A DNA stretch of 64,000 bases from Candidatus Uhrbacteria bacterium. GTDB lineage: Bacteria > Patescibacteriota > Patescibacteriia > UBA9934 > GWF2-40-263. This document shows, piece by piece, positions 1 through 64,000 of this stretch (positions are counted from its first letter, which is position 1; each line of letters starts with the position of its first letter). The stretch is taken from NCBI GenBank assembly GCA_013204385.1, contig JABMNY010000013.1, positions 517 through 64,516 of the forward strand, written 5' to 3'. The position numbers and the translations under genes were made by a program. The notes under the pieces are model-generated. The model saw only the letters and a list, made by a program, of their open reading frames with translations, was not told the origin of the DNA and did not search any database.

Positions 1-346
1 TATACACGGGACATCCCATGTTTATGTCGAACCCCTCTGGGTGATGTTGTTCCGCAATAATACGTGCGGCTTCTGCCATGGTGGCAGGATCACTCCCAAA
101 CAGTTGTTGAACAATTGGACGCTCATCTTCGTGGATATCCGTCATGTTGAGTGTTTTGTCGTTTCCTCGCACAACTGCCTCTGCGCTTACCATTTCACGA
201 AAAACGATAGGGGCTCCAATCCCGTTCATGCCGGTTCCACCATGAGACACCGCTTTTACCGCACGACAAAAAGCCGAGTCCGTCATGTCAGCCATGGGGG
301 AGAGCGCAATGATAGGTTGAGGGATTTTTGCCCAGTTAAGTTCCAT
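1..346 (-). CDS. tRNA-dihydrouridine synthase (Dus family), N-terminal part; the gene continues past the window edge
   Basis: Reverse-complement translation from the ATG at 346 reads MELNWAKIPQPIIALSPMADMTDSAFCRAVK...FDINMGCPV, matching the Dus flavoprotein N-terminus (SPMAD.TD and DINMGCP motifs). The supplied + ORF 41..403 lies antisense to it. Confidence 0.6.
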   Translation of the reverse strand, partial: MELNWAKIPQPIIALSPMADMTDSAFCRAVKAVSHGGTGMNGIGAPIVFREMVSAEAVVRGNDKTLNMTDIHEDERPIVQQLFGSDPATMAEAARIIAEQHHPEGFDINMGCPVY

Positions 347-399
347 AACGGACAAAGACTACTCGATATATCCATTTCAATCAAGTATAATGAAATCAT

Positions 400-798
400 A
401 TGAAACATGGGAAACAATCTTCGTATTATCTTTATGGGGCCGCGGTTATTGTTGTTGTGGGTCTTCTTATTTTTGCAGTGAAAGATTCAACAGAGGAAAG
501 CGCTCTTTCTCCCTATAGTGCATTTGCTCAATGTCTTACAGAAAATGGGGTAACAATGTATGGAGCTTGGTGGTGTCCGCATTGCGAGAATCAAAAGGAA
601 TTGTTTGGAAGCGCATTCGATCAAGTGGATTATGTTGAGTGTTCAACAGCGGCTCGGACGATGAATCAAACCTGTCAGGATGCGGGCATTGAGGGATATC
701 CAACATGGGAGCTCGGGGATGGGACCCGTTTAGGAGGAGAACAATCTTTAGAAACGCTCGCAACCAAGTCTGGATGCGAATTGCCACTTCTTGAATAG
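400..798 (+). CDS. Thioredoxin-fold thiol:disulfide oxidoreductase (DsbA-like) with an N-terminal membrane anchor and a CPHC active site
   Basis: WCPHC motif, a single N-terminal TM helix, and a 3' overlap of 8 nt with the next ORF (VKOR). Confidence 0.6.
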   Translation: MKHGKQSSYYLYGAAVIVVVGLLIFAVKDSTEESALSPYSAFAQCLTENGVTMYGAWWCPHCENQKELFGSAFDQVDYVECSTAARTMNQTCQDAGIEGYPTWELGDGTRLGGEQSLETLATKSGCELPLLE

Positions 799-1246
799 TA
801 TGAAGAATGCTTCAAAACGTTATATTCAATGGATTGCCGTTCTTGCATTATGTGGAGTTCTTTTGTCTGTGTATTCTTTGTTACATAAGGAAGGATTTAC
901 TGCTGGTGCGTTTTGCAATCTGAATGAAACGTTTAACTGTGACGTGGTGAATCAAGGGCCGTATTCAGAGATATTCGGGATCCCTGTCGCTGTCATGGGA
1001 ATCATTGGCTATTTCTTTCTCCTTGTTGCGACACTCTTAAAAATGAAGCATCCAGAAGATCAGGGGACATCTCTATTTCTTCTTTTGGCGTCATTAGGAG
1101 GATTTGGCTTTGCTCTCTATCTTTCAGGGATTGAAGCATTTGTTCTTCAGACCTGGTGTCTTGTGTGCTTAACCTCGCAAGGTGTTATAACGATTTCGGC
1201 TGTTCTTTCTGTACTTAATTATCGATTGGAAAAAATGTATGACTGA
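791..1246 (+). CDS. Vitamin K epoxide reductase (VKOR) family membrane protein
   Basis: Multi-TM protein with an N-terminal loop Cys pair (CNLNETFNC) and a CLVC redox motif in a TM helix. It is translationally coupled to the upstream Trx-fold gene. Confidence 0.65.
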   Translation: MNSMKNASKRYIQWIAVLALCGVLLSVYSLLHKEGFTAGAFCNLNETFNCDVVNQGPYSEIFGIPVAVMGIIGYFFLLVATLLKMKHPEDQGTSLFLLLASLGGFGFALYLSGIEAFVLQTWCLVCLTSQGVITISAVLSVLNYRLEKMYD

Positions 1247-1463
1247 CACGAATCTCTCGTATACACCAGAAGATCTTTTCAAAGAAGTTGTGGCTCGTTG
1301 TCACGAACAAGGTGTGGCGGAAGAAGGAGCGTATAATGGAATGGTTGAAGAAGTGATTGAGGGACATCGACGTGTCGGGGAGATTCATGATGACGCAGGA
1401 ACGGAAGATCTCGAGGAGCAGATGCGCGGACGTTTTCAAGAGTATAAAGCAACATTGGAGTAG
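1239..1463 (+). CDS. Small acidic hypothetical protein (74 aa)
   Basis: ORF overlaps the VKOR stop by 8 nt and ends 3 nt before the next gene. No recognisable motif. Confidence 0.3.
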   Translation: MTDTNLSYTPEDLFKEVVARCHEQGVAEEGAYNGMVEEVIEGHRRVGEIHDDAGTEDLEEQMRGRFQEYKATLE

Positions 1464-1466
1464 CCT

Positions 1467-2837
1467 ATGAAAGTCTCTTTTCACGGAGCCACACCAGGAG
1501 TTACAGGGTCATGCCATCGACTGCAGGTCAAGGATACGAATGGAAAGAATCATCAAATTCTTTTTGATTGCGGAATGTTTCAAGGAGAACAAATGTGTGG
1601 AAGTAAGAACCATGATGAGTTTGGCTTTGATCCGAAGGAGATCGAGATGGTTTTTGTTTCTCATCCACACGCGGACCATACAGGACGTCTTCCAAAATTA
1701 GTTAAAGAAGGATTTCGTGGCACGATTTTCATGATTGAGCCCTGTGTCGGTCTTACAAAACTTGTTCTAGAAGATGCGCATCACATCATGAAAGAGGATG
1801 CGAAAAGATGTGGAAGCCCGGTTCTCTACGAGCTAGAAGATCTCACCTTAGCGTTTGAGCAAGTAAAAGGTGTTGGGTATCATCAGCAGATTGATATAGC
1901 CCCAGGAGTAAAGGCGATGTTTCATGAAGCAGGGCACGTCTTGGGTTCTGCGTACATTTCTGTGGAGGGAGAAGGGAAGCGTGTGATTTTCTCAGGGGAT
2001 ATTGGAAACGATGATGTTCCCATCTTGCCTGAGACAGAACCTATTTCAAGAGCCGATGTGGTTATTTGCGAATCCACCTACGGGTATCGAAAGCATGAAG
2101 GCGTGGAGACTCGTGCGAGTATGTTAAAAGAAGCCATTGAAGGAGTGATTCATCATCGAGGTGTTTTGATGATTCCCGCCTTTTCAATTGAACGCACACA
2201 AGAGTTGCTTTATGAGATTGATCGGTTGTTGTTAGGAGAATTGAAAACGAAGATGCCAATCTATCTTGATAGTCCGATGGCGATAAAAGCCACAGCTCTG
2301 TATAGACACTACAAACAGTATCTGAAGTTTGATGTCCCTATTTTAAGTGAGCCGGATAATGACTTTTTTAGTTTTCCGAATTTGCGTGAAACATTAAGCG
2401 TTTCTGAATCTAAGGCAATTAATGATTCTCCGTCGCCGAAAATTATCATCGCAGGATCTGGAATGATGTCAGGTGGCCGAATTATGCATCATCTTATTCG
2501 GTATCTCCCAGACAAGAATAATCATCTGCTCATTATTGGATATCAGGCGCGAGGAACCATCGGTCGAAAGTTATTCGATGGAGCAAAGAAGGTGCGTATT
2601 TATGGAACAGAGGTAGATGTACATGCAAAGATGAGTGCGATCGGAGCTTTTTCTGCCCATGGTGATATGGATAAATTAACGCGTTGGATCACGCCAGTGG
2701 ACGGAAAGATACCAGAGAAAATTTTCTTGGTGCACGGCGACCCTGAATCAAAGGAACCATTTGCTAAGCATTTACGAGAGACACTAAAAACAGAGGTACT
2801 TATTCCAGACTATCAAAGTGAGCATGTTATTAATTAA
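1467..2837 (+). CDS. Metallo-beta-lactamase fold beta-CASP ribonuclease (RNase J/CPSF-like, TTHA0252 type)
   Basis: HPHADHTG (HxHxDH) motif, later D/H motifs (ESTYG, AFSAHGD), and a length of 456 aa. Confidence 0.7.
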   Translation: MKVSFHGATPGVTGSCHRLQVKDTNGKNHQILFDCGMFQGEQMCGSKNHDEFGFDPKEIEMVFVSHPHADHTGRLPKLVKEGFRGTIFMIEPCVGLTKLVLEDAHHIMKEDAKRCGSPVLYELEDLTLAFEQVKGVGYHQQIDIAPGVKAMFHEAGHVLGSAYISVEGEGKRVIFSGDIGNDDVPILPETEPISRADVVICESTYGYRKHEGVETRASMLKEAIEGVIHHRGVLMIPAFSIERTQELLYEIDRLLLGELKTKMPIYLDSPMAIKATALYRHYKQYLKFDVPILSEPDNDFFSFPNLRETLSVSESKAINDSPSPKIIIAGSGMMSGGRIMHHLIRYLPDKNNHLLIIGYQARGTIGRKLFDGAKKVRIYGTEVDVHAKMSAIGAFSAHGDMDKLTRWITPVDGKIPEKIFLVHGDPESKEPFAKHLRETLKTEVLIPDYQSEHVIN

Positions 2838-2854
2838 CTTGAGATAGATATTTT

Positions 2855-3406
2855 ATGGAAGAATATAGCACTGATTCCTCAAAAGAGAAGGAAGAAAATC
2901 CAGAAGGTTTAAAAGAATCAAGTAAGCAATTTGAATATACACCTACACAAAATGACCTTGATGATGCAAAAGCCTATGTTATGGAAGTGCAAGGTATCTT
3001 ACATAGAATATCGGATGGAGACAGATCACTCTTGGGGTTAGAAGCTCAGTTCCTTGAAGATGTTCCAAATGCACTTCGAGAAGGTCAACTAATTTCACTG
3101 GAAAAAAATGAACTACAAGAACTTGCGATGACAGCAATTGGGAACATTGGTTTATTAAAAGATGCGGAAAGAGCCATAGAATGGATGATAACTGGGCAAA
3201 ACAAGGCTGTCACAGTAAATGGAAGATCAAGAGTTATTACTCAAGGGGGAGATATTACATATGCTTTAGATATCCCGGAACTAAACGCAGCTAAAAGAAG
3301 GGTTGAAAGTGCTTTAGTAGTAGCTGAGAAACGTCAAGAAAAATATGAATCTTTGCTCCAAGAGCAAATTCGAATAAGTATCGGTTCAGAAAATGGAGTT
3401 GTATAG
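2855..3406 (+). CDS. Hypothetical protein (183 aa), in an AT-rich stretch
   Basis: Long ORF with coding-like composition and locally low GC (about 38%). No recognisable motif. Confidence 0.4.
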   Translation: MEEYSTDSSKEKEENPEGLKESSKQFEYTPTQNDLDDAKAYVMEVQGILHRISDGDRSLLGLEAQFLEDVPNALREGQLISLEKNELQELAMTAIGNIGLLKDAERAIEWMITGQNKAVTVNGRSRVITQGGDITYALDIPELNAAKRRVESALVVAEKRQEKYESLLQEQIRISIGSENGVV

Positions 3407-3507
3407 AAATAAAACTGTCAGGAAATTAACAGTCAGAGAGAATTTCGTTTGAAATATAGTACTTTGTTCTTTTCAATAACATCGAGATGCGCTACCATGC
3501 CTGCGTT

Positions 3508-5301
3508 ATGGATCAATCTCATATTCGGAATTTTTGCATTATTGCTCACATTGATCATGGGAAGTCGACCCTTTCGGATCGACTTTTAGAAATGACTGGA
3601 TCTGTGGATGCGCGCAACATGAAGGCGCAGATTTTAGATTCGATGGATCTCGAGCGTGAAAAGGGAATTACTATAAAACTCGCGCCTGCTCGCATGGTCT
3701 ATAAGGACCACACGTTGAACCTGATCGACACTCCTGGGCATGTTGATTTTACGTATGAAGTGAGTCGATCTCTTGCGGCAGTTGAGGGAGCAATTCTGCT
3801 TGTAGATGCCTCGCAAGGTGTTCAGGCTCAAACAATTGGAAATTTGTACTTGGCAATGGAGGAGAATCTGGAAATTATTCCTGTTCTGAATAAAATTGAT
3901 CTTCCAAACGCAGATGTCCCAGCGCGCACAGCAGAACTCGTTCAGCTCATTGGATGTAAGCCTGAAGAAATTTTAGCGGTGAGTGGGAAAACAGGGGAAG
4001 GGGTTCCTGAACTTTTGGAGGCAATCATAAAACGTATCCCTTGTCCTACGGGAGATATTTCCGCACCCGTGCGCGCACTTATTTTTGATTCGTTTTATGA
4101 CGACTATCGAGGAGTCATGGCGTATGTGCGTGTGGTGGATGGTGCGATTGAAAAAGGAAAGCGGATTAAAATGATTGCCACAGGCTTTGATATTCAAGTG
4201 TTGGAAACAGGAGCCGTTACCCCCAATGGACTTAAGGGTGTTCAAACACTTGAGTGTGGTCAGATTGGGTACATTGTAACAGGACTCAAAGAAATAAATG
4301 GATGTCGCGTAGGAGATACGATTACGGTCCCAGCAGAGCATCTTCCGAACGCGCTTCCTGGATACAAAGAGGTAAAGCCTATGGTCTTTGCTGGAGTGTT
4401 TCCAGAAGAAGGAGATGATTTTAATCGGCTTCGGGAATCGATGGAACGTTTGAAGTTGAATGATTCAGCGCTTGTCTATGAATCAGAACATTCCCCAGCT
4501 CTTGGATTTGGATTTCGATGCGGACTCTTGGGGATGCTTCACTTGGAAATTTTGAAAGCACGTCTTGAGCGTGAGTTCCATATCGATCTTGTTGTGACCG
4601 TGCCATCTGTCGCGTATGAAGTGTATTTGCGAAATGGAACAAATATCCGAATTAAGAGTCCTCTTGAGCTTCCGGATCCTTCACTCATTGAGTACGTGAA
4701 AGAGCCTTGGGTTAAAATTGATATTGTTTCTCCAACGGAATACATCGGTGTCATCATGCAGTTACTGCAAGAGCGTCGTGGAATCTATGAAACAACGGAG
4801 TATCTCTCAGGAGATCGCGCGATTTTGCATTATCAAATTCCTCTTGCCATGATCATTGTTGATTTTTACGATAAGTTGAAAAGCATTTCTGCAGGATATG
4901 CTTCACTCAATTACGAACTTATCGATTATCGTGAGGCAGATGTGGTGAAACTTGATATGATGGTGGCAGAAGAACCTGTTGATGCCTTTTCCACACTTGT
5001 TTATCGTGATGAGGCGGAGCGTGCAGGACGTCGAATTGCAAAAGTTTTAAAAGAGACTATTCCTCGTCAGAATTTTGTGATTAAACTTCAAGCGTCTATT
5101 GGAGGAAAAGTTGTGGCCTCCGAGCGCATTTCTGCGATGCGAAAAGATGTGACGGCGGGATTGTATGGGGGAGATGTTACACGAAAACGAAAACTGCTTG
5201 ATAAACAAAAGAAAGGAAAGGCTCGCATGGCGGCAATGGGGAAGGGGAAAGTAAATATCCCGACAGACGTGTATTTAAAAGTTCTTAAAAGAGATTCTTA
5301 A
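3508..5301 (+). CDS. lepA: Translation elongation factor 4 (LepA)
   Basis: IRNFCIIAHIDHGKSTLSDRL G1 motif, DTPGHVDF, NKID, and the LepA-specific C-terminal region. Start placed at the internal ATG 3508, which matches the canonical LepA N-terminus. Confidence 0.9.
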   Translation: MDQSHIRNFCIIAHIDHGKSTLSDRLLEMTGSVDARNMKAQILDSMDLEREKGITIKLAPARMVYKDHTLNLIDTPGHVDFTYEVSRSLAAVEGAILLVDASQGVQAQTIGNLYLAMEENLEIIPVLNKIDLPNADVPARTAELVQLIGCKPEEILAVSGKTGEGVPELLEAIIKRIPCPTGDISAPVRALIFDSFYDDYRGVMAYVRVVDGAIEKGKRIKMIATGFDIQVLETGAVTPNGLKGVQTLECGQIGYIVTGLKEINGCRVGDTITVPAEHLPNALPGYKEVKPMVFAGVFPEEGDDFNRLRESMERLKLNDSALVYESEHSPALGFGFRCGLLGMLHLEILKARLEREFHIDLVVTVPSVAYEVYLRNGTNIRIKSPLELPDPSLIEYVKEPWVKIDIVSPTEYIGVIMQLLQERRGIYETTEYLSGDRAILHYQIPLAMIIVDFYDKLKSISAGYASLNYELIDYREADVVKLDMMVAEEPVDAFSTLVYRDEAERAGRRIAKVLKETIPRQNFVIKLQASIGGKVVASERISAMRKDVTAGLYGGDVTRKRKLLDKQKKGKARMAAMGKGKVNIPTDVYLKVLKRDS

Positions 5302-5303
5302 CT

Positions 5304-5402
5304 ATGAAAAAAAACGCGCTTCGTGCATTTTGGGCAGTTGTTGGAACAATGGTGATTCTAAGTATGGTGATGGTTAGTTTTGCAGTAGGTTTCAGTCTCT
5401 AA
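5304..5402 (+). CDS. Possible 32-aa single-TM small membrane peptide
   Basis: ATG at 5304 reads MKKNALRAFWAVVGTMVILSMVMVSFAVGFSL and stops at TAA 5400-5402. It is not in the ORF track because it is under 60 aa. No clear SD. Confidence 0.2.
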   Translation: MKKNALRAFWAVVGTMVILSMVMVSFAVGFSL

Positions 5403-5420
5403 TTTTTCTCTCTCCCCTCC

Positions 5421-7151
5421 GTGCCAAAAAAATGGCTCATTGCAGAGCCAATTACGTCTGAGATTCAAAAACAATTTCCGGAATTCGATCGGGTTGTTTT
5501 GCAATTGCTCTGGAATCGAGGGCAACAATCACAAGAACAAATGGATGTGTTTCTTGGACCTGATTGGAGTCGAGACACCTATGATCCAGCACTCTTTCTT
5601 AATATGCACACCGCTGTGCAGAGGGTGTTTCGTGCACTTAATGAGGGGGAAGTGATTACAATCCATGGAGATTACGATGCGGATGGAACGTGTGGAACAG
5701 CGGTCTTGTTTATCACCTTGCGAGATGTGTGTCGAAGTTTTGGATTTGATGAATCAAAAATTACGACATATATCCCACATCGGGAAAAGGAAGGGTATGG
5801 ACTTTCTATTCCCACAATTGAACAGTTATCTTCACATGACAAAACAACCGTCGTGATTACGGTCGATTGTGGAATCTCGAACAAATCAGCGATCGATCGA
5901 GGAAAAGAACTTGGGATTGATACAATCGTTTGTGATCATCATGCCATGCCTGTCGAGCTTCCAGATGCCACTTTGATCCATCCGCAAGTTCCAGGGGAAA
6001 CATTTCCAAATAAGTATTTATGTGGAACGGGGGTCGCGTTCAAACTCGCGAGTGCATTAATATCTGAAGCGCGTGCGCAAGGAGCAGAATTACCTGAAGG
6101 GTTTGAGAAGTGGCTTCTAGATCTTGTTGCAATCGCTACCGTAACAGATGTTGTGCCGCTTACTGGGGAGAATCGCGTATTAGAAACCTATGGACTTCGT
6201 GTCTTAAACAAGACACGAAGAATTGGAATTCGAAAATTATTAGATGTCGCAGGATCAACGCTGGGAGAACTTGATACCGTTTCTATTGGATTTCAGATTG
6301 GACCACGTTTGAATGCGGCGGGACGCATGACGCACGCACAAGAAGCCCTTGCGTTATTAATTGAAGAGGATGAAGTTGAGGCTTCGAAGCTTGCGATGCG
6401 ACTCCAAGAGATTAATGTAGAGCGCCAAAAAGCGTCTCAAGAAATGTATCTTGAAGCAAAGGCGCAATTAGGGGATGTGACAGGACTATCTCTCCTTGTA
6501 GCTGTTCAGGAGGGGTGGGGAGCAGGACTTGTTGGACTTGTTGCAGGAAAATTATTGGGAGATTTTGGAATCCCTGTGTTTGTTGTAGGGAAAGAGGGAG
6601 ATCGATACGTAGGCTCAGGGAGAAGTATTGAAGGGTTTGATATTACACAAGCATTACATCACGCTAAGGATTACTTAGATAAATTTGGAGGACATCCTCA
6701 AGCGTGTGGGTTCTCTTCTCATGGGAATGAACGGTTCGAGCACGCAGTTGAGATGATGAAACGCTATGCGGCTGAGCACATTGATGCACAGACCTTGGAG
6801 CCTACAATTCAAGCGGATGCACAGATCTCTCTAGAGGATATTTCTTGGGAGCTATTCGATGCCGTGCAGAAATTTCGACCATTTGGATCAGGGAATGCAA
6901 CACCTCTGTTCGTATCTCGACAGGTTCACGTGTCTTCTTTTGCAACGGTAGGAAAGGAGGGCGCACATCTTAAGCTCGGGCTTGAGTCACAAACGGGTAA
7001 ACGCGTGGAAGCCATTGGGTTTCGATTCGGAGAATGGACTCAAAAACTTACACTCGGATGTGCGATCGATATTGTGTTTGAAATTCAAGTTAATGAGTGG
7101 AATGGAAATCGATCGTTACAGATACGCATTGTTGATCTACAATTGTTATAA
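5421..7151 (+). CDS. recJ: Single-stranded-DNA-specific exonuclease RecJ
   Basis: DHH family motifs (HGDYDADGTCG, VDCG, CDHH) followed by a DHHA1 region and a C-terminal OB-like domain. Confidence 0.85.
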   Translation: MPKKWLIAEPITSEIQKQFPEFDRVVLQLLWNRGQQSQEQMDVFLGPDWSRDTYDPALFLNMHTAVQRVFRALNEGEVITIHGDYDADGTCGTAVLFITLRDVCRSFGFDESKITTYIPHREKEGYGLSIPTIEQLSSHDKTTVVITVDCGISNKSAIDRGKELGIDTIVCDHHAMPVELPDATLIHPQVPGETFPNKYLCGTGVAFKLASALISEARAQGAELPEGFEKWLLDLVAIATVTDVVPLTGENRVLETYGLRVLNKTRRIGIRKLLDVAGSTLGELDTVSIGFQIGPRLNAAGRMTHAQEALALLIEEDEVEASKLAMRLQEINVERQKASQEMYLEAKAQLGDVTGLSLLVAVQEGWGAGLVGLVAGKLLGDFGIPVFVVGKEGDRYVGSGRSIEGFDITQALHHAKDYLDKFGGHPQACGFSSHGNERFEHAVEMMKRYAAEHIDAQTLEPTIQADAQISLEDISWELFDAVQKFRPFGSGNATPLFVSRQVHVSSFATVGKEGAHLKLGLESQTGKRVEAIGFRFGEWTQKLTLGCAIDIVFEIQVNEWNGNRSLQIRIVDLQLL

Positions 7152-7154
7152 TAT

Positions 7155-7559
7155 ATGGAAGTACACATTTATACAGACGGAGGATCACGTGGAAATCCTG
7201 GGCCAGCAGCTTCAGGGGCCGTGATTAAGTTGCCAGATGGCACAGTGCTTGCAGAGGTGATGAAATATCTTGGAAGAACAACAAACAATCAAGCCGAATA
7301 TACAGCGATTATTATTGGGCTTGAACGTGCTGCGGAACTTGGGGCAACACATGTTTCTTTATTTATGGATTCTGAGCTTGCAACGAAACAACTAAAAGGA
7401 GAGTACAAAGTCAAAAATCCAGAGATTGCAAAAAGATTCTTAGAGGTGAAGAATCTGTTACATGCATTTGATCAAGTCACATTTACACATATTCGTCGCG
7501 AAAAAAATACGGAAGCAGATGCATTGGTGAACATCTGTCTGGATAACCAGATGTGTTAA
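7155..7559 (+). CDS. rnhA: Ribonuclease HI
   Basis: IYTDGGSRGNPGPAA start, the conserved D/E/D catalytic residues, and a TEADAL-type end. Confidence 0.85.
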   Translation: MEVHIYTDGGSRGNPGPAASGAVIKLPDGTVLAEVMKYLGRTTNNQAEYTAIIIGLERAAELGATHVSLFMDSELATKQLKGEYKVKNPEIAKRFLEVKNLLHAFDQVTFTHIRREKNTEADALVNICLDNQMC

Positions 7560-7581
7560 CTGTGATATACTAAGAGTATCT

Positions 7582-8724
7582 ATGGGCTTGTTCGGAAAAA
7601 AAAAGCCAAACAGTTTTCTTGGAGTCGACATTGGTGCGAGTAGTATTAAGGTTGTCGAATTCGAAGCAAAGAAAGGGCGGCCCGTACTCTTAACGTATGG
7701 GTATGCAGAGCTTCCAAATGCGCAAGCTGGGGAGACTTTGTTTGATCTACCAAAAGAAACAGGAGAACTCCTTGCGCGTGTGTGTAGGGAAGCAGGGACA
7801 AAATCGACAGCGACCATGGTTGCGTTACCAACGTCTCACGTGTTTACGTCAATTCTTTCTTTAACAAACGTTAAAGATAAACGACAAAGACAAGCTGTTG
7901 TTGATGCGGAGATTGCAAAATTAGCCCCACTTCCTCTGTCTGAAATGATTTTGCAGACAACGTTTCTAGATGATGAGAAGAAGACTGACACAGGAAAGAA
8001 AAAAGAAAAAAAGGGGAAAAAGGATGAGACATTAGCAGAGACTCCTGAAGAACCAAAAGCGAAATCAAAACAGTTCCGTGCCCTTGTCACAGGTTCGGCG
8101 AAAACGTTCATTCAGAAATACATTGAAATTTTCAAGACGGCAAAGTTGAATCTTCAAGCAATCGACACAGAATCTCTTGCGCTTATCCGATCTTTAGTCG
8201 GAAAGGATAAGGGGGCGATCATGATTATTGATATTGGATCTAAGCGAACAACGCTCATGGTTGTTGAGGCAGGGATTCCGTTTGTTTCACGTTCAATCAA
8301 TCTTGGAGGAGATACGGTTACACGAGCCCTGATGCAACAAATGGATCTTCCAGAAGAAGATGCAGAACGAATGAAACGAGATTTAGGAACGGTTTCTGCG
8401 GGAGGATCTGGGTTGGCAGGGGACCTTCCAAAGGTGCTTGAAGTCCTGATGCTTCCACTTGTGAATGAGATTAATTTTGCCTTCCAGCTCTATGCAAGCA
8501 TGGAGCTTGCTCAGATAAAAAAGGTGGAAAAAATTGTCCTGACGGGTGGATCTTCACATCTCCCTCGGATTCCTGAGTATTTAGCAACAGTTTTGAATAT
8601 GAATGTGTATCGAGGTGATCCATGGGCACGCGTGTTGTTTCCACAAGACCTTGCAAGTGTCTTAGAAGAAATTGGACCTCGTATGAGTGTGGCAATTGGA
8701 CTCGCAATGAGAGAAATGGATTAA
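7582..8724 (+). CDS. pilM: Type IV pilus assembly protein PilM (actin-like ATPase fold) carrying a Lys/Glu-rich insertion
   Basis: LGVDIGASSIKVVE N-terminus and IIDIGSKRTTL second ATPase motif. An insertion reads KKTDTGKKKEKKGKKDE. Confidence 0.75.
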   Translation: MGLFGKKKPNSFLGVDIGASSIKVVEFEAKKGRPVLLTYGYAELPNAQAGETLFDLPKETGELLARVCREAGTKSTATMVALPTSHVFTSILSLTNVKDKRQRQAVVDAEIAKLAPLPLSEMILQTTFLDDEKKTDTGKKKEKKGKKDETLAETPEEPKAKSKQFRALVTGSAKTFIQKYIEIFKTAKLNLQAIDTESLALIRSLVGKDKGAIMIIDIGSKRTTLMVVEAGIPFVSRSINLGGDTVTRALMQQMDLPEEDAERMKRDLGTVSAGGSGLAGDLPKVLEVLMLPLVNEINFAFQLYASMELAQIKKVEKIVLTGGSSHLPRIPEYLATVLNMNVYRGDPWARVLFPQDLASVLEEIGPRMSVAIGLAMREMD

Positions 8725-8725
8725 T

Positions 8726-9109
8726 ATGGCAAAAAAAAGTTTACTCATGATTGATCAGGATGCCTTTTACGGTGGGATTTACGCCAACAGATTCGAGTCA
8801 GCTGGATGGAGTGTTGCTCTTGAAGAAACAATTGGGGATGCAGATAAACGACTTGAGCGAGAGGTTCCAGACGTCATTATCATGGATCTAAACCCACTTG
8901 ATGAGTCTCTTGCCTTCCTTCAGCGTGTGAGGCAGAATCCAAAAACGACTCAGGTACTGCAGATTGCACTGACAGATCTAGGAGATCGTGAGACGATGTT
9001 GTTGGCGATGGATGCGGGAGTCGATAGTTATCTTCTAAAAGGGCATTTTGTCCCAGCCGAAGCAGTCAAAAAGGTAAAACGTTTATTAGAGGAAAAAAAA
9101 TCCGTATGA
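8726..9109 (+). CDS. CheY-like receiver (REC) domain protein
   Basis: About 120 aa with the pattern hhh-D ... IIMDLNP ... K expected of a receiver domain. The acidic pocket is atypical (MIDQD). Confidence 0.5.
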   Translation: MAKKSLLMIDQDAFYGGIYANRFESAGWSVALEETIGDADKRLEREVPDVIIMDLNPLDESLAFLQRVRQNPKTTQVLQIALTDLGDRETMLLAMDAGVDSYLLKGHFVPAEAVKKVKRLLEEKKSV

Positions 9110-9609
9110 AAACACAAAAAGGATTTACGCTTGTTGAGTTATTAGTCGTTATTGCGATTATTGCACTTGTTGGAGTGATGGCAGCGGTGGCAGTGAATTC
9201 AGCTCGGTCAAAGCAACGTGATGCGACACGACTTTCTAATGTGCGCTTACTTCAGTCTGCTCTTGAAGACTACTTCAACGAAACGAATGCGTATCCTGTA
9301 GGTGAACTTCTTCCATTGGGAGATGTCTCACAGAGTACCTGCCTTGGATCTGATGGGTTTGCAGTTGATTGTTCTGTTGCAGAATCCGTCTTTTTGCGCG
9401 TTGTTCCAGAAACATATGAAGATGGTTTAGATGGTATTGTCACCTGTGGTGAGCCATCCAGGCGCGCGTTTTGTTATACGGCCCTTCAAGAGGGAGAATC
9501 GTACGTGATCCATTTTGAACTCGAGAATGGACTTACACCTGTTGGACTTCAGGCTGGAGTAAACTGCGCCACCCCTGACGGAATGGAAGCAGGAATTTGT
9601 AGTGAATAA
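9106..9609 (+). CDS. Type IV pilin / prepilin-type N-terminal cleavage-methylation domain protein
   Basis: KGFTLVELLVVIAIIALV class III signal (G|FTLVE) and C-terminal Cys residues. Confidence 0.75.
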   Translation: MKTQKGFTLVELLVVIAIIALVGVMAAVAVNSARSKQRDATRLSNVRLLQSALEDYFNETNAYPVGELLPLGDVSQSTCLGSDGFAVDCSVAESVFLRVVPETYEDGLDGIVTCGEPSRRAFCYTALQEGESYVIHFELENGLTPVGLQAGVNCATPDGMEAGICSE

Positions 9610-10021
9610 TATGTTGCGAGAGATCCTAGGGCGTGCGGAACCATTTTTTCGTAAAGACAAAATTGAGAGGCAGAAAATGGAGCACAGTAAACGCATGAGA
9701 CCTCTTGAACAGCAAGTGAAAGAACTCGAAGCTCGAATGGAAGCGGGTGATGAATCAGATGAGTTGATGGCAATTTATGATCAGGTTTGGGGGCAATTAA
9801 ATGATTTGCGCATGGAGCATGCCAGTGAGAAAGATGTAGTGTCCCCTGAATGGACAACGCTCATGCAAGCGATTGGCACTCTTCCATCAAACGCCAAATC
9901 TGAAGGAGTAAAACCAGCAAATCTGCGTTTGATTATTGATGCAATTGATCGAATAAAAGAGGAAGGAGAAGGGGGTGGAGAGTTTCTAAGAGATGTGGAT
10001 ACGTCTCAAGCAGCAAAATAA
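9602..10021 (+). CDS. Hypothetical coiled-coil protein (139 aa) within the pilus cluster
   Basis: ORF overlaps the pilin stop by 8 nt. No motif recognised. Confidence 0.35.
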   Translation: MNNMLREILGRAEPFFRKDKIERQKMEHSKRMRPLEQQVKELEARMEAGDESDELMAIYDQVWGQLNDLRMEHASEKDVVSPEWTTLMQAIGTLPSNAKSEGVKPANLRLIIDAIDRIKEEGEGGGEFLRDVDTSQAAK

Positions 10022-10076
10022 GAAATAAACGGGGCAATAGCCTCGTTTTTGATTGAAGATGCTATAATAGACCTAT

Positions 10077-10865
10077 ATGTTTTGGATTCCTTTGTTTATT
10101 TTTATCGTCGGTGTGTGTATTGGGAGTTTTCTGAATGTGGCCATTTTTCGAACCCACGAAGATGAATCAATCGTGCGTGGACGGTCAAAATGTCAGACTT
10201 GTGAGGTATCGATTGGTGCGCAAGATCTTGTACCGATTTTAAGTTATCTTCGTCTCAAGGGGCGATGTAGATCATGTAAGTCTGTTGTGTCATGGCAATA
10301 TCCTGTTGTGGAGCTTGCAACGGGGATGTTGTTTCTTTTGATGTATCTCACGATAGATTGGAATATTCCCTATAACCTTGGATTACAAGACATGATGCTT
10401 TTATTGTTTCGAAATTGGGTCTTTGTAAGTTATCTTGTCCTTATTTTTGTCTATGATCTTCGTCACATGCTCATTCTTGACCGATTTACCATTCCTGCAA
10501 TGATCTTTGCTGTCCTTGCGAATCTTTGGTTAGGAGTCATTCCTGGATGGTCTGTGCTTGTTGGGGGTCTTGTGATTGGGGGATTCTTCTGGTTGCAGTT
10601 CACGATTTCAAAAGGGGTGTGGGTTGGTGGAGGAGATATCCGCATGGGAGCGCTCATGGGGTTTATGCTCGGGATTGAACAAGGGTTTGTTGCATTGTTT
10701 CTTGCCTACGTTCTTGGGGCGCTCATTGGAGTTGGTTTACTTGTCTCAAAAGTTGTGACACGAAAGACGCAAGTTCCATTTGGCACATTTTTAGCCGTTG
10801 CAACTGTATTAACACTAATCATCGGTCAGCCGATGATTGATTGGTATTTAGGATTTTTTCTATGA
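10077..10865 (+). CDS. pilD: Prepilin peptidase (A24 family, PilD)
   Basis: N-terminal Cys tetrad (CQTC...CRSC), multiple TM helices, and a conserved Asp in GGGDIRMG. Confidence 0.85.
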   Translation: MFWIPLFIFIVGVCIGSFLNVAIFRTHEDESIVRGRSKCQTCEVSIGAQDLVPILSYLRLKGRCRSCKSVVSWQYPVVELATGMLFLLMYLTIDWNIPYNLGLQDMMLLLFRNWVFVSYLVLIFVYDLRHMLILDRFTIPAMIFAVLANLWLGVIPGWSVLVGGLVIGGFFWLQFTISKGVWVGGGDIRMGALMGFMLGIEQGFVALFLAYVLGALIGVGLLVSKVVTRKTQVPFGTFLAVATVLTLIIGQPMIDWYLGFFL

Positions 10866-12859
10866 CCAAGTCTGAGGCACATGTACGCATTGAACAATTA
10901 AGAGAAGTGATTGCGGAGCATCGATATCAGTATCATGTTCTGGATCAAGCAACGATGTCCGATGCGGCGCTGGATTCTTTGAAGCATGAATTGTATCAGT
11001 TAGAGCAACAGTTTCCTGAGTTCATCACAGCAGACTCTCCAACTCAGCGCGTGGGAGGTGAACCACTCCCAAAGTTTGAAAAGGTTATTCATGCGCGCCC
11101 GATGCTTTCCATGGAAGATGTTTTTTCACAGGAGGAATTTGAGGCGTGGGTGAAACGGTTGGAAAAGGTTGGGGGAGAATCAGCGTGGCCGTTGTTTTGT
11201 ATGCCAAAGCTCGATGGGCTTGCGGTGTCCCTTGTGTATCTCGATGGACTGCTTGAAACGGCTGCGACACGTGGGAACGGAAAGATTGGGGAGAACGTGA
11301 CTCAAAATATTAAGACCATTCAGTCGATTCCGTTGTCTTTACGGAAGCTTCAAGGAAAGAAGATCCCTCATCGTGTAGAAGTGCGAGGAGAAATCTATTT
11401 TCCCGTTCATGCATTTGAGGAACTGAATCGACAACTCGAAAAAGAAGGGAAGCCTATCTTTGCGAATCCTCGTAACACTGCAGCTGGGTCGATTCGTCAA
11501 CTTGATCCCGCGGTCACTGCAGGACGAAAACTTGCTTTTATTGCATGGGATTTGGATGCTGATTTTGGTCAGACATCCATGACAGAAGAATGGAACATCT
11601 TAACCCAACTTGGATTTAAACCAGCTCCGGAATCACAGGTATTTGATTCGGTTGAGACTGTTGAAGCCCATTGGAAGTATTTACAGAAAAAACGTGACGG
11701 TCTCAATTATTGGGTGGATGGAATGGTTGTGCGTGTGAATCATAATCAAATGTACGTGAATCTTGGAGTGGTTGGAAAGACTCCACGAGGACTCGTTGCA
11801 TGGAAATTTCCCGCAGAAGAATCAACAACAATCGTTCTCGAGATTCAATGGACAGTTGGGCGCACAGGAGCACTCACGCCTGTTGCGGTGGTGGAACCTA
11901 CATGGATTGGTGGAACGACCGTACAACATGCCTCACTTCATAATCTTGATGAGATCGAGCGTCTTGATGTTCGTATAGGGGATACCGTTATTTTGTACAA
12001 GGCAGGCGATATTATTCCAAAGATTAAGGAAGTGATTGGAAAACTTCGTCCAGTCGGTGCAAAAAAAACGATTCCTCCAGAATCTTGTCCTGTGTGTGGA
12101 GGCAGAGCGCAAAGAGGTGAGGGAGAGGTTGCGATTTATTGTACAAATCCAACGTGTTTTGTACAGGATCGAGAAGCAACTCTTCATGCCGTACGGGCGT
12201 TTGAGATTGATGGAATTGGACCGTCAACAATCGCTGCGTTACTGGAGAACAGTATTATCAGTACTCCAGCAGATCTATTTGTCCTGCAACCTGGTGATGT
12301 GATTGGACTCGAGGGATTTGCAGAACTCTCCGCACAAAAGCTTGTAGAGGAGATTCAAAAACATAAGTCCATCGCTCTTCCAAGATTTATTCTTGCGCTT
12401 GGAATACGGAATGTCGGAGAACAAACTGCCATCGATCTTGCGAGTCATTTTGGGACTCTTGAAAATATCATGAGTGCTTCACTTGAAGAGCTCATGGTGT
12501 TAGAAGGAATTGGAGATGTTGTCGCAAAGAGTGTTCGCGACTATTTTGAAGAGGAACATCACCAGAGCCTTGTTGCAAGTTATTTTACGCATGGGGTGGA
12601 GGTTGGGGAGCAAAAACAGGTGAGTACTCAAACACACGCAACAGGAAAGACGTTTGTGGTCACAGGAACCCTTGAAACACTTGGTCGAGACGAGGCAAAA
12701 GAGATGATTCGGTTAGCAGGAGGAAAAGTGGCAGGATCTGTAAGTAAAAAGACAGATTTTGTCGTGGTTGGCTTCAATCCAGGGTCTAAATTAGAAACAG
12801 CGAATACGCTTGGAATCCCGACCTTGTCGGAGAGCGAGTTTATCGCTATGCTTTCGTAA
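10862..12859 (+). CDS. ligA: NAD-dependent DNA ligase LigA
   Basis: KLDG adenylation motif (MPKLDGLAVSLVY), OB fold, a Cys4 Zn finger (CPVCGG...C..C), HhH repeats and a C-terminal BRCT. Start at ATG 10862 overlaps the pilD stop (ATGA). Confidence 0.9.
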   Translation: MTKSEAHVRIEQLREVIAEHRYQYHVLDQATMSDAALDSLKHELYQLEQQFPEFITADSPTQRVGGEPLPKFEKVIHARPMLSMEDVFSQEEFEAWVKRLEKVGGESAWPLFCMPKLDGLAVSLVYLDGLLETAATRGNGKIGENVTQNIKTIQSIPLSLRKLQGKKIPHRVEVRGEIYFPVHAFEELNRQLEKEGKPIFANPRNTAAGSIRQLDPAVTAGRKLAFIAWDLDADFGQTSMTEEWNILTQLGFKPAPESQVFDSVETVEAHWKYLQKKRDGLNYWVDGMVVRVNHNQMYVNLGVVGKTPRGLVAWKFPAEESTTIVLEIQWTVGRTGALTPVAVVEPTWIGGTTVQHASLHNLDEIERLDVRIGDTVILYKAGDIIPKIKEVIGKLRPVGAKKTIPPESCPVCGGRAQRGEGEVAIYCTNPTCFVQDREATLHAVRAFEIDGIGPSTIAALLENSIISTPADLFVLQPGDVIGLEGFAELSAQKLVEEIQKHKSIALPRFILALGIRNVGEQTAIDLASHFGTLENIMSASLEELMVLEGIGDVVAKSVRDYFEEEHHQSLVASYFTHGVEVGEQKQVSTQTHATGKTFVVTGTLETLGRDEAKEMIRLAGGKVAGSVSKKTDFVVVGFNPGSKLETANTLGIPTLSESEFIAMLS

Positions 12860-12863
12860 ACAT

Positions 12864-13169
12864 ATGAAATTTTCAAAAGAAGACGTCGTACAAATTGCAA
12901 AGCTTTCCAGACTCCATATTGATGAGGAAGAGCTTAAGCAGTATCAAGAGGATCTCGCTTCTATTTTAGGGTACGTCGAGAAACTTCAAGAATTGAATAC
13001 AGATGATGTTCCTGAGTTCCAGCACGCTGCAGGGGGGGTAAATGTATTTCGTGATGATGTCGTTAAGGAAAGTGATGCAGAGACTCGTCGTCTGGCGATC
13101 GAGAACTTTTCAGAGCGTGAAGGAGATCTATTGAAAGTGCAGGCCGTATTTTCTAATCGAACAGAATAA
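12864..13169 (+). CDS. gatC: Asp/Glu-tRNA(Asn/Gln) amidotransferase subunit C
   Basis: MKFSKEDVVQIAKLSRLHIDEEEL, about 100 aa, immediately upstream of gatA. Confidence 0.75.
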   Translation: MKFSKEDVVQIAKLSRLHIDEEELKQYQEDLASILGYVEKLQELNTDDVPEFQHAAGGVNVFRDDVVKESDAETRRLAIENFSEREGDLLKVQAVFSNRTE

Positions 13170-13171
13170 GT

Positions 13172-14620
13172 ATGGATGTATCAACACTGACAATCAAAGA
13201 AGCGGGTGAGAAACTCGCAAGCGGAGAAATGACCGCTGAGGCGCTTACACAAAACTATCTTGATCGAATATCTGAGCAAGATGAATCTATTCATGCATTC
13301 ATCTCAGTATCAGAATCTGCACTTGATGAAGCAAGAGCTATTGATGCAAGACGGGCTTTGGGAGAATCACTCGGTCCTCTTGCTGGAATTCCAATTGGCA
13401 TCAAAGACAATATGTTGGTTCAGGGGTGGGAGGTTACATCTGCCGCTCAAATTCTTGAAGGACATATTGGAATTTACAATGCAACCGTTATTGATCGTCT
13501 CAAACAGGCTGGGGCCGTTTTGATCGGGGGAACAAACATGGATGACGCTGCCATGGGGTCATCGACGGAAACATCCCATCATGGTCCAACGATGAATCCA
13601 TGGGACAAGACGAAAGTTCCAGGAGGATCAAGCGGAGGGTCTGCGGCTGCTGTCGCTGCAGGATTTGTCCCTGGAGCACTGGGCTCGGATACAGGTGGAT
13701 CAATACGCCAACCAGCAGCATTATGTGGAATTGTTGGACTCAAACCAACCTATGGAAGGGTTTCTCGTTATGGGCTTATCGCGCTTGCATCAAGTCTTGA
13801 TCAGATCGGTCCAATTACTCATACCGTAGAGGATTCTGCGATCATGCTTCAAGCGATCGAGGGGTATGATCCAAAAGATTCAACATCAGCAACGCTTACA
13901 AATACAACCGTTCCATCTTTGATCGAAAAAGATGTGACAGGCATGACACTTGGAATTCCAAAGGAGTACTTTGGAAGTGGGATGGATCCACGCGTGCGTG
14001 ACGTAGTGATGGAAGCGGTGCAAGAGCTTGAGCGTGCAGGAGCCAAGATCAAAGAAATTTCACTTCCGCATGCGGAGTATGCCCTTGCGACGTACTATAT
14101 TATTCAGCCCGCAGAGGCGAGCTCAAACTTAGGTCGCCTAGATGGATTGCGCTACGGGTATCATTCGGGCGGAGAGAACTTACAGGAGACGTATGAACGC
14201 ACCCGCGGGGAAGGATTCGGGACAGAGGTGAAGCGTCGCATCATGCTTGGGTCTTACACGCTTTCAGCAGGCTATTATGATGCGTATTACCGAAAAGCGT
14301 TGAAGGTACGGACATTGATCAAACAAGATTTTGATGAAGCGTTTAAAGATGTTGATGCGATTCTTTCGCCAACCAGCCCAACCGTGGCGTGGAACATTGG
14401 AGAAAAGTTTAACGATCCACTCGCCATGTATTTGGCGGATATTTATACCGTGACTGCAAACCTTGCGACGATCCCAGGAATGTCTGTTCCATGCGGATTT
14501 GTTGATGGACTTCCAGTGGGGCTACAGATTCTTGCAAAACCATTTGATGAATATTCACTCTTTAAAGTAGGGGCGACCTTTCAAGATCGCACTGCCTGGC
14601 ATACACAAACTCCTACATGA
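13172..14620 (+). CDS. gatA: Glutamyl-tRNA(Gln) amidotransferase subunit A (amidase signature family)
   Basis: Amidase signature [14 protein letters not shown] and a catalytic Ser-cisSer-Lys context, 482 aa. Confidence 0.9.
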
Positions 14621-15372
14621 TCCCTTACTTCAAACTCACAACCCTGACACTAGGCCCTATCACGATTCAAGTGTGGGGTCTTATGGTTGCACTCGGAATT
14701 CTAGCAGCGAGGTGGGTGGCTGGACGGATGGCAAAGTCACGTGGACAAGACGAGAAGATTGTTTGGGACCTGAGTGTCTGGGTGATCGCGGGAGCATTTT
14801 TCATGGCGCGTGTGTTCCACGCAATCTATGAGCCGGGGTACTATCTTTCGGATCCATTCGAGTTTTTACGTATTTGGCATGGAGGGTTTTCTGTCATGGG
14901 AGGATTTCTTGGGGCGCTAATCGTAGGAGTTTGGTTTTTGCGCAAGAAGCAAGTGGATGTGTACGCATATTCTGACACGGCCATCTTTGGACTTCCTCTT
15001 GGACTTTTTATCGGACGTATTGGTTGCTTTCTTATTCACGATCATCCTGGGACTCTGACAAATTTTCCCCTTGGAGTGAATTATCCTGACGGTATTCGAC
15101 ATGATCATGGATTGTATTTATCTCTGAATGGATTGATTCTATTTTTGCTATTCCTTTGGTTACGATATAAAAAAGTAAAAACAGGTACGTATGTTGTCGT
15201 GTTCTTAATCTGGTATGGAACGGTTCGATTCTTCTTAGATTTCCTGCGCGCAACAGATGGGCAAATTATCGATACACGTTACTTCTCACTCACCCCAGCC
15301 CAATACATGGCAATCTTAATGGTAGGTGGGGGAGTGTGGCTTTGGCGGAAAAGATTGTCGAACAAACATTGA
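14617..15372 (+). CDS. lgt: Prolipoprotein diacylglyceryl transferase
   Basis: Polytopic membrane protein with a G-R-I-G-C-F signature (Lgt G-R-x-G-N/C-F) and a conserved WHGG. It overlaps gatA by 4 nt. Confidence 0.8.
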   Translation: MIPYFKLTTLTLGPITIQVWGLMVALGILAARWVAGRMAKSRGQDEKIVWDLSVWVIAGAFFMARVFHAIYEPGYYLSDPFEFLRIWHGGFSVMGGFLGALIVGVWFLRKKQVDVYAYSDTAIFGLPLGLFIGRIGCFLIHDHPGTLTNFPLGVNYPDGIRHDHGLYLSLNGLILFLLFLWLRYKKVKTGTYVVVFLIWYGTVRFFLDFLRATDGQIIDTRYFSLTPAQYMAILMVGGGVWLWRKRLSNKH

Positions 15373-15452
15373 CAAAATATCTGATTAAAAATAGCCTATA
15401 AATAAGGCTATTTTGATTTATCCACAAAAAATGATTATTTTAATCGCCATAT

Positions 15453-16208
15453 ATGCCAAAAATTCCTAAACTCTCTGATGAGACGCTTGAACTCCTTGGT
15501 CTAAAGCCTAAGGATATGAGTGTGTATACCGTTTTATTGAAGCTTGGTACGGCGCCGTTGCGTCGTGTAGCTCAGGAAGCGGGTCTCAACCGCGGAACCG
15601 CGTATGATGCCCTTAAACGGCTCATAGACATAGGTCTTGTGTCTCATATGGATGCAAAGACTCATCGCTACTTTACGGCAGAGGATCCTCAAAAACTGAC
15701 GGGGATTGCCGTGAGGCGGGAGGTTGCAATTCAAGAAGCTCAACTCAAACTCAAAGATGTCGTGCCGCAATTACAAGAGCTTCTGGGTTCAAGTGCCCAT
15801 CGTCCAAGCGTTCGGTATTACGAAGGAGAAAGTGGTGTCCGTGACATCTTAGAAGATGTGTTACGCACTTCTGAGAAGTATGGAGATAAACTCTTTCGGA
15901 TTTACTCCTCGGAAGGCATTCGTGATTTGATTGCGCATGCCTGGCCAGGGTTTATCAAACTACGCGTTCGAAAACATGTACGCGTAAAGACGATTTCCAT
16001 CGGTGCAGGAGGAGTTACACATGGTCTCGACGAGCGTAAATGGCTCACACAGACGAATAAATCTCCCTCGTACATTTTCATCTATCCTCACAAAACTGCC
16101 TTTATTTCCCTTGATGAGAGACAACAACTCTTTGGAGTGATCATCGAGGACGAAGCGGTTTCGGCAACACAAGAAATGATCTTTGATGCCATTTGGAAGA
16201 TGATGTAG
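15453..16208 (+). CDS. TrmB-family (HTH) transcriptional regulator
   Basis: N-terminal winged HTH typical of TrmB (LSDETLELLGL...VYTVLLKLG...) followed by a C-terminal sensor-like domain. Confidence 0.5.
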   Translation: MPKIPKLSDETLELLGLKPKDMSVYTVLLKLGTAPLRRVAQEAGLNRGTAYDALKRLIDIGLVSHMDAKTHRYFTAEDPQKLTGIAVRREVAIQEAQLKLKDVVPQLQELLGSSAHRPSVRYYEGESGVRDILEDVLRTSEKYGDKLFRIYSSEGIRDLIAHAWPGFIKLRVRKHVRVKTISIGAGGVTHGLDERKWLTQTNKSPSYIFIYPHKTAFISLDERQQLFGVIIEDEAVSATQEMIFDAIWKMM

Positions 16209-16288
16209 TTGGACGATTGATTCGCGTGTTTATCTGTCTGATAAACGCCCGAGACAATTCGTTCAATCTTCATGGAGAGACAATTCTG

Positions 16289-16801
16289 ATGCCAAAAGCT
16301 GTTGTTGCAATGTTTTGTGGCCCTCATGACGAGGGTTCTAGGATTCCTCATCGTCGGATCAATCGTGCGGTCGAGTACGCCCTTGCGCGAGGTTTGCCTC
16401 TCGTGATTGCAGGTGACGCCTTTGATGGAACTGAAGCTCGGTATTTCAAAACCCTTGCGAAGAAGAGGGGGGTGCAGATGGTCCTGGTCGCTTTCGATCC
16501 ACAGACGCGCAACTGTACGCTCTCAGATGCGCAAGCCACCATCATTCAACTCCAGGCACTTGGTCTTGATATCAGTCGTGTTTACCTTGTAACGGACTGG
16601 TGGCACATGCTTCGGTCTTCTGTCATGATGATCGGAGAGATTCACACTCGTCATCCCGCACGGGTGGTCCCTGTTCCTGTTTTCAACGGACCATTCCCAT
16701 GCCTTCGCACGCTCTGGAATGAGTTGCGTGGCTCTTGGCACTACCTTACTGGGACGTACGGTCAGCGTACGGTCAACGATCCACTTCGACACACTTCCTG
16801 A
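16289..16801 (+). CDS. DUF218 (YdcF/SanA-like) domain protein
   Basis: Start at ATG 16289 with a GGAGAG SD 10 nt upstream. DUF218-like pattern (VIAGDAFDGTEA ... VYLVTDWWHMLRS). The N-terminal extension in the ORF track is probably spurious. Confidence 0.4.
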   Translation: MPKAVVAMFCGPHDEGSRIPHRRINRAVEYALARGLPLVIAGDAFDGTEARYFKTLAKKRGVQMVLVAFDPQTRNCTLSDAQATIIQLQALGLDISRVYLVTDWWHMLRSSVMMIGEIHTRHPARVVPVPVFNGPFPCLRTLWNELRGSWHYLTGTYGQRTVNDPLRHTS

Positions 16802-16837
16802 CACAGATCCTCTCCCTGAGGAAACGCAAAGCGCTCC

Positions 16838-16868
16838 GCATTTCTGCCGAGCGCCTTTTTATTTAGAG
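16838..16868. terminator. Hairpin plus T-run between convergent genes
   Basis: gcgctccgcatttctgccgagcgc stem followed by ctttttattt. Confidence 0.4.
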
Positions 16869-16881
16869 TTTGTTTATGCTC

Positions 16882-17271
16882 TTAGCTCCAGAGTGTTCCC
16901 CAGAATCCCTTTTTTGGTTGTGGTGAGGCGGATGCAGGTGGGGGAGTTGGGCGTGAAGCACCTAGATTATCGATGAGTGCTTTGACGCGTGCCATTTCCC
17001 GTTCTACAAGCGGTCCCTCATATTCTCCACCGTGCGCACTTGTCCCTTCGTAGCTCGCGGCCTTTTGATCGACATGGAGGTTTACTTGTAGCCCTCCGTT
17101 CATATCTTCAACATACCCATGATAGCGGGGGAAGCGTTCACCAGAGACACGTTTTGTATAACTGATTTGGCCTGCGCGCGTTGTTTGTTCTCCGTAGCCG
17201 AGGCGTCGCATGATGTTTCTCGCGTTATCCGCAAGAGGTCCAGGAAAGAACGTTTTCATAATAATTCTCAA
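16882..17271 (-). CDS. Hypothetical protein, paralog A of a tandem pair (129 aa)
   Basis: Shares the ordered motifs GY...T.RA...FPRYHGY...NLHVD...YEG..V..EM.R with the adjacent gene. Pro/Ser-rich C-terminal tail. Confidence 0.45.
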   Translation of the reverse strand: MRIIMKTFFPGPLADNARNIMRRLGYGEQTTRAGQISYTKRVSGERFPRYHGYVEDMNGGLQVNLHVDQKAASYEGTSAHGGEYEGPLVEREMARVKALIDNLGASRPTPPPASASPQPKKGFWGTLWS

Positions 17272-17272
17272 T

Positions 17273-17623
17273 TCAAGTATCTGAGTTAGTTTTTGGGGTA
17301 TGAAAGATGGTTTTGATGGGGGTCTGTCCGCAGATGCTTTCTAAGATTCTGTGCATTTCTTGATTCACACGACCTCCTTCATAGGCCCAGGCTTGATCAT
17401 GATTCCCTTTGTGTTCAATCGAATCGAGTGCATCAAAATGAAGATCGATCTCCATTCCATCTTCCGTGAGTATTGTGTAAGCGTGGAAGCGTGGAAAGGC
17501 TGGATCATTCAGACTTCGATGATAACACGCGCGTCCTGTTTCAACACAATGTCGAACATACCCTGCTTGAGTCATAAGGGTGTCTGATGCATTTGCGAGG
17601 GGGAGCGGAATAATATGTCGCAT
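17273..17623 (-). CDS. Hypothetical protein, paralog B of a tandem pair (116 aa)
   Basis: FPRFHAY...DLHFD...YEGGRVNQEMHR aligns with paralog A. There is a 1-nt gap to the downstream gene. Confidence 0.45.
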   Translation of the reverse strand: MRHIIPLPLANASDTLMTQAGYVRHCVETGRACYHRSLNDPAFPRFHAYTILTEDGMEIDLHFDALDSIEHKGNHDQAWAYEGGRVNQEMHRILESICGQTPIKTIFHTPKTNSDT

Positions 17624-17977
17624 AAGAGGGATTGGATAGATACTCTATCGTGGTCTGAACACAAGGGTTTTGTCAATGAAGACTCAGTATATATTTGTAT
17701 CCAACGCTTGAGCATTTTATCGCATGATTATTTCGATGTGCCTGTTTCCTAGTCGGACTTATAATGGGGGATTTTCATTTACATAAATGTTTGTTATAGT
17801 TCCGCCCGTTGATCGAGAAAATGTTTCCCGAGGCAAGTCATTAAAACTCCTAGAATTGAATGAGATTTTGACGCCCGAATGAGTACTGAAGGAAACGACC
17901 TTTAGCGGTCGTTGACTGAAGAACAGAATGAGAAGTTAAAAGATCGTCAATTCTACGAATTTTACCCCCCCCTCTAT

Positions 17978-18065
17978 GGAGAGGTCGCATAGTGGTCTAG
18001 TGCGCCGCCCTGGAAAGGCGGTACACCGCAAGGTGTCGGAGGTTCGAATCCTCTCCTCTCCTCCA
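17978..18065 (+). tRNA. tRNA-Ser (anticodon GGA), class II with a long variable arm, CCA encoded
   Basis: Cloverleaf folded by hand: acceptor GGAGAGG/CCTCTCC, D-stem GCAT/GTGC, anticodon stem CCGCC/GGCGG with loop CTGGAAA, a 16-nt variable arm, and T-arm GGAGG TTCGAAT CCTCT. Confidence 0.8.
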
Positions 18066-18106
18066 TACAAAAAGAACTGACACATGTCAGTTCTTTTTGT
18101 ATGGAG
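18066..18106 (+). terminator. Long perfect palindrome (about 18-bp stem) immediately after the tRNA
   Basis: tacaaaaagaactgaca / tgtcagttctttttgta. Confidence 0.6.
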
Positions 18107-18261
18107 GGCAAACCAGAGGTTTGCGAGATTCCGACGATCTGTGCTGAGGAATCTCAGAGGAGAGGATCTTGTTGAGCGAAAAAACGTCCTCGTCAGCGAC
18201 GTTTTGAAAGCGAGACAACATCCTCTCTACTTAAATTCGCTTCATCGCAACACTCCATACT

Positions 18262-18756
18262 CTATTTGTGATGGTCGATGCCTTTGTAAGTAGAGATAAA
18301 TGAAGTGATACGTTCTTCATTGAGTTCCTGCATGTACTCAATGCGACTCCAAGCGGTGAGTGTAATCATGGAGTCCATCGGTTCATAAGGCTCGAGAATG
18401 ACCGATTCTGAATAACGGTTTACGAGCGAAGTGAGCTGATCGATGATGTCCTGATCCGTTCCTGGGAGATAATGGACGATTACTCCACCGTCTTCCAAAT
18501 TGTGAATTTGGAGTTCATCGGCAATTTGTTCTGTGTGCACACCCCACCTTGCGATTGATCCAATATGTGGTCCCGATGTTGGCGGACTAGTCGAATAGGA
18601 CTCATGAGATGTGTCTATTGTTTCAATATGCTGATTCCCCTGAGAGGCAACAAAGTTTTCTGGTTGAGGTCTACTGATTGCCCAAGCAAAAAGAGCGACC
18701 ACAAGAATGATAGGGATAATGATTGAAAGTGCACGAATGATTTTTGTTTTTCGCAT
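18262..18756 (-). CDS. DUF3105 domain membrane-anchored protein
   Basis: N-terminal TM, then PTSGPH ... DGGVIVHY motifs characteristic of DUF3105. Confidence 0.5.
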   Translation of the reverse strand: MRKTKIIRALSIIIPIILVVALFAWAISRPQPENFVASQGNQHIETIDTSHESYSTSPPTSGPHIGSIARWGVHTEQIADELQIHNLEDGGVIVHYLPGTDQDIIDQLTSLVNRYSESVILEPYEPMDSMITLTAWSRIEYMQELNEERITSFISTYKGIDHHK

Positions 18757-18903
18757 AAGTAATTTCAGCTTAGCATTTTATCTAAATAGTTACCAAAAAA
18801 GTGAATCTCATTTTATTCCTGCAAAAACATGTAACCCATCTTTATGCAATGGGTACGAATAGAAAACGCCATTTAAGGTGTTTGAGTAACATATCTATTT
18901 TCT

Positions 18904-19473
18904 ATGAAGCTAAACAAAACCTTATTCGTCGGTGCGCTTGTTGCGGTACTTGGTGCAGGAGCGATTGGGATCGGTACGACATTGGCGGCTCAAGAAGGTC
19001 AAGCACAAGAAGGAATGATTTCTGGGCTCGTTTCGGCGATTGCAGAAAAGTTCAACTTGAGTTCTGATGAAGTTCAAGCTGTGTTTGATGAATATCATGA
19101 AGTACGTCAAGAAGAAATGCAGGTAAAAAAAGATGAAATACGAGCACAGCATGAAGCGAAATTTGAAGAGAGACTTGCTCAAGCCGTAGAAGATGGAGAG
19201 CTCACACAAGCGCAAGTGGACGCCATTATTGAAAAGATGGCAGAAATGCGTGGATACATGGAAGAGTTCAAGGATCTCACACCTGAGACACGCAAAGATG
19301 CAATGCAAACACATGTAGAGGAATTACGCGCATGGGCTGAGGAACAGAACATCCCAATGCAATTCCTTCGGGTAGGCCCACCACCACAAAATGGCCAGCA
19401 TTCTGGTCAGGGTGAAATGAAACCACATGGGAATAATCGCCCAGGATTCAATACACAAGAAGAAGCTCTTTAA
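18904..19473 (+). CDS. Secreted alpha-helical hypothetical protein (signal peptide, Spy/CpxP-like composition)
   Basis: Signal peptide MKLNKTLFVGALVAVLGAGA followed by a charged helical body. Confidence 0.4.
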   Translation: MKLNKTLFVGALVAVLGAGAIGIGTTLAAQEGQAQEGMISGLVSAIAEKFNLSSDEVQAVFDEYHEVRQEEMQVKKDEIRAQHEAKFEERLAQAVEDGELTQAQVDAIIEKMAEMRGYMEEFKDLTPETRKDAMQTHVEELRAWAEEQNIPMQFLRVGPPPQNGQHSGQGEMKPHGNNRPGFNTQEEAL

Positions 19474-19536
19474 GAACGGTTTTAGATGAAACAAAAAACA
19501 CTCCTCCTTTTCGAGGGTGTTTTTATTTTGTGCGGA

Positions 19537-20271
19537 TTATTTTGTTGGAGTATTCGCTTCTTGTTCTGCGACTTGTTTTTCTTGTTCTAACTTTTTGTCT
19601 TCTTTATCAATCTCTTTTTCCGCAACAGGACGTTTGGCGTACAGGTTCATAAGAGAAAAGACAACCATGCTTGCAAAGATAATGCTTACCGCATTGATCA
19701 AGAAGAGAATGAACGAGTCTGTCATCATCGCCCAGTCAAAACGAGCAAGTCCGATTCCAGTGACCGCAAGTGGTGGAATGAGTGCAACAGAAATTGCGAC
19801 TCCAGGAAGGGAGGCGTTTAAATTTGGTTTGATCAGCGCAAACGATGCAGCAAGGCCTGCAATGACAGCGACCGCAAGGTAGAGGATTGAAGGCTCTGTG
19901 CGCGCAAGAATTTCAGGGTTGAGCTCGGGACTCAGTCCTGCTTGGGAGGCAAAAAGCAGTGTGGCGATTGCCGCAGAAGGGATCGACCAAGCGACCGCTT
20001 TTGTGAGTGTTAAGAGAGAGCGAAAGATGAGACGCGTGTCTGCCATCACAATCCCCAAAGAAATTCCCAAAATAGGAGAGAGAAGTGGGGCAATCAGCAT
20101 CGAGCCAATAATGACTGCCGGACTATTTAACAGAAGGCCGAAGACCGCCATGAGAACAGAAAGGATTGCGAGAAGAAAGAAGTCATCTCGAGGGGTACTG
20201 TCTTCGATAAGTCGCTTAACGGCCGTTGTTTTTCCTTGTTCGGTCAGTGTACTAAAAAGTGTCGTTACCAT
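19537..20271 (-). CDS. DUF389 family membrane protein
   Basis: LLAILSVLMAVFGLLLNSPAVIIGSMLIAPL pattern typical of DUF389 (TIGR00341-like) and a K/E-rich C-terminal tail. Confidence 0.5.
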   Translation of the reverse strand: MVTTLFSTLTEQGKTTAVKRLIEDSTPRDDFFLLAILSVLMAVFGLLLNSPAVIIGSMLIAPLLSPILGISLGIVMADTRLIFRSLLTLTKAVAWSIPSAAIATLLFASQAGLSPELNPEILARTEPSILYLAVAVIAGLAASFALIKPNLNASLPGVAISVALIPPLAVTGIGLARFDWAMMTDSFILFLINAVSIIFASMVVFSLMNLYAKRPVAEKEIDKEDKKLEQEKQVAEQEANTPTK

Positions 20272-20280
20272 AGTGTCTAT

Positions 20281-20292
20281 ATGGTATAATTT
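20281..20292 (+). promoter_or_regulatory. Candidate -10 (TATAAT) for the CaCA exchanger gene
   Basis: tggTATAAT ends about 9 nt before ATG 20300, implying a leaderless or short-leader start. Confidence 0.3.
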
Positions 20293-20299
20293 ATTTACT

Positions 20300-21256
20300 A
20301 TGCTGACAAATATACTTTTGGTTCTCGGTGGGTTTTATTTATTGATCAAAGGGGCAGACTACCTTGTTGGTGGATCTTCATCTCTTGCACGTAAACTCGG
20401 AGTTCCAGCTCTTGTTGTTGGACTTACGGTGGTGGCATTTGGAACATCAGCACCTGAGTTGTTTGTAAACGTGATTGCTGCGCTTAATGGTTCGACAGAT
20501 ATTGCGATTGGAAATGTACTCGGAAGCAATCTTGCAAACATGCTTCTGATTTTAGGAATCACAGCACTCATTGCTCCAATGACATTGAAGAGTAGTACTG
20601 TCTGGAAAGAAATTCCGTTCAGTTTACTTGCTGCGGGAATGTTAATTGTGCTTGGAGCCGATCAGTTCCTAGAAGGAGCGGTCAGTGGTTCAATTGGGCG
20701 CACAGATGGAATCGTCCTCTGGGGATTTTTTCTGATCTTTTTAATTTATACGTTTGGTATTCGTGAATCCGGTGAAAAATCAGAAGAACACACTGAACAG
20801 ATGCCTTTGTGGAGAACAGCACTCTTTATTGGAGGAGGACTCGTCGCGTTGGTGATTGGTGGTCAATTTGTGGTTGTTGGTGCATCTGCTGTCGCTGTTG
20901 CGTTTGGAGTCAGTGAAAATCTTATTGCCTTGACGATCGTAGCTATTGGAACTTCTCTTCCTGAGCTTGTAGCGAGTATTGTGGCAGCAAGAAAAGGACA
21001 TCAGGATATTGCGATTGGAAACGTTGTGGGATCAAATATCTTTAACATTCTTCTTGTTCTTTCAACGACATCTATCATTGCACCACTTCCATTTAGCGCG
21101 GTTAATATGACAGATGCCTTTGTCATGATGACCGCGACTCTTATGATGTTCTTCCTTCTGTTTATTGGTAAACGTCACACACTTCATAAGAGGGAAGGCT
21201 TCATTTTTATTCTGATGTATGTCAGTTATATCGTTTTCGCCATTATTCGTGGATAA
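20300..21256 (+). CDS. CaCA family Na+/Ca2+ (K+-dependent) exchanger, YrbG-like
   Basis: Two alpha-repeats (GTSAPELFV... and GTSLPELVASI...) and about 10 TM helices. The upstream part of ORF 19898.. is antisense to the DUF389 gene and is treated as spurious. Confidence 0.8.
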   Translation: MLTNILLVLGGFYLLIKGADYLVGGSSSLARKLGVPALVVGLTVVAFGTSAPELFVNVIAALNGSTDIAIGNVLGSNLANMLLILGITALIAPMTLKSSTVWKEIPFSLLAAGMLIVLGADQFLEGAVSGSIGRTDGIVLWGFFLIFLIYTFGIRESGEKSEEHTEQMPLWRTALFIGGGLVALVIGGQFVVVGASAVAVAFGVSENLIALTIVAIGTSLPELVASIVAARKGHQDIAIGNVVGSNIFNILLVLSTTSIIAPLPFSAVNMTDAFVMMTATLMMFFLLFIGKRHTLHKREGFIFILMYVSYIVFAIIRG

Positions 21257-21317
21257 GGAGTGTAAAGAGGGGAATGACCCTCTTTTCAATTTGTCGTTTG
21301 CCCAGTAAGCTGATCAC

Positions 21318-23102
21318 ATGGATCCAAAAGATGAAATTAAACAAAAGCTCGATATTTTCGATCTTGTAAGCGAGTACGTTGTTCTTAAACCGTCTGGTTC
21401 AACGGGGTTTAAGGGCCTATGCCCGTTTCATTCTGAAAAGTCGCCTTCCTTCCATGTTTCCCAAGATCGTCAAAATTGGCATTGTTTTGGGTGTAATGAA
21501 GGAGGGGATTGTTTTAGTTTTGTCATGAAAATTGAAGGCATGACCTTCCCGGAAGCGTTGATGCATTTAGGAAAAAAGACGGGCGTTGAAATTCGACGGT
21601 TACCAACAACGCAAAGCAATGTGCGTTCGCGCATGCTTCAAGTAAACGATCTTGCTCAAAAGTTTTATCGGAAAGTGCTGTTGGAATCGACCAAGGCGGG
21701 GAGTGCACGAAGCTATGTGGAGTCACGGAATATTCCCGTAGAGCTTGGAGAACGATTCGGGATTGGGTTTGCGCCAGACGAATGGGATACACTTTCAAGT
21801 TTTTTGCAAAAACGTGGATTTTCAGAATCTGAATGTGTGCAAGCGGGACTGAGTATGAAGCGTAAACAAGGCTCAGGAGTGATTGATCGTTTTCGAAACC
21901 GCCTCATGATTCCACTCCGTGATCATCATGGAAATACCGTTGGGTTTACCGGAAGGTGCATGCCGGGAGATGCTCATGGGCCAAAGTATATGAACTCCCC
22001 TGAGACGCCTGTGTATTCTAAGAGTCGACTTTTGTATGGGCTTGATTTGGCAAAACGGGCGGTGCGAGACGCAGAGTGCATTGTGATTGTAGAGGGAAAC
22101 TTGGATGTCGTTGCTTCCCATCTCGCAGGTGTTGAGCAGATTGTTGCGTCAAGTGGAACCGCATTCACAAAAGACCAACTCGAACTTCTTAAACGCTATA
22201 CCCAGACGATTGTCTTTGCGTTTGATTCAGATGCCGCCGGGTTCACAGCAGCCAAAAAAGGCATCAGTCTTGCGCGCACTATGGGATTTGATATTCGTGC
22301 GGCGATCTTGCCTGAAGGGGTGAAGGATCCCGATGAACTTGTTCAAAAGGATCCAACACAATGGAAAGAACTCGTGAATCATTCCCAGCCCATTATGGAG
22401 TTTCTTATTTCACAAGTGACGAGAGGAAAAGATCTCCGGAATATTGATGATAAACGTATTGTTGAAAAGGAGTTATTACCGGCGCTCAGTGAGATGATCT
22501 CTGTTGTTGAGCGAGAACATTGGCTTCAGGTTGTTGCAGATTTGCTTCAGACTCCTGTTGATCAACTTCGACCATCCATTCCTGTTGTTTTGCCTCAGAC
22601 AGAGACTATGGAGCCTGAAAAGGAGGATAAAGCTGATAAGGAAGACCAACCTGTCTCAAAAGAAGCAAAAGCGCTTACACTCCTTTTTGGACAAATACTC
22701 ACATCTGAAGAGGTTTTTGATACGTTTCACAAGCGTTTAGAGAAGGTTTCTCGAAATAATGAGAGTTGGGAAGCTCTTTACAAAATAGCTGCTGAGACGT
22801 ATGCTGAGGCTAGTCAACCAACACAAAAATCATTTTTTTTGCGGATTCGTGACATGTTAGACGGCCACCCATTACAAGCGTCCCTTGAGGAGCTTCTTGA
22901 TACATCATCATTCATGGCCGATGAAACATTTCAGGATCTTCCGCCACAAAAGGTGTTGGAACATATCGACCATCTATTTTCTTCTCTTGAAGAGCATGCG
23001 CTTGGAAAACGTCGTGAAATCCTTGCTCGTGATCTTCGACAAGCAGAAGCAGTAGGAGACACCGAAACTGTCTCTCGTCTGCTCACTCAATTAAACGAAT
23101 AA
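21318..23102 (+). CDS. dnaG: DNA primase DnaG
   Basis: CHC2 zinc finger (CPFHSEKSPSFHV...CFGC), a TOPRIM domain (EGNLDVV...DSD), and a position upstream of rpoD. Confidence 0.9.
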   Translation: MDPKDEIKQKLDIFDLVSEYVVLKPSGSTGFKGLCPFHSEKSPSFHVSQDRQNWHCFGCNEGGDCFSFVMKIEGMTFPEALMHLGKKTGVEIRRLPTTQSNVRSRMLQVNDLAQKFYRKVLLESTKAGSARSYVESRNIPVELGERFGIGFAPDEWDTLSSFLQKRGFSESECVQAGLSMKRKQGSGVIDRFRNRLMIPLRDHHGNTVGFTGRCMPGDAHGPKYMNSPETPVYSKSRLLYGLDLAKRAVRDAECIVIVEGNLDVVASHLAGVEQIVASSGTAFTKDQLELLKRYTQTIVFAFDSDAAGFTAAKKGISLARTMGFDIRAAILPEGVKDPDELVQKDPTQWKELVNHSQPIMEFLISQVTRGKDLRNIDDKRIVEKELLPALSEMISVVEREHWLQVVADLLQTPVDQLRPSIPVVLPQTETMEPEKEDKADKEDQPVSKEAKALTLLFGQILTSEEVFDTFHKRLEKVSRNNESWEALYKIAAETYAEASQPTQKSFFLRIRDMLDGHPLQASLEELLDTSSFMADETFQDLPPQKVLEHIDHLFSSLEEHALGKRREILARDLRQAEAVGDTETVSRLLTQLNE

Positions 23103-23139
23103 GCGCCATTGTGCGTGATCTTTTTATTCTGTTCTGCGT

Positions 23140-24483
23140 ATGCCGACCAAATCATCTGGCAAAGCCCGTAAGGATTCCGCTGGAAAGACAATCAAAAAAG
23201 TTGCAAAGAAAGTTGCAAAGAAGGTTCCTGTAAAAAAGAAACCTGTCGAAAAAAAGACCACCAAAAAGACTCCGGTAAAGAAAGTTGCTATTAAGAAAAC
23301 AGCCTCACCAAAGGTTGCAAAAAAATCAATCATTTTTCACAAAAAAGTTGCACCTCCAAGCGTTGTTCGATCAACGGGCCGTTACAAACGATCAGAACCT
23401 CCTTCTGTGGATGTGTTAGATCGTCTTGTTCAAAAAGGCATGCGCCGTGGATATATTACAGAGAATGAACTTCTTTTTACGTTTGTTCAATTAGAAGACT
23501 ACGTTGAGGCATTTGAGGATTTTTTGAATGAGTTAGAGCGCGTGGGAGTTCACTTTGTCGAGGTTAAGGAGGGAATTTTAGGACGCGCAAAGGAACGTGA
23601 CGATGTATATGAAAAAATTCGCATGAGCGAGGATGCTCGTCGAATTCCTCTTCCTGAAATCACTCAGGATTCGATTCAGATGTACCTGCGCGAGATCGGA
23701 AAAATTCCACTTCTCACAGGAGAACAAGAAGTTGGTCTTGCTAAGCGAAAAGAACGAAACGAAAAAGAAGCAGAGCGACGACTGATTGAAGCCAATCTAC
23801 GCTTGGTTGTTTCTATCGCAAAAAAATTCGTTGGAAAATCCATGTCACTTCTTGATCTTATTCAAGAAGGAAACATTGGTCTCTTTCGTGCGGTCAAGAA
23901 ATTTGAATATCGAAAAGGATACAAGTTTTCAACCTATGCGACTTGGTGGATTCGCCAAGCCATTACACGTGCGCTTGCCGATCAATCTCGAACCATTCGT
24001 ATTCCGGTTCACATGGTTGAGACGATTAATAAGTTTCAACAAATCGAGCGTCAACTCATCCAAGACTTGGGTCGCGAGCCACTTGCTGAAGAAATTGCGG
24101 CCGAGATGGGTCAGCCTGTTGATAAGGTGCGTCACATCCGAAAGATTTCTCAGGATACAGTTTCACTTGAAACAAGTGTCGGAGATGATGATGAGGATTC
24201 AAAACTCGAAGACTTTCTTGAGGACGTAAAGACAATTTCACCAGACAGAAACGCCGCTCGAGAGCTCTTAAAGGATTACGTGAATCAATCCATGATGGAA
24301 TTGACACCACGTGAACAAAAAATTCTTGAGATGCGATTTGGTCTGATTGACGGCGTGAGTCATACCTTGGAAGAAGTAGGTCGAGAATTCGACGTGACAC
24401 GTGAACGTATCCGTCAAATCGAAGCAAAAGCCCTTGAAAAAATTCAAGCCAATCCCCTTATTGAAAAGTTAAGAGACTACTAA
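23140..24483 (+). CDS. rpoD: RNA polymerase primary sigma factor (sigma-70/RpoD) with a Lys-rich N-terminal extension
   Basis: Regions 1.2 through 4 are present ([21 protein letters not shown], and the region 4 HTH). The N-terminus is built of KKVAKKV-type repeats. Confidence 0.9.
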
Positions 24484-24489
24484 TAAAAT

Positions 24490-24516
24490 CAGGCCTTCGG
24501 GCCTGTTTTTATTTTG
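24490..24516 (+). terminator. Rho-independent terminator after rpoD
   Basis: caggccttcgggcctg hairpin followed by tttttatttt. Confidence 0.7.
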
Positions 24517-24550
24517 GGATCTCAGAATTTTCAGGTATACTATCTTCACT

Positions 24551-26374
24551 ATGAAATTACTTCGTCGTTGGTGGCTCTGGGTTATTGTTATTCTAGTGAT
24601 GGGAGTCATTGGATATTCTGTGTTGAGGCCAGATGCCCCAGTAGAATATGTAACAGAGATTGTTGAACGAACGGATCTTGTCCAAACTGTTGATGCAAAT
24701 GGAGAGGTCGTCTCACTTGATGAGGTAGATCTTTCGTTTGATCTTTCTGGAACGGTCGCGACTATTTTGGTGCAAGTTGGAGATTCTGTTGGAATTGGAG
24801 ATTTACTAGCAGTTCTTGAGACACAAGAACTTGTTGCTGATCTACAAAGTGCCTATCAAGCCGTACAAATTTCTCAAGGAACGCTTGATGCGCAAAAGGC
24901 TGGAGCAAGTATTGAAACAATTGCGGTTTCTGAGGCTTCACTTTCTTCTGCCGATATTGATTATGAGAATAAAATAGTCTTGAATGGTTTTGTTGAATCG
25001 TTATATCTCGCTCAAGAAGAAGTTCAAGCAGCAGCTCTTGCAACGGCCTCTGATAATGTAAATCAAACAATTGCTGATAATAGTGAGTTGCTTACACAGG
25101 TGTATGACGACTTGTTGGGATCTGCGTGGGCGGGAGCGATTGAGGCTCGAAGTGCCTACTCGAAAGGGGATGAGATAATGGGAATCCATAATTCAACCCT
25201 GAATGACGATTATCAAAATCTTCTTTCTGCAGGAAATTCATCTGCGGTGAATTTAGCAAAAACAGCTTTTTCGGCACTTGATGAGTCGCTTGTGTTGGCA
25301 GAGCAGGCCATAGTCGTTGCAGAATATGGATCGTCCACATCAATCGCGACAGCTGCCCAAGAAGTCGAAAGTGCTTTAGGGCATGCAGCACAAATGTTGT
25401 TGTATCTTCGCACAGCGATTACGGCCATGCCTGTCACGGGGGACTTGAGCATTGCAGAAGCAACGGCGCTTGCTTCTTCTGTTGATACTGCTCGTGTCTC
25501 TGTCCAAGTCGATCAAGTCACATTGCAAAATGCCTTCCAATCAGTTCAAGATGCCCTTAATACATCTACATCCAATCTTGAAGATGCGAATAATGCGCTC
25601 ACTGGAGCACAAGCATCTTACAATTCAGCTGTAGCAACACGTCTGTATCAGGTTGTTCTTGCAGAGCAAGCGGTCCAATCTTCACAGGCAATTCAATCAC
25701 TCCGCGAGGCGGAGCTTGCCCAAGCCAAAGCTGTTCCACGAACAGTAGATCTCGCCTCTTATGAGGCCGATGTTTCACGATCGCAAGCTGCGTATGTGTC
25801 CGCGCAAGCCAGACTTGCAAAAGCAGAAATTCATTCCCCGATCATTGGTGATGTAACGCAGATTACGATCAAAGCAGGGGAGCAGGTCGTTGCCTCAAAC
25901 GCGGTAATTACCGTACAAACAACTCAGGAGCAATTTGAGATTGTGGCAGACGTGAGTGAATCAGATATCTCAAAACTTGAACTTGGAGATGCAACGGTTA
26001 TTACGTTTGATGCGTTTAGTTCATCAGACATCCTTTTAGGAACCGTGCGAAAAATTGAACCTGCAGAAAAATTAGTGGAAGGTGTTGTGTATTACGAGGT
26101 AACAGTCTCTCTCCTGTTGCCTGTTGAAGGATTCGATTTACGACCTGGGCTTTCAGCAGATCTTATTTTTACAACAGATTCAAAAGATCAAATCCTTACA
26201 GTTTCTCAGCGTGCACTTTATGAGCGCGAGGGTGTGACCTATGTGCGTGTTCTTGAGAATAGTATTTCTGTTGAGCGTGAAGTGACCACAGGTCTTCGGG
26301 GCGATCTTGGGCGCATGGAAATTTTATCGGGGCTTGCAGTGGGGGAGGAGGTTATTATTCGTGAAATCAATTAA
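24551..26374 (+). CDS. Efflux transporter periplasmic adaptor (HlyD/MacA-family membrane fusion protein), unusually long at 607 aa
   Basis: N-terminal TM anchor, a lipoyl-like half (LVQTVDANGEV...GTV), a very long coiled-coil hairpin region, and a C-terminal beta-barrel (IIGDVTQITIKAGE). Confidence 0.7.
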   Translation: MKLLRRWWLWVIVILVMGVIGYSVLRPDAPVEYVTEIVERTDLVQTVDANGEVVSLDEVDLSFDLSGTVATILVQVGDSVGIGDLLAVLETQELVADLQSAYQAVQISQGTLDAQKAGASIETIAVSEASLSSADIDYENKIVLNGFVESLYLAQEEVQAAALATASDNVNQTIADNSELLTQVYDDLLGSAWAGAIEARSAYSKGDEIMGIHNSTLNDDYQNLLSAGNSSAVNLAKTAFSALDESLVLAEQAIVVAEYGSSTSIATAAQEVESALGHAAQMLLYLRTAITAMPVTGDLSIAEATALASSVDTARVSVQVDQVTLQNAFQSVQDALNTSTSNLEDANNALTGAQASYNSAVATRLYQVVLAEQAVQSSQAIQSLREAELAQAKAVPRTVDLASYEADVSRSQAAYVSAQARLAKAEIHSPIIGDVTQITIKAGEQVVASNAVITVQTTQEQFEIVADVSESDISKLELGDATVITFDAFSSSDILLGTVRKIEPAEKLVEGVVYYEVTVSLLLPVEGFDLRPGLSADLIFTTDSKDQILTVSQRALYEREGVTYVRVLENSISVEREVTTGLRGDLGRMEILSGLAVGEEVIIREIN

Positions 26375-26381
26375 TAGATTC

Positions 26382-27098
26382 ATGAACCAACCCATTATTC
26401 AATGCGAGAATCTCACACGTGATTACGTGAATGGAGATGTGGTAACACGTGCGTTGCGCGGTGTAACATTTGAAATTCAGACGGGAGAGTTCGTCGCAAT
26501 CATGGGGCCATCTGGATCTGGAAAGTCCACACTCATGCATGTTCTTGGTTTTTTAGATGCGTTCACAGAGGGGTCCTATTTGTTTGAAGGAGAGGATGTT
26601 CGAGGGTTTTCAGAGGATGAACTTGCGAAATTTCGACAAGATCGTGTCGGGTTTATTTTTCAAGCATTTAATCTTTTGAGTAAATCAACGGTGTATCAAA
26701 ACATCATGTTACCGTTAGTCTATGGGACACTTTCTATCGAGGAAAGAAAAAAGCGAACACTCAATGCCATAAAGGAGGTTTCGATGGAGCATCGTCAAAA
26801 TCATTTTTCAAATCAATTATCAGGAGGAGAGAAACAGCGCGTGGCGATTGCCCGGGCTCTTGCGAATGAGCCTTCTGTCATTTTTGCAGATGAACCAACA
26901 GGAAACTTAGATACAAAAACAGGAGGTCAGATTTTGGACCTTCTCGCCGCCCTTCATGATCAAGGACATACAATTGTGATGGTGACCCATGAACAAGAAG
27001 CCGCCGAGTACGCCTCACGTATTATTGGAATGCGTGACGGGCTTATCGAATCTGATTCTGCGAACGGTCATCGTCGTCGAGGAGGATATTCAAAATAG
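26382..27098 (+). CDS. ABC transporter ATP-binding protein (MacB/LolD-type)
   Basis: Walker [10 protein letters not shown], signature [14 protein letters not shown], and Walker B IFADEPT. Confidence 0.85.
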
Positions 27099-27109
27099 TA
27101 TTACTGGGT

Positions 27110-28351
27110 ATGCGATATCAAGATCTTTTTGCGACAGCAACTGAATCCCTTCTTCGTACAAAATCTCGTTCGCTTTTGACGATCCTTGGAATTGTCATTG
27201 GAATCGCTGCGGTGATTCTCATGCTTTCTATCGGTCAGGGTGCGGAGAAGTTTATCTTATCTGAGGTGGCGGATTTAGGAGCAGACCTTGTGTTTGTGGA
27301 GCCAGCCAGTGGGGATCCAACTGCTGGACCTCCAAATCCGTTTATTGAGCAGACGATGACGCTTGATGATGCAGATGAAATGAAACGATCGGGATTATTT
27401 ACCGTTGTCTCACCAACATTGATCAGTACTGTTCCTGTGTCGTTTGAAGAAGTGAATGATTTTCTTCAAATTCAGGGTGTAGACAGTTCTTATATTGACT
27501 TGTTCCCTGCGGAGTTGCGATATGGAACCTATTTGGAAGCGTCAGATGTTGATTCCTATTCTAAAGTTGCGGTACTTGGGAGCGAAATTTCGGAGGATTT
27601 TTTTGGGGATCGAGATCCTGTGGGAGAGCGGATTAAGATTAAATCAAATTCGTATCGAGTCGTTGGGGTGTTTGAGAAACAAGGTTCTCGTTTTTTCCAA
27701 AATCTTGATAAGCAGGTCAGTATTCCTGTCACAACCATGCAACGCGATTTGTTGGCGGTTGAATATGTGAATTATGTTTCTGCTCGAGTCCCGGCAGGGG
27801 TTGAAATAGAAGAGGTAAAAGAAGAACTGCGCTATCTCATGCGAGATGCACATGATCTTGATAATCCGGAAGGGGATCCAGCACTTGATGATTTTTTTGT
27901 CAGTTCTCAAGAGGATGCAACGGAGACCATTGGAATGGTTGGAAGTGTTCTTACGATTTTACTCTCATCGATTGCTGCCATTTCACTGATTGTGGGAGGT
28001 ATTGGAATCATGAACATTATGCTTGTGTCTGTAACGGAGCGCACACGAGAGATTGGACTGCGAAAAGCTGTGGGGGCAACATATAAAGAAATCCTTCAAC
28101 AGTTCCTAGTTGAGTCAATTTTACTTACCATGTTCGGAGGGTTGATCGGAGTGCTAGCAGGTTCTGTTATTTCGTATGTTGTTGGATGGGTGCTCGTTCA
28201 CTTTTTTCTATCGACATGGGCTATTGTTATCCCATTAAACGCTGTTTTTTTAGGTGCGGCTGTTTCAACGGTAGTGGGCTTAGTTTTTGGAATCTATCCA
28301 GCAAGAAGCGCCGCACGTCTGAATCCAATTGATGCATTGAGATACGAATAG
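27110..28351 (+). CDS. ABC transporter permease (FtsX/MacB family)
   Basis: N-terminal TM, a large periplasmic domain, and a C-terminal FtsX 4-TM module. Confidence 0.8.
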   Translation: MRYQDLFATATESLLRTKSRSLLTILGIVIGIAAVILMLSIGQGAEKFILSEVADLGADLVFVEPASGDPTAGPPNPFIEQTMTLDDADEMKRSGLFTVVSPTLISTVPVSFEEVNDFLQIQGVDSSYIDLFPAELRYGTYLEASDVDSYSKVAVLGSEISEDFFGDRDPVGERIKIKSNSYRVVGVFEKQGSRFFQNLDKQVSIPVTTMQRDLLAVEYVNYVSARVPAGVEIEEVKEELRYLMRDAHDLDNPEGDPALDDFFVSSQEDATETIGMVGSVLTILLSSIAAISLIVGGIGIMNIMLVSVTERTREIGLRKAVGATYKEILQQFLVESILLTMFGGLIGVLAGSVISYVVGWVLVHFFLSTWAIVIPLNAVFLGAAVSTVVGLVFGIYPARSAARLNPIDALRYE

Positions 28352-28464
28352 GAGGACTCTTCCATATGATTGACAAAATGCCCTAAATAGGGTATTTTGT
28401 TTTGTTCAAACGAGGACTTTCTCGATTGAAAACGCTCATTAAACACTCACTTTCAGGAGATGCA

Positions 28465-30255
28465 ATGAACTTCGCCCTCAATCTCTTTCTGTTGGTCGGC
28501 CTTCTGGGCTGTCAGGAAACTGCGGAGGTTCAGATGGACCCCGTGAGCATTCCTTCTCCCAAGCCCCTGCCTGCTCCTCAGGTCGACGAGAGCTTCATGA
28601 ACCCCTCGGCTGTCGAAGCCTGGCGGAGCGAGATCACGACCCTGATCGCCCACCGAGCAGGGGCGGTGGATCCAAACCTGCTCTTCAGCTACAGCACGAG
28701 CTTTTTGGTCCAGGGAGGGAAGCCAGATCCTCTGATTGGCAACCCTGACATCTGGAACGCAAACTACGAAGTCTCCTTCGAGTTCGAGCCTGAAGTGACC
28801 CTCCCGAGTCTCGACGAGGCCAAGCAGTTGGAACTGGCTGACGATGAATGGGAGGCAGCACAGATCTTCATCATCCATGACAAGATGGTTGATGCGGCTA
28901 GGTGTGCCGTCAAGCTCGAGGAAGAGTCTCAGTGGAAGGTGGTCGCCATGATCGCCGTGCACACTGGAGACTTCGAAATGCTCGATCGCGCGACTACACA
29001 GATGGTCAATGCGAACTGGACCACCAAGACGGTGGACGTCATTCGCTACGCCATCGAGCAGGGAAAGCCCGAGGCAGCTCGACGCATTGCAAAGACTCAC
29101 GGATGGGAGCTGAAGAACGTCATTGATTCCCAGCTCGTCCGGATGATGGCGAAGAGTGGCGACCAGACCGAGCTCGAGGTACTCATCAAGCAGGAGCTCG
29201 ATGATTCCCAGCTGGAGGAGGTCGTTGCGGACATCGTGATGCTCAGCAAGTCGAAGCCTGACATCGCTCGCGCCTACGCGAGTCGACTTCTGCGTCTTCC
29301 GGAGGCGAATCTCTTCATCTGGACGGAGTGTCGCGAAGGTTGCTACTCCTCAGCGGTGAGGGGCTCGATCGAGCTCTTCCAGTTCGTGAAAAGCGATCCT
29401 GAACTCAAGGCTCTCTACCTGCAACATCAGAAGCAGGTGTTCGCGGACATGTTTCCTGCGAACGAGACTCAGAAGTCCGTCACAGCAGGTGTTGATCCCT
29501 CCTCCTATGTGGGTTTCGGAAGCGACATTTGGGGAATGGACGGGGAATACTCTTCCAATAATTTCCTCTACACTCACCTCGTCCATGTCCGTGCGATGCG
29601 TGACGCGGAGCTGACCGCAACCTGGACCTCGATTCTCGATGGGTTGGCCAAGAAGAAGGGCTTCCAGGGGCAGAGCCTGGCCTTCGAGGTGCAGTTTGGG
29701 CGTTACGTGTTGGGACTGCCTTTCACGGCCGATGACCCCAACCTCGATGGGAGTGAGAAGATCGCACTTGGGACGCTCAAAGGGGTTCCCGCTCCGGACA
29801 TGTCCGGAGTCTGGACCATGTGGAACACGATGCCTCCTACCAGTGAAGAGTTGTCTCAGATGAGCTGGCTCTACCAGTTCCTGACCCGTGGGACGATCTC
29901 CTCCCAGCGTGATGCTCAGATCCGGACCGAACTCGGCATCGAGTCGGTCCCAGGTGAAGATGTTCCCCTCAACAAAGAGCTTCAGACAAGGTTCTTCCAG
30001 AGTCTGATGGCACGCTACGAGTTTGGCTGGGACCTCACCAGTGCATTCGACCGCGCGTTTCGCGCTCACGCGACCAACGTTACCGCTCAACGGTTGCGGA
30101 GGGAGCGTGGCTTGCCTGAGATCAATCTCTACCCTGATTCCCAGGAAGAGCTTGTGGAGTTGATGGCCCCGAGCCTGATGCTTCTTGAGCAGAAGCTCCC
30201 GGCGCTTTACGTGCAGTGGCGCCAGAAGCACCCGGTTCCGATCCCGACGCCCTGA
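28465..30255 (+). CDS. High-GC hypothetical lipoprotein (596 aa)
   Basis: ATG 28465 with an AGGAG SD. Lipobox LLVGLLGC. The region is about 58% GC against a background of about 44%. Confidence 0.5.
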   Translation: MNFALNLFLLVGLLGCQETAEVQMDPVSIPSPKPLPAPQVDESFMNPSAVEAWRSEITTLIAHRAGAVDPNLLFSYSTSFLVQGGKPDPLIGNPDIWNANYEVSFEFEPEVTLPSLDEAKQLELADDEWEAAQIFIIHDKMVDAARCAVKLEEESQWKVVAMIAVHTGDFEMLDRATTQMVNANWTTKTVDVIRYAIEQGKPEAARRIAKTHGWELKNVIDSQLVRMMAKSGDQTELEVLIKQELDDSQLEEVVADIVMLSKSKPDIARAYASRLLRLPEANLFIWTECREGCYSSAVRGSIELFQFVKSDPELKALYLQHQKQVFADMFPANETQKSVTAGVDPSSYVGFGSDIWGMDGEYSSNNFLYTHLVHVRAMRDAELTATWTSILDGLAKKKGFQGQSLAFEVQFGRYVLGLPFTADDPNLDGSEKIALGTLKGVPAPDMSGVWTMWNTMPPTSEELSQMSWLYQFLTRGTISSQRDAQIRTELGIESVPGEDVPLNKELQTRFFQSLMARYEFGWDLTSAFDRAFRAHATNVTAQRLRRERGLPEINLYPDSQEELVELMAPSLMLLEQKLPALYVQWRQKHPVPIPTP

Positions 30256-30303
30256 ACACGCGTACATCCGTACGCTACGCCCGACCCCTCCTTCTGAGGC
30301 CTG

Positions 30304-30342
30304 CCCGCCATAGCTCCACGAGCGACGGCGGGTTTTCTTTTT
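30304..30342 (+). terminator. GC-rich hairpin plus T-run after the lipoprotein gene
   Basis: cccgcc ... ggcggg followed by ttttcttttt. Confidence 0.5.
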
Positions 30343-30501
30343 GAGTAAAAGAGGGTAATTTGTAGATATAAGAGGAGTTTGCAACGATCTGAGACTTAGG
30401 GCGATATACTTATGCAAGGTCGACAGAATGTCGGGCTTACAACGTAAATCTCAAATGTTGTGAGCCTAGACATTCACTTAACTTGTAACTTACATGATGA
30501 T

Positions 30502-31128
30502 ATGGAAGAACCTCTGATTGTGAATGCTCAATCAGACCCAGATGCATTCGGGCGGTTGTACGATATGTACTACCAACCCGTTTTTGGGTTCATGTACAAC
30601 AGAACGGGGAATGCTGAGCTTGCAAAGGACTTAACAAGCGAAACGTTTTTTCAAGCTTTGAAGAATCTCCATCGTTATAAACCTCGCAAAGGTGCCAGTT
30701 TTAAATCTTGGCTTTTCGCGATTGGAGTGGCTCAAGTTGGAAATTATTATAGGAGTCGCTCAAAATTTCTTGAGGTCACGACAGATGAGGCTCCAGAACT
30801 GATTGGCCGAGATGATTTTAGACCCGATATTGCCTATAGAATGGGAGAGGATGAGAAAGAGCTTGAAGCACAAATTACCTTGCTTCGTACCATGATGAGT
30901 AAACTGAACCAAAGGCAACAAACCATTTTGACACTTCGTTTCTTCTCGCACATGACAGTCCCTGAGATTGCAACAACCATCGGAATGAAAGAAGGGACAG
31001 TTAAATCACATATTCACAGAGCATTAAAGAAACTTCAAATTCTCATGTTACAAGAAGAGGAAGAAGTACAGGCACGACAAATGGAGGTTTTACCAAAAAA
31101 ATATGTCCGACAAACAGCTCAAAATTGA
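30502..31128 (+). CDS. ECF-type sigma-70 family sigma factor
   Basis: Region 2 (FGRLYDMYYQPVFGF) and a region 4 HTH (LTLRFFSHMTVPEIATTIGMKEGTVKSHIHRALKKL). The likely start is ATG 30502. Confidence 0.75.
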   Translation: MEEPLIVNAQSDPDAFGRLYDMYYQPVFGFMYNRTGNAELAKDLTSETFFQALKNLHRYKPRKGASFKSWLFAIGVAQVGNYYRSRSKFLEVTTDEAPELIGRDDFRPDIAYRMGEDEKELEAQITLLRTMMSKLNQRQQTILTLRFFSHMTVPEIATTIGMKEGTVKSHIHRALKKLQILMLQEEEEVQARQMEVLPKKYVRQTAQN

Positions 31129-31555
31129 AGAACTCTTAGAGGTTATGGGTTCAAAGGAACATGTCGGCAGTTCAGAGCATCGCTATGAACTACGACGGAG
31201 TCTTTTATGTTCTCGATTCTTTGCTGCGGAAACTGCTTGCATGAGTCGTTGGGATAAAATGATGACCTATACAGCACCGCTTGTGGCTGGGGGGATGATG
31301 GTTGGTGTATTTACGTTAATGGTTGTGTATGCTCCTATTGAGCCAGAAGTAGGTCCGCAGACACGTTTTTCAAAAGAATCATCACTTGAGGCAGATCAAT
31401 ATGCTTCTTTAGAAGTGCTTCCAATTAATGCGGAGGATTTTCTTTCAGATCCAGCACAACCAACAGTTCAACTGGTTGGATTTCAAACAGAGCAGTCAAG
31501 ACCTGTTATGCATTATACACCGCTTACTTCACAGGAATACGTTCGTACGCAGTAA
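31103..31555 (+). CDS. Putative anti-sigma factor (single-TM, overlapping the ECF sigma gene)
   Basis: Overlaps the sigma gene 3' end by 26 nt and carries one TM helix (APLVAGGMMVGVFTLMVVYA). The assignment rests on context only. Confidence 0.35.
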   Translation: MSDKQLKIEELLEVMGSKEHVGSSEHRYELRRSLLCSRFFAAETACMSRWDKMMTYTAPLVAGGMMVGVFTLMVVYAPIEPEVGPQTRFSKESSLEADQYASLEVLPINAEDFLSDPAQPTVQLVGFQTEQSRPVMHYTPLTSQEYVRTQ

Positions 31556-31575
31556 TTCCTTATTGTATTGTCGTA

Positions 31576-31604
31576 TATTTACAAAAGGGTTTTTCAGTTT
31601 TATA
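31576..31604 (+). promoter_or_regulatory. Near-consensus sigma-70 promoter: TTTACA, 17-nt spacer, TATACT
   Basis: -35 at 31576-31581 and -10 at 31599-31604. The predicted TSS is about 31611. Confidence 0.45.
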
Positions 31605-31610
31605 CTAGAG

Positions 31611-31947
31611 ATAGCTCCACGGAACTAATTTGGGCAAACATTTGGTAAAGGGCTTAGAGCTGTTCTTGCTTTGGCAGAACATGAGAGCCCCGCGGTAAAC
31701 CCAAGAGTTTGTGAATTTGGCCCACTTTCGACTTACGGGACCCCGCCAGTTCCTCGTTGTACGTCTGAGTACAGCTTCGTCGCTGGCACCCCGTGCACCA
31801 AAATTGGTCTCAAATTCACAAACTCTTACGAAGGGTGCAGCAAATTCGATACGATGCTTCGGTGAGTCAACTGAATCATTGTGGAGAACGCGTACTGGCC
31901 CATGGTCAGTACCCGACTTTCGCGCGCCAAATATAGGGCTGTGGAGT
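31611..31947 (+). ncRNA. Candidate structured non-coding RNA of about 340 nt, class unassigned
   Basis: No credible ORF in the interval. The 5' end AGCUCCACGG pairs with the 3' CUGUGGAGU, and this helix extends to AUUUGG/CCAAAU. There is an internal 17-bp perfect long-range helix (aagagtttgtgaatttg at 31703-31719 pairing with caaattcacaaactctt at 31816-31832). A strong terminator follows immediately. Confidence 0.4.
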
Positions 31948-31948
31948 A

Positions 31949-31990
31949 AAAAACTCCTGATATGAAGTTTCATATCAGGAGTTTTAATTT
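31949..31990. terminator. Bidirectional rho-independent terminator
   Basis: aaaaaactcctgatatgaag ttt catatcaggagtttt is a perfect 14-bp stem with A and T runs on both sides. It sits between the convergent RNA locus and the minus-strand gene at 32119..32625. Confidence 0.7.
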
Positions 31991-32118
31991 TGATGTATCA
32001 GCCCCGACGTTCTTCTAAGTCGGGGTCCCGACCCTCTATTTATGATATTAGGCGTCGGGATCGATGTTCGTTCCTTTGTTTTCTGAGAAAGAAAAAAAGC
32101 CCAAAGGCTTCGAGAGGG

Positions 32119-32625
32119 TCAGGAGGACTGCGTGAGAGTCTGGTAGACTTCTGTGATTCGTTTTGGCAGACGTTTGGGTGCCAGCTCATCATCGCCAAGA
32201 AGGGTGGTCTCGAGTTCTTCGAGAAGTGAAAGAATCTCTTCAGCACGAGCTACGTGTGTAGTGTAGTGACTCAGTGCTCTGTCGAGGGTGCCGACCGTCA
32301 AGGGGTCATGCTCCTTACTTCTTGCAAGGGTAGATCTGTAGCCATCCATTTCGTGTTGGCCCACAGCGTACCATTCGGCGATCGTCTGGTGGCTCTGTTC
32401 CATGGCTTCCAGATGTAATGGAAGGACGCGGAACACAAGTTCATCGAGCTGCCCGTTAGCAGTCTCCCAGTTGGTCCCATACATGTGAGGCTTCAGACGT
32501 TCGAAAATAGCGTGGGCACGTAGACGCATTCGATGCGTCAATGTGTGAGCATCGAGAAGGCGATATACCCCCAGCAGAAGAAGAATGCAGATGACGACAA
32601 TGAATTGTGTCACAATTGAGGACAT
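32119..32625 (-). CDS. Hypothetical single-TM membrane protein (168 aa), elevated GC
   Basis: GGAGG SD upstream of the ATG at 32625, an N-terminal TM helix, and about 53% GC. Confidence 0.4.
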   Translation of the reverse strand: MSSIVTQFIVVICILLLLGVYRLLDAHTLTHRMRLRAHAIFERLKPHMYGTNWETANGQLDELVFRVLPLHLEAMEQSHQTIAEWYAVGQHEMDGYRSTLARSKEHDPLTVGTLDRALSHYTTHVARAEEILSLLEELETTLLGDDELAPKRLPKRITEVYQTLTQSS

Positions 32626-32918
32626 GAGAACCTCCGAAGCTTAGAATTACAAATTTATAGGTCTTTGTCAATACAAAACCTTTATTTGATTTAGTTTTTT
32701 GATCCTTTTTTCAGACCCGCGATTGTACTCACCTGGACTTCTGTCTGGACATACAACGCAGTGGTAGGGGATTTGAAAGTCAAGATTATTGTTCGAGATG
32801 TTCCCGGTCGCTCGATAAGTCTTCGGTTTGCCTGTCGTATGAGCAACCTCCTTTTAGTTCATTATTTTTCCTTGCGGAATTCGGCGAACGATATTATGCA
32901 CAAGCTTTACAAAGGGAG

Positions 32919-33803
32919 TCATAAAGAAAGTCTTTTTCGATGCTGTTTGAGAAGTTTATCTTTGATAAGACGGGACACCATGTCGTCGATCCATTCTTGA
33001 TCTAGATGTTGATCGAACATCGGGTCGATGAGTGGACCTAGTTGATTTGATCTGATGGTTACTCGTTCTCGTACTGTTTTAAGGATTCGGCCTCGGTAGA
33101 TGCGGTCTGGATAGGGTTTATTTCGATACTGTCGTTCCTTTGGTTTTTTTGTAGATCGTTTCGGAATCGTTACAGTTTTTTCTAAAAAGTTCTTTGATGC
33201 GAAACACTCATTTTTAAGTGGACAGCGGGCACAATCTGGTGATTTGGTACAAATACTGGTTGCAAGGTCAAAGATGGCCTGTGGGACGTCCCAGTAGGCT
33301 CCACGGCGCGGAAGAAACTCTTCTGTACAGCCGTGAATCTTTTCATCATCTGCCAGTTGCGGAAAATGAATTCCTAGAAGATAACGACCAAGAACTCGAC
33401 GGATGTTTGTATCAATCGGAAGTGTTCGTTTTCTTTGAGCGAAGGCACTAATCGCCGAAGCTGTGTAAGGACCAATCCCTTTGATTGTTAACCATTCATC
33501 TTCAGTCTGAGGAAGACCATTTAGATTGACTGTACGCGCCACGTCTCGAAGCATGAGTGCTCTGCGGTTATAGCCGAGTCCCGCCCATGCTGTAATGACT
33601 TCTGCATTTGTGGCAAGCGAGAGTTTCTTCCAGGAGGGGAATTGTTTCAGCCAAGATTTGTAATAGACTCGAACACGATCTACTTGAGTCTGCTGCAACA
33701 TGATTTCACTCACGAGGATGCGATAAGGGTCTTGCGTCTTCCTCCAAGGGAGATCTCGACCATGTACGCGATACCAGCGGAGTAGGAGTGTTGCCGGTTT
33801 CAT
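32919..33803 (-). CDS. A/G-specific adenine glycosylase-like HhH-GPD base-excision repair protein (MutY/Nth superfamily) with a 4Fe-4S loop
   Basis: LLRWYRVHGRDLPWR N-terminus, the HhH-GPD motif (LTIKGIGPYTASAI), and a C-x6-C-x2-C-x5-C cluster (CTKSPDCARCPLKNEC). It lacks an obvious C-terminal MutT-like domain. Confidence 0.7.
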   Translation of the reverse strand: MKPATLLLRWYRVHGRDLPWRKTQDPYRILVSEIMLQQTQVDRVRVYYKSWLKQFPSWKKLSLATNAEVITAWAGLGYNRRALMLRDVARTVNLNGLPQTEDEWLTIKGIGPYTASAISAFAQRKRTLPIDTNIRRVLGRYLLGIHFPQLADDEKIHGCTEEFLPRRGAYWDVPQAIFDLATSICTKSPDCARCPLKNECFASKNFLEKTVTIPKRSTKKPKERQYRNKPYPDRIYRGRILKTVRERVTIRSNQLGPLIDPMFDQHLDQEWIDDMVSRLIKDKLLKQHRKRLSL

Positions 33804-34387
33804 AGATCGATCACTCCAGAATTGACGAGTGCTTGATAATGCTCCGGTTGAAATCTAAAAAGGTATTCAATTACTTTTCCTCGTTGAGGTGTTGAATCGA
33901 GTCCTACAGAGTCTGCGAATGTTTGGATGCGCTCCAATGCTTTCGTTGTTTGAGAGGGATGTTCTACAAGGAGTTCTATTTCAGCAAGCTCATAGCCAAA
34001 GTCGCAGATGTCGAGATCAATACGAAACCCATCTCGTCGATAACTCTTTCGTGCTTTTGCAATGCGGCAATAAGGGAAGATTCCCACAGCTTGCAAAGCC
34101 TCTGCTAGAGGGAGGGTGTCTGAAAGCTTTAGAAACGCTCGGATACGCATCTCGTTCTCGATCTCCTCATAGATGGCACCTGTTTGTTTTTGGTGATCTT
34201 TCTGTCCAACTTTTAGTTCGTATTTGCCGTTACGAGTTCTCAGCCAAATATCCTGTAAAGAATAAGTGAATTCTTGTGTATCAAAAAAGACATCAACATT
34301 GGTCCCTTCTTTTATAAGCTCGGCTCCTCTGAGCAGGTTCTCTTCCTGGTCGGATGTGAGTCTAAATTTCTTTTCGACCTCGATCAT
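33800..34387 (-). CDS. CYTH domain protein (triphosphate tunnel metalloenzyme)
   Basis: MIEVEKKF start (EXEXK motif) and later acidic motifs. It overlaps the downstream mutY-like start by 4 nt. The start was chosen at the internal Met 34387. Confidence 0.55.
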   Translation of the reverse strand: MIEVEKKFRLTSDQEENLLRGAELIKEGTNVDVFFDTQEFTYSLQDIWLRTRNGKYELKVGQKDHQKQTGAIYEEIENEMRIRAFLKLSDTLPLAEALQAVGIFPYCRIAKARKSYRRDGFRIDLDICDFGYELAEIELLVEHPSQTTKALERIQTFADSVGLDSTPQRGKVIEYLFRFQPEHYQALVNSGVIDL

Positions 34388-34434
34388 ATCAAGTACCATA
34401 GTAACATATGCGAACATCGTCAAAATCTCCACTC

Positions 34435-35514
34435 ATGACAGCTCTTTTTGCCTCCTTACTACTCATTGCAATTCTGCTTGCCATTGCCGTTGGAGCAAAG
34501 CTCGGGAAGACAAAAACTTCTCCACAAGTTCAAGAGAGTCTGAACGCGCAAGAAACTCCTTCTGTAGAAGAGACTCAGAAAGAAAAAGATGAACCAGCTC
34601 CCGTCTTTTTTTCGATCATGACACATCTAGAAGGTAACTGGACACAAGCAATTGACTTCGAACCATTTTTCGATCGACAGGCAGAGTATCTCAGACAAGG
34701 ATATGCGTATGCACAAACATACAACGCCATTCTCACGATTGAATCTGAAATTCCAATGGCGGAAGCGATGGTCAAATGGAATGACAATCTTCTTCAAGAG
34801 GCACTTGATCTTGGGCAAGGGGTTGGAACACATTGTGATATCACTCCAAGTGAAAAATATTCAACAGAGGAGATCATTGAAGAATTTGCCAGACGTAAGC
34901 GTGCCGTTGATGTATTAGTCGATCCTTCAGAAAATCTTGGTTGTTCTGGTGGAGGAGGTGTGAGTGATTGGTATCTTGGGGCTGTCGGAGCTGGGTTTGA
35001 CTACATTGATGGAACTGTCGGATTTCATTTGTTAGCAGTCCCTGTACGTGAACGACCGCAGGGGTGGGATAACCGTGCGATTCTTTCTGAGTATTACCAT
35101 TATGGAGTCCCTCGTGAAGATCAGAAGAAGTACTATCCGTTTTTCATTTCTAACGTTGGATTTGAGGAAGATCCGAGTGGAGCTTTGTTGGTGAGTGCTG
35201 GTGATATAGGTGCTATTCAAGCTATTGCAGAATTGGAAGGGAAAGAAGGATGGGATGGAGACTGTGAGGGGGAGTGTGAATTTTCCCGAGAAGATGTTGA
35301 TGTGCTTGTGGAGCGGATTCAGACGCTTGTTGACGATCGAGATGAGACACGGGTCATGAAACTTCAGGTCTATATTGCGACTCAGTATTATGCGGATCCA
35401 GACATGGAATACTTTTTTCAAGAGATGGAAAAGCTTCAAGATGAACAGGTATTTCAATGGGCAAGTCAAAAGCAAGTCTATGAAGCCGTTGTTGATTGGG
35501 ATGATCGATCCTAA
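34435..35514 (+). CDS. Hypothetical membrane-anchored or secreted protein (about 360 aa)
   Basis: N-terminal hydrophobic segment, then a Thr/Glu-rich linker and a Cys-containing globular domain. No family recognised. Confidence 0.4.
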   Translation: MTALFASLLLIAILLAIAVGAKLGKTKTSPQVQESLNAQETPSVEETQKEKDEPAPVFFSIMTHLEGNWTQAIDFEPFFDRQAEYLRQGYAYAQTYNAILTIESEIPMAEAMVKWNDNLLQEALDLGQGVGTHCDITPSEKYSTEEIIEEFARRKRAVDVLVDPSENLGCSGGGGVSDWYLGAVGAGFDYIDGTVGFHLLAVPVRERPQGWDNRAILSEYYHYGVPREDQKKYYPFFISNVGFEEDPSGALLVSAGDIGAIQAIAELEGKEGWDGDCEGECEFSREDVDVLVERIQTLVDDRDETRVMKLQVYIATQYYADPDMEYFFQEMEKLQDEQVFQWASQKQVYEAVVDWDDRS

Positions 35515-35637
35515 GACGCTTGACACGCTCTTGAGCTCTTGATAGAGGCTCGTGTAAACTATCCTTACCTAAGCGTTTAGGTATTAATTCATAAACTATC
35601 CTTGAGGCATAAAGACAGATGTCTTAGCCACAATGTT

Positions 35638-35805
35638 ATGCTGTATCAATACAGTTTCGTCTCCGGTGATGAGTGGGACGATGACGATGACGATGACGAT
35701 GACATGGACCTGGGTATGGGCAGTGACGAAGAAGATGATGACGACGATGCCGATACGGACATGGACCTTGACATGGGTCTCGACGACGACGGAGACGAAT
35801 GGTAA
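35638..35805 (+). CDS. Candidate 55-aa poly-acidic peptide (MLYQYSFVSGDEWDDDDDDDDDMDLGMGSDEEDDDDDADTDMDLDMGLDDDGDEW)
   Basis: In-frame ATG at 35638 (the ORF track extends to a TTG at 35602). It ends 6 nt before a perfect hairpin. An alternative overlapping frame, 35633..35815, encodes a Thr/Met/Trp-rich peptide. Which frame is real was not resolved. Confidence 0.3.
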   Translation: MLYQYSFVSGDEWDDDDDDDDDMDLGMGSDEEDDDDDADTDMDLDMGLDDDGDEW

Positions 35806-35809
35806 CGAT

Positions 35810-35840
35810 AAATGAGATCCGCATGGATCTCATTTATATT
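35810..35840 (+). terminator. Perfect hairpin plus T-rich tail after the small acidic ORF
   Basis: aaatgagatcc gca tggatctcattt followed by atattctt. Confidence 0.55.
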
Positions 35841-35851
35841 CTTGCGAAGTA

Positions 35852-35875
35852 CTTGTCTTGACAAGGTGTTATAAT
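35852..35875 (+). promoter_or_regulatory. Extended -10 promoter (TGTTATAAT) with an overlapping perfect inverted repeat cttgtc-tt-gacaag
   Basis: TGnTATAAT at 35867-35875. The inverted repeat at 35852-35865 looks like an operator. The promoter lies about 65 nt upstream of the rimK-like ATG. Confidence 0.4.
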
Positions 35876-35939
35876 AGACTAAACTAACGTCCTTGCTTAG
35901 AAATCAAAAACAGCGTATCTTCCAGACGAATTTTGAAAT

Positions 35940-36890
35940 ATGCATATAGCCATTCTCGTATTTGAACAGGAGAAGAAAGAACTTCTACCTGGGTCTAAAA
36001 TGCTCATGGATAAGGCACATCTCATGAAGCATGAGGTGACGATCTTGAGAGAAAATGAATTGTACATTTTGTACGATGGTCAAAGAGAATCTCTTTTTCT
36101 TGCGGGTAAACCGCTGGAGAAGTTTGATGCAGTCATCGTGCGTCCAAGTTTTACTTCAGACCCATCCATTCACGCATCACTCATACGTCAGTTTGAGTTA
36201 CAAGGATACCTTGTAATCAATACGCACTCTGGTGTACATCGAGCTAAAAATAAAGTTCGTACTCTTCAACTTCTTCATCACTATGGAATCCCTATGCCAA
36301 AGACGGTCGTACTTTTTGGGGAAGGGAATTTAGATGAAGTCATGCATGAGTTTAAATATCCAGTGATTGTAAAATCAGCATACGGAGCGGGTGGATCAGG
36401 AGTGTTCATTGCAGAGTCTAAACGATCACTCAAACCCGTGGTTGAACATTTGTTAAAGCGTTCAAAAGTAGAACCAATTAAAATTCAAGAATACATCGCT
36501 GAATCAAAAGGAAAAGATTTACGATTATTCATTGTCGGGAAAAAAGTGGTCGCCACGATGCAGAGATCTGCAAAGAAGGGGGAGTTTCGTTCCAACTTTC
36601 ATAAGGGTGGAAGTGTAAAGGGGGTGCAACCAACAAAACAAGAAGAAGAGATGGCGCTCGCTGCAAGTATTGGGTTGGGTCTTGATATTTCTGGAGTTGA
36701 TATTCTTAGAACCAAAAAAGGACCCGTGATTATCGAAGTGAATTCTCAACCTGGACTTGAGGGAATCAGTCTGGCAACAGGGGTTGATGTCGCAAAAAAA
36801 ATTATTGAATACACAGAAAAATGCGCGAACCTCCGAAAACGAAACGGACAACGACCAGCAAAGGAAAAGCGAAAGTCTCAAGAAGGGTAA
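35940..36890 (+). CDS. rimK: RimK-family ATP-grasp alpha-L-glutamate ligase
   Basis: ATP-grasp motifs (PVIVKSAYGAGGSGV, LRLFIVG, IEVNSQPGL). The RimK/LysX/CofF-like N-terminus and the 316-aa length match the family. Confidence 0.8.
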   Translation: MHIAILVFEQEKKELLPGSKMLMDKAHLMKHEVTILRENELYILYDGQRESLFLAGKPLEKFDAVIVRPSFTSDPSIHASLIRQFELQGYLVINTHSGVHRAKNKVRTLQLLHHYGIPMPKTVVLFGEGNLDEVMHEFKYPVIVKSAYGAGGSGVFIAESKRSLKPVVEHLLKRSKVEPIKIQEYIAESKGKDLRLFIVGKKVVATMQRSAKKGEFRSNFHKGGSVKGVQPTKQEEEMALAASIGLGLDISGVDILRTKKGPVIIEVNSQPGLEGISLATGVDVAKKIIEYTEKCANLRKRNGQRPAKEKRKSQEG

Positions 36891-37415
36891 TTGTCTATGC
36901 AACTTCCATTTCGTCCAAAACAGCAGATGAAGCAACTTCTCCAAAAGGATGAACCGCTTTATCTTACGAAGGAGGGAATAGAAAAGTTCCATCGTCGACT
37001 TAAACAAATTGCGGAAGTGGAATTACCGCAAGCCATTGAGGATGTCAGACGAACAGGGGAGTTTGGGGACTTCTCTGAGAATGCCGAATATCAAGAAGCA
37101 AAGTGGCGCATGAGACGGCTTCGTGATCAACAAACATCCATCACAGAAAAACTAAAGATATCAATACTCATCGAAACGACATCCGAAGACGAAGGGATGG
37201 TACAAATGGGCTCAAGGGTCTGTATAAAGAAGCAGACCGGGGAAGCGAAGTCTTTTCAGATTGTAGGACCAGAAGAGACAGATCCATTGAAAGGAAGGCT
37301 CTCCTTTAAATCCCCATTGGGAGCCCGTCTAATGGGGCGCACAGTGGGAGAGGAAGTTACCCTTTCAAGTCCATCAGGCGAGACGGTTTATCAAATCATT
37401 TCCATTGACTCTTAA
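36891..37415 (+). CDS. greA: Transcription elongation factor GreA
   Basis: GDFSENAEY motif in the coiled-coil domain and a C-terminal FKBP-like domain (SFQIVGPEE...SPLGARLMG). Confidence 0.85.
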   Translation: MSMQLPFRPKQQMKQLLQKDEPLYLTKEGIEKFHRRLKQIAEVELPQAIEDVRRTGEFGDFSENAEYQEAKWRMRRLRDQQTSITEKLKISILIETTSEDEGMVQMGSRVCIKKQTGEAKSFQIVGPEETDPLKGRLSFKSPLGARLMGRTVGEEVTLSSPSGETVYQIISIDS

Positions 37416-37464
37416 GAGGTCTCTCTATTGACAAAATCCCATTTTTTGACTAGATTAACGACAT

Positions 37465-38088
37465 ATGAAAGCTTCAACTTCTCTGTCACGTGTAATTATC
37501 TTGAGTTTTGTGCTCTTTTTTGCCATTACTCCTGGTGTTTTTGCACATGAATCTTTTGCAACCTACCTCCCAACCAATCTCCGTACTTGGAATACATATG
37601 GAACTCCAACTGTTACGACAAGTACAGTCACTCTTCAGGGGTCTGATAAAGAGTGGGTGTATGTCGATATTGATGTTCGCACCCTTACCTCATCATATGT
37701 AGCTCTTGCTGCTTATGTTGATAAGGATGACACACGAACAACATACACTTCGTCAGATCGAAATCGATCTGGAAATCCCTATTTGTATGCATATTACCTC
37801 GACCGAAATGGAAAGATCATTAAGTATCTTTCTGGATCTGAATTGATGGAGACTACACGAAAGGGATCAGATCATGTGGTGTATGGAATTTTTCCTACCG
37901 TTTCTGGAGCTACATCAATGCGTGTATTCTTGAAACAAAGCTCCGTGAAGAATCTGAGTAACAAAGGAGTAAATGTCACCTTTACAACACCTGTTCTTAT
38001 TTCAGGAACAAGTCGACAACAACTGCTTTCTCACTTAAAGGATTTTGCAAAAGAGAACGTCCAGGTACAATTTTCTTCCAGTCGATAA
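37465..38088 (+). CDS. Secreted hypothetical protein (signal peptide, Thr/Ser-rich)
   Basis: Signal peptide ending VFAHE. No motif. Confidence 0.4.
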   Translation: MKASTSLSRVIILSFVLFFAITPGVFAHESFATYLPTNLRTWNTYGTPTVTTSTVTLQGSDKEWVYVDIDVRTLTSSYVALAAYVDKDDTRTTYTSSDRNRSGNPYLYAYYLDRNGKIIKYLSGSELMETTRKGSDHVVYGIFPTVSGATSMRVFLKQSSVKNLSNKGVNVTFTTPVLISGTSRQQLLSHLKDFAKENVQVQFSSSR

Positions 38089-38093
38089 AAGTA

Positions 38094-38120
38094 AACGACC
38101 GGGTGTCCGGTCGTTTTTTC
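38094..38120. terminator. Bidirectional rho-independent terminator
   Basis: aacgaccgg gtgt ccggtcgtt followed by tttttc, between convergent genes. Confidence 0.7.
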
Positions 38121-38751
38121 ATGGATCAAGATCCTGAATGAATGCTCCCTCGATGTAGGAGGGTTCAATCAGGTTGAGATCGATGAATGCTTTGTAGATT
38201 GCCCCTACCTCTCGAATCTTATACGGAATTTCTTTTAGATAGGGTTGAAGGGTTGCTGAGAGTCCTGTACTTTCAATACCGAGTTTCTCACAGGTCCAAA
38301 TCGCACGAGGGAGATGATATCCCTGAGAGATAAGAATGGCGTGGTCTATGCCCCAGAGGTCATGCGCCCGACGACAAGTGTCGTAAGTTCTTCTTCCGGC
38401 ATAATCAGCGAAGATGGCTTCTTCAGGAATATCAAAAAGTTCTATCAGCGTTTGTCTCATTACTTCAGGTTCATTGTATTCCTGAATGTGATTATCGCCC
38501 GAGACAAGGATACGTTCGATACGATCTGCAAAAAAGAATTCAGACGCGATGGTAAGGCGGTCCATGAGTGCGTCTGATGGTGTGTTTTGAAGCGTAAGGC
38601 CTGCGCCAAATACAATTCCCACCGGTGAGGAGTGAGTCGTTTCTACGTTCGTGTAGATGCTATTTTTTCCTCGAATCCAAATACATATCGGAAGCAGGAT
38701 ACACAGGAAGAGGAGAGTAGAAACACTTACAATGAAGGAAGTTTTTTTCAT
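38119..38751 (-). CDS. DUF218 (SanA/YdcF/ElyC-like) membrane-anchored protein
   Basis: N-terminal TM, then a GIVFGAGL...ILVSGDNH...AIFADYAGRRTYDTC pattern typical of DUF218. Confidence 0.5.
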   Translation of the reverse strand: MKKTSFIVSVSTLLFLCILLPICIWIRGKNSIYTNVETTHSSPVGIVFGAGLTLQNTPSDALMDRLTIASEFFFADRIERILVSGDNHIQEYNEPEVMRQTLIELFDIPEEAIFADYAGRRTYDTCRRAHDLWGIDHAILISQGYHLPRAIWTCEKLGIESTGLSATLQPYLKEIPYKIREVGAIYKAFIDLNLIEPSYIEGAFIQDLDP

Positions 38752-38850
38752 ATAAAGACGCTTTCATCATAACCTCCATTTGATAATCATGGTACCCCGG
38801 AGGAAAAGAATCCTTAAAATAGAAGGACTTGGTACAAAACGAAACAAACT

Positions 38851-40110
38851 ATGTCTAGAGATGAGTTAGAAAAGAAAGAATTTTACGGATTAGGAATTGC
38901 TCCAACACTCTTAGAGCGAATTGAAGCACTTGGATTTAAACATCCGACCCCGATTCAATTTAAAGCCATTCCTATTGCTTGTACCGGAGAAGATGTTGTC
39001 GGAATTGCACAAACAGGAACAGGAAAGACACTCGCGTTCTCTATCCCCATGCTTCAGCAAATGGCTGCTCGTGGGAAGAAAGGTCTCATTTTGCTTCCAA
39101 CACGTGAGCTTGCTATTCAGGTTGAGACCACTCTCGAGAAACTTGCTGGACCTCTTGGGTTGCGTACAGTGCTTCTTATTGGAGGAGTGAATCCAAACCC
39201 ACAGATCAAAAAACTTCGATTAAAACCACATGTCATTATTGCGACCCCAGGGCGACTCATCGACATGATGCAACAAAAGCATGCGAGACTTGATCAGATT
39301 GGGGTACTTGTTCTTGATGAGGCTGATAGAATGCTTGATATGGGGTTTGCTCCACAACTCAAGAAGATTCTTGCAACCGTTCCTTCTGAGCGTCAAACAA
39401 TGCTTTTTTCAGCAACCATGCCAGAGCAAATTGCTTCTATTGCACGTCAATACATGAAGAGTCCATTGCGTGTGGAAGTCGCTCCTGCAGGAACAACCGC
39501 TGAAAGCGTGGAACAAGAGATGTTTATTGTTCCTAAGAACGACAAAACAGAGCTTTTAAAACGCTTGCTCACGGAATATAAAGGAACAATCCTCGTTTTT
39601 TGTCGAACAAAACATGGAGCAAGTAAACTTGCTCGTTCAATTCGAGGAATGGGGCATAGCTCTGCAGAGATTCATTCAAACCGTTCACAGAATCAGCGAC
39701 AAGAAGCACTTCGTGGGTTTACAAATGGAAAGTACCGTGTGATGGTGGCAACGGATATTGCTGCGCGTGGAATTGACGTGAAAAATATTGAGCTCGTTGT
39801 CAATTACGATCTTCCTGATCAACTTGAAGATTATGTTCACCGTATTGGACGAACGGGTCGAGCGGGAAGTACAGGAAAAGCAATTTCGTTTGCAGCTCCT
39901 GAACAAAAAAATGATATTATCCAAATTGAACGTTTGATCAAAGCGACTCTAACGGTAAAAACACCAGAAGGGGAATTGATAGAGCGCAAAGATCGTGCTG
40001 GAAGTGGTGGAGGCTCTCGATCACGCTCAGGTGGCGGAGGTCGTGGTGGACGTAGTGGTGGTGGACGTCCAGGACGTGCACGAACGCGAGGTCCTTCAAA
40101 ACGATATTAA
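38851..40110 (+). CDS. DEAD-box ATP-dependent RNA helicase with a C-terminal RGG/Gly-Arg-rich tail
   Basis: Q motif, GTGKT, DEAD (VLDEADRM), SAT, HRIGRTGRAG, and a tail GSGGGSRSRSGGGGRGGRSGGGRPGRAR. Confidence 0.9.
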   Translation: MSRDELEKKEFYGLGIAPTLLERIEALGFKHPTPIQFKAIPIACTGEDVVGIAQTGTGKTLAFSIPMLQQMAARGKKGLILLPTRELAIQVETTLEKLAGPLGLRTVLLIGGVNPNPQIKKLRLKPHVIIATPGRLIDMMQQKHARLDQIGVLVLDEADRMLDMGFAPQLKKILATVPSERQTMLFSATMPEQIASIARQYMKSPLRVEVAPAGTTAESVEQEMFIVPKNDKTELLKRLLTEYKGTILVFCRTKHGASKLARSIRGMGHSSAEIHSNRSQNQRQEALRGFTNGKYRVMVATDIAARGIDVKNIELVVNYDLPDQLEDYVHRIGRTGRAGSTGKAISFAAPEQKNDIIQIERLIKATLTVKTPEGELIERKDRAGSGGGSRSRSGGGGRGGRSGGGRPGRARTRGPSKRY

Positions 40111-40146
40111 AAGAAAAACATCCGGGAAAATCCCCGGATGTTTTGT

Positions 40147-40596
40147 TCACTTCCACCCAAACGCACTGTAGACTTGCCCCTCACGAATATGATCGAACGC
40201 TTGTTTGTAGTAATCGATGGTAGATTCTGGAAGTGCTTCAAGTGGGAACCAGGTGAGTTCAGAACATTTTTCCACCTCGCAATTCGTTGGTGTTCCTTCC
40301 CAGCGCTGACAAAGAAAGAAGAAATCGACGCATTCATGGTCTCCGCAGTGTCGATGCATGACATGTCCAAGTTCTAAATTCTCTGACTGTAAGTTGAGAC
40401 CAACTTCTTCTCGAGCCTCCCGAATCATGGCCTGTGTGAGTTCTTCTTCCCCGTCTACATGCCCTGCAGGAAGTCCAAACTCATTGTCTTTATAGCCCGT
40501 ATTTTGGCGTTTTAATAAAAGAACTTGTCCCTGTTCATTGAGAAGGATAAGGTAAACAGACACAACAGCTCTAAATCGATCTTTCCAATGGATCAT
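40147..40596 (-). CDS. NUDIX hydrolase
   Basis: Nudix box GHVDGEEELTQAMIREAREEVGL (GX5EX7REUXEEXGU). Confidence 0.75.
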   Translation of the reverse strand: MIHWKDRFRAVVSVYLILLNEQGQVLLLKRQNTGYKDNEFGLPAGHVDGEEELTQAMIREAREEVGLNLQSENLELGHVMHRHCGDHECVDFFFLCQRWEGTPTNCEVEKCSELTWFPLEALPESTIDYYKQAFDHIREGQVYSAFGWK

Positions 40597-40619
40597 ATGA
40601 GGGTTATTATAGCAGGCGT

Positions 40620-41321
40620 ATGAAAACACGACTAAACAAATATTTGGCCGAAAGAGGCATCTGCTCTCGTCGTCAAGCAGATGTCCTTATTGCTGATGGG
40701 GCCGTTCTGGTAAATGGGGAAGTGGCGACTCTCGGACTCCCGGTTGATGAAACAGATGAGATACGAGTTCATGGGGACATGATCAATCGCATGAGACCCA
40801 AAAAAGTGTATCTTGCATTCAATAAACCTGTGGGGATCATGACCTCTGTTGATCCTCATGCTCCTGATACAATACGAACATTTTTAAATCTTCCAAATCA
40901 TATTTTTTCCGTGGGACGACTCGATGTTGCTTCCAGCGGGTTATTAATTTTGACGAACGATGGAGATCTCTCAGAACATATTACACATCCTCGATACGAT
41001 CATGAAAAAGAATATCTTGTTTCTGTTGATCGTCCTGTGCTTCGTGAAGATCTTCGGGAAATGGCAGATGGGATGATGATCTTGGGTTCTATGACAAAAT
41101 CTGCGCAAGTCAAAAAAATTGGAGATCAACGATTTACAATTGTTCTTACAGAGGGAAGAAACAGGCAAATTCGCAGAATGTGCGAGGCCTTAGGGTATGG
41201 CATCACCTCACTTAAACGCATACGAGTCATGAATATTGAGTTGGGAGATCTTCCGATTGGGGAGACACGTCCGCTTACCTCTAAAGAGCTTCATGTGCTC
41301 AGACAGAGTTTAAGTTTGTAG
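40620..41321 (+). CDS. Pseudouridine synthase, RsuA/RluB family (S4 domain plus catalytic domain)
   Basis: S4 domain N-terminus (RLNKYLAERGICSRRQAD) and the catalytic motif GRLDVASSGLLILTNDG. Confidence 0.8.
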   Translation: MKTRLNKYLAERGICSRRQADVLIADGAVLVNGEVATLGLPVDETDEIRVHGDMINRMRPKKVYLAFNKPVGIMTSVDPHAPDTIRTFLNLPNHIFSVGRLDVASSGLLILTNDGDLSEHITHPRYDHEKEYLVSVDRPVLREDLREMADGMMILGSMTKSAQVKKIGDQRFTIVLTEGRNRQIRRMCEALGYGITSLKRIRVMNIELGDLPIGETRPLTSKELHVLRQSLSL

Positions 41322-42080
41322 CCCCGTACGTTTTCGTAAGAGAGCGATGAGGGCAATTCCAAGGACGGAAGTCAGTAAGAACATCGTAATGGCACTCCCG
41401 AGAATGGGAGTACTTGCGTGTCCGGTAAATCCGTATCGAAATCCATCGATTGCATACGCGAGCGGATTAAATCTTGCAATGGTATGCCAAACGCCTGGAA
41501 GATTTGCGATGTCATAAAAGACTCCTCCAAGATAGGTCAGGGGAGTAAGTACAAACGTTGGAACGATTCCCACGTCATCAAACTTGCGAGCAAACATTCC
41601 ATTTAAGAATCCGAGCATGGAGAAAAAGATGGCTGTTACAATACTGAAGTAGATAACTGCCCAAAGATGGGTAATTGTGGACGGAACAAAAAAGAGTGAG
41701 ACAATAAAGACAATCACACCAACAACGAGACTGCGGAAAATTCCTCCTGTACAGAACCCAGCAAGCAAGGTGGAGGGGGAGACAGGGGCAACAAGGATTT
41801 CTTCGATACTTCGTTGAAATTTCGCTCCAAAAAATGAGCTCGCAACATTCGAAAAAGCACTCGTCACAACAGCCATAAGAATAAGTCCTGGAACGATGAA
41901 TCCTGCATAGCTCTGACCTCCTACTTCTCCGATACGAGATCCAAGAAATGCGCCAAAGATCACAAAATACAGGGATTGGGTAATGATCGGAGGAAGGAGT
42001 GTTTGTGTCCAAATGCGCAGAATTCTGGTGACTTCTTTGCGGGCGATGGTGATGTACGCAATGGTAGGGGAGTATGTCAT
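41310..42080 (-). CDS. ABC-2 type transporter permease
   Basis: Six TM helices with ABC-2 topology. Start taken at Met 42080, 13 nt downstream of the ATPase stop. Confidence 0.65.
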   Translation of the reverse strand: MTYSPTIAYITIARKEVTRILRIWTQTLLPPIITQSLYFVIFGAFLGSRIGEVGGQSYAGFIVPGLILMAVVTSAFSNVASSFFGAKFQRSIEEILVAPVSPSTLLAGFCTGGIFRSLVVGVIVFIVSLFFVPSTITHLWAVIYFSIVTAIFFSMLGFLNGMFARKFDDVGIVPTFVLTPLTYLGGVFYDIANLPGVWHTIARFNPLAYAIDGFRYGFTGHASTPILGSAITMFLLTSVLGIALIALLRKRTGLQT

Positions 42081-42093
42081 AGGATTAGACTTG

Positions 42094-42990
42094 TTACATG
42101 GCTGCTTCAATAAAGACCTCCTCAAGACGGTTTGCTTTTGGTCGAATATCACGAATGGTTACTCCATGTGACGCGAAGTCCTGAATCATGGATGTGACAC
42201 TCGTCCCTTGTTTGAGAGACGCTTCCCACGTGGTTGCGTTTTTTTGTTTGAGATTATAGATCCCCCCTTCTGTAAGGAGTTGATCTGTCGTAAGGACAAA
42301 TGATTGTGCGGAGAGTTCGTTAAGGAGCTCTTGGATCGGAGCGTTTCGGACAACCTCACCTTGTCTCATCATCACAATTTGTTCACAGAGTTCCTCTGCT
42401 TCTTCAAGGTAGTGTGTGGTGAGAAGGATGGTCGTCCCTTGCGCATGGATTTTCCGAATGAACTCCCACATCCCCCGACGAAGCTCAACATCAACTCCCG
42501 CAGACGGTTCATCAAGGAGCAATATTTTTGGCTCATGAATGAGTGCGCGCGCGATCATGAGTCGACGTTTCATTCCGCCTGACAGGGTTCGAGCCGTTGC
42601 AGTTCGTTTGTCCCAAAGTCCCAGTTCGTGTAGAAGGTTGTCAGCTCGTTCTCTTGCAGTCTTCCGAGGGACTCCATAGTATCCAGCTTGATCGATTAAA
42701 ATGTCTTCAACCTTTTCAAAGATACTAAAATTGAATTCTTGGGGGACGACACCAATATAGGATCTCGCAAGCTCAGGTTGGTCATCAAGATTAATTCCAG
42801 CAACTAAAATTTGACCACCAGTCTTCCTTACAAGTCCTGTAAGAATTCCAATAAGCGTCGTTTTCCCAGCCCCATTGGCTCCCAAGAGTCCCGTCATGCT
42901 TCCAGCTTTGACTTCAAACGAAACATTCTTAAGTGCTTGAGTTCCTGTTGAATAGGTCTTTTCGACATGTGTGAGGGTGATTGCGTTCAT
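42094..42990 (-). CDS. ABC transporter ATP-binding protein (ABC-2/DrrA-like exporter ATPase)
   Basis: Walker A GANGAGKTT, signature LSGGMKRRL, and Walker B LLLDEPSAGVD. Confidence 0.85.
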   Translation of the reverse strand: MNAITLTHVEKTYSTGTQALKNVSFEVKAGSMTGLLGANGAGKTTLIGILTGLVRKTGGQILVAGINLDDQPELARSYIGVVPQEFNFSIFEKVEDILIDQAGYYGVPRKTARERADNLLHELGLWDKRTATARTLSGGMKRRLMIARALIHEPKILLLDEPSAGVDVELRRGMWEFIRKIHAQGTTILLTTHYLEEAEELCEQIVMMRQGEVVRNAPIQELLNELSAQSFVLTTDQLLTEGGIYNLKQKNATTWEASLKQGTSVTSMIQDFASHGVTIRDIRPKANRLEEVFIEAAM

Positions 42991-43079
42991 AGTGGCGGTA
43001 GTATACAGGATTCTATTTGGTAAAGAAAAAGACCGTGGGTAAGAACCACACGGTCGCGTTTGTGATCAGAGGATCTTGG

Positions 43080-43820
43080 TCACCAGCCTCCGCCAGCTCC
43101 CCCTCCGCCGAAACTCCCTCCGCCGAAACCTCCTCCGCCACTCGAACCAGAGCTTCCACCCCAGTCTGAGGATCCGGAGCTGTAGTTGCCACCACCTCCA
43201 CCCCCTCCGCCTTTGCTCATGACGAGAAGGACAAAAAGGATGATCAGAAAGATGATCAGGATGACCATCGCTTCAGAACTGAGCTGAGCTTCTTGGGTGG
43301 TGTCACCGTTCATCCTGGTTATGTTGGGTGGACTGTAAGGTTCTCCCTTGACCACCTTGATGATGGCGTCCACCCCAGCTTCGATGGCTTCAGGAGGTTT
43401 CCCATCCTTGAAGAGCGGTTCGATGCTCCTTGTGATGATCATCTTGGCTGTGGCGTCTGGGAGAACTCCTTCGACACCATAGCCCGTCGCGATCCAGATC
43501 CTGCGCTCCTTCATGGCGATCAGGAAGACGATGCCATTGTCTTCGCCTTTCTGGCCCACGCCCCACTCCTCGCCGATGTTGGTGGCGAAGGAGGCAGGAG
43601 TTTCGCCATTGAGGGTTTGTACTGTGATGACGGCAAATTGTGCCGTGTTGCCATCTTCTAGAGTCTGGATCTTGCGCTCGAGCGTTGCTTCACGGTCGTC
43701 GGGAATGACATTCGCGAAGTCATGGACGAACTTGCCAGGCTTTGGGCTTGGGTAGGCCTGAGCCTGAGTGCTGAACAAGATGCACATCAGAGCAAGGAGG
43801 AGCAGATGTAGTCTGTTCAT
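43080..43820 (-). CDS. TPM domain protein (YgcG-like) with a signal peptide, a C-terminal TM and a Gly-rich tail; high GC
   Basis: FVHDFANVI...IVFLIAMKERRIWIATGYG TPM pattern. The tail is GGGGGGGGNYSSG...GGGW. Start at Met 43820 has a GGAGG SD and a 4-nt overlap with the upstream stop. Confidence 0.6.
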   Translation of the reverse strand: MNRLHLLLLALMCILFSTQAQAYPSPKPGKFVHDFANVIPDDREATLERKIQTLEDGNTAQFAVITVQTLNGETPASFATNIGEEWGVGQKGEDNGIVFLIAMKERRIWIATGYGVEGVLPDATAKMIITRSIEPLFKDGKPPEAIEAGVDAIIKVVKGEPYSPPNITRMNGDTTQEAQLSSEAMVILIIFLIILFVLLVMSKGGGGGGGGNYSSGSSDWGGSSGSSGGGGFGGGSFGGGGAGGGW

Positions 43821-43821
43821 C

Positions 43822-44304
43822 TCACACCTCCAGAACTGGTCGGTTGGGAAGCTCGTTCGTGTCATCGTGCTTCTTGGGGAAATGCTCGCACAGGCATCTG
43901 CCGATGGCTTCTACGGATTCGCAGATACCTTTGGTTGAATGTCTTTCATGGAACGCAGATGAGAGTTCTATGGCCTGTTGCTCCCAGAAGTTGGGAGGTA
44001 GGAGATTGTTGATGCCCTCGTCCCCCATGATGTAGAAGGCGCGATCAGCGAGCACGATCAAGAGCAGAACGCCGGTTTTGTCCCGAGTGTCATGCATCTT
44101 GTGCTTGAGGAAGTCGGCTTCTGCCTGAGTCTTGACGTCAGGAATGCTGTCGTCGCGACGTGCACGGATGACCACACGGATCTCTCCAGAGGTGGTTTGC
44201 TCGGCCTTGGTGACAGCCACAGTGATCGCGTCGAGGTCCTGCTTGGAGAACATTCGATGCATCCACCAGAGGTCGATCAGTCGTTGAAAGAACTTCATGA
44301 TCAC
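43822..44304 (-). CDS. TPM domain protein (TLP18.3/DUF477-like); high GC
   Basis: GEIRVVIRARRDDS...GVLLLIVLADRAFYIMGDEGI pattern, 160 aa. Confidence 0.55.
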   Translation of the reverse strand: MIMKFFQRLIDLWWMHRMFSKQDLDAITVAVTKAEQTTSGEIRVVIRARRDDSIPDVKTQAEADFLKHKMHDTRDKTGVLLLIVLADRAFYIMGDEGINNLLPPNFWEQQAIELSSAFHERHSTKGICESVEAIGRCLCEHFPKKHDDTNELPNRPVLEV

Positions 44305-44307
44305 TCC

Positions 44308-44907
44308 TTACTCGAAGCTGACGGTCGGAGCCTTGTCGGATCCTTCGTCAGCCTTGAAGTAGGGGTAGGAGCGTTCGAAGTCCATCCCAGCGATTGACAC
44401 GATCATGTTGGTGAAGAACCCCTTGCGAGCCGCGTTGTAGTCCTTCACAGCCTCGTTGTAGCGATGCCGTTCGGTTCCGATACGGTTCTCGGTTCCTTCG
44501 AGCTGGGCCTGCAAGACCAGGAAGTTCTCGTTGGCCTTCAAGTCCGGGTAGGACTCGACGACCGCGAGAAGCTTGCTGAGCGCGCCCGAGAGTTGGCTCT
44601 GAGCGGCCATGTAGCTTGCGATCTGCTCGGAGGTAGCAGAGCTGATGTCGATCTTCACCTTGCCGACCGAGGCACGCGCATCGGTCACTTCGGCGAGAAC
44701 CTTCTCCTCGTGGGAGACATAGCCCTTCACGGTTGATACGAGGTTCGGGATGAGGTCCGCTCGACGCTGGTACTGCGTCTCGACATTTCCCCACTGGCTG
44801 TTGACTCCCTCTTCGTATCCGACGAGAGAGTTGTTCACTCCCGCGAGGCTCAGGACGAAGAGGACAAGCATGCCACCAAGGGCAGCGAGAATAGAGGTTG
44901 CTTTCAC
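44308..44907 (-). CDS. LemA family protein; high GC
   Basis: N-terminal TM, then WGNVETQYQRRADLIPNLVSTVKGY...HE..VLAEVTDAR, which matches the LemA consensus. Confidence 0.8.
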   Translation of the reverse strand: MKATSILAALGGMLVLFVLSLAGVNNSLVGYEEGVNSQWGNVETQYQRRADLIPNLVSTVKGYVSHEEKVLAEVTDARASVGKVKIDISSATSEQIASYMAAQSQLSGALSKLLAVVESYPDLKANENFLVLQAQLEGTENRIGTERHRYNEAVKDYNAARKGFFTNMIVSIAGMDFERSYPYFKADEGSDKAPTVSFE

Positions 44908-45037
44908 GGTTACTCCTTTATCTCGATGGAAGACCCAACGAGGTGAAGAATATACAGCAAATACTTCATTTTGTCAACTCATCCATGTAATTAAAAAATC
45001 ACCTTATTCAGATGATTTTTTAAAGTCGGATGGATGA

Positions 45038-45526
45038 TTATAGATAGGACTCTCTCCGAATACGGTGGCAGGTATATCCTCCAGGGTTCTTCTGGAGAAA
45101 GTCTTGGTGATACTCTTCTGCGGGATAAAATGTTGTAAATGGCTCAAGGCTTGTCACAACTGGTTTTTTCCAATACCCAGATGCATTTACTCGGTCGATC
45201 AATTCTTGAGCTTCACTTTTCTCATCTTCAGTTGAGTAAAAAATAGCTGAGCGATAGGATTCTCCGATATCATTTCCTTGTCGATTTAGCGTGGTTGGGT
45301 CGTGAACACGGAAAAAGAAATCAAGGAGCTGTTTGTATGAGATTGCTTCTGGATCATAGCTAATCTCTACAGCCTCCGCATGTCCAGGATGATTCTCATT
45401 GTCTGGATCCTGGTTTGCACCTCCTGTGTAACCAACTTGAGTGGTGATAACACCTGGGAGCGCACGAACTAATTCTTCGAGCCCCCAGAAACAACCACCT
45501 GCAAAAATAGCGGTCTTCGTTGCCAT
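45038..45526 (-). CDS. msrA: Peptide methionine sulfoxide reductase MsrA
   Basis: GGCFWGLEE active-site motif near the N-terminus. Start at Met 45526 matches the typical MsrA N-terminus. Confidence 0.85.
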   Translation of the reverse strand: MATKTAIFAGGCFWGLEELVRALPGVITTQVGYTGGANQDPDNENHPGHAEAVEISYDPEAISYKQLLDFFFRVHDPTTLNRQGNDIGESYRSAIFYSTEDEKSEAQELIDRVNASGYWKKPVVTSLEPFTTFYPAEEYHQDFLQKNPGGYTCHRIRRESYL

Positions 45527-45530
45527 AATT

Positions 45531-46802
45531 TTAATGTGAATGTTTTTCGAGGTAATTGAAGAGGGTCGGAAAGAGTTTTTGTGTGTCAAAAGAAAGAGCA
45601 ACAGTCTTCAGTCCATTTTTAACAAATGTTTTTCGAATCTTGTCATTTTCAAGAATGGTTGAAATTTTATGAGCGAGTTCACTTGCATCATTGGCTTGAA
45701 CGAGAAAGCCATTATGCTTGTCTGTAATAATTTCAGGGATTCCTCCAACGTTTGTTCCAATAACTGGGAGACCACATGCCATGGCTTCGATAAACACTTG
45801 CCCAAATGTTTCATTTTCAGATGGAAGAGCAAAGACGTCAGATCCCGCATAGACTTCAGGCATTTTTTCCATTGGAAAAGTTTTGATGATGACGAAGTCT
45901 TCAATTCCATGAATTTGTGTGTACCCTTCAAGTTTTTGAAGCGCAGCTTCAAATTCTTGATTGAGACGTTGAGGGGGTTTTCCGACCGCAATAAGAAGAT
46001 AGACATCACTTCGAGTGCTTCGAATTTTAGAAAATGCGTCCAGTAGATTGATCAGTCCCTTTTCTGTAAGGATGTCAGAGTATCCTTGCAAGATGCGTGA
46101 AGCAGAAACAATCACTTTGTCGGACGAGGAAAGACCTAAGTGTTTTTTGAGCCACTTTCTATTTGTTTGAGGAGTAAATTCTTTAATGTTCACCCCAAGA
46201 TACTTGGTCGTGATATGGCTGATCGCAAGCCCTTTTTGAAAACAGTCACCTGCAACACTTTTACTGACACAAAGAACTTTTTTCCAAAAGAGACCATTGA
46301 TGATTTCTGTCTGTAGTGGATTTGTAGAGAAAGAGTGTAATTGCAAAAAGAGAGGAACTTGTTTTGTGTGACAGACCATATTGACCATCAAGCTATAAGA
46401 TGGAGGAAGGCCAAGGTGGAAGTTTTGTGCTGTAACAGCAGAAATAGCATGCTCGGGGATGAAGGTATTAAGGAATTCAAAAAATTCAATAGATTTATCT
46501 TTTACTTGTTTTTGAGATCCTTTTTTTACATCAATTGATTTTCGCTTTTTATACGATAAATTGAGGAATGACTTGAAATGAATTGATACATTTCCTATCT
46601 GAACAATCTCCTCTTTTGTTTTGGAGGGGAGAATAAAATAATAGTTTCCAGGCTGATCTTGGCAAAAATCAATGAGATTTTTTATATATCGTTCAATCCC
46701 TCCTATACTCACAAAAGGAGAGTTTGGACTTATAATGAGATGGTTCATGTTAGAGTGATTTTTTGAATAAGAAAAACGCAACACTCGCTCCAATCCAGTC
46801 AT
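45531..46802 (-). CDS. Glycosyltransferase family 4 (GT-B fold)
   Basis: C-terminal E-x7-E region ETFGQVFIEAMACGLPVIGTNVGGIPEII typical of GT4. Confidence 0.75.
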   Translation of the reverse strand: MTGLERVLRFSYSKNHSNMNHLIISPNSPFVSIGGIERYIKNLIDFCQDQPGNYYFILPSKTKEEIVQIGNVSIHFKSFLNLSYKKRKSIDVKKGSQKQVKDKSIEFFEFLNTFIPEHAISAVTAQNFHLGLPPSYSLMVNMVCHTKQVPLFLQLHSFSTNPLQTEIINGLFWKKVLCVSKSVAGDCFQKGLAISHITTKYLGVNIKEFTPQTNRKWLKKHLGLSSSDKVIVSASRILQGYSDILTEKGLINLLDAFSKIRSTRSDVYLLIAVGKPPQRLNQEFEAALQKLEGYTQIHGIEDFVIIKTFPMEKMPEVYAGSDVFALPSENETFGQVFIEAMACGLPVIGTNVGGIPEIITDKHNGFLVQANDASELAHKISTILENDKIRKTFVKNGLKTVALSFDTQKLFPTLFNYLEKHSH

Positions 46803-47151
46803 TGAGAAAATCTTTCATTGTGTCTGAAAGGGAAAGCTGAGATTGGGGTAAATTGTACCAAATGTTGATTGTCTGATCTAAAACATATTCATGAAACTCC
46901 CATGCAATTCCAATGAGCATGGCAAAACCGATCACAAATAGGTAGTGATACCAAATAGGAGAATGAGATGTGTGATGCTTGCTTGCAACGGAGTGATGAA
47001 TGGCGAGCGCGAGGAGCCCCATCGCAAACCCACCGAAGAGATGCATTGGAACGTCCATGTTTGGGACCGAGTATCCTCCCGTGAGTAGAAGTAATCCATG
47101 GATCAGGAGAACCCCGCCAATGGCAGCAAATGCGCGTTTAAAGAGTTTCAT
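46750..47151 (-). CDS. VanZ-like small membrane protein (putative)
   Basis: Four TM helices and a WEFHEY...DTMKDFLNDWIGA motif reminiscent of VanZ. Confidence 0.35.
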   Translation of the reverse strand: MKLFKRAFAAIGGVLLIHGLLLLTGGYSVPNMDVPMHLFGGFAMGLLALAIHHSVASKHHTSHSPIWYHYLFVIGFAMLIGIAWEFHEYVLDQTINIWYNLPQSQLSLSDTMKDFLNDWIGASVAFFLFKKSL

Positions 47152-47217
47152 AATGGGTCAATTTTATCATGAAATGAAAACACCCGTTTAATCGGGTGTT
47201 TTCTGTGTGTTCAATGG

Positions 47218-47907
47218 TTATTCAATATCGGTTGAAGCATCATCATTCCACCCAATTTCTGGAAGATTTTCTGGCTCAACCATTTCTGGTTCGTCGAGCT
47301 CCATTTCCTCCATATCTCCTTCGATCATCTCATCATCTTCTGTTTCGACAATGACGTCATTCAAAATGTTGAGGATTTGATCAAGTTTTTGGTTGATGGA
47401 CATGATCTCAGATTTGAGACTTGGTCCGATAGGAGCTGGTCCTGTTGGTCGGTGGCGTGGTCGGTCTTCAGAGCGATCGTTTGATCCTCCAAAAGAAGGC
47501 TTTCGGTCGAATCGGTCAGATGAACCACCTTCGCTTCCTCGGAAGCATTCTCGACAAAGAACCGGTTTACTTCCATTTGGTTTAAATGGAACGGTACAAG
47601 AGTTTCCACATTCATTACATCGAGCTGGAAAACTTGGCTTATCTCCTCCGAATCCACCACGATTTCCACCAAATGAGCTTCCGCCCCCTCGATTTCCACC
47701 GTATGAACTTCCTCCTCGGCTTCCGCCGAATGAGCTTCCTCCACGACTTCCTCCACCAAATGAGCTTCCTCCACGGCTTCCACCGTATGAACTTCCTCCG
47801 CTGCTTCGTTCTCCTCCACCGTATGAACTTCCTCCACGGCTTCCACCGTATGAACTTCCTCCGCTGCTTCTTCCGCTGTCGTTGTATTCGCGTTTCGCGT
47901 AAGCCAT
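47218..47907 (-). CDS. Low-complexity SYGG/RGG-repeat protein with a Cys zinc ribbon and an acidic C-terminal tail (putative RNA-binding)
   Basis: About 8 copies of SRGGSS[YF]GG, then CNECGNSC-x13-CRECF (CxxC-x17-CxxC), then an EDDEMIEGDMEEMELDEPEMVEPE tail. The underlying DNA is a tandem repeat. Confidence 0.5.
   Translation of the reverse strand: MAYAKREYNDSGRSSGGSSYGGSRGGSSYGGGERSSGGSSYGGSRGGSSFGGGSRGGSSFGGSRGGSSYGGNRGGGSSFGGNRGGFGGDKPSFPARCNECGNSCTVPFKPNGSKPVLCRECFRGSEGGSSDRFDRKPSFGGSNDRSEDRPRHRPTGPAPIGPSLKSEIMSINQKLDQILNILNDVIVETEDDEMIEGDMEEMELDEPEMVEPENLPEIGWNDDASTDIE
47630..47890. repeat. Intragenic tandem repeat array (about 30-33-bp units) encoding the SYGG/RGG repeats
   Basis: Visible recurrence of ccacgacttcctccaccaaatgagcttcctccacggcttccaccgtatgaacttcctcc. 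Confidence 0.55.
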
Positions 47908-47977
47908 AATATTGTTAGGTTTGTAATGGTAACTGCTGAAGACTACTCCCAGAAGCTTATTCTGTCAAGGGGAAAAG

Positions 47978-49768
47978 CTAGAGTTCACAGCGCAGTGTGT
48001 CGATTTGTTCCTGATTTGAAAGCCAGGTTTTTTCTAGAATTTCTAATTGGTCATTCAGTTCCGAGAGTCTCTGCGACTTGGAAGGGGAGTAATCCATAGG
48101 GTTTTCAAAAAAATACCCAAGAATTTCACTCTTTTCCCGGTCTAGGGTTTCCATCTGTTTTGTGGTTCGTTCCTGGGATCTTTGATGCTCTCTTATACGA
48201 GTATGGATTTCTGTTCGATCTTGAATACTTAAGTTGCTCAAGCTTGATTCGTCCTGTTTCTCTGTAAGGGAGTCTTCCATGACTGATGAAAGATCGTCTA
48301 CATACTCCTCATAGGTGCCCATATAACGTCTTACATTTCCGGCACGAACTTCAAAAATTTTGTCGACGAGCGTATTCACGAAGGTTCGTGAGTGAGAAAT
48401 AATAATGACTGTTCCTTTATATTCTTTTAGCGCCACTGCGAGCGCTTCGGTCGTTTCTACATCAAGATGGTTTGTTGGTTCGTCGAGTAATAAAACATTG
48501 TGTTCATGAAGGAGGACGCCTGCGAGACAGAGTCGCGCACGCTCTCCTCCACTTAAGATATTTGCCGCTTTATCAAGATCGTCGCCTCTAAAAAGAAAGT
48601 TCCCTGCCATCATGAGAATGTGTTCACCCGACGCATCTCCTGGCGCCATGCGTGTGAGGTATTGAACGACTGTCTCATTTCCAATTATCGTTGCTTCTGT
48701 TTTTTGGTCATAGTATCCAATATCTACTTTATGCCACCACTTTACCGATCCTGAGAGTGGTTCAATATGCCCCGCAAGTGTTTTCAGGAGCGTAGATTTT
48801 CCTCGACCATTTTCACCAGCAATAACCACTTTTTCCCCACGATGAATTTCAAGATTGATGTCCTGCGCTACAGTAAAATCTCCATATCCGATAGAAAGGT
48901 GTTGTGTTCTGACAGCAGTACCGGCAATAACATGAGGGGAGGGAATGCGAATTTTTGTCGTAGCAAGATCAGAATTGATTTTGGAAATCTTCCCACAGAG
49001 TTTCGCAATATGCTTTATTTTACTTTGTGCGCGAGAGGCCAGACTCGCCTTTGATCGAAACCGGTCAACGAATTCTTGATGATGGGCCATTTCACGTGAA
49101 AGTCTTTTATTGTTCCGTAACTCAAGATCGAGTTGTTCTTGCTTGAATGTTAAATACTCTTCAATTGAGCCTTTGTAGGAAGTAAGAGTTCCTCGTTCGA
49201 TTTCAAATGTGTGTGTGCAGGTATTTTGTAAGAACGTTCGATCATGCGCTGCCAGAAGAAACGCCCCATTAAATCTTTGTAGGAAACGTTCAAGAAAAAG
49301 AAGAGTTTGAAGATCTAGATAATTGACTGGCTCATCTAAAAGGAGAAGATTTGGTTCGAGTAATAGCATGGCGACAAGCTTGACACGCATTTGATAGCCA
49401 CCAGAAAGCTGGTTTGGAATCTGTTCAAGATGGCTAGATTGAAGCCCAAATTCTGAAGCTTGTTTGCGAATCGTCCATTCTTGCTTGCCGCTTTTTTGTT
49501 CAAGGTATTCAAGCGTTGAGATTGAGTCTGGAAGTACCTCATGTTGCTCCACAACTCCCACACGGGCAGTTGGATAAAATTGAACATGACCTCCATCAGC
49601 TTCTTCCTGACTCATGAGAATTTTAAGAAGTGTAGATTTTCCTGCTCCATTTCTTCCAATAAGTGCAATTTTTTGTTTTTCGGTTACAAGAAAAGAAAGA
49701 TCATCCAAGACGACCTGTAATCCATATGATTTTCGAATGTTGCGTCCTTCAGCGAGTGGGTGAGGCAT
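47978..49768 (-). CDS. ABC-F family ATPase (Uup/YheS-like, tandem ABC domains)
   Basis: Two Walker A motifs (GRNGAGKST and GENGRGKST), two signature and Walker B sets, and a C-terminal coiled coil. No TM domain. Confidence 0.85.
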   Translation of the reverse strand: MPHPLAEGRNIRKSYGLQVVLDDLSFLVTEKQKIALIGRNGAGKSTLLKILMSQEEADGGHVQFYPTARVGVVEQHEVLPDSISTLEYLEQKSGKQEWTIRKQASEFGLQSSHLEQIPNQLSGGYQMRVKLVAMLLLEPNLLLLDEPVNYLDLQTLLFLERFLQRFNGAFLLAAHDRTFLQNTCTHTFEIERGTLTSYKGSIEEYLTFKQEQLDLELRNNKRLSREMAHHQEFVDRFRSKASLASRAQSKIKHIAKLCGKISKINSDLATTKIRIPSPHVIAGTAVRTQHLSIGYGDFTVAQDINLEIHRGEKVVIAGENGRGKSTLLKTLAGHIEPLSGSVKWWHKVDIGYYDQKTEATIIGNETVVQYLTRMAPGDASGEHILMMAGNFLFRGDDLDKAANILSGGERARLCLAGVLLHEHNVLLLDEPTNHLDVETTEALAVALKEYKGTVIIISHSRTFVNTLVDKIFEVRAGNVRRYMGTYEEYVDDLSSVMEDSLTEKQDESSLSNLSIQDRTEIHTRIREHQRSQERTTKQMETLDREKSEILGYFFENPMDYSPSKSQRLSELNDQLEILEKTWLSNQEQIDTLRCEL

Positions 49769-49836
49769 AACGGAGTCAGTCTATCATATCTTCTCTTATG
49801 CTGTTATATCAAAATATTTTGTTATAATAGTCTCGT

Positions 49837-51246
49837 ATGACCCAATCAAAGAAGAAGACGTTACAAGAATTTCCAAAACCAATTTCACTTCGAAAACTGA
49901 TCGGGCCAAGTTTCGTGATTCTTGCGCTTGGGTTGGGTTCCGGGGAAGTAATTCTTTGGCCATACCTCGTTTCTAACTATGGGCTTGGAATTGCTTGGGG
50001 GGCGCTCTTGGGAATCTCTTTTCAGTATTTTATCAACATGGAGATTGAACGTTACGCGCTGGTAAAAGGGGAGAGTGTGTTTGTTGGAATTGCGAAATTC
50101 TTGAAAGGAGCACCTTATTGGTTTATTCTCTCGACCTTTATTGGATTTGGTCTTCCTGGAATTGTTGCTGCGTCGGCAGCAGTCTTTGCTTCGTTAATGG
50201 GATTTGAATCATTTGAATGGATAGCGATCCTTTTTCTCATTCTTGTCGGGCTTATTTTAAGCTCCGGGAAGACCGTTTACGGATTGATGGAAAAGCTCAC
50301 TCGTTCGATTATTTTGATTGGGGTTCCTCTCGTGTTTCTACTCACAATTATTCTAAGTCAGAAGGCAGATTGGAGTGCGCTTGCACTGGGAATCTTCGCT
50401 CAGGGAGAAGGATATACATTTTTTCCAGAAGGTCTGGCTCTTGCAACATTTTTTGCTGCCTTTGCCTATTCCGGGGCAGGAGGAAATCTTAATCTAACAC
50501 AATCAATTTATATTAAGGAGAAGGGGTATGGAATGGGAAAGTATGCCACAAAGCTTTCGGGTCTTTTTCAGAAAAAGGGGGGCCGTGAAGAGATTCGATT
50601 AGAGGGCGCAGGTTTTGCAGATACGCCAGAGGCACGTCAACGATTCTCTGTTTGGTGGAAGCGAATAAGTTTCGAGCACGCACTCGAATTTTGGTTTATT
50701 GGAGCTATCTCGATTCTTCTCCTCATGCTTCTTGCGTATGTTACGACCTATAATTTGGAGGGAAATACTCAAGGAATTAGTTTTGTTATTCGTGAAGGAA
50801 CCGCTATAGGAGCAGTGCTTGGTCCGGCATTTGGGGCGGGTTTTCTTCTCGTTGTGACGATTCTGCTCTTTCAAACACAACTTGGAGTCATGGATTCAAC
50901 ATCTCGTATCATGGCAGAGAACGCGTCTATTTCGTATATGAGAATAAAGAACGAGTCTTCTGTTCCACTTTCAAAGATTTACTATGGGTTTCTTTGGAGT
51001 CAGATTGCGTTTGGAATCCTTCTTATTCTTTTAGGTCTTTCTGAACCAAAGTTTCTTCTAGTTCTTGGTGCTGTGATTAATGCAATTGCCATGTTTGTTC
51101 ATATTGGTCTCGTGTCAATTCTCAACTTTCGCTCTATTCCAAAATTCTATCAACCATCTGTTTTTCGTAGAATACTCCTCGGTGTGATCTTTGTATTTTT
51201 TGGAGTGTTTAGTGTGGTCGTTGTGACGAATCAGTTTTTTCTCTAA
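49837..51246 (+). CDS. Polytopic membrane transporter, possibly a divergent NRAMP-like member
   Basis: About 11-12 TM helices. The N-terminal GPSFVILALGLGSGE...P...S.YG region loosely resembles the Nramp first TM motifs, but DPGN is absent. Weak call. Confidence 0.3.
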   Translation: MTQSKKKTLQEFPKPISLRKLIGPSFVILALGLGSGEVILWPYLVSNYGLGIAWGALLGISFQYFINMEIERYALVKGESVFVGIAKFLKGAPYWFILSTFIGFGLPGIVAASAAVFASLMGFESFEWIAILFLILVGLILSSGKTVYGLMEKLTRSIILIGVPLVFLLTIILSQKADWSALALGIFAQGEGYTFFPEGLALATFFAAFAYSGAGGNLNLTQSIYIKEKGYGMGKYATKLSGLFQKKGGREEIRLEGAGFADTPEARQRFSVWWKRISFEHALEFWFIGAISILLLMLLAYVTTYNLEGNTQGISFVIREGTAIGAVLGPAFGAGFLLVVTILLFQTQLGVMDSTSRIMAENASISYMRIKNESSVPLSKIYYGFLWSQIAFGILLILLGLSEPKFLLVLGAVINAIAMFVHIGLVSILNFRSIPKFYQPSVFRRILLGVIFVFFGVFSVVVVTNQFFL

Positions 51247-51267
51247 AAAAACAATCCTGAACGAGTT

Positions 51268-52152
51268 TCAGGATTGAGGCATTGAATCTTTACAAGTGTC
51301 TGAGCACCAGATTGAGCTTGGCTCACAGTTCTCACAAATAATAAGCTGTTTGTGGCAGGGGCTCCATGCGCAGTTCCCGAATCGCTCACTTTTTTCGTTG
51401 CAGCCCGTACATCTACCAACAACGTCATAGGCATCTGTGAATTGTTCCGTCATGCGTTCATCAAAAACATAGAGAGACCCCTCAAAGTTTTGGCCAGGGT
51501 ATTTCTTCATGTATGTTCCGATCCCTCCGTGAAGTTGATAGACTTGATCAAATCCTTCGTTTAAGAGAAGTCCTGAAGCCTTCTCGCAGCGAACACCATA
51601 TGTACACACAGTCAGGACCTTTTTACCTTTTAGATGCTGAAGACTGGGAATCAGCTCTTTTAAATCTCGAAAATTTTTCATTCCTGGGTCGATAGAGCCT
51701 TTAAATCGTCCGACAGTAAATTCATAGTCGTTGCGCATATCAACAATGGCAAAGTCCTCACCTTGTGTGAACCAATTGTGCAGTTCTTCTGGTTCGATAT
51801 GTGTCCCTGTTGTGATATTTGGATTGATATCTGCTTCTGCATCAAGTCCAATATTTAAGATGTTTGGACGCACTTTGATTATGAGTTTCCGAAATGCTGA
51901 TCCTGTTCCAGGACTTGATTTGAACCAAAGATCATGAAAATCTGCGTACGAACAGCTTGATACTTCTGATTCGAATTGATCAAGTTGATCTCTAGTTCCC
52001 TCAACGCTTCCGTTGATTCCTTCCTCTGCAATTAAAATGCGTCCCTTGATCTCTAAAGAGAGACAAAGTGCTCGCATCCATAGCATCAAACCTTTGGGGT
52101 CGGTCACGGATGTATATTTATAGAAAATGATGACATCAAACGGTTTTGACAT
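51268..52152 (-). CDS. trhO: Rhodanese-domain tRNA U34 hydroxylase TrhO (YceA/UPF0176 family)
   Basis: VIIFYKYT...ILIAEEGINGSV N-terminus, a rhodanese Cys loop (TVCTYGVRC), and a Cys-rich C-terminus. Confidence 0.7.
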   Translation of the reverse strand: MSKPFDVIIFYKYTSVTDPKGLMLWMRALCLSLEIKGRILIAEEGINGSVEGTRDQLDQFESEVSSCSYADFHDLWFKSSPGTGSAFRKLIIKVRPNILNIGLDAEADINPNITTGTHIEPEELHNWFTQGEDFAIVDMRNDYEFTVGRFKGSIDPGMKNFRDLKELIPSLQHLKGKKVLTVCTYGVRCEKASGLLLNEGFDQVYQLHGGIGTYMKKYPGQNFEGSLYVFDERMTEQFTDAYDVVGRCTGCNEKSERFGNCAWSPCHKQLIICENCEPSSIWCSDTCKDSMPQS

Positions 52153-52570
52153 AGAGTTCTTTTTTGGAATCAGTGTGAAGCGTTACAAGTAAAGCGAGAG
52201 CAATCAACGAAATGTTTTTGATAATATACTGTCCTACAAGAGTAGGAATCATGAATCCAGACCAGGTGATATGAGGAAGGAGGAGTAAGGGAAGGAATGT
52301 TGTGAACATGTGAAAAAGCAAGATGACAATAACAATTTTCGACATTTTTGGAACAAGGAAGAGAACTCCAATCAGCATCTCAAACAACCCAAAGACAACA
52401 AAGAATGAAGAGAAATTGAAGAAAGGGAGGGTGAGAAGTTGGAGCGCCTCTGTCAGCTCGTCCGCAGGGGAGAGCATAAGTATTTTAAGAAACCCAAACC
52501 AAAAGAAGATGATAAAGATAGCAATTCGACCTAGCCAGTCAAGTTGAGTATGGGAGAGCGCTATTTTCAT
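52136..52570 (-). CDS. DUF417 (YkgB-like) small membrane protein
   Basis: IFFWFGFLKIL...SPAD...FEMLIGVLFLVP...LLFHMFTTF resembles DUF417. Called from memory and uncertain. Confidence 0.4.
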   Translation of the reverse strand: MKIALSHTQLDWLGRIAIFIIFFWFGFLKILMLSPADELTEALQLLTLPFFNFSSFFVVFGLFEMLIGVLFLVPKMSKIVIVILLFHMFTTFLPLLLLPHITWSGFMIPTLVGQYIIKNISLIALALLVTLHTDSKKELYVKTV

Positions 52571-53325
52571 AGGAAAACAGCAGTCCCAATCATGAGAGAG
52601 AGGCCAGAAAGAAAAATGAGAAAGTAGAGTGGGATATTTGATCGGCTATTGTTGTGTCGAAGCTCAGGAAGAAGGTCGGCCGCTGCAATGTAGATAAAGC
52701 CTCCTGCCGCGATCGGAAGAAGGACTGGAACAGCCCAAGTCACTGATCCACTTAAGAAGTAACCCGCAATTCCCCCAAGGAGAACTGTAGACGCTGAGAT
52801 TCCGTTGTATACAGCCGCACGAATCTTTGAAAAGCCTCCATGAACGAGAACGGCATAATCCCCGAGTTCTTGAGGAATTTCGTGAAGGGCTATCGCTAGT
52901 GTAGTGCTGATTCCCAAAGAAGGGGAGACCATGAATGCAGCTGCGATAATAAGACCATCGATAAAGTTATGGATTCCATCAGAGTACAAAACAAGATGGG
53001 CATACGGTTTTTCGACTTTTTCGCATTTTTCTGTGTCATGACAGTGATGCCAAGAAAAGAATTGTTCAAAGAGGAATGAAGCGACGAATGATCCAACAAC
53101 AAGGAGCATGATGGTAAAAACGCTTATGGGCCCGTTTTCTGATAGTTCTATCGCTTCAGGGAGAAGATGCATGAATGCATTACCAAGCATTGCTCCTGCT
53201 GAAAGCGCGACAAGTCCAAGCATACTTGCATGCACGTGCTTTTTCATCAGTGCAAGGCCAATAATTCCTGAGAGTGACAGGATGGCAATACTGGATGTGG
53301 CTATGAGGATTAAGAAGAATGTCAT
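52567..53325 (-). CDS. zupT: ZIP family zinc transporter (ZupT-like)
   Basis: HNFIDGLIIA and HEIPQELGDYAVL motifs, eight TM helices. Confidence 0.8.
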   Translation of the reverse strand: MTFFLILIATSSIAILSLSGIIGLALMKKHVHASMLGLVALSAGAMLGNAFMHLLPEAIELSENGPISVFTIMLLVVGSFVASFLFEQFFSWHHCHDTEKCEKVEKPYAHLVLYSDGIHNFIDGLIIAAAFMVSPSLGISTTLAIALHEIPQELGDYAVLVHGGFSKIRAAVYNGISASTVLLGGIAGYFLSGSVTWAVPVLLPIAAGGFIYIAAADLLPELRHNNSRSNIPLYFLIFLSGLSLMIGTAVFL

Positions 53326-53398
53326 AGAGTTCCGTTTTTTCTTATCGAATTTGAGAGTTTAGCCCTTTGAACGTATTTGTAAAGCTTGAGTTGAAAAT

Positions 53399-54205
53399 TT
53401 AGATTTCGAGCACCATCTCTACTGGACAGTGATCAGATCCTAAGACTTCTGCATGAATAGAAGCGCTTTTAAGGTGCTTTTTTAGTTTTGGACTTGCGAA
53501 AAAGTAATCGATGCGCCATCCGACATTTCTTTCTCGTGCACCTCTAAATGCACTCCACCAAGTGTAGGCTTCAGTCTTGGTTGGAAAGAAGTGTCGGAAG
53601 GTATCGATGAATCCTGACGTGATTATGTTGTCTGCTCCTTCTCGTTCTTCGTCTGTAAAACCTGCATTCTTGTGATTGTCATCTGGTCTGGCAAGGTCAA
53701 TATTTGTATGAGCAACATTGAGGTCTCCACAAAAAACTACAGGTTTCTTTTGTTCAAGTGCATTTATATAGGCAAGAAAGGCAGGGTCCCATATTTTTTG
53801 ACGAAAAGTGAGTCGCGCTAAATCCCTTTTTGAATTTGGTGTATAGACGGTTACAAGATGGAATGAGTCAAATTCCAAAGTAATTACGCGCCCTTCTTTA
53901 AGGGTATTTCCAAACGTATCTGTAAACCTATCTGCACGAGCTCCAGGAATATCATAAGTAATTGAGAGTGGTTTGATCTTTGTGAAAATGGCAGTCCCAG
54001 CATACCCTGCTTTTTCTGCCGAGTTCCATATCTCTTCGTATTCCGGAAGGTCTACTTCTGCCTGGCCTTGCTTTGCTTTTGTTTCTTGCAAACACAAAAT
54101 ATCTGGCTGATGCGCTTTAACAAAAGGAATAAAGACATCCTTACGCAAAACAGCTCGTAGTCCATTTACATTCCAGGAGATGAGTTTAATGGATTGTTTT
54201 GACAC
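53399..54205 (-). CDS. xth: Exodeoxyribonuclease III (Xth/APE1 family)
   Basis: ISWNVNGLRA...LCLQETK and C-terminal SDHCPV motifs. Confidence 0.9.
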   Translation of the reverse strand: MSKQSIKLISWNVNGLRAVLRKDVFIPFVKAHQPDILCLQETKAKQGQAEVDLPEYEEIWNSAEKAGYAGTAIFTKIKPLSITYDIPGARADRFTDTFGNTLKEGRVITLEFDSFHLVTVYTPNSKRDLARLTFRQKIWDPAFLAYINALEQKKPVVFCGDLNVAHTNIDLARPDDNHKNAGFTDEEREGADNIITSGFIDTFRHFFPTKTEAYTWWSAFRGARERNVGWRIDYFFASPKLKKHLKSASIHAEVLGSDHCPVEMVLEI

Positions 54206-54208
54206 AGG

Positions 54209-54595
54209 TTATTCTGTTGTTACGCCATCAAAATGCTCTTCGATCTCGTCTGCTTTTGTTCTTTGGGTCACACCATCCTTATGTTCGGGTGGGGAATAAA
54301 CTGTATAAAGCTTTAATTCCTCTGTTCCTGTGTTAATAATGTTGTGCTCTGTTCCCGCGGGAACTACGATTGCATAATCACTTAAAAGTCTGTGTTCTAC
54401 TCCGTCGAGAATCGCTTGTGCTGAACCTTGTTCAATGCGAATGAACTGATCTAGTTGATGAATTTCTTTCCCGATCTCTTCTCCTGGTTGAAGATTCATA
54501 AGGACAAGTTGACTCTGTTTCGTTGTATAGAGAACTCGACGGTAATCCGAGTTTTCAAGCGTTTCCTTTTCGATGTTTGTGATAAAACCTTTCAT
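54209..54595 (-). CDS. Cupin-fold protein
   Basis: Two His-containing cupin motifs (GEEIGKEIH, PAGTEHNIIN). Confidence 0.55.
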   Translation of the reverse strand: MKGFITNIEKETLENSDYRRVLYTTKQSQLVLMNLQPGEEIGKEIHQLDQFIRIEQGSAQAILDGVEHRLLSDYAIVVPAGTEHNIINTGTEELKLYTVYSPPEHKDGVTQRTKADEIEEHFDGVTTE

Positions 54596-54718
54596 AATCG
54601 TAGAAGTAAATGATGCGAAAAGTATAGCATTATTTTATCAAATTGTTCAGGTTTCGTGCTACACTGACGTTATCGGCACTAGGATAAATAGAGGAGTAGG
54701 ATTGATATATTAATAGGT

Positions 54719-55030
54719 ATGATTGAGTTTCTTAGACAGTTTCGGATAGGAGAGTATGCGATTTTTGATTTTACGCTCGCATTTCTTGTTATGGCTTTGC
54801 TTGCCCCTGTTCTCTCAGGAGCATGTAAAAAAGTAGGACTATTCATTCCTAAACGAAGTTGGATTGTTTGGACGCTTCCTTTGAGTTTGATAGTTCACTT
54901 CTTGTTTGGAGCAATGACTCCCATGACTGTTTCATTTATCGATCCAAATGGACAGTATCTTCTCAAGATACTCATTGCATTTCTTACTGCTCTTGGGTTT
55001 AAGGGGGTAAGAAGACAATCGATGAGTTAA
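54719..55030 (+). CDS. Small membrane protein (103 aa), hypothetical
   Basis: Three predicted TM helices. No motif. Confidence 0.35.
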   Translation: MIEFLRQFRIGEYAIFDFTLAFLVMALLAPVLSGACKKVGLFIPKRSWIVWTLPLSLIVHFLFGAMTPMTVSFIDPNGQYLLKILIAFLTALGFKGVRRQSMS

Positions 55031-55032
55031 TA

Positions 55033-55066
55033 AAAAAAGCGTCCGATAAACGGACGCTTTTTTTAT
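55033..55066. terminator. Bidirectional rho-independent terminator
   Basis: aaaaaaagcgtccg ataaa cggacgcttttttt. Confidence 0.7.
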
Positions 55067-55075
55067 TGTTGACTG

Positions 55076-55273
55076 TTAAGCGCGCTGTACATTTGTTGCA
55101 CGAGGTCCCTTTTCAGAGTCTTCTGTTTCAAATGTTACTGCGTCACCTTCACGAAGTTCATCGAATGATACATCGACGAGTTCAGATGAGTGGAAGAACA
55201 AGTCCTTCTCCTCACCTTCTACAGCGATGAATCCAAATCCCTTATCTGTCAACCGTTTGATAATACCGGTCAT
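55076..55273 (-). CDS. cspA: Cold-shock protein (CspA family)
   Basis: GFGFI RNP1 motif (KGFGFIAV) and FFHSS RNP2-like, 65 aa. Confidence 0.9.
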   Translation of the reverse strand: MTGIIKRLTDKGFGFIAVEGEEKDLFFHSSELVDVSFDELREGDAVTFETEDSEKGPRATNVQRA

Positions 55274-55444
55274 AGTGATTGGTGTTAGTGTGAATTATCC
55301 GCAAATTTGTCCTCTTTTGGGAAATTTGAGGATCTCCACAACGAGTACTTTGCTGCCAATAAGATACACCAAAATAGAAAAAATGTCAATAGGGATATCC
55401 TTCAAAGGTCTCCAAAACGCAATTTAGGGTACGAATAGGCCCAT

Positions 55445-56197
55445 TTATGAAATATGATGCTGTGACTCGCTGTCCATGAAGTCACCAACGCGAGTTCTTC
55501 GGAGTTTATACAACAGAGCTCCGCAACCGAGTTGTGTTCCTACCATTTGGGCAATAGATCGAATATACGTCCCACTACGAACAGTTAATGTAGCCGACAC
55601 ACCGAGTAGATAATCTAGCTCAGAGGGAAGTTGATTCCAGGATTGTTGACACTCTTTCTGTCTGAAATTTCCGTTAACCAAAGAAATACGTTCCAGTACT
55701 TCATTACGAATAGTTGAAAGAGGGAACTGTGAGACAGACTTGAGGTCATGTGTTGTGACAGTCATTTCTTTTTGAGGAATTTCAATCTCATTCAATCTAT
55801 TTTGACTGACCCACCAATGGAGAGGTTTTCCTTGTACCTTGAACGAGGAATAAGAAGGAAAGGGAAGTATATGCGTTCCTGTGATGTTCAGGAATGCTTC
55901 TGTAACAGCTGATTCAGTCGGGATGAATCCAGGAGTAATTATTCCAAGTCCGTCGTGAGTGTCAGAAGAAATACCAAAGAGAAATGTCGCCTCATAGGTC
56001 TTATCAAGTTTTTGAAATGCTTCCTTTTGATACCGATCGTTATCTGAAAGAAAAATAATGACTCCCTCAGCCATTGGATCGAGTCGTCCGGCATAGGTGA
56101 TGGCGGAATCTTGCAGGTCAGGATGCATTTTACGAATCTCAGCAATACATTCAAGCGGTGTCCATCCAATCGGCTTGTAGAAATTAATGATAGCCAC
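55445..56197 (-). CDS. truB: tRNA pseudouridine(55) synthase TruB (short form without the PUA domain)
   Basis: INFYKPIGWTP...YAGRLDPMAEGV catalytic Asp motif. Confidence 0.8.
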   Translation of the reverse strand: MAIINFYKPIGWTPLECIAEIRKMHPDLQDSAITYAGRLDPMAEGVIIFLSDNDRYQKEAFQKLDKTYEATFLFGISSDTHDGLGIITPGFIPTESAVTEAFLNITGTHILPFPSYSSFKVQGKPLHWWVSQNRLNEIEIPQKEMTVTTHDLKSVSQFPLSTIRNEVLERISLVNGNFRQKECQQSWNQLPSELDYLLGVSATLTVRSGTYIRSIAQMVGTQLGCGALLYKLRRTRVGDFMDSESQHHIS

Positions 56198-56384
56198 ATT
56201 TTTTTGATGACAAAAGACATCAGTTTAGACCGATGTCTTTTGTTTAGATAATTCAGAAAGGGCAACTATTTATTTTTTGCGTCTTTCTTTGGTTTCTTTT
56301 TTTCCTTTCGGGCATTTTTGCCTTTGGCCATAATAGAAAATAATGAGAATGAACAAATAAATGTTATCACATGTTTAAACTCTT

Positions 56385-56690
56385 TCAAACAAATAATAAG
56401 ATAACAGCTGAGGCAATAGAGGATATGGACGCAAAAAGGAGGAAGTATCCGAATAGATGAAGCAAGGAGGTGATCGTCTTATCACCCATTGTATTTATCA
56501 TGTTTTGAAACATGATTGGGTAAAATTGAATGTTCAGAAAAAACAGCCTCTTATACGCATTGAGCTTTCCTGCTTTGTAATCGCTCATGAGTTGCTGAAA
56601 TGACTTAATTCTCAAAATCATCAAGGCGTTTAAGAGAAAAAAGAGGGCACCGAGAAGAATGAATAGCGAGATAATTAGTTGATTAGGCAT
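56385..56690 (-). CDS. Small hypothetical membrane protein (101 aa)
   Basis: Three TM helices, 6 nt upstream of the LRR lipoprotein gene stop. Confidence 0.3.
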   Translation of the reverse strand: MPNQLIISLFILLGALFFLLNALMILRIKSFQQLMSDYKAGKLNAYKRLFFLNIQFYPIMFQNMINTMGDKTITSLLHLFGYFLLFASISSIASAVILLFV

Positions 56691-56697
56691 AGGTCGT

Positions 56698-57201
56698 TTA
56701 TAACTCTGTAAGGATTACGGTCTCAGGAGGAAGAGTACTTTTGATGATTTCAAGGTCGTGGGTTGAATAGTCGTTTCCTCGCAGAACAAGAGTTTCAAGA
56801 GATGAGAGTTGACCAAGTTCCAACGGAAGCCCTGTTAGCTGGTTGTTTGATACATCTAATATTCTTAATTTCTTAAGTTGTCCAAGTTCTGCAGGGAGAC
56901 CTGTCATTTGATTATCGCTGAGATCCAGGATCTCGAGTTGTGTTAGAAAACGAATTTCAGCTGGGATAGATCCTGTTAGTTGATTGTTAGAAAGATCGAG
57001 ATGGACAAGCGTCTTTTGTTGAAATGTCTCTTGAGGGATTTGTGTGAGTCCTTTGTTACTTAAATCAAGTGTGATTTTGAGGGAATCATTTTCAAAAATG
57101 ACATCGTCTGATGGTTCAGAGGTATCGCTGAATGATGTTGTTACACATCCCGATCCTAGAAAACTTATAGAAAGGACAGACAGTAACAAGAAGTATTTCA
57201 T
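56698..57201 (-). CDS. Leucine-rich-repeat lipoprotein
   Basis: Lipobox FLGSGC and about 5 LRR units (LxxLxLSxNQLTGLP). Confidence 0.6.
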   Translation of the reverse strand: MKYFLLLSVLSISFLGSGCVTTSFSDTSEPSDDVIFENDSLKITLDLSNKGLTQIPQETFQQKTLVHLDLSNNQLTGSIPAEIRFLTQLEILDLSDNQMTGLPAELGQLKKLRILDVSNNQLTGLPLELGQLSSLETLVLRGNDYSTHDLEIIKSTLPPETVILTEL

Positions 57202-57388
57202 ATGTGAGCATTCTATCAGATTCGAGTTAGATTGGTGAATATAAAAGTCATTTTAGACATGCTCTTATTCGTAGCAAGAACAAGCTAGAAAATAGAGGTT
57301 CGTATACAGCGATCTCTTGACGAAATTTATGAAAAGTTGTAATTTTTGTGTCTCGCTTGATTCTGAGCGAGATTATTGAGGCTAAAAG

Positions 57389-57859
57389 TTGTTCGTGCGT
57401 TATTCTCGATTGTTCCTGTTGTTTGGACTTACGCCTGTAACGACCGCATCCATCTGCAAGGAAGAACCCCTGATGGATACGGCAGAGCTGTTCGTGAGAC
57501 CGGCGATGAATGTCACTTGTGCGGAGGGGTATGATGATCGTGCGTCCACCGCTTGTGGCAATTTGTGGTTCTTTGATCTCGATGGTCGGTCAAACACACC
57601 CTCTATTGAGTATGTCGATCTGCTTACAGGGCAGCTGCATGAACGAGAACAATACCACTTCGTCAATGTAGGTGACGAACGTCGGTACTCGGAAAGTGGA
57701 AACGCTTTCAGAGTGGGGTGGCCGAGCTACGCATCGTCGCTTGAGGTAGAGCCCTTGGCTGACGATTGGGTGATGGTCGACTATTTTCTCTGTACGGATT
57801 CCTTCGAGAGTTCCTCAGAAACCTACCAATTGTGGAACTGTCTCGAACTGCGTCAGTAG
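57389..57859 (+). CDS. Secreted Cys-containing hypothetical protein (156 aa)
   Basis: Signal peptide and 6 Cys residues. Moderately elevated GC. Confidence 0.35.
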   Translation: MFVRYSRLFLLFGLTPVTTASICKEEPLMDTAELFVRPAMNVTCAEGYDDRASTACGNLWFFDLDGRSNTPSIEYVDLLTGQLHEREQYHFVNVGDERRYSESGNAFRVGWPSYASSLEVEPLADDWVMVDYFLCTDSFESSSETYQLWNCLELRQ

Positions 57860-57955
57860 TCCACGCTAGAGCACATATGTGCTCTTTTATATTTGGACGA
57901 CTATTGGAGATGGAAGAAACCGTTTTGTGTCTACGGCTTTAATGTGAAAAAGTTG

Positions 57956-58753
57956 CTAATCGTATAGAGACTTTGATGTTTGGACAAAATACTGATCGAA
58001 GTTTTTTAGAATTTGACGACGTGCACGTTCAAACTCCTTTCGATCAAGGTCAGATATCAGTTGTTGAAACTCGTCTTCCGTGAATAACCTTCCGTCAATG
58101 AGGGACTGACGTCGTTGAGAAAGTGCTTCTTCTATGCGCCGACGTCCAATCTCAGGATGAAACTGCACTCCACGAGTGTGTAAACCTATGCGAAATGCTT
58201 GAACGGAATAATCTTGATTTGATGCAAGAATTTGGATATCTGTATGATCGGGAAGGTGAAATATTTCATCTCCGTGATAGGAATAAATATCGAACGTTCT
58301 TTCTACATCTTTGAATAGTGGATCTTGGATACCAGCAGGGGAGAGTTGAACCTCGATTAAACCAGCTTCTAACTTTTTTCCTTTTTTAATCTGCCCTCCA
58401 AACGATTCAGCGATCAACTGTGCGCCAAAACAGATTCCAAGGAGGGGGATATCTAGATGATGAATTTTCTGAATGAATTGTTTTAGTTCCTGAATCCAGT
58501 CAGAATTCTCGTATACAGAATGAGCCGACCCACCAATAATGACGCCACTATAACAACATTCAGTTGGGAGTACATCATCAGCCGCACTGATAAGTTTAAT
58601 CCGTGTCGAATCCTGATTGAGATTCAATGTAGAGCGAAACCAATCAAGCTCGCATGTGCGTGTGAGATTCATTTCAGCACGTTTAGCATCTGGCTGAGCA
58701 GAAATAAGAAGAATGGGTTTTTGAGATTCCATTGAGTTCATAACAGGCTTCAT
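57956..58753 (-). CDS. Class I glutamine amidotransferase-like protein
   Basis: Catalytic Cys context LLGICFGAQL and a later His (QFHPE). Confidence 0.7.
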   Translation of the reverse strand: MKPVMNSMESQKPILLISAQPDAKRAEMNLTRTCELDWFRSTLNLNQDSTRIKLISAADDVLPTECCYSGVIIGGSAHSVYENSDWIQELKQFIQKIHHLDIPLLGICFGAQLIAESFGGQIKKGKKLEAGLIEVQLSPAGIQDPLFKDVERTFDIYSYHGDEIFHLPDHTDIQILASNQDYSVQAFRIGLHTRGVQFHPEIGRRRIEEALSQRRQSLIDGRLFTEDEFQQLISDLDRKEFERARRQILKNFDQYFVQTSKSLYD

Positions 58754-58842
58754 GGATAATCGGGGATAGTCTGATCTCTTTTAGGGAAAAGTCAAAGTTA
58801 AAAAACACCTGCTGAATTGGTGCAGACGCGGAGATCATAGAC

Positions 58843-59472
58843 TTAGAATAAAATCTGCTTATCATCGGCATGCCATTGGTCGTAGGGTGTCATTATTCTA
58901 TCGAACAATGTTGATTGTAGAAACGTGTGTAGCCAGCGGTTTACGTGTTTGTAAGGAGACGATTCAAACCACTCAATATCGACATTTGCGAATTGTCGAA
59001 TAAATGGAAGTAAGGCCGCATCGACTAAAGTCATGTGATCCCCTTGGAGGAATTGTGTTTTTGATAAGCAATATCCTAGTTTTACAAGAAACTTCTCACA
59101 TTCTTTGCGGTATGCGAGTTGAGTTTTTTCAGGGTGTCGGTTGAAGTATTTGTACTTATCTAAGTAAATCTTGAATCGGGTATCGTTATCTTGGATAAGA
59201 TCTTTGTTCAAGATCTGGAGCCAATGATCAGGATCGTTTTTTTGAAGTGCCCAATTCATGATTTCCAAACTCTCCTCAAGTACCGTTCCGTCTGAAAGCA
59301 CAAGAACAGGCACTGTGGCTTTTGGAGAGAAGTCGATCATGGATTGAGGCTTTTCTCTTAAAACAACCTCACGAATCTCAACCGTCTGATTACTTTTTGC
59401 AATCGCAAGACGGGCTCTCATGGCATAGGGGCATCGACGAAATGAGTAGAGGATCGGAAGAGGGGGGTTCAT
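58843..59472 (-). CDS. Glutathione S-transferase family protein (Grx2/GST-N thioredoxin-like N-terminus, CPYA)
   Basis: LYSFRRCPYAMRARLA N-terminal thioredoxin-fold motif and a helical GST-C half. Confidence 0.55.
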   Translation of the reverse strand: MNPPLPILYSFRRCPYAMRARLAIAKSNQTVEIREVVLREKPQSMIDFSPKATVPVLVLSDGTVLEESLEIMNWALQKNDPDHWLQILNKDLIQDNDTRFKIYLDKYKYFNRHPEKTQLAYRKECEKFLVKLGYCLSKTQFLQGDHMTLVDAALLPFIRQFANVDIEWFESSPYKHVNRWLHTFLQSTLFDRIMTPYDQWHADDKQILF

Positions 59473-59662
59473 GTGATTTGTCGGTATGAACAGATTGGAA
59501 TAAGAACTTCTTCTAACAATGACTGATACTCAGACGGGAATATCTAGAGGAAATAAACAGTAAGTAATCCAAGAAGATCGGATCTGTATTTATCTGAAAT
59601 GGACAGTTTATCGTTTGAGTCCCATGACAGATCAGTCTGCAAACTGATATACTGATGGTACT

Positions 59663-60262
59663 ATGCCTACAAAAACTCCTCAAAGAATAGCTGCATTTTT
59701 TGTTGTAATTTTGATCTTTGGAATTGGTGTTTATATTCTATCCGATTATTTCAGATTCAATAGAGAGGTGACAGTTTCCGATGTGATAGAGGGATTTGAT
59801 GGTTCTGATCTCAATAACTCGTTCTATCAGTTGGATAAGTATATTCTTAGTCCTTCAAAGCACGCAGAAGCTGCACAAAATGCAACTGCCTATCTTGGAT
59901 CTAGCGATCCTGAGATACTTTTTGCTGCGGTTTACTTGATTGTTAATACAGGGGATGCTCTGTACGCGCCATATCTAGTCCCATTACTTTCTCACGATGA
60001 TGTTCTCTTAAGAACAGTTGTTGCTGGTCGTCTTATTGGTTGGGGGGAGATGGCGTCGATCCCGGTGTTGATTGAATCCCTTGATTCCGACTTGATGTTG
60101 CCATATGCTGATCCACCGCGTCGGCTTTCGGAACTTGCGCAAGAAGCGCTTCCATATTATACCAAGCAGGATTACATTTCACGGAATGAATGGCAGCAGT
60201 GGTGGAGCCAAGTTAAAGAACAGCTTATTTGGAATGCATCTACGCAACAGTACGGCCTATGA
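59663..60262 (+). CDS. Membrane-anchored HEAT/PBS-lyase-like repeat protein, hypothetical
   Basis: N-terminal TM, then repeated helical LxxLLxD-type units. Confidence 0.35.
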   Translation: MPTKTPQRIAAFFVVILIFGIGVYILSDYFRFNREVTVSDVIEGFDGSDLNNSFYQLDKYILSPSKHAEAAQNATAYLGSSDPEILFAAVYLIVNTGDALYAPYLVPLLSHDDVLLRTVVAGRLIGWGEMASIPVLIESLDSDLMLPYADPPRRLSELAQEALPYYTKQDYISRNEWQQWWSQVKEQLIWNASTQQYGL

Positions 60263-61479
60263 GATATATTTTGTACATTGTCTTGATGGTTATTCTTGGA
60301 GTGCTGCCTGGGCAAGTGTGGGCGTTTGGAACACTGAGTAACGTTGGTTCAGATCATTATAAGGTTGATTTTAATTTGACACTCATTGGTCCAGGGGTGG
60401 GTCCTGGACATGCAGAAGTATGGAAGCGATGGTTGGATTCTGTATGGGATACTGCAGGTATGGCTAATGAATGTCCTAAGATCAACTTTGAGTTTCATGT
60501 AGATTCCTCGGATGCGTTTGATGAATTTGATTTGCCAGGTGATTATACAGACGATACACGAACACGTATTCACTCAGATGCGTTGTCTGGTTTGCAAGAG
60601 AGTTTTCCAGATTCGAGTTATGTCTATGTCGTGGATTCAGACCCTGGTCAATACTACCGAGGATGGGCAAATAGTGCTGAGGGATCTTTTGGACAGAGCG
60701 GTTGGTCAACGATGGATGCGGGTTCATCGGCTCGAACAATTTCCCATGAGGTAGGTCATCTTATGGGAATGGATGATCATTATAGCGAAAATGCTGAAGG
60801 ACTTACGACAGTTGATGAAGGTTGGGAAGGGAATCTTGCTGCAGATGGAAGAATTAATGACAGTGATTTGGTAAATGACTCGTCAAAATTTATTGATGCA
60901 CGCGTATTGTCTGAGATCATTGAGGCTATTGAACATCAGACCGGTGAGGATTTAGCTTGTGGGAAGCCGGATATAGAAGGAGAAATGGTTTGGCATCATG
61001 ATACAGGTATTGTTGCAACAGATGTTGATGGAGACCTGCTTGTTGAGTTAGATTATATTGAGTCTGAAGGGGATGGTTCTGATTTTTTGGTTACAGGTAG
61101 TGTCAATCCGATTGATAGCACATTAACTTGTACAAGTAGTATTTGTAATAGTTGTGGTTGTACGACATGTACGATTGATAAAGCAACCACGGGGTACGTG
61201 AGCGGAATTGCAAACTGGAGCGAAGATGGAAATACACTTATTACAACACTTAACTGGCTTGAAAGTCAGTGGCCACAGGAGACTGTAAGCATGTTCTTTT
61301 CTTGTGGTGGATCTGCAACACAGGATACAGCACTCTTATCCTCTACGTTTATTCAATCAGGAATTATTGGGACTTCTTGGGAAGTTGAATTTCCTGATGA
61401 TGTTGCCCAGAAGGAGTTTTCTTCAAAAAACTATGCTGGGACAGGAATTGGAGTGATGAACTTTCACACAAATGAGTAA
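60259..61479 (+). CDS. Secreted putative zinc metalloprotease (HEVGHLMGMDDH motif) with a Cys-rich C-terminal region
   Basis: Start ATG 60259 overlaps the upstream stop (ATGA). Signal peptide. HExxHxxGxxD(H) metzincin-like motif. Cys cluster CTSSICNSCGCTTC. Confidence 0.5.
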   Translation: MRYILYIVLMVILGVLPGQVWAFGTLSNVGSDHYKVDFNLTLIGPGVGPGHAEVWKRWLDSVWDTAGMANECPKINFEFHVDSSDAFDEFDLPGDYTDDTRTRIHSDALSGLQESFPDSSYVYVVDSDPGQYYRGWANSAEGSFGQSGWSTMDAGSSARTISHEVGHLMGMDDHYSENAEGLTTVDEGWEGNLAADGRINDSDLVNDSSKFIDARVLSEIIEAIEHQTGEDLACGKPDIEGEMVWHHDTGIVATDVDGDLLVELDYIESEGDGSDFLVTGSVNPIDSTLTCTSSICNSCGCTTCTIDKATTGYVSGIANWSEDGNTLITTLNWLESQWPQETVSMFFSCGGSATQDTALLSSTFIQSGIIGTSWEVEFPDDVAQKEFSSKNYAGTGIGVMNFHTNE

Positions 61480-61543
61480 TCGGTCATTCACTCGATTAAA
61501 CGAATCAAAGTGGCATACTCCTTGGTGTTTTTTCTATATTAAA

Positions 61544-62698
61544 CTAATTGTTTTGCACTAATAACGACCGTCCTTGTTCAGCCCAAGATGATTCTCCAAG
61601 AGCTTCCATTTCAATGACATAATCTGCCAAAATAGTTTGACGTGTCTCTTCGTCTTGTGTTTGTTCAAGGATTGCTGAGAGTAGTGTGAAGTGAATTGAT
61701 TCTCGTGTTGCACGGTCGTTAAGTTGAAGCCAAAGATGTTGATCAAACGCGCGTGTCACAAATGAGGTATCTGTGAGACCCGCGCTAACAGCATCGATCA
61801 CGCGTTGCTGCGTTTCTTCATCTGATGGACCGTCTGCGGGATTGAAGGGTGTTTGTAGCACCACATCGAGTTGATCTGCATTATAAGGGATTTCTTGGAT
61901 GGTATATTCCGGTTTCATGAAGAGTTCTACGCGTTCAGGTGAGTCTTGAAGTTGCAAGCTTGCGAGCATAGAAACGAGCTCTTGTGCTTGAGTAAAAGTC
62001 AGATCTGTGTCGACGAGGTTGTAGAGCACATACTCCAATGCTGTTTGCCAGTGAGAGGTCTCTGTGAGGGGTGTGTTTGTGAGAAGATGCTTGAGAAAGG
62101 TGGAATGGTTGTGAGCGCGCTGAGGCTCACCGATTGCATAGGGTTGGCGGACACGAAGCCACTGAAGTGTTTCCGTTGCAGGAAGTCCAAGGAGTCTAAA
62201 AGAGCCAATCGCTTCTGAGAACCCGATCATTACAATATGATCTGGTTGTTTGTTTAAAATTTTTTCGATCTGTGCAAGGCCATACTCGAGCCCGCCAATG
62301 CCACATGCATTCGAAACATAATAGTCGCTTGGAATGTGGCCAGTTCCAGGCAGAGGAGAATAGGTACCACGAGGAACTGCCGTAATGCGTACGGTTTGAT
62401 TTGTGTTGTTGATTTCAATGAATTGAATGACATCGCAATGGGCAACGTCACTTCCAGCGCGTGTATCTAGACCAATAAGGAGAATAGAAATGACATCATC
62501 AGTCTCCTTAAAAGGTCCGTATTTTGGAGATGTCAGCATTGCGAGGCGCGTGTCGATAATTGCTTGAATTTCTTGCTGGAGCGCCTGCTCTTGTTGAAAT
62601 GCATTTGTTGGGGAGGTACTTGCATGAGTAACAAACCAGAGCACAAGCAGAACAAAAAGGATAAGGGGAGTACCAAATAGGAAGATTCGTCGATTCAT
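61544..62698 (-). CDS. LCP (LytR-CpsA-Psr) family cell-envelope phosphotransferase
   Basis: N-terminal TM, ILLIGLDTR...D motif, and typical LCP length. Confidence 0.75.
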   Translation of the reverse strand: MNRRIFLFGTPLILFVLLVLWFVTHASTSPTNAFQQEQALQQEIQAIIDTRLAMLTSPKYGPFKETDDVISILLIGLDTRAGSDVAHCDVIQFIEINNTNQTVRITAVPRGTYSPLPGTGHIPSDYYVSNACGIGGLEYGLAQIEKILNKQPDHIVMIGFSEAIGSFRLLGLPATETLQWLRVRQPYAIGEPQRAHNHSTFLKHLLTNTPLTETSHWQTALEYVLYNLVDTDLTFTQAQELVSMLASLQLQDSPERVELFMKPEYTIQEIPYNADQLDVVLQTPFNPADGPSDEETQQRVIDAVSAGLTDTSFVTRAFDQHLWLQLNDRATRESIHFTLLSAILEQTQDEETRQTILADYVIEMEALGESSWAEQGRSLLVQNN

Positions 62699-62756
62699 AA
62701 GGAAGGGTCAAATCGCTACTTGTAGCGTTCACTTCGACTTTACTCTATCACAAATA

Positions 62757-62788
62757 GAAAACCACGGATTGATCACCCGTGGTTTTTG
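62757..62788. terminator. Bidirectional hairpin terminator
   Basis: aaaaccacgg attgatcac ccgtggttttt. Confidence 0.5.
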
Positions 62789-62934
62789 CTTGGTGAGCGA
62801 TAGAAGAAGCTGTTAATTAAAATGTCATCTAGCTGACTTATACATAAATGACTTATCTATAACTTGAACAAATTTTGTCAGTTTTCTGATGTTTGACCAT
62901 ATGAGTCGATTAGAAAGTCGGGTCGGCATTGATA

Positions 62935-63990
62935 CTAGGATTCTAGAGCAAGTGTCTCAATGAGTTTTTCGAGTTCTTCACGGGCAATCAATTTGATTCT
63001 AAGAATGTCATTCCACTTTTTTAATCTCATTCCATCGATTAAATGATCCAACTCTAAGGCATCAATTCCCTGTGCCTGCATTTCATCATTTACAACTTTT
63101 TCCAAAGAAGCATAGGTAACATCTTTTGAATTCCAGGTTGCCTTTTTTATCAGTTGAGCAATCACATCTTGGCCAACACCGAGAGCTGTTAACGAATCGA
63201 ATAATCTGGTACCGACTATAACCTTATCCTTTTCAGATACACCATAATGACGTTCATTAATGACATTTGTAAGGAAACTGTACGAATCTTTTGGGTAAGC
63301 TGAAGCTGTTACATTGTAATCACTTGAAAGAAAACCCTGCATACGATATGCCTGAACTTCCGTCAGAGCAATTTCTCCTCGTGTAAATGAAGTAGATTGA
63401 CTACCAGAAAGTATTCCCGAGATTTCACCCATATGGGCCACATAAAACCTAATTCTTGTAAGAAATTTGATGTCAGCTTCATTTTGCTTTTTGTGTGTTA
63501 GTTCATGGAGGGCATAACTTGGAAAACTATTTTGGAACGCAGCATATGCAAGATGCGGCAGAATAGCAGCTGGTCTAAAATGACCAACTCCCACATTGGT
63601 CTTCTTCGTTACATGATCATAATAAAGAGGCATATTAAATTCACCCTTTTTCGTTACTTCATGCTTCTCTACTAACTTATCCCAATCAACAAGATCTTCA
63701 AAAAGAATAATACCCTCCACCGCATTAGCAACATTTGTCTCATGAGCAATACGTTCATAGACGGTATGAATGCTTTCATTTAGAGGTTCTAAAATTTTAC
63801 TTTCATTCTTTATTAAGAGTGCTGTTTTTTCTCCAGCCTGCGCCCAAGTAAAATCTTTTCCTATTTTTTCCAATAATTCTGAATGTTCACGAAGGAGAGT
63901 CTCAAAGTCAACCTTTTCTGATGGTCTACCGACTGCTTCTAATACTTCAATAACAGCGGACCTTTTTTGATCTTTATCAGCCATATTCAA
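62935..63990 (-). CDS. Hypothetical protein (351 aa), AT-rich, contains HELTH
   Basis: Long ORF with no recognised family. The HExxH pentapeptide is not in a convincing protease context. Confidence 0.35.
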   Translation of the reverse strand: MNMADKDQKRSAVIEVLEAVGRPSEKVDFETLLREHSELLEKIGKDFTWAQAGEKTALLIKNESKILEPLNESIHTVYERIAHETNVANAVEGIILFEDLVDWDKLVEKHEVTKKGEFNMPLYYDHVTKKTNVGVGHFRPAAILPHLAYAAFQNSFPSYALHELTHKKQNEADIKFLTRIRFYVAHMGEISGILSGSQSTSFTRGEIALTEVQAYRMQGFLSSDYNVTASAYPKDSYSFLTNVINERHYGVSEKDKVIVGTRLFDSLTALGVGQDVIAQLIKKATWNSKDVTYASLEKVVNDEMQAQGIDALELDHLIDGMRLKKWNDILRIKLIAREELEKLIETLALES

Positions 63991-64000
63991 AGCTCGTCGC

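Follow-up and report, generated by a model that had tools for sequence, protein, structure and literature searches.

A probable new family of structured non-coding RNA in Candidatus Uhrbacteria

Comparative genomics has revealed a number of orphan structured non-coding RNAs in bacteria, among them the raiA motif RNA and the larger OLE, ROOL and GOLLD RNAs. 6S RNA has the shape of a rod, with a central bubble that resembles an open promoter. In enterobacteria, DapZ and MicL are small RNAs (sRNAs) of the 3'-UTR type; they have their own promoter and share the terminator of the upstream gene, and they are short, weakly structured RNAs that work with Hfq by way of a conserved single-stranded seed. 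In genomes of the CPR, some RNase P RNAs are reported to have been recovered only below the noise cutoff of the model, with helices that are extended or missing (Lui et al., 2021; PMC8172020).

The window analyzed here is a whole stretch of DNA of 64 kb from a genome of Candidatus Uhrbacteria (CPR/Patescibacteria). At positions 31576-31990, our model of the locus is a stand-alone plus-strand gene for a structured non-coding RNA, with a body of 338 nt in this genome. That the locus is a true, new gene for a structured RNA and carries an insertion specific to its lineage is very probable; the complete explanation, in which a stand-alone gene represents a family outside Rfam and carries the functional inferences discussed below, is the best one overall and is likely to be correct. 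The family has been uncatalogued until now, and copies have so far been found only in Candidatus Uhrbacteria. The literature, searched by subject as well as by sequence string, yielded no description of the RNA at 31576-31990. The sequence-only reading had proposed a discrete structured RNA that runs from a promoter to a terminator and belongs to no catalogued class, and our analysis agrees: Rfam 15 is empty for it, covariation is strong and no reading frame is conserved. The proposed class size of ~340 nt was wrong, as the family core is ~212 nt and measures 209-215 nt in all 19 other copies. Like the raiA motif, OLE, ROOL and GOLLD RNAs, the Uhrbacteria RNA is a stand-alone unit of restricted taxonomic range, with a multi-helix fold backed by covariation, conserved junctions, variable loops and a function that cannot be read from the sequence. 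It differs from them in having no Rfam 15 match, in its host and in its own architecture of P1-P2-P2b plus a five-way junction.

Homologs were collected by synteny and by scanning genomes and metagenomes with the RNA pattern, which recovered 19 distinct close copies and one divergent copy (L038). A covariance model of the family scores its own members at 167-212 bits and finds a single site in the 64-kb window. The divergent copy, left out of model building, scores 30.5 bits (E about 1e-6), and A2M-anchored contigs carry an RNA identical to it. In a search for more relatives of this copy, no homologs were found for the 168-aa protein that flanks its RNA. The RNA pattern had no match in the viral contigs that were scanned. 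On the plus strand, 31576-31990 folds with an energy of -159.3 kcal/mol (z = -9.8 relative to chance), which is 22 kcal/mol better than the fold of the minus strand (-137 kcal/mol, z = -6.1). Reverse-strand hits of the covariance model reach at most 24 bits, and the consensus helices contain numerous conserved G-U pairs. The RNA is therefore assigned to the plus strand.

The near-consensus sigma-70 promoter noted earlier is present on the plus strand at 31578-31606, with a -35 box of TTTACA, a 17-nt spacer and a -10 box of TATACT that together match 10 of 12 consensus positions. Its position predicts a transcription start at ~31612-31614. A TAnnnT -10 hexamer lies at a fixed distance from P1 in 19/19 homologs, and in many of them a TTGCnn -35 box is found 17 nt upstream of the -10. 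At the other end, an intrinsic terminator (31950-31989, plus strand) consists of a hairpin at 31950-31985 followed by UUUUAAUUUU. The hairpin had been read as 14 bp long; the hairpin itself stands and its length is corrected to 16-17 bp. It is flanked by an A-tract on the 5' side and a U-tract on the 3' side and is thus bidirectional in form. A strong hairpin with a U-run, of unrelated sequence, occupies the same place in 16 of the 19 homologs. We propose that the RNA would be transcribed from its own sigma-70-type promoter, starting at ~31612-31614 and ending at the 31950-31989 terminator; where the transcript begins and ends, and what becomes of the insertion in the mature RNA, are predictions. 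The 5' arm of the terminator is complementary to the 3' strand of P1 in the window and in one homolog (L021), an arrangement reminiscent of a riboswitch anti-terminator. This pairing is not conserved in the other homologs and was rejected.

The modelled fold is a closing stem of P1, P2 and P2b that leads into a five-way junction, from which the four hairpins P3 to P6 extend, all on the plus strand. As the sequence-only reading had recognized, the two ends of the RNA pair: GCUCCACGG (31614-31622) with CUGUGGAGU (31939-31947) forms P1, which is extended by P2, where CUAAUUUGG (31625-31633) pairs with CCAAAUAUAG, or CCAAAU(A)UAG (31927-31936). P1 has 9 pairs, with 96% of the cells paired and double changes (CG to UA) in 2 pairs, and most of its sequence is retained, also in the divergent copy. 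The cells of P2 are 98% paired with almost no variation, so covariation is no test of this helix. Directly 3' of the first P2 strand lies the invariant junction GCAAACA (31634-31640), and UUUGGGCAAA is invariant in 20/20 sequences. P2b, in which UUGG (31642-31645) pairs with CCGA (31913-31916), closes the five-way junction in the RNAalifold prediction; it is invariant on both sides and covariation is again no test. The CCGA strand is followed by the junction CUUUCGCGCG, and on this 3' side (31913-31936) CCCGA and GCCA.AU are invariant across the family. The duplicated AUUUGG and CCCGA/CCAAAU elements make an alternative pairing of AAUUUGGG with CCCGAYUU possible.

P3 (31650-31690) is a two-part hairpin with an outer helix (31650-31655/31685-31690), an inner helix (31661-31669/31674-31681), a tetraloop of the YUUG/UUCG type and a conserved asymmetric internal loop in which AGAAC lies opposite UGA. 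Both sides change in 12 of its 15 pairs, and 95-99% of the cells are paired. The next junction, J3/4 (CGCGGUAA, 31691-31698), is conserved in alignments A4 and A6, with an invariant CGG U and the variants UUAU (group B) and UACG (L027 and L032). Pairing between J3/4 and the 3' junction was tried by hand; it works solely in shifting registers and is unconvincing. The P4 arm spans 31699-31836, and its base, ACCC (31699-31702) with GGGU (31833-31836), is common to the family and covaries in 4/4 pairs. In the 18 close homologs P4 ends in a loop of 3-8 nt, and in the window it encloses the insertion; the divergent copy also has a longer P4 arm. J4/5 (GCAGCAAA, 31837-31844) is likewise conserved in A4 and A6. 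P5 (31845-31888) is a long hairpin of three segments, in which 31845-31863 pairs with 31870-31888. It forms in every homolog when folded separately, changes on both sides in 14 of 18 pairs, and is recovered by RNAalifold on A6, the alignment fitted to the model. P6 (GUACUGG...UCAGUAC, 31892-31912) is connected without a spacer to the 3' strand of P2b; both sides change in 5 of its 6 pairs, and every cell is paired (100%).

Covariation strongly supports the fold. RNAalifold predicts 49 pairs, 23 of them compensatory, from a MAFFT alignment, and 60 pairs, 33 of them compensatory, from the model-fitted alignment. Direct counting found 94.1% of the cells paired, compared to 36-46% when the partners were slid; sliding the partners also lowers the number of pairs with double compensatory changes from 39/65 to 13-20 and the covariation score from 0.416 to 0.065-0.097. 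None of 500 shuffles attained the observed value on any of the five measures, a control that overstates significance because the family is narrow and comprises related sequences from one candidate lineage; the slid-partner control is free of that weakness. A pairwise covariation screen for additional tertiary or pseudoknot pairs returned only isolated column pairs tied to one subclade, such as columns 259 and 392 of A6, and these are unconvincing as well. The conserved bases are located in the junction strands, the P3 internal loop and P1/P2, while the loops of P3 to P6 vary.

What sets the window copy apart is an insertion of 125 nt at 31703-31827 (plus strand), a rod-like hairpin whose base is a perfect 17-bp helix (31703-31719/31811-31827). 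The exact complementarity of these arms had been noticed, with the second arm placed at 31816-31832 rather than its actual position at 31811-31827. The helix had been described as a long-range helix of the RNA; it is no feature of the family and belongs to an insertion unique to this genome, which is absent from 19/19 other copies. Two JGI contigs from different samples carry the insertion in base-for-base identical form. The 137-nt segment that contains it (31697-31833) folds at -52.5 kcal/mol (z = -7.4). Two same-sense copies of a CCC(G)ACUUUCG element, listed in the sequence-only reading, do exist (31721-31730 and 31913-31922). One of them lies inside the insertion and their similarity is at chance level, with a match score of 15.0 compared to a shuffle mean of 15.2 and 55% of the shuffles reaching it, and the repeated motif was discarded. 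A nested duplication of the core was also considered as the source of the insertion and rejected, as it has no significant similarity to the core.

The insertion could be a small mobile hairpin of the MITE type that landed in the P4 loop, not the product of gradual helix expansion, and it may be removed from the mature RNA or irrelevant there. The perfect 17-bp terminal inverted repeats suggest a recent origin, the insertion is present in a single lineage, and its G+C content is ~52% by our own count compared to ~44% for the genome. However, a search of the 64-kb window, ~350 kb of related loci and viral contigs found no second copy or other relative of the insertion; two 18-mer matches in the viral contigs are due to chance. 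No clear target-site duplication was seen at its borders. P4 also varies in length anyway, as the longer arm of the divergent copy illustrates, and helix extensions are common in structural RNAs of the CPR (PMC8172020). A mobile origin is thus conceivable but on the unlikely side. P4 is probably a peripheral arm exposed to the solvent, and this would account for its tolerance of the insertion.

The RNA is located in a conserved gene neighborhood. Directly upstream on the same strand are an ECF sigma factor gene identified by Pfam (30460-31128 as listed, with a start at ~30502 implied by the JGI gene call) and a gene for a 150-aa membrane protein (31103-31555) that has no Pfam match and is assigned as anti-sigma by position only. 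The pair lies directly 5' of the RNA, on the same strand and at a distance of 15-147 nt, in 18/18 close homolog loci, and loci found by the RNA pattern alone also carry it. The -10 box begins 15-147 nt past the anti-sigma stop codon, and in several loci the -35 box is inside the ORF. In the window, DnaG-RpoD are encoded upstream, the ECF sigma factor adjoins and GreA is encoded downstream, placing the RNA gene between rpoD and greA, directly behind the sigma/anti-sigma pair. In most homolog loci, as in the window, the gene that follows the RNA is encoded on the opposite strand, and no conserved anti-terminator was found among the unrelated terminators, a negative result for a riboswitch or cis-acting leader. 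A duplex search between the RNA and the start region of the ECF sigma gene gave energies equal to those of shuffled controls.

This arrangement raises the question of whether the RNA is an independent gene. It could instead be a structured 3' UTR of the ECF sigma/anti-sigma operon, with a role in cis in mRNA stability or termination, since in each of the 18 close homologs it comes immediately after the pair, in the same orientation. No terminator-like site is present between the anti-sigma stop codon and the RNA (31555-31611), and the RNA terminator must then also be that of the operon. For this reason read-through of the operon should yield the RNA too, as the 3' end of the operon transcript, in addition to transcription from the RNA's own promoter. 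Against a 3' UTR as the whole story, 19/19 copies have a sigma-70-type -10 box, usually with a -35 box, at a fixed distance from P1. The divergent copy keeps this promoter far from any ECF sigma gene, and one Uhrbacteria locus (L007) has the sigma pair without the RNA. The 212-nt five-way junction is also far more elaborate than known 3' UTR stabilizers. We therefore consider a purely cis-acting 3' UTR improbable.

An independent gene is compatible with the arrangement of 3'-UTR-type sRNAs, in which the 3' end of the upstream gene harbors or adjoins the promoter and one terminator is common to both; the window has this arrangement and the divergent copy differs. As with DapZ and MicL, the upstream coding sequence ends within the promoter or directly before it and one terminator would serve both the mRNA and the small RNA, and as with sigma-E-linked sRNAs, the upstream operon encodes an ECF sigma factor of the envelope-stress type. 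In contrast to DapZ and MicL, the Uhrbacteria RNA is a compact 212-nt five-way junction without a conserved loop, and its divergent copy does not occupy the place of a 3' UTR. With regard to seed pairing, no hairpin loop is conserved in the family, only the junction strands.

The earlier suggestion was either a divergent housekeeping RNA or a new structured RNA, and homology searches and topology favor the latter. Rfam 15 was searched at gathering score with the window and the homolog loci, and at E<=10 with an 801-nt region and the 226-nt insertion-free homolog L001. There was no family hit, also not for the insertion-free copy at E<=10, only chance matches to the terminator or the P6 hairpin. 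ARAGORN found no tmRNA, its sole call in the window being a tRNA-Ser at 17978-18065. The P4 strands of RNase P (GGAAAGUCCGG... and ACAGAA.CCGGCUUA) are absent from both DNA strands of 31576-31990 at up to 3 mismatches, in agreement with the sequence-only reading. RNase P has the element order P1, P2, P3 hairpin and P4; here no hairpin is found between P2 and the junction-closing helix, and the only such helix is the nested 4-bp UUGG/CCGA. A 6S assignment is contradicted by the absence of an Rfam 6S hit and by a consensus with four covarying hairpins on a five-way junction instead of a rod with a bubble, although the RNA resembles 6S RNA and Ms1 in being a stand-alone RNA of ~200 nt driven by a housekeeping promoter, with paired ends and a neighborhood of transcription genes. 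For SRP, there was no Rfam SRP hit and the hairpin loops are not conserved. The strings GGUAAAC and GCCAAAUAUAGGG, which we take to be from the specificity domain of E. coli RNase P, were a lead only, and GGUAAAC is not even invariant in the family.

A highly divergent RNase P, 6S, tmRNA or SRP RNA missed by the standard models would be in keeping with the paired 5' and 3' ends and with the CPR RNase P RNAs reported below the noise cutoff (PMC8172020); very low-bit hits of the kind used in that study would fall outside the E<=10 threshold. Bacterial RNase P RNA indeed shares with this family its paired ends, multiple helices and conserved junction strands, and CPR RNase P RNAs share a large lineage-specific extension of a peripheral helix (PMC8172020). 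However, the family lacks the P4 pseudoknot, the CR-I/CR-V sequence and a P3 hairpin between P2 and the core, its core is only 212 nt, neither its insertion-free nor its window copy matches an Rfam family at E<=10, and ARAGORN made no tmRNA call in the window. Taken together, a missed housekeeping RNA is very improbable.

A protein-coding origin of the region, through a 122-aa minus-strand ORF (31605-31973) that had been overlooked when only short ORFs were noted or through the short plus-strand ORFs, can practically be dismissed: the ORF does exist in the window and in L008 a gene caller placed an antisense ORF of 71 aa over the homologous RNA, but this 122-aa ORF would start inside the terminator hairpin and is not conserved in any homolog, the matching frame has 1-5 stops in the 18 close homologs, most frames of most homologs contain stops with none open across the family, the changes in the helices are compensatory, and the variable columns (52, 50 and 49 over the three codon phases) show no 3-base periodicity.

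The invariant junction core is kept while the neighboring proteins are only 40-60% identical, suggesting that the RNA likely does something important. Since it is the junction core that is conserved, rather than the loops, it is a tentative idea that the RNA acts in trans by means of a folded core to which a protein or a small ligand binds, as a ribonucleoprotein or a sensor-type RNA. Compared with such binding, an antisense mechanism mediated by a loop or a seed seems less likely. A more specific proposal is that of a functional RNA specific to the CPR, on a par with ribozymes or riboswitches, whose junction core binds RNA polymerase, a sigma or anti-sigma factor or a small-molecule signal; we regard this as a long shot, and any role at RNA polymerase is speculation. 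The RNA may be functionally tied to the ECF sigma stress/transcription circuit. The link between the RNA and the ECF sigma pair could also be plain conserved gene order among related genomes.

The genomes of CPR/Patescibacteria are tiny, and very few non-coding RNAs have been described from them. Our analysis adds a family with a new fold, a five-way junction for which the covariation is already good enough for a model. The family can be used as an annotation marker, as gene callers now place false ORFs over the RNA. It also provides a natural experiment, in which the tip of P4 accepts 125 extra nucleotides, and this tip is a possible site for tags or cryo-EM scaffolds. If the core does bind the transcription machinery or a signal, ultra-small bacteria would possess in this RNA a counterpart of 6S-type regulators that is new in structure, with a P4 arm that is naturally tolerant of insertions. 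If the link to the ECF sigma factor is functional, it would represent a new kind of RNA component in envelope-stress signaling.

Relatives of the 150-aa protein encoded directly upstream of the RNA, which NCBI names a hypothetical protein of Candidatus Uhrbacteria bacterium, number about 60, and the contigs of seven of them were examined. In six of the seven, an RNA homolog lies right after the gene for this protein. These homologs align to the first and last thirds of the window RNA and lack its middle (31703-31827). Two pattern scans were designed from the invariant stretches, one for genomes and one for metagenomes. The genome scan yielded five further Uhrbacteria or Parcubacteria loci and one contig labelled Gammaproteobacteria, the remainder being chance matches; the 16 loci of the metagenome scan comprise 14 real homologs, one chance match and one divergent copy. 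Removal of duplicates left 19 distinct close sequences. Two invariant motifs are spaced 144-149 nt apart in every homolog, whereas 273 nt separate them in the window. This gives a family core of 209-215 nt, the window copy alone measuring 338 nt, so the size of about 340 nt given in the sequence-only reading does not describe the family. The RNA locus is single-copy within the 64-kb window. The contig labelled 'uncultured Gammaproteobacteria bacterium' (L021, CAZELN010000038.1) matches L025, a Candidatus Uhrbacteria locus, both in the RNA it carries and in its Uhrbacteria gene order, and is probably mis-binned. As far as the genomes and metagenomes were searched, the taxonomic range of the family is narrow.

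For a MAFFT alignment RNAalifold predicted 49 pairs, and 23 of these show compensatory double changes. P5 was misaligned there; when this region is folded separately, every sequence yields the same three-segment hairpin. A covariance model with 212 positions and 65 pairs scores the family at 167-212 bits and the window copy, its sole match in the window, at 187 bits; reverse-strand matches are at most 24 bits. In the model-based alignment 94.1% of the cells are paired (36-46% in slid-partner controls), 39 of the 65 pairs change on both sides (13-20 in the controls) and the covariation score is 0.416 (0.065-0.097 in the controls). On each of five measures, none of 500 shuffles reached the observed value. 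Applied to the model-based alignment, RNAalifold recovered the helices of the model, P5 among them, and predicted 60 pairs (33 compensatory); this is a weaker check than the MAFFT run because the alignment itself is fitted to the model. Covariation, proposed earlier as a check of the helices, is strong in P3 to P6 and slight in P1 by RNAalifold and pair counts. P2 and P2b never vary in the family, so covariation is no test of them.

P1 and P2 form the closing stem and are followed by an invariant internal loop, GCAAACA opposite CUUUCGCGAG. P2b (4 bp, UUGG/CCGA) closes a five-way junction that bears P3, P4, P5 and P6. Hairpin P3 consists of two parts and has a conserved AGAAC/UGA internal loop; P6 adjoins P2b without a spacer. 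The loops of all four hairpins vary, and it is mainly the junction strands that are conserved.

The predicted sigma-70-like promoter, TTTACA-17-TATACT, is present on the plus strand at 31578-31606. The terminal helix also holds: GCUCCACGG (31614-31622) pairs with CUGUGGAGU (31939-31947), and pairing of CUAAUUUGG and CCAAAUAUAG extends it further. The terminator hairpin (31950-31985) is real, with 16-17 bp rather than the 14 bp first counted. A TAnnnT hexamer lies at a constant distance from P1 in all homologs, and many have TTGCnn 17 nt upstream of it. A strong hairpin and U-run directly follow P1 in 16 of the 19 copies, with unrelated sequences. The other three, L005 (4734-4793), L036 (952-1011, minus strand) and the divergent copy L038 (8294-8353, minus strand), lack an obvious intrinsic terminator downstream of P1; the first two belong to a 'group B' subclade with GGUUAUC/UAGAACC junction variants. 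The plus strand has a folding energy of -159.3 kcal/mol (z = -9.8), against -137 kcal/mol (z = -6.1) for the minus strand. This energy gap, many conserved G-U pairs and the covariance-model scores point to the plus strand as the RNA strand. We regard the structural and genetic description of the RNA as very probably correct.

The P4 loop is 3-8 nt in 18 close homologs, and the window copy carries a 125-nt insertion there (31703-31827). The 137-nt stretch containing it (31697-31833) folds as a rod (-52.5 kcal/mol, z = -7.4) whose base is a 17-bp helix. This helix is the perfect inverted repeat first noticed, with arms at 31703-31719 and 31811-31827, the second having been placed 5 nt off. The most eye-catching feature of the window, this 17-bp helix, is thereby a private insertion. 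Gain of the insertion in the window's lineage is the most parsimonious reading, either by arrival of a mobile hairpin or by growth as a helix expansion. Relatives of the insertion were found neither in the window nor in related loci or viral contigs, and large helix extensions have been documented for CPR RNase P RNAs (PMC8172020). An origin as a copy of the core was rejected, the match between the supposedly repeated CCC(G)ACUUUCG elements being at chance level. An assembly artefact is unlikely, since contigs from two JGI samples carry the insertion without a single base difference. P4 seems peripheral and able to tolerate a 125-nt addition.

The statement that only short ORFs occur here overlooked a 122-aa antisense ORF (31605-31973, minus strand) spanning the whole RNA. 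No frame is conserved in the family: stops interrupt most frames of most homologs, none is open family-wide, and variable positions are distributed 52/50/49 by codon phase. The 122-aa ORF is an accident of the insertion. At L008, a homologous locus, a 71-aa antisense ORF called by annotation software covers the RNA (4562-4777, minus strand). Since neither ORF is conserved, both look like false gene calls over an unannotated RNA.

At gathering scores, Rfam 15 matches only a tRNA-Ser in the 64-kb window (anticodon GGA, 17978-18065), the sole RNA gene there recognised by standard tools. At E<=10, the region 31400-32200 gave only chance matches, to the terminator hairpin. The suggestion of a divergent housekeeping RNA (RNase P, tmRNA or 6S) finds no support: no Rfam model matches, and the covarying fold is not that of RNase P or 6S RNA. 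The strings GGUAAAC and GCCAAAUAUAGGG may recall the specificity domain of E. coli RNase P; GGUAAAC is not invariant within the family, no RNase P model in Rfam matches even an insertion-free copy, the P4 strands of RNase P are absent and the element order is wrong. A riboswitch leader was rejected because the next gene is convergent and there is no conserved anti-terminator, and 6S RNA because the RNA is not a rod with a bubble. For tmRNA and SRP RNA there were no matches, and ARAGORN found no tmRNA.

The RNA follows the ECF sigma/anti-sigma pair (30460-31555 in the window) by 15-147 nt on the same strand in all 18 close homologs, and the linkage extends to loci detected solely through the RNA pattern. 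On the downstream side of the RNA, the genes differ between loci. An obligatory link is weakened by L007, an Uhrbacteria locus whose sigma pair has no RNA after it, and by L038, where an alpha-2-macroglobulin gene precedes the RNA and the strand is opposite to that of DnaG-RpoD. L038 scores 30.5 bits, shares the P1, P2 and junction motifs of the family and has an extended -10 promoter; its neighbouring protein is named Candidatus Uhrbacteria. The divergent Uhrbacteria copy (L048) lies a few kb downstream of DnaG-RpoD on the opposite strand. The stretch from the anti-sigma stop codon to the RNA contains no terminator-like site, so read-through from the operon should also yield the RNA, an arrangement similar to that of 3'-UTR-type sRNAs with their own promoter.

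The window gene order is DnaG and RpoD (21318-24483), an ABC/MacB exporter, a conserved 617-aa protein, ECF sigma, anti-sigma and the RNA, with GreA (36891-37415) and a DEAD-box helicase further on; the RNA is located between the DnaG-RpoD operon and GreA. The gene for the 617-aa protein (28402-30255; no Pfam domain) lies in a stretch of elevated G+C (0.536 vs about 0.44); at most homolog loci the protein is conserved (31-45% identity), with the MacB-type exporter on one side and the ECF sigma gene on the other. The motif TGCAAGGTCGA (30413-30423), upstream of the ECF sigma gene and also found at homolog loci L002, L006 and L008, could serve as an operator or as an ECF-type promoter belonging to the operon itself. 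Between the terminator of the RNA and the convergent 168-aa gene lies a spacer (31990-32118) with several short G+C-rich hairpins based on CCCCGAC/GTCGGGG-like repeats. A second terminator (32111-32096) serves this minus-strand gene (32119-32625), which has no Pfam match and no tblastn match in the homolog loci.

Loops that vary around invariant junctions are typical of RNAs whose function lies in a folded core, whether this serves as a platform for protein binding, a ligand pocket or a catalytic centre; seed-sequence RNAs do not show this pattern. We tentatively propose that the RNA may act in trans, binding a protein or ligand through its folded core, and that it would be made constitutively from its own promoter, with additional RNA made along with the ECF sigma operon; this combined proposal is doubtful. 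Our analysis yielded no target, ligand or partner. Rfam has no matching family, and no paper describing this RNA was found in the literature. Among the orphan structured bacterial RNAs, a known kind, it forms a new family; its structure is solid, and it belongs to a poorly explored host group.

Follow-up and report, generated by a model that had tools for sequence, protein, structure and literature searches.

A lineage-specific gene for a polyacidic, predicted disordered micro-protein lies upstream of rimK in a clade of Candidatus Uhrbacteria

The 64,000-nucleotide stretch of Candidatus Uhrbacteria DNA analysed here (the window) contains a very small gene on the plus strand, from an ATG at 35638 to a TAA at 35805, that encodes 55 amino acids and is followed directly by a gene for a RimK-family alpha-L-glutamate ligase. 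This micro-gene heads a syntenic block in which MutY and CYTH genes on the minus strand are followed by the micro-gene, in some loci by a MOFRL kinase-like gene, and then by rimK, greA and further genes as far as a DEAD helicase. Its neighbours are MutY, CYTH, MOFRL, GreA, DUF218 and DEAD. In the window, rimK occupies positions 35940 to 36890 (plus strand, 316 aa), and greA, assigned by synteny and by the Pfam domains GreA_GreB_N and GreA_GreB, follows at 36897 to 37415 on the same strand as the downstream neighbour in the conserved block. A first-pass annotation of this region had described a stand-alone Asp/Glu-rich ORF, a direct repeat flanking a near-palindrome, a perfect hairpin terminator, an extended -10 box beside a perfect inverted repeat, and a RimK-type ATP-grasp gene; these elements are present, the start of the direct repeat lying one base from the position noted there.

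The micro-protein (MLYQYSFVSGDEWDDDDDDDDDMDLGMGSDEEDDDDDADTDMDLDMGLDDDGDEW) contains 25 Asp and 4 Glu residues and no Lys or Arg, for a net charge of -29, and among the 785 window ORFs of 40 aa or more its stop-to-stop frame ranks first in acidity (Asp plus Glu fraction 0.41, compared to 0.27 for the next). Homologues at 10 distinct loci are 45 to 55 residues long, consist of approximately 50% Asp and Glu with 0 to 2 basic residues each, and keep a net charge of -23 to -29 that is constant despite turnover in sequence and length. Short aromatic and hydrophobic motifs mark both ends of the protein, MLYQYSFVS.DEW at the N-terminus and DMG..DDGDEW at the C-terminus. The terminal GDEW, with its penultimate Glu, is kept in 9 of the 10 members, the exception being L060, which ends in NEDE. 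AlphaFold2 returned a pTM of 0.13 with no secondary structure and no folded domain, and the micro-protein is thus predicted to be intrinsically disordered.

Two overlapping frames had been put forward as coding, the acidic one and a Thr/Met-rich ORF in the +2 frame (35633 to 35815), and the comparison of homologous loci settles the question in favour of the acidic peptide. Differences over all pairs of loci number 362, 378 and 1004 at the three codon positions of the acidic frame, an excess at third positions, and 451 of 1188 codon changes (38%) are synonymous in this frame, compared to 85 of 1132 and 87 of 1071 (about 8%) in the shifted frames. Because of these codon-position differences, the in-frame indels among homologues and the steady net charge across the 10 loci, we assign coding function to the acidic frame. 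The Thr/Met-rich ORF does exist, but we rejected it as a coding frame, since 7.5% of codon changes are synonymous there against 38% in the acidic frame; it stays open because shifted GAY and GAR codons cannot form stops, and its peptide is a by-product of GAY/GAR repeats. An N-terminal extension from a TTG at 35602 was likewise rejected, as an in-frame TAA is present there in L001 and L071 and the upstream ATGs in L060 are out of frame. The body of the ORF bears a clear signature of purifying selection at the protein level, which suggests that a protein is made from it.

Comparison of the flanking DNA suggests that the micro-gene is a monocistronic unit with its own promoter, structured leader and intrinsic terminator. 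The putative promoter (35519 to 35560, plus strand) comprises CTTGACA (35519 to 35525), CTTGAG (35530 to 35535) and a -10 box, TAAACT (35555 to 35560). The pattern CTTGACAnnnnCTTGAR, with a TAnnnT box approximately 18 nt downstream, is common to all 10 homologous loci and occurs once in the window; its match to consensus is what would be expected of a strong sigma-70-type promoter. The predicted transcript is approximately 280 nt long with a 71-nt leader, and its predicted fold is more stable than those of shuffled controls (z = -2.7). At its predicted 5' end lies the palindrome ACCTAAGCGTTTAGGT (35567 to 35582), which in the minimum-free-energy fold forms a first leader hairpin, ACCTAA-GCGT-TTAGGT. 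This hairpin is identical in sequence in 8 of the 10 loci and absent in L060 and L072, so that its conservation is one of sequence, with no covariation detected. A single-stranded block, TAATTCATAA (35585 to 35594), is near-invariant in the alignments. Its CATAA is complementary to the TTATG at the start codon, and the CAT/ATG pairing, which by its nature cannot covary, could form in all 10 loci. A second hairpin (35602 to 35633, TTGAGGC...GCCACAA) ends 4 nt before the ATG; it is predicted at the equivalent position in 10 of 10 loci from stems that differ in sequence and carry compensatory changes. A third predicted hairpin, CTGTAT-CA-ATACAG (35641 to 35654), lies inside codons 2 to 6, where there is almost no synonymous change; codons for the conserved residues at the C-terminus, by contrast, do show it. 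No Shine-Dalgarno sequence precedes the start codon.

Conservation at the nucleotide level extends over the leader and codons 1 to 8. Pairwise identity in the leader is 0.54 to 0.78 (0.96 for the near-identical pair L002 and L009), compared to 0.23 to 0.57 at third positions of rimK (0.67 for the same pair), and the leader therefore appears to be under purifying selection. The leader is seen only together with the micro-gene, and a search of approximately 0.7 Mb of related DNA turned up no additional copy. Across the whole window, Rfam gave nothing at the gathering score except one tRNA elsewhere, and at E values up to 10 only chance-level matches were obtained between 35450 and 35960.

The intrinsic terminator (35808 to 35845, plus strand) consists of a perfect 13-bp stem, with arms at 35808 to 35820 and 35825 to 35837 and a loop of 4 nt, followed by the T-tract TATATTCTT; a simple terminator scan missed this hairpin. 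A GC-rich hairpin with a T-tract occurs at the equivalent position in the aligned relatives and in L072, again with differing stems and compensatory changes. In most relatives the hairpin begins 2 to 7 nt from the stop codon, and in L065 the terminator lies approximately 130 nt past it.

Beyond the terminator, a candidate promoter for the downstream gene (35858 to 35885, plus strand; TTGACA-16-TAAACT) includes the extended -10 box TGTTATAAT at 35867 to 35875. An extended -10 promoter is conserved after the terminator in all loci examined, and a TGGTATACT box is kept ahead of the next gene, be it the MOFRL gene, rimK or greA. In relatives this promoter lies 8 to 10 nt from the start codon, which implies a leaderless mRNA. 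Since the micro-gene is bounded by a promoter and a terminator and the gene after it carries a promoter of its own, the DNA sequence indicates that the micro-gene and rimK are separate units and are not co-transcribed. Two repeats in this region are probably incidental because they are found in the window and not in the relatives compared: the 12-nt direct repeat TAAACTATCCTT (35555 to 35566 and 35592 to 35603) and the inverted repeat CTTGTC-TT-GACAAG (35852 to 35865) that adjoins the extended -10 box.

The micro-gene is a real, lineage-specific orphan of one small clade of Candidatus Uhrbacteria. In a set of 1.84 billion representative proteins the family amounts to 5 clusters, all within a single Uhrbacteria sub-clade; it has 3 matches in 5.8 billion clusters and none in Pfam, NCBIfam, PHROGs or the PDB. 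A DNA-pattern scan of metagenomes recovered only the L002 contig again and two chance matches. The small proteins of the candidate phyla radiation are almost unexplored, and the micro-gene offers a tractable case with unusually clean comparative evidence: its frame is settled, its transcription unit is delimited, and its leader is conserved and probably regulatory.

Linkage between the micro-gene and rimK varies across this clade. The first-pass annotation had suggested asking whether the two genes co-occur in related organisms. A rimK gene lies within 1.5 kb downstream of the micro-gene in 8 of the 10 distinct loci: directly downstream in the window, L059, L064 and L072, and beyond an intervening 439-aa MOFRL gene in L001, L071, L002 and L009. 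The two genes abut in the window because the MOFRL gene is missing there. In L072 they adjoin despite the relocation of the MOFRL gene to a place behind rimK. Conversely, the locus lacks rimK in L065-L070 (12 contigs), where greA directly follows the micro-gene, and in L060, where the DEAD helicase does. Both L065 and L060 are nested within the micro-gene clade, as their DEAD helicases are 82 to 84% identical to that of the window, compared to 74 to 76% in L004, L007 and L073. The 210-nt spacer between the micro-gene and greA in L065 contains no detectable remnant of rimK or the MOFRL gene, and so preserves no sign that rimK was once present. Among 50 other Patescibacteria rimK loci, counted where the upstream sequence extended for 1.7 kb or more, 47 lack the micro-gene, as do the closest syntenic sister lineages, L004, L007 and L073. 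RimK is thus older than the micro-gene and widespread without it, and, given these loci and sister lineages, must act on another, older substrate. The position of the micro-gene beside rimK reflects mainly shared gene order rather than a demonstrated partnership. The case is a warning against inferring function from adjacency in compact syntenic genomes, as the pairing in the window reflects an absent intervening gene.

The ligase carries a RimK-type ATP-grasp domain (Pfam RimK PF08443, 5.3e-52) and a pre-ATP-grasp N-terminal domain (PF18030, 4.3e-09), and scores 226 bits against the NCBIfam model TIGR00768 (rimK_fam; cutoff 143). Its top specific model is NF007764, the S6--L-glutamate ligase equivalog, although at 209 bits it falls under the cutoff of 331; other models scored lower (MptN 156, LysX 134 and CofF 97 bits). 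The closest solved structures are RimK of Pseudomonas (7QYS, 7QYR) and of E. coli (4IWX, 5ZCT). The enzyme groups with these S6-modifying RimK proteins (1e-52 to 1e-55) and lies far from LysX/ArgX (1e-16 to 1e-23), so that by sequence it is an S6-type RimK rather than a LysX-type ligase, a grouping that counts against the dedicated carrier or substrate envisaged in the first-pass annotation. Residues R64, R96, R98, R102 and R189 of E. coli RimK, with known roles in the belt or in Glu binding (PMC10375531), align to R68, R101, K103, R107 and R195 of the window ligase, suggesting that the positively charged belt and the first Glu-binding arginine are conserved. No rpsF or rpsR was found by tblastn in the window or in any of the relatives' loci compared. 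A basic C-terminal tail of RimK was considered as a correlate of the micro-gene and rejected, as it is present also in lineages without the micro-gene.

How might such a protein act? We lean toward the interpretation that the micro-gene is a lineage-specific, independently expressed gene for a disordered polyanionic protein that is translationally controlled and acts in trans. A strong sigma-70-type promoter would start the transcript of approximately 280 nt and the intrinsic terminator would end it. The leader, comprising the 5' stem-loop, the TAATTCATAA block and the second hairpin, probably sets the amount of protein by occluding the start-codon region. The protein itself would most likely be a soluble polyanion that binds positively charged surfaces of one or more partners as a mimic of acidic tails or nucleic acids, with the terminal aromatic motifs giving specificity; the basic belt of RimK would be one possible target among several. 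We infer this mode of binding from composition and by analogy. Polyacidic disordered mimics and tails include DSS1/Sem1, prothymosin-alpha, the acidic C-terminal domain of the RNA polymerase delta subunit and the acidic tip at the C-terminus of SSB (...DDDIPF). Like the micro-protein, these are short, disordered and approximately 50% Asp and Glu, with a few aromatic anchors, among them an aromatic C-terminal residue that closes an acidic run. They share no sequence homology with it, and the resemblance is in composition only. If it is a general polyanionic mimic, proteins of the DSS1 and prothymosin type would gain a bacterial counterpart. Counting against this interpretation are the 8 of 10 loci that keep rimK within 1.5 kb and the adjacency in L072, which leave room for a functional tie to RimK.

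Such a tie is the basis of a possible but unlikely alternative, in which the micro-protein is a client of the adjacent RimK, serving as a substrate, primer or S6-tail mimic. The polyanionic chain would lie on the belt, and either its C-terminus would be extended with glutamate or the peptide would compete with ribosomal protein S6. A more specific form, in which the micro-protein is a second ribosomally encoded RimK client that primes poly-alpha-glutamate or titrates RimK as an S6-tail mimic, with its supply set by the conserved, start-codon-occluding leader, seems to us a shade less likely still. Several observations are consistent with a client role: an arginine belt of RimK accommodates acidic tails at the C-terminus of its substrates (PMC10375531; PMC10092738), the E. 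coli residues R64, R96, R102 and R189 are all retained as arginine in the window ligase, the penultimate Glu and GDEW end are conserved, and the linkage to rimK survives the L072 rearrangement. As in the RimK/S6 (RpsF) systems of E. coli and Pseudomonas, a RimK-family ligase that keeps its basic belt residues is found together with an acidic peptide. However, the window peptide is a free 55-aa protein rather than the tail of a folded ribosomal protein, and it ends in Trp rather than Glu-Glu, whereas the group acylated by characterised RimK is the alpha-carboxyl of a Glu at the C-terminus (PMC10375531). In addition, no rimA or rimB genes (EAL-domain or retropepsin-like) lie nearby, the ligase scores below the S6 equivalog cutoff, and the linkage is not conserved beyond one clade. 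The separate transcription units, the many rimK loci without a micro-gene, and the two lineages in which an intact micro-gene persists with no rimK at the locus, or remnant of it in the L065 spacer, likewise leave the proposal of a dedicated RimK substrate unsupported. If the client role were nevertheless correct, a ligase known to modify S6 alone would have a broader range of substrates. In the more specific form, the micro-protein would be the first non-S6 substrate or regulator of RimK, and no earlier bona fide RimK would have had a stand-alone peptide as partner.

The first-pass annotation had also compared the micro-protein to LysW, the carrier whose C-terminal motif is EDWGE. The likeness is real in that a small acidic protein of approximately 54 aa adjoins a RimK-superfamily ligase and has an Asp/Glu-Trp pair near its C-terminus (GDEW in the micro-protein). 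We rejected a LysW-type carrier because the micro-protein ends in Trp rather than Glu and has no EDWGE, no Cys, and hence no Cys4 zinc finger or zinc-finger globular domain; moreover, the block contains no lysY, lysZ, lysJ or lysK genes for lysine or arginine biosynthesis, and the ligase is of RimK type (226 bits, compared to 134 for LysX; 1e-55 compared to 1e-16 to 1e-23).

Rather more doubtful than a RimK client is a role in metal binding or buffering, in which Asp tracts would bind Ca2+ or Mg2+, or the segments DMDLGMG and DMDLDMG together with Trp would bind Cu(I) in the manner of Mets motifs. Met-rich Mets motifs bind copper, and some acidic proteins bind Ca. By analogy with these, the composition of the micro-protein may be suggestive: alongside its acidic residues and near-absence of basic ones, it has 3 to 6 Gly per protein and, in every member but L060 (which has 2), 4 to 8 Met, and the motif D-M-D-x-(D/G)-M-G is kept in 9 of 10. 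However, Cys is absent from all 10 members, the protein has neither His nor a signal peptide, and the adjacent genes do not consistently include a metal transporter, sensor or metalloenzyme. A match of the upstream 368-aa protein to MctB is not meaningful, as it falls below the cutoff (E 0.0066) and covers only a transmembrane segment. The repeated Met/Asp/Gly motif DMDxGMG is nonetheless a feature that could point to metal binding instead of polyanion mimicry.

It is very improbable that the ORF is a cis-acting leader peptide whose translation modulates termination, with read-through responding to the supply of Asp- or Glu-tRNA. As in attenuator leaders of the hisL, trpL and pheL type, a short ORF rich in one codon class lies directly upstream of an intrinsic terminator, close to the stop in most relatives although not in L065. 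On the other hand, at 45 to 55 codons it is long for an attenuator, three times longer than such leaders, and no alternative antiterminator structure was found. The downstream gene has its own conserved promoter in all loci examined, close to the start codon in relatives, and its identity varies among the MOFRL gene, rimK, greA and the DEAD helicase. The conservation of the non-regulatory YSF, DEW and DMG motifs and of net charge would also be unexpected for an attenuator.

Least likely of the readings weighed here is a primarily regulatory, possibly dual-function small RNA, whose 5' part would base-pair and whose ORF would be secondary. The near-absence of synonymous change in the leader and codons 1 to 8 and the compact, well-folded transcript are consistent with it, but the body of the ORF is clearly under protein-level selection, and Rfam offered no match even at E values up to 10. 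A graspetide (ATP-grasp RiPP) precursor was rejected, as the ligase scores 24 to 26 bits against TIGR04184 and TIGR04187 (cutoffs 350 to 475) and the Thr-rich frame is non-coding. An Arg/Gly-rich tail on the DEAD helicase was also considered as a correlate of the micro-gene and set aside; this tail is present in lineages with the micro-gene and in those without it.

We show that the 55-codon acidic open reading frame lying upstream of the RimK-family ATP-grasp ligase gene (rimK) is a genuine orphan gene, confined to one clade, that encodes a disordered polyanion and has its own promoter, a selected structured leader and a terminator. This micro-gene runs on the plus strand from ATG 35638 to TAA 35805, and its product, MLYQYSFVSGDEWDDDDDDDDDMDLGMGSDEEDDDDDADTDMDLDMGLDDDGDEW, contains 25 Asp, 4 Glu and no Lys or Arg (net charge -29). 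Measured stop to stop, this frame ranks as the most acidic among the 785 window ORFs of at least 40 aa. The ORF, repeats, hairpin and ligase described in the first-pass annotation are all present in the window. A scan of 58 rimK loci from species-representative genomes, a profile search against 5.8 billion protein clusters and an exhaustive HMMER search of 1.84 billion representative proteins, with contig look-up of the matches, yielded ten distinct members: the window and the related loci L001, L071, L002, L009, L059, L064, L072, L065 and L060 (L062 is the same contig as L002, and L066-L070 were grouped with L065). All ten share the N-terminal motif M(L/F)(Y/Q)xYS(F/I)(V/A), then (S/T/P).D(E/P)(W/F/S), and an Asp/Glu-rich middle of variable length, which includes DMDxGMG in nine; nine also end in ...DMG..D(D/E)G(D/N/G)EW.

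Whether this acidic frame or an overlapping Thr/Met-rich frame is translated had been left open, and the family settles the question. Differences at acidic-frame codon positions 1, 2 and 3 number 362, 378 and 1004 over all 45 pairs, and synonymous substitutions account for 451 of the 1188 codon changes in that frame, compared to 85 of 1132 and 87 of 1071 for the shifted ones. Indels are whole codons, and although length ranges from 45 to 55 aa, every member has a net charge of -23 to -29 and 0-2 basic residues. Together, these patterns indicate that the acidic frame is the coding frame, with purifying selection on charge and the terminal motifs. We reject the Thr/Met frame because synonymous changes favor the acidic one; it is open only because GAY/GAR codons, once shifted, cannot give stops. 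The conserved ATG is the start codon: L001 and L071 have an in-frame TAA shortly before it, and in L060 the ATGs upstream of it lie in other frames. Run on the family alignment, AlphaFold2 returned a pTM of 0.13 and no secondary structure, compatible with a disordered chain. Searches of Pfam, NCBIfam, PHROGs and PDB sequences returned no match, making this a family without described relatives, in kind a small acidic disordered protein gene.

Upstream, all ten loci carry CTTGACAnnnnCTTGAR and, approximately 18 nt further, a TAnnnT box (TAAACT at 35555-35560 in the window). Judging from this consensus, transcription likely starts near 35567, the first base of a palindrome. The 71-nt leader has four parts: the palindrome, or hairpin 1 (35567-35582, ACCTAAGCGTTTAGGT), identical in eight loci and missing from L060 and L072; a nearly invariant single-stranded block, TAATTCATAA (35585-35594); hairpin 2 (35602-35633), with a conserved base, TTGAGGC/GCCACAA, and an upper stem whose sequence is wholly different among loci while pairing is always kept; and a start region, (A/C)AYGTTATG, without a Shine-Dalgarno sequence. 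In all ten loci, T(T)ATG at the start codon is complementary to CAT(A)A of the invariant block. This pairing, which we can only infer because it is unable to covary, would loop around hairpin 2 and mask the start codon. Codons 2-6 form a small hairpin 3 (CTGTAT/ATACAG) and show almost no synonymous change, which is free at third positions of the equally conserved C-terminal residues. Pairwise identity of promoter and leader (0.54-0.78) exceeds that of adjacent rimK third positions in the same pairs (0.23-0.57), as it does in the near-identical L002/L009 pair (0.96 versus 0.67), which argues that the leader is under selection. It matches no known RNA family in Rfam, and no further copies were found elsewhere in the window or in approximately 0.7 Mb of related DNA.

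Downstream of the micro-gene is a terminator hairpin with 13-nt perfect arms (35808-35837). In the loci examined, a GC-rich hairpin and T-tract follow the stop codon, with differing stem sequences; the hairpin begins 2-7 nt past the stop in most and approximately 130 nt past it in L065. Beyond it lies a conserved extended -10 box, TGGTATACT (TGTTATAAT in the window), which serves whichever gene comes next. With its own terminator and a separate box for the next gene, the micro-gene appears to be monocistronic. The next ATG is only 8-10 nt past the box in L001, L002, L009, L072 and L065, implying probable leaderless mRNAs for a DUF4147/MOFRL gene, rimK or greA in those relatives. The box regions are at L001 2600-2650, L002 2620-2650, L072 1045-1072, L065 6360-6385 and window 35867-35939, where the box is approximately 60 nt from the rimK ATG. 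Neither the 12-nt direct repeat upstream of the micro-ORF (35555-35566 and 35592-35603) nor the inverted repeat CTTGTC-TT-GACAAG (35852-35865), which overlaps TTGACA and adjoins TGTTATAAT, is found in relatives, and both are probably incidental.

We lean toward reading the locus as an independent, clade-restricted gene for a leader-controlled, trans-acting disordered polyanion. The leader would limit translation by hiding the start-codon region, and the micro-protein would work in trans by binding basic surfaces, with its terminal aromatic motifs as anchors. Small acidic mimic proteins offer a model for such action, although the likeness is compositional only.

The first-pass annotation proposed instead that the micro-protein could be a dedicated RimK partner. 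A role as RimK substrate, primer or S6-tail mimic is consistent with the presence of rimK nearby in eight of ten loci, the adjacency kept in the rearranged L072 and the affinity of RimK for acidic tails. The ligase (35940-36890, 316 aa; Pfam RimK, 5.3e-52; TIGR00768, 226 bits versus a cutoff of 143) is closest to the solved structures of Pseudomonas RimK (7QYS, 7QYR; 1e-54 to 1e-55) and E. coli RimK (4IWX, 5ZCT; 4e-52), compared to 1e-16 to 1e-23 for LysX and ArgX. The NCBIfam S6-ligase equivalog scores 209 bits, under its 331 cutoff, and is still the best-scoring specific model. NCBI lists an identical protein under a Candidatus Uhrbacteria bacterium (Patescibacteria). In E. coli RimK, R64, R96, R98, R102 and R189 are the arginines of the positive belt and of the first glutamate-binding site (PMC10375531); they align with R68, R101, K103, R107 and R195 in this ligase. 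However, the group that characterized RimK activates is the alpha-carboxyl of a Glu at the C-terminus of S6 or poly-Glu (PMC10375531), whereas the micro-protein ends in Trp. Lacking both Cys and a folded domain, the micro-protein is not a LysW-type carrier, and the neighborhood contains no genes for lysine or arginine biosynthesis. The S6 gene, rpsF, was not found in the window or any fetched locus.

Gene order also bears on this proposal. The block reads MutY(-), CYTH(-), [368-aa protein], micro-gene, [439-aa, glycerate-kinase-like DUF4147/MOFRL gene], rimK, greA, [secreted protein], DUF218(-), DEAD helicase. The micro-gene is followed directly by rimK in the window, L059, L064 and L072, by the MOFRL gene and then rimK in L001, L071, L002 and L009, by greA with no rimK at the locus in L065-L070 (12 contigs), and by the DEAD helicase with neither rimK nor greA in L060. 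Helicases of L065 and L060 are 82-84% identical to the window's, within the 81-91% of other carriers, compared to 74-76% in L004, L007 and L073/L074, which are syntenic and keep rimK without the micro-gene; this places L065 and L060 inside the micro-gene clade. An acidic ORF is missing from 47 of the 50 Patescibacteria rimK loci for which 1.7 kb or more of sequence was available upstream. Together with the clade pattern, this indicates that RimK is older than the micro-gene and maintained without it, and that rimK has twice disappeared from the locus, through loss or relocation, with the micro-gene left in place. In the window, no MOFRL gene separates the conserved promoter box from rimK, which is why the micro-gene and rimK abut there. 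Linkage to rimK is loose and follows the clade's shared gene order. The proposal of a dedicated partner is only partly supported: proximity stands, but the separate transcription unit, the many rimK loci without the micro-gene and the C-terminal Trp make a RimK client unlikely. Metal binding by the micro-protein is more doubtful still, and we give very little credence to an attenuator leader peptide or to an RNA-only function of the transcript.

Several minor features of the neighborhood were observed. The MOFRL gene follows rimK in L072 and is absent from the window (35806-35939), L059 and L064; its placement (window 35806-35939 versus L001 2588-4000) reflects gene-order flux in an otherwise conserved block. 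The RimK C-terminal tail is Lys/Arg-rich in nearly all Patescibacteria orthologues examined (L001-L054; L054 lacks this) and ends in Glu, Glu-Gly or Glu-Ala (...KEKRKSQEG in the window, 36797-36890; ...RRKMTE in L012; ...KRRMME in L020), with Glu315 invariant in a 20-sequence alignment. Such a flexible, basic, Glu-ended tail suggests possible self-glutamylation or autoregulation. The DEAD-box helicase (38851-40110) has an Arg/Gly-rich (RGG-like) C-terminal tail, ...GSGGGSRSRSGGGGRGGRSGGGRPGRARTRGPSKRY, and basic tails occur in every orthologue, whether or not the micro-gene is present. Directly upstream of the micro-gene, the 368-aa protein (34408-35514) has a hydrophobic N-terminal segment and belongs to no Pfam or NCBIfam family, its sole match being a sub-threshold one to MctB; L007 and L073, both without the micro-gene, have a homologue at the corresponding position, and L001, L002 and L059 do not. 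The mechanical greA ORF starts at TTG 36891, and the conserved N-terminus of relatives, MQLPFRPKQ, points to ATG 36897, 7 nt past the rimK stop; GreA has an approximately 20-residue extension ahead of the usual Gre N-terminal domain start. Gene boundaries here are tight: the MutY-like and CYTH genes, both on the minus strand, share 4 nt (33800-33803). With its GTG start, the mechanical CYTH ORF extends 25 nt into the start of the divergent 368-aa gene (34408-34432), so the annotated CYTH start probably lies too far upstream.

Follow-up and report, generated by a model that had tools for sequence, protein, structure and literature searches.

The NQV90059.1 locus

The gene described here lies within a window of 64,000 nt, the whole stretch of Candidatus Uhrbacteria DNA that was analyzed. 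Its product is an exact database match to NQV90059.1, a hypothetical protein (HQ487_01475) from a Candidatus Uhrbacteria bacterium MAG, whose source metagenome is JGI 3300032736. The features of the locus, listed from the start of the gene outward, are as follows.

47218..47907, minus strand: CDS NQV90059.1, complete, ATG start, 229 aa plus stop (ORF list)
47644..47877, minus strand: low-complexity arm, aa 11-88, eight [S/N]RGG(S)S[YF]GG units in imperfect tandem DNA repeats
47539..47634, minus strand: CxxC-x17-CxxC zinc finger, aa 92-123, TIGR04272 / PF23477 zf_Tbcl_2 (hmmscan)
47425..47538, minus strand: predicted disordered linker rich in R, D, S, G and P, aa 124-161 (alignment and AlphaFold2)
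47335..47424, minus strand: predicted conserved amphipathic helix, aa 162-191, LKSEIMSINQKLDQILNILNDV... (AlphaFold2 and alignment)
47221..47334, minus strand: acidic tail, aa 192-229 (composition, alignment)
47218-47220, minus strand: stop codon
47176..47203: hairpin with an 11 bp stem and a 6-nt loop, 15 nt past the stop codon, followed by a T-rich run on the minus strand
47940..47968, minus strand: possible weak promoter read from the sequence, TTGACA, 17 nt, TAGTCT

Over 47 conserved codons, comparison with five relatives yielded 22-28 synonymous as against 2-3 non-synonymous codon changes, which indicates purifying selection. The gene is real, conserved and selected; the preliminary description had allowed for a reading frame that is not conserved in relatives, and the frame is kept in them. 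In itself the gene is ordinary, having already been deposited as a hypothetical protein, and the encoded protein has a net charge of -10. The repeat DNA of 47218..47907 also gives rise to further, spurious ORFs in the remaining frames.

The gene stands by itself and is followed by a terminator-like hairpin. This GC-containing hairpin is located between the NQV90059.1 and DUF2238 genes, recurs with 100% conservation in independent Logan contigs, and is likely an intrinsic terminator, counted as a consensus match only because a similar number of such sites is expected by chance in the scan. On the other side a 70-nt gap separates the gene from that of an ABC-F protein, and the candidate promoter found there has a poor -10 element; the promoter scan called nothing upstream of the gene, and no clear Shine-Dalgarno sequence was seen before it. 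The Rfam scan of the whole window returned one tRNA only and nothing near the gene.

A treble-clef-like zinc finger

Residues 92-123 match TIGR04272 at 49.4 bits (cutoff 36, E 2.7e-13) and PF23477 (zf_Tbcl_2) at 48.8 bits (cutoff 27, E 5.8e-13). Both matches exceed the curated cutoffs and the models are described as "probable treble clef", which is the type of Cys module that had been predicted. The motif quoted in the preliminary description, CNECGNSC-x13-CRECF, occurs exactly in NQV90059.1 (C97, C100, C104, C118 and C121), and C97, C100, C118 and C121 are the predicted ligands. The finger is laid out as C97-N-E-C100, 17 residues (GNSCTVPFKPNGSKPVL) and C118-R-E-C121, with a VPF-P ... KPV core. 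Within a 52-sequence alignment the columns of the two CxxC pairs, the 17-residue spacing and the core are invariant; invariant residues include P107, F108, P110 and P115, and G101, C104, V106, G112, V116 and F122 are nearly so.

The AlphaFold2 model, which contains no metal, reaches a pLDDT of ~90 in the finger and places one CxxC pair on a beta-hairpin (93-96/103-106) and the other at the N-terminus of a helix (119-125). The predicted fold is a treble-clef-like hairpin plus helix, in which the exposed, conserved F108, K109, K114 and F122 may resemble those of base-stacking zinc knuckles. DksA has the same CxxC-x17-CxxC spacing. The DksA/TraR zinc-finger model PF01258 gave no match in NQV90059.1 at E<=1, and the Pfam scan at this threshold returned PF23477, a sub-threshold ZZ match and nothing else.

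Two Methanosarcina mazei proteins with the TIGR04272/PF23477 domain, A00184 and A01980, have been found to bind zinc by ICP-MS (PMC12704099). The four cysteines and the VPF-P...KPV core of these and other archaeal stand-alone proteins are alike in pattern to those of NQV90059.1. In the finger-only profile search the archaeal proteins are 44-74 aa long and consist of the finger with short ends, namely RGGF-like heads and basic tails of KRRRF/KHKKY type, whereas the Patescibacteria form adds an RGG arm, a helix and a charged tail.

The repeat arm as an in-frame tandem expansion

The eight SRGGSS[YF]GG-type units reported previously are present at aa 11-88. They measure, in order, 12, 9, 12, 9, 10, 9, 10 and 7 aa, and every unit ends in [YF]GG and contains one Arg, so that aromatic residues stand at aa 20, 29, 41, 50, 60, 69, 79 and 86 and arginines at aa 13, 24, 34, 45, 55, 64, 73 and 83. 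The arm is composed of 45% G, 29% S, 10% R and 10% Y+F, has no Gln and carries a net charge of +7; the protein contains six RGG tripeptides, and eight Arg are followed by GG within the next 1-4 residues. This combination of Tyr/Phe, Arg and Gly/Ser is RGG/GAR-domain-like. Residues 1-84 have pLDDT values <50, and according to the AlphaFold2 model the arm is disordered.

At the DNA level the units are 27, 30 or 36 nt long, all multiples of 3 nt, with a duplicated 63-nt super-unit, and the frame is kept throughout. Tandem Repeats Finder reported periods of 27, 30 and 63 nt at 47665-47874, of which the 63-nt period scores highest (249; 3 copies, 83% matches), and the units are imperfect overall (75-83% matches). 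The suggestion that the arm varies in length holds among relatives: the N-terminal arm is 96 aa long in NQV90059.1 as opposed to 31-58 aa in close relatives. The count of S[YF]GG units is also highest here, with eight against four in the next best of 200 sampled members, and it is mainly as the most repeat-expanded member of this sample that NQV90059.1 is notable. Judged from these comparisons, the eight units reflect an in-frame tandem expansion, specific to this lineage, of a motif found repeatedly in the family. When metagenome contigs were scanned with degenerate codons, other species of the clade were recovered and no same-species variant with another repeat number.

The array could instead be an assembly artefact or a non-coding repeat, that is, collapsed, expanded or chimeric, with a spurious ORF. 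The spurious ORFs in other frames that arise from the repeats are consistent with this, as is the finding that two independent Logan assemblies end within the array at a shared k-mer; as these assemblies break there, the count of 63-nt super-units is that of the source assembly only. However, two independent runs (SRR28106091 and SRR28106031) match both flanks and units 4-8 at 100% identity, no unit disturbs the frame, the imperfection of the units (75-83% matches) speaks against a simple collapse, and the same architecture recurs, under purifying selection, in thousands of relatives. We therefore consider an artefact highly improbable and treat the arm as a genuine, expanded part of the protein.

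The C-terminal helix and acidic tail

The finger is followed by a linker with a conserved FDRKPSFGG stretch, low model confidence at aa 128-148 (pLDDT <50), and GPAP[IV]GPS directly ahead of the helix. The helix itself (block-mean pLDDT up to 95) has its hydrophobic residues in a/d heptad spacing over three heptads, and its core, I168-S-I-N-Q-K-L-D-Q-I-L178, conforms to the family motif phi-x-x-phi-N-x-K-L-D-x-I-L, which was found in 184 of the 200 sampled members. Three polar positions, N172, K174 and D176, hardly vary within the family. In the 52-sequence alignment K174 is invariant and N172 at least 90% conserved; over 303 members the signature is N 82%, K 100% and D 90%, the value for K being partly fixed by the [KR] placement anchor.

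Residues 187-229 consist of D and E to 46% and have a net charge of -20. The tail contains a Trp in an acidic setting (EIGWNDD) and ends in STDIE-COOH; 15 of the 17 clade sequences (NQV90059.1 and its 16 closest relatives) have a [DEN]IE C-terminus, in most cases with [WF]EE upstream. The C-terminus had been described as strongly acidic and helical. It is acidic, but helical only in part, as the predicted helix at 162-191 takes in the first acidic residues and the remaining tail is modeled by AlphaFold2 as non-helical at low confidence.

A disordered acidic tail whose conserved tip is hydrophobic/acidic ([DE]-I-E-COOH), with [WF]EE upstream, is reminiscent of the SSB tip and the HMGB1 tail. 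Such a tail could shield the basic region in cis or serve to recruit partners. Unlike these proteins, NQV90059.1 has no OB fold or HMG box, and in many family members the tail is lysine-rich.

This resemblance raises the possibility that the protein is not a nucleic-acid binder at all, but a protein-interaction hub or a chaperone of basic proteins. The helix and the [WF]EE ... [DE]IE tip would then serve as short linear motifs for partner recruitment, in the manner of the acidic SSB tip, and the glycine-rich arm would act as an entropic spacer or as a hydrophilin that protects against stress. The non-random tail, with [DEN]IE in 15/17 clade sequences and, further upstream, an aromatic residue in acidic surroundings, fits this proposal, and so does conservation of the N-K-D signature of the helix beyond the needs of a generic coiled coil. 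Nevertheless, arm, finger and helix stay while the tail becomes lysine-rich in many members, which means that tail motifs cannot define the function of the family, and the conserved Arg/aromatic periodicity of the arm is unexpected in a passive spacer. We regard a hub or chaperone as decidedly unlikely, and nucleic-acid binding remains the reading that we prefer.

A large family in Patescibacteria

A phmmer search with aa 90-229 against 1.84 billion representatives returned 3,126 clusters (50% identity, E<=1e-3) of proteins 61-339 aa long with 1-5 fingers, and relatives occur in at least 577 species-level genomes, mostly of Patescibacteria. The common plan is a G/R-rich arm, one or two fingers, the helix, and then an acidic or a lysine-rich tail; up to five finger-matching stretches are found in a few members. 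The N-terminal arm of sampled members has a median length of 52 aa and a median net charge of +6, and 162 of the 200 are net basic. Many bacterial members carry a lysine-rich tail with histone-H1-like AKK repeats instead of an acidic one, while in NQV90059.1 and all of its clade the tail is strongly acidic and the net charge negative. Neither the phmmer search nor the finger-only profile search yielded an informative enzyme or helicase fusion of the finger, with the exception of two PF13451+PF23477 proteins, which also have SYGG spacers.

By sequence, NQV90059.1 is thus a repeat-expanded member of a large, catalogued and uncharacterized family of Patescibacteria. In the searchable literature we found no characterization of bacterial members and no function assigned to the family, the sole report on the domain being that of zinc binding in M. 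mazei. An annotation search of the Tn-seq supplement for Southlakia epibionticum, a genetically tractable organism (PMC10633639), gave no entry labeled CxxC. The breadth of this family and its fixed architecture had been missed in the preliminary description.

The basic members suggest that the family could consist of nucleoid-associated, histone-like chromatin proteins of Patescibacteria, in which finger and RGG arm touch DNA and the lysine-rich tail condenses it, with the acidic-tail subfamily as a regulated or antagonistic variant. Such a role would account for the AKK/KKxAxKK tails of many members, which are histone H1-, Hc1- and AlgP-like, and for the net basic charge of most of them, and RecQ and GIY-YIG genes are occasional neighbors. 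It sits poorly with the acidic tail and net negative charge of NQV90059.1 and its whole clade, and RNA-related neighbors (RluA/RluB, DEAD-box, CSD, GreA, ABC-F) are equally frequent. In addition, RGG/GAR arms are classically RNA-binding, which counts against a role in chromatin. We consider a nucleoid function unlikely in comparison with the RNA-directed function that we favor.

Genomic neighborhoods

Clustering of gene neighborhoods across 80 genome loci revealed no conserved operon partner. The commonest neighbor is a generic ABC exporter (14/80), and each of the RNA-related neighbors recurs in only 3-5 loci. A cold-shock-domain (CSD) gene is the immediate neighbor in three of the 80 loci, and lies immediately downstream in both loci (L007 and L008) of one homolog, P0061. 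Within the Uhrbacteria clade the gene is directly downstream of that for ABC-F, with RluA-type pseudouridine synthase and DEAD-box helicase genes nearby, a synteny with ABC-F that is limited to close relatives. The DEAD-box helicase of the window (38851-40110) indeed has a G/R-rich tail, as had been pointed out, ending in ...GSGGGSRSRSGGGGRGGRSGGGRPGRARTRGPSKRY. Elsewhere in the window a small CSD protein is encoded:

55076-55273, minus strand: 65-aa CSD protein

The position of the Uhrbacteria-clade gene directly after ABC-F and near rRNA-modifying and helicase genes would also be compatible with a ribosome or translation factor, that is, a binder of rRNA or the ribosome (in assembly, in hibernation, or as a lineage-specific ribosomal protein) onto which helix and tail dock. 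The archaeal stand-alone homologs resemble small basic zinc-binding ribosomal proteins, and small ribosomal zinc proteins of archaea and eukaryotes are among the weak Foldseek and profile matches. On the other hand, these structural and profile matches are all non-significant (E>=1), the ABC-F synteny is found only in close relatives, and finger number and tail charge vary far beyond what is usual for ribosomal proteins. We judge a ribosomal role quite unlikely as compared with a more general RNA-binding one.

Comparison with known RNA-binding proteins

The preliminary description had called the protein FUS-like. As in the FET proteins (FUS/EWSR1/TAF15), low-complexity sequence of Gly/Ser/Tyr and RGG type flanks a C4 zinc finger, RGG boxes are present, and the evenly spaced aromatic and Arg residues could serve as 'stickers', a concept applied to such residues. 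The FET N-terminus is an S/Y/G/Q-rich prion-like domain that lacks charged residues, whereas the arm of NQV90059.1 has no Gln and one Arg per unit. The Pfam scan at E<=1 found no RRM, RanBP2-type finger or PY-NLS; the finger belongs to a different family from that of FET proteins, with its predicted hairpin-plus-helix fold, and searches of the PDB by sequence, profile and fold brought up no FUS, FET or RanBP2-finger chain. The likeness accordingly stands for composition and fails for homology: without an RRM, RanBP2 finger, prion-like domain or PDB match it is convergent, an analogy rather than membership.

A second likeness is to the GAR/RGG domains of fibrillarin, nucleolin and GAR1, since close relatives of NQV90059.1 have a classic GAR sequence (GGGRGGFGGGNRGGFGGG), and nucleolin also pairs acidic stretches with its GAR domain. 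In contrast to these proteins, NQV90059.1 is bacterial and lacks methyltransferase, RRM and H/ACA domains, and we know of no arginine-methylation system associated with it. A third is to the plant zinc-finger glycine-rich RNA-binding proteins (CSDP / RZ-1), in which small zinc fingers lie between glycine-rich/RGG stretches, a layout mimicked by family members with two to five fingers and G/R-rich linkers. Passages of, for example, PMC1802614 and PMC3134357 describe such plant proteins as RNA chaperones. They combine a CSD or RRM with CCHC zinc knuckles, whereas the Pfam scan found no CSD, RRM or zf-CCHC in NQV90059.1, and they do not have the conserved C-terminal helix and charged tail of its family.

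Matches to solved structures were discarded. PDB sequence matches of the full protein and of the finger-only profile were spurious (PRDM9 C2H2 linkers on 'GSKPVLCRECFRG' and the S26e tail), and the Foldseek comparison of the AlphaFold2 model with the PDB was unusable (best E 1.5; ZitP, YacG and small ribosomal zinc proteins). Since neither sequence nor fold led to a solved relative, the fold allows no transfer of function.

A putative RNA-binding scaffold

We propose, with a probability of roughly 0.55, that NQV90059.1 is a multivalent nucleic-acid binder, probably of RNA, which self-associates through its helix and acts as an RNA chaperone or RNA-protein scaffold. More generally, the TIGR04272/PF23477 family proteins of Patescibacteria most likely bind RNA or DNA. 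This is suggested by the RGGF-like heads and basic tails of the archaeal stand-alone fingers, the histone-H1-like AKK-repeat tails of many bacterial members, the net basic charge of 162/200 members, and the zinc-knuckle look of the conserved, exposed F108, K109, K114 and F122. The net charge of -10 of NQV90059.1, which is due to its tail, is unusual for such proteins. Sequence cannot decide between a preference for RNA and one for DNA. A role in RNA metabolism is consistent with the ABC-F, RluA-type and DEAD-box genes nearby in the Uhrbacteria clade and with the CSD gene in 3/80 loci, and is weakened by the lack of a conserved operon partner across the 80 loci.

Under this proposal, the Arg/aromatic arm and the basic, aromatic-bearing finger would bind nucleic acid at low sequence specificity, the target most likely being single-stranded or structured RNA. 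The helix would mediate self-association or docking of a partner, and self-association could multiply the modest valence of the 'stickers', eight aromatic and eight Arg. The acidic tail may shield the basic arm in cis, or recruit a partner via its conserved tip, and overall the protein would work as an RNA chaperone or as a scaffold for RNA-protein assembly. RNA-chaperone or condensate activity and a tail that folds back, all suggested in the preliminary description, would thus be plausible. FUS has dozens of Tyr/Phe and Arg residues, compared with 8+8 in NQV90059.1. Condensate formation by NQV90059.1 alone is doubtful, as this Tyr/Arg valence is far below that of FUS-type proteins.

Patescibacteria form a huge and mostly uncultured group whose genomes are reduced, and little is known about their proteins for RNA handling and chromatin. 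The family joins a eukaryote-like RGG/aromatic arm to a zinc finger and an oligomerization-type helix, and if its members bind RNA or form assemblies, they would provide a compact, tractable bacterial model for RGG/zinc-finger proteins and be candidates for a global RNA chaperone or a nucleoid protein of Patescibacteria. A bolder version of the proposal, which we consider speculative and rather unlikely, holds that the family is a general Patescibacteria RNA chaperone or RNP-condensate scaffold, the convergent counterpart of eukaryotic GAR/FET proteins. In that case, the valence would come from helix-driven oligomerization, and switching of the tail from acidic to lysine-rich or back would tune self-coacervation versus nucleic-acid binding. 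NQV90059.1, on account of its expanded Tyr/Arg repeat and long acidic tail, would be an extreme block-polyampholyte version prone to self-coacervation.

Reading frame and assembly of the repeat array

The window protein is identical to NCBI entry NQV90059.1, 'hypothetical protein HQ487_01475' from Candidatus Uhrbacteria bacterium, so that the gene itself is already deposited as a hypothetical protein; a 67-kb JGI contig also carries it. We compared the gene with five relatives from its own clade over two ungapped conserved blocks of 47 codons, and found 22–28 synonymous but only 2–3 non-synonymous codon changes. This excess indicates that the frame is conserved in relatives and is under strong purifying selection. 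The gene is real and, apart from the helicity of its tail, was correctly described in the preliminary description, while the long open reading frames in other frames or on the other strand across 47361–47909 are by-products of the tandem repeats and not genes.

47218–47907, minus strand: window gene, ATG start, 229 aa
47393–47902, plus strand: spurious proline-rich 'PPxELPP' ORF, 169 aa
47361–47846, minus strand: spurious ORF, 161 aa
47586–47909, plus strand: spurious ORF, 107 aa

The N-terminal arm had been described as about eight SRGGSS[YF]GG units encoded by tandem DNA repeats, and eight are indeed found at aa 11–88, encoded on the minus strand (SGRSSGGSSYGG, SRGGSSYGG, GERSSGGSSYGG, SRGGSSFGG, GSRGGSSFGG, SRGGSSYGG, NRGGGSSFGG and NRGGFGG). 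By Tandem Repeats Finder, the region 47665–47874 has periods of 27, 30 and 63 nt (scores up to 249, 75–83% matches). The length of every DNA unit is divisible by three, and a 63-nt super-unit is present twice, as units 1+2 and then units 3+4.

The possibility that the array is an assembly artefact was examined with independent short-read Logan contigs from the same organism (L096, L097 and L099; SRR28106091 / SRR28106031), in which the array is broken at a shared k-mer. Contigs from the two runs start within the array and match the window at 100% identity from unit 3/4 through the terminator, and a third contig of the same run contains the upstream ABC-F gene and the first 67 nt of the window gene, breaking off in unit 1, where the shared k-mer is AAGTTCATACGGTGGAA. 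Breakage of this kind is how a de Bruijn assembler behaves when it meets a true internal repeat. The repeat is real. Both flanks and units 4–8 are confirmed independently, whereas the count of two super-units is taken from the window assembly alone; an artefact is very improbable. On these broken contigs gene calling gave P0246, a truncated product of 61 aa, overlapped by a 143-aa fragment that enters from the contig end.

Expansion of the arm

In close relatives (60–73% identity) the finger, linker and helix match the window protein nearly residue for residue, and the arm takes the form GNRRxGNSYGGGRGxFGGNRGGFGGG, with a length of 31–58 aa as against 96 aa in the window protein. Among 200 sampled family members the window protein also ranks first in S[YF]GG units (8, the runner-up having 4), and SRGGSSFGG-type units recur independently in other homologs such as P0033, P0045 and P0090. 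By this comparison the repeat is an in-frame tandem expansion, specific to the lineage, of a motif typical of the family. Variability of the repeat length, suggested earlier for strains, is clearly apparent between species from these sequences; within the species, no second assembly with an intact array was found among metagenome contigs.

Zinc finger, helix and tail

The cysteine module CNECGNSC-x13-CRECF is present exactly as first read and, as predicted, matches zinc-finger profiles: NCBIfam TIGR04272, the CxxC-x17-CxxC domain, at 49.4 bits (cutoff 36), and Pfam PF23477, named zf_Tbcl_2 and described as a 'probable treble clef zinc finger', at 48.8 bits (cutoff 27). Both defining features that were tested are present, and sequence comparison places the protein in the TIGR04272 / PF23477 family. 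A DksA-type finger was rejected, although its cysteine spacing is identical.

In an AlphaFold2 model built from a 52-sequence alignment, the arm is disordered at aa 1–84 (pLDDT below 50), and the finger is modeled with confidence (pLDDT about 90) as a beta-hairpin (93–96/103–106) and a helix (119–125), a predicted arrangement that corresponds to the treble clef layout. A disordered linker, a helix at 162–191 (block-mean pLDDT up to 95) and a low-confidence tail follow. No related solved structure was found by sequence, profile or fold. The net charge is +7 in the arm, −20 in the last 43 residues and −10 overall. The C-terminus is acidic, as had been proposed, but most of the tail is not modeled as helical, the confident helix being the conserved amphipathic segment ahead of it.

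Distribution and architecture of the family

A full-length search scoring 8,000 candidates recovered 245 proteins at E<=1e-3, and PF23477 is present in all 120 proteins listed from it; taxon-labeled matches are mostly from Patescibacteria, Bacillota and Nitrosopumilaceae contributing one entry each. Using aa 90–229, which omits the repeat region, phmmer against 1.84 billion representatives gave 3,126 clusters at E<=1e-3, of which 706 reach E<=1e-10, the best 150 hits all being 61–339 aa long with one to five finger-matching stretches. Relatives are encoded in at least 577 species-level genomes, including Saccharibacteria, Uhrbacteria, Falkowbacteria, Dojkabacteria, Microgenomates, Paceibacteria, Magasanikbacteria, Peregrinibacteria and Kerfeldbacteria, with few outside these (Margulisiibacteriota, Elusimicrobia-type and archaeal genomes).

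The family plan is strikingly constant: arm, one or more fingers (one or two in sampled members), disordered linker, short helix and charged tail. The G/R-rich arm has a median length of 52 aa and a median net charge of +6. The helix motif occurs in 184 of the 200 sampled members, and its consensus (303 members) places hydrophobic residues in an a/d heptad pattern and shows a polar signature of N at 82%, D at 90% and K at 100%, the last in part because the helix was placed by a [KR] anchor. Arm, finger and helix stay constant while the tail switches between an acidic type (net about −10 to −30) and a lysine-rich, histone-H1-like type with AKK-type repeats; only 34/200 members are net-negative. 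The window protein falls in the acidic-tail Uhrbacteria clade, in which 15 of 17 sequences (its own and those of the 16 relatives nearest to it) terminate in [DEN]-I-E, with an aromatic residue upstream of the tip in an acidic context ([WF]EE; GWNDD in the window protein).

A finger-only profile retrieves mainly stand-alone archaeal proteins of 44–74 aa from DPANN, Thermoplasmata, Bathyarchaeota and Micrarchaeota, of the form RGGF..REMHKAxCxxCGxECEVPFKPxxxxPVYCxxCFxKxRRF, essentially the finger with basic ends. Two such proteins from Methanosarcina mazei bind zinc (PMC12704099), besides which no experimental data on the family, and no assigned function for TIGR04272 / PF23477, were found in the searchable literature. 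Within a large family catalogued at domain level, the window protein is a new member with an unusually expanded repeat. The architecture shared across this family in Patescibacteria is under-appreciated and experimentally tractable.

Genomic neighborhood

The window gene stands alone. The following features of the window are relevant here:

47978–49768: ABC-F gene, 70-nt gap to the window gene
47176–47203: hairpin 15 nt past the window-gene stop codon, followed by a DUF2238 gene
41310–46748: block of ~5.4 kb between the DUF2238 gene and a pseudouridine synthase/helicase pair
38851–40110, plus strand: DEAD-box helicase (DEAD + Helicase_C) with C-terminal tail ...RKDRAGSGGGSRSRSGGGGRGGRSGGGRPGRARTRGPSKRY
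55076–55273, minus strand: cold-shock-domain protein, 65 aa, about 7 kb from the window gene
17978–18062, plus strand: tRNA gene; Rfam gave no other match in the window at gathering threshold

The helicase tail is G/R-rich, in agreement with the RGG tail reported for it. Uhrbacteria relatives keep the order ABC-F, zinc-finger gene, DUF2238, followed directly by an RluA-type pseudouridine synthase and the DEAD-box helicase, so that this pair is only two genes away. The ~5.4 kb block (GT4 glycosyltransferase, MsrA/PMSR, LemA, a TPM-domain protein and an ABC-2 transporter pair) is missing from this position in the syntenic loci L002–L004, which implies either insertion in the window or deletion in the relatives.

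Across 80 diverse genome loci we found no conserved neighbor partner: a generic ABC exporter occurs at 14, a flavoprotein at 8, RecQ at 5, an RluB-type pseudouridine synthase at 4, and GreA, an immediately adjacent cold-shock protein and GIY-YIG at 3 each. A cold-shock-domain gene lies immediately downstream in L007 and L008, both loci of one distant homolog, P0061. Without a conserved partner and with sparse RNA-related neighbors, the context therefore has only a faint flavor of RNA metabolism.

Possible function

The modular anatomy, its conservation, the order/disorder pattern and the charge blocks are established directly, and suggest a role for each module. RGG/GAR-type sequences bind RNA with low specificity and make Arg-aromatic contacts, and the arm, with eight Arg and eight Tyr/Phe regularly spaced at 7–12 residues, may do likewise. 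In the finger, F108 and F122 are invariant or near-invariant and exposed, and positions 109 and 114 are mostly basic, features that would suit the stacking of bases known from zinc knuckles. Given its a/d pattern and additional hydrophobic e/g positions, the helix probably serves self-association or docking; self-association would multiply the valence of the arm, in which the protein otherwise lags far behind those of the FUS class. For the acidic tail, possible roles are cis shielding of the basic arm and recruitment of a partner via the conserved tip. Together with the finger-like archaeal homologs, these putative roles favor a nucleic-acid binder or chaperone that is multivalent and probably acts on RNA, to which we assign a probability of about 0.55. 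Among the alternatives, a nucleoid protein is unlikely, a ribosome-associated factor less probable again, and a protein-interaction hub slightly less probable still.

The preliminary likening to FUS holds in composition, but the window protein has no RRM, RanBP2 finger or Q-rich uncharged prion-like domain; membership in the FET proteins is rejected, and the resemblance is convergent, an analogy only. The RNA-chaperone or condensate role proposed earlier is plausible as a hypothesis. RGG/GAR plus zinc-finger RNA-binding proteins are the closest functional likeness of the window protein, and FUS is no closer an analog than the glycine-rich zinc-finger RNA chaperones of plants; identity with plant CSDP or RZ proteins is rejected, as CSD, RRM and CCHC knuckle are absent.

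Annotation and a second architecture

Several tiny CxxC-x17-CxxC proteins, archaeal and other (45–73 aa; P0128, P0140, P0141, P0144, P0146, P0151, P0168, P0180 and P0235), are named 'DNA-directed RNA polymerase' at source. No support was found for this name of the stand-alone finger proteins, which looks like a propagated annotation; one such case was remarked on in the M. mazei paper (PMC12704099). Many MAG records with typical Patescibacteria-type members (L010, L012, L021 and others) carry the title 'uncultured Gammaproteobacteria bacterium', a label that looks unreliable; the L010 protein is of the Uhrbacteria-type clade, with 69% identity to the window protein over the aligned segment. 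Finally, in P0119 and P0120 (135–140 aa) a different putative zinc-binding domain, PF13451 (zf-trcl), is joined to the CxxC-x17-CxxC finger via an S-Y-G-G-rich spacer, and the combination of Tyr/Gly/Ser spacer and finger therefore recurs in a second architecture.
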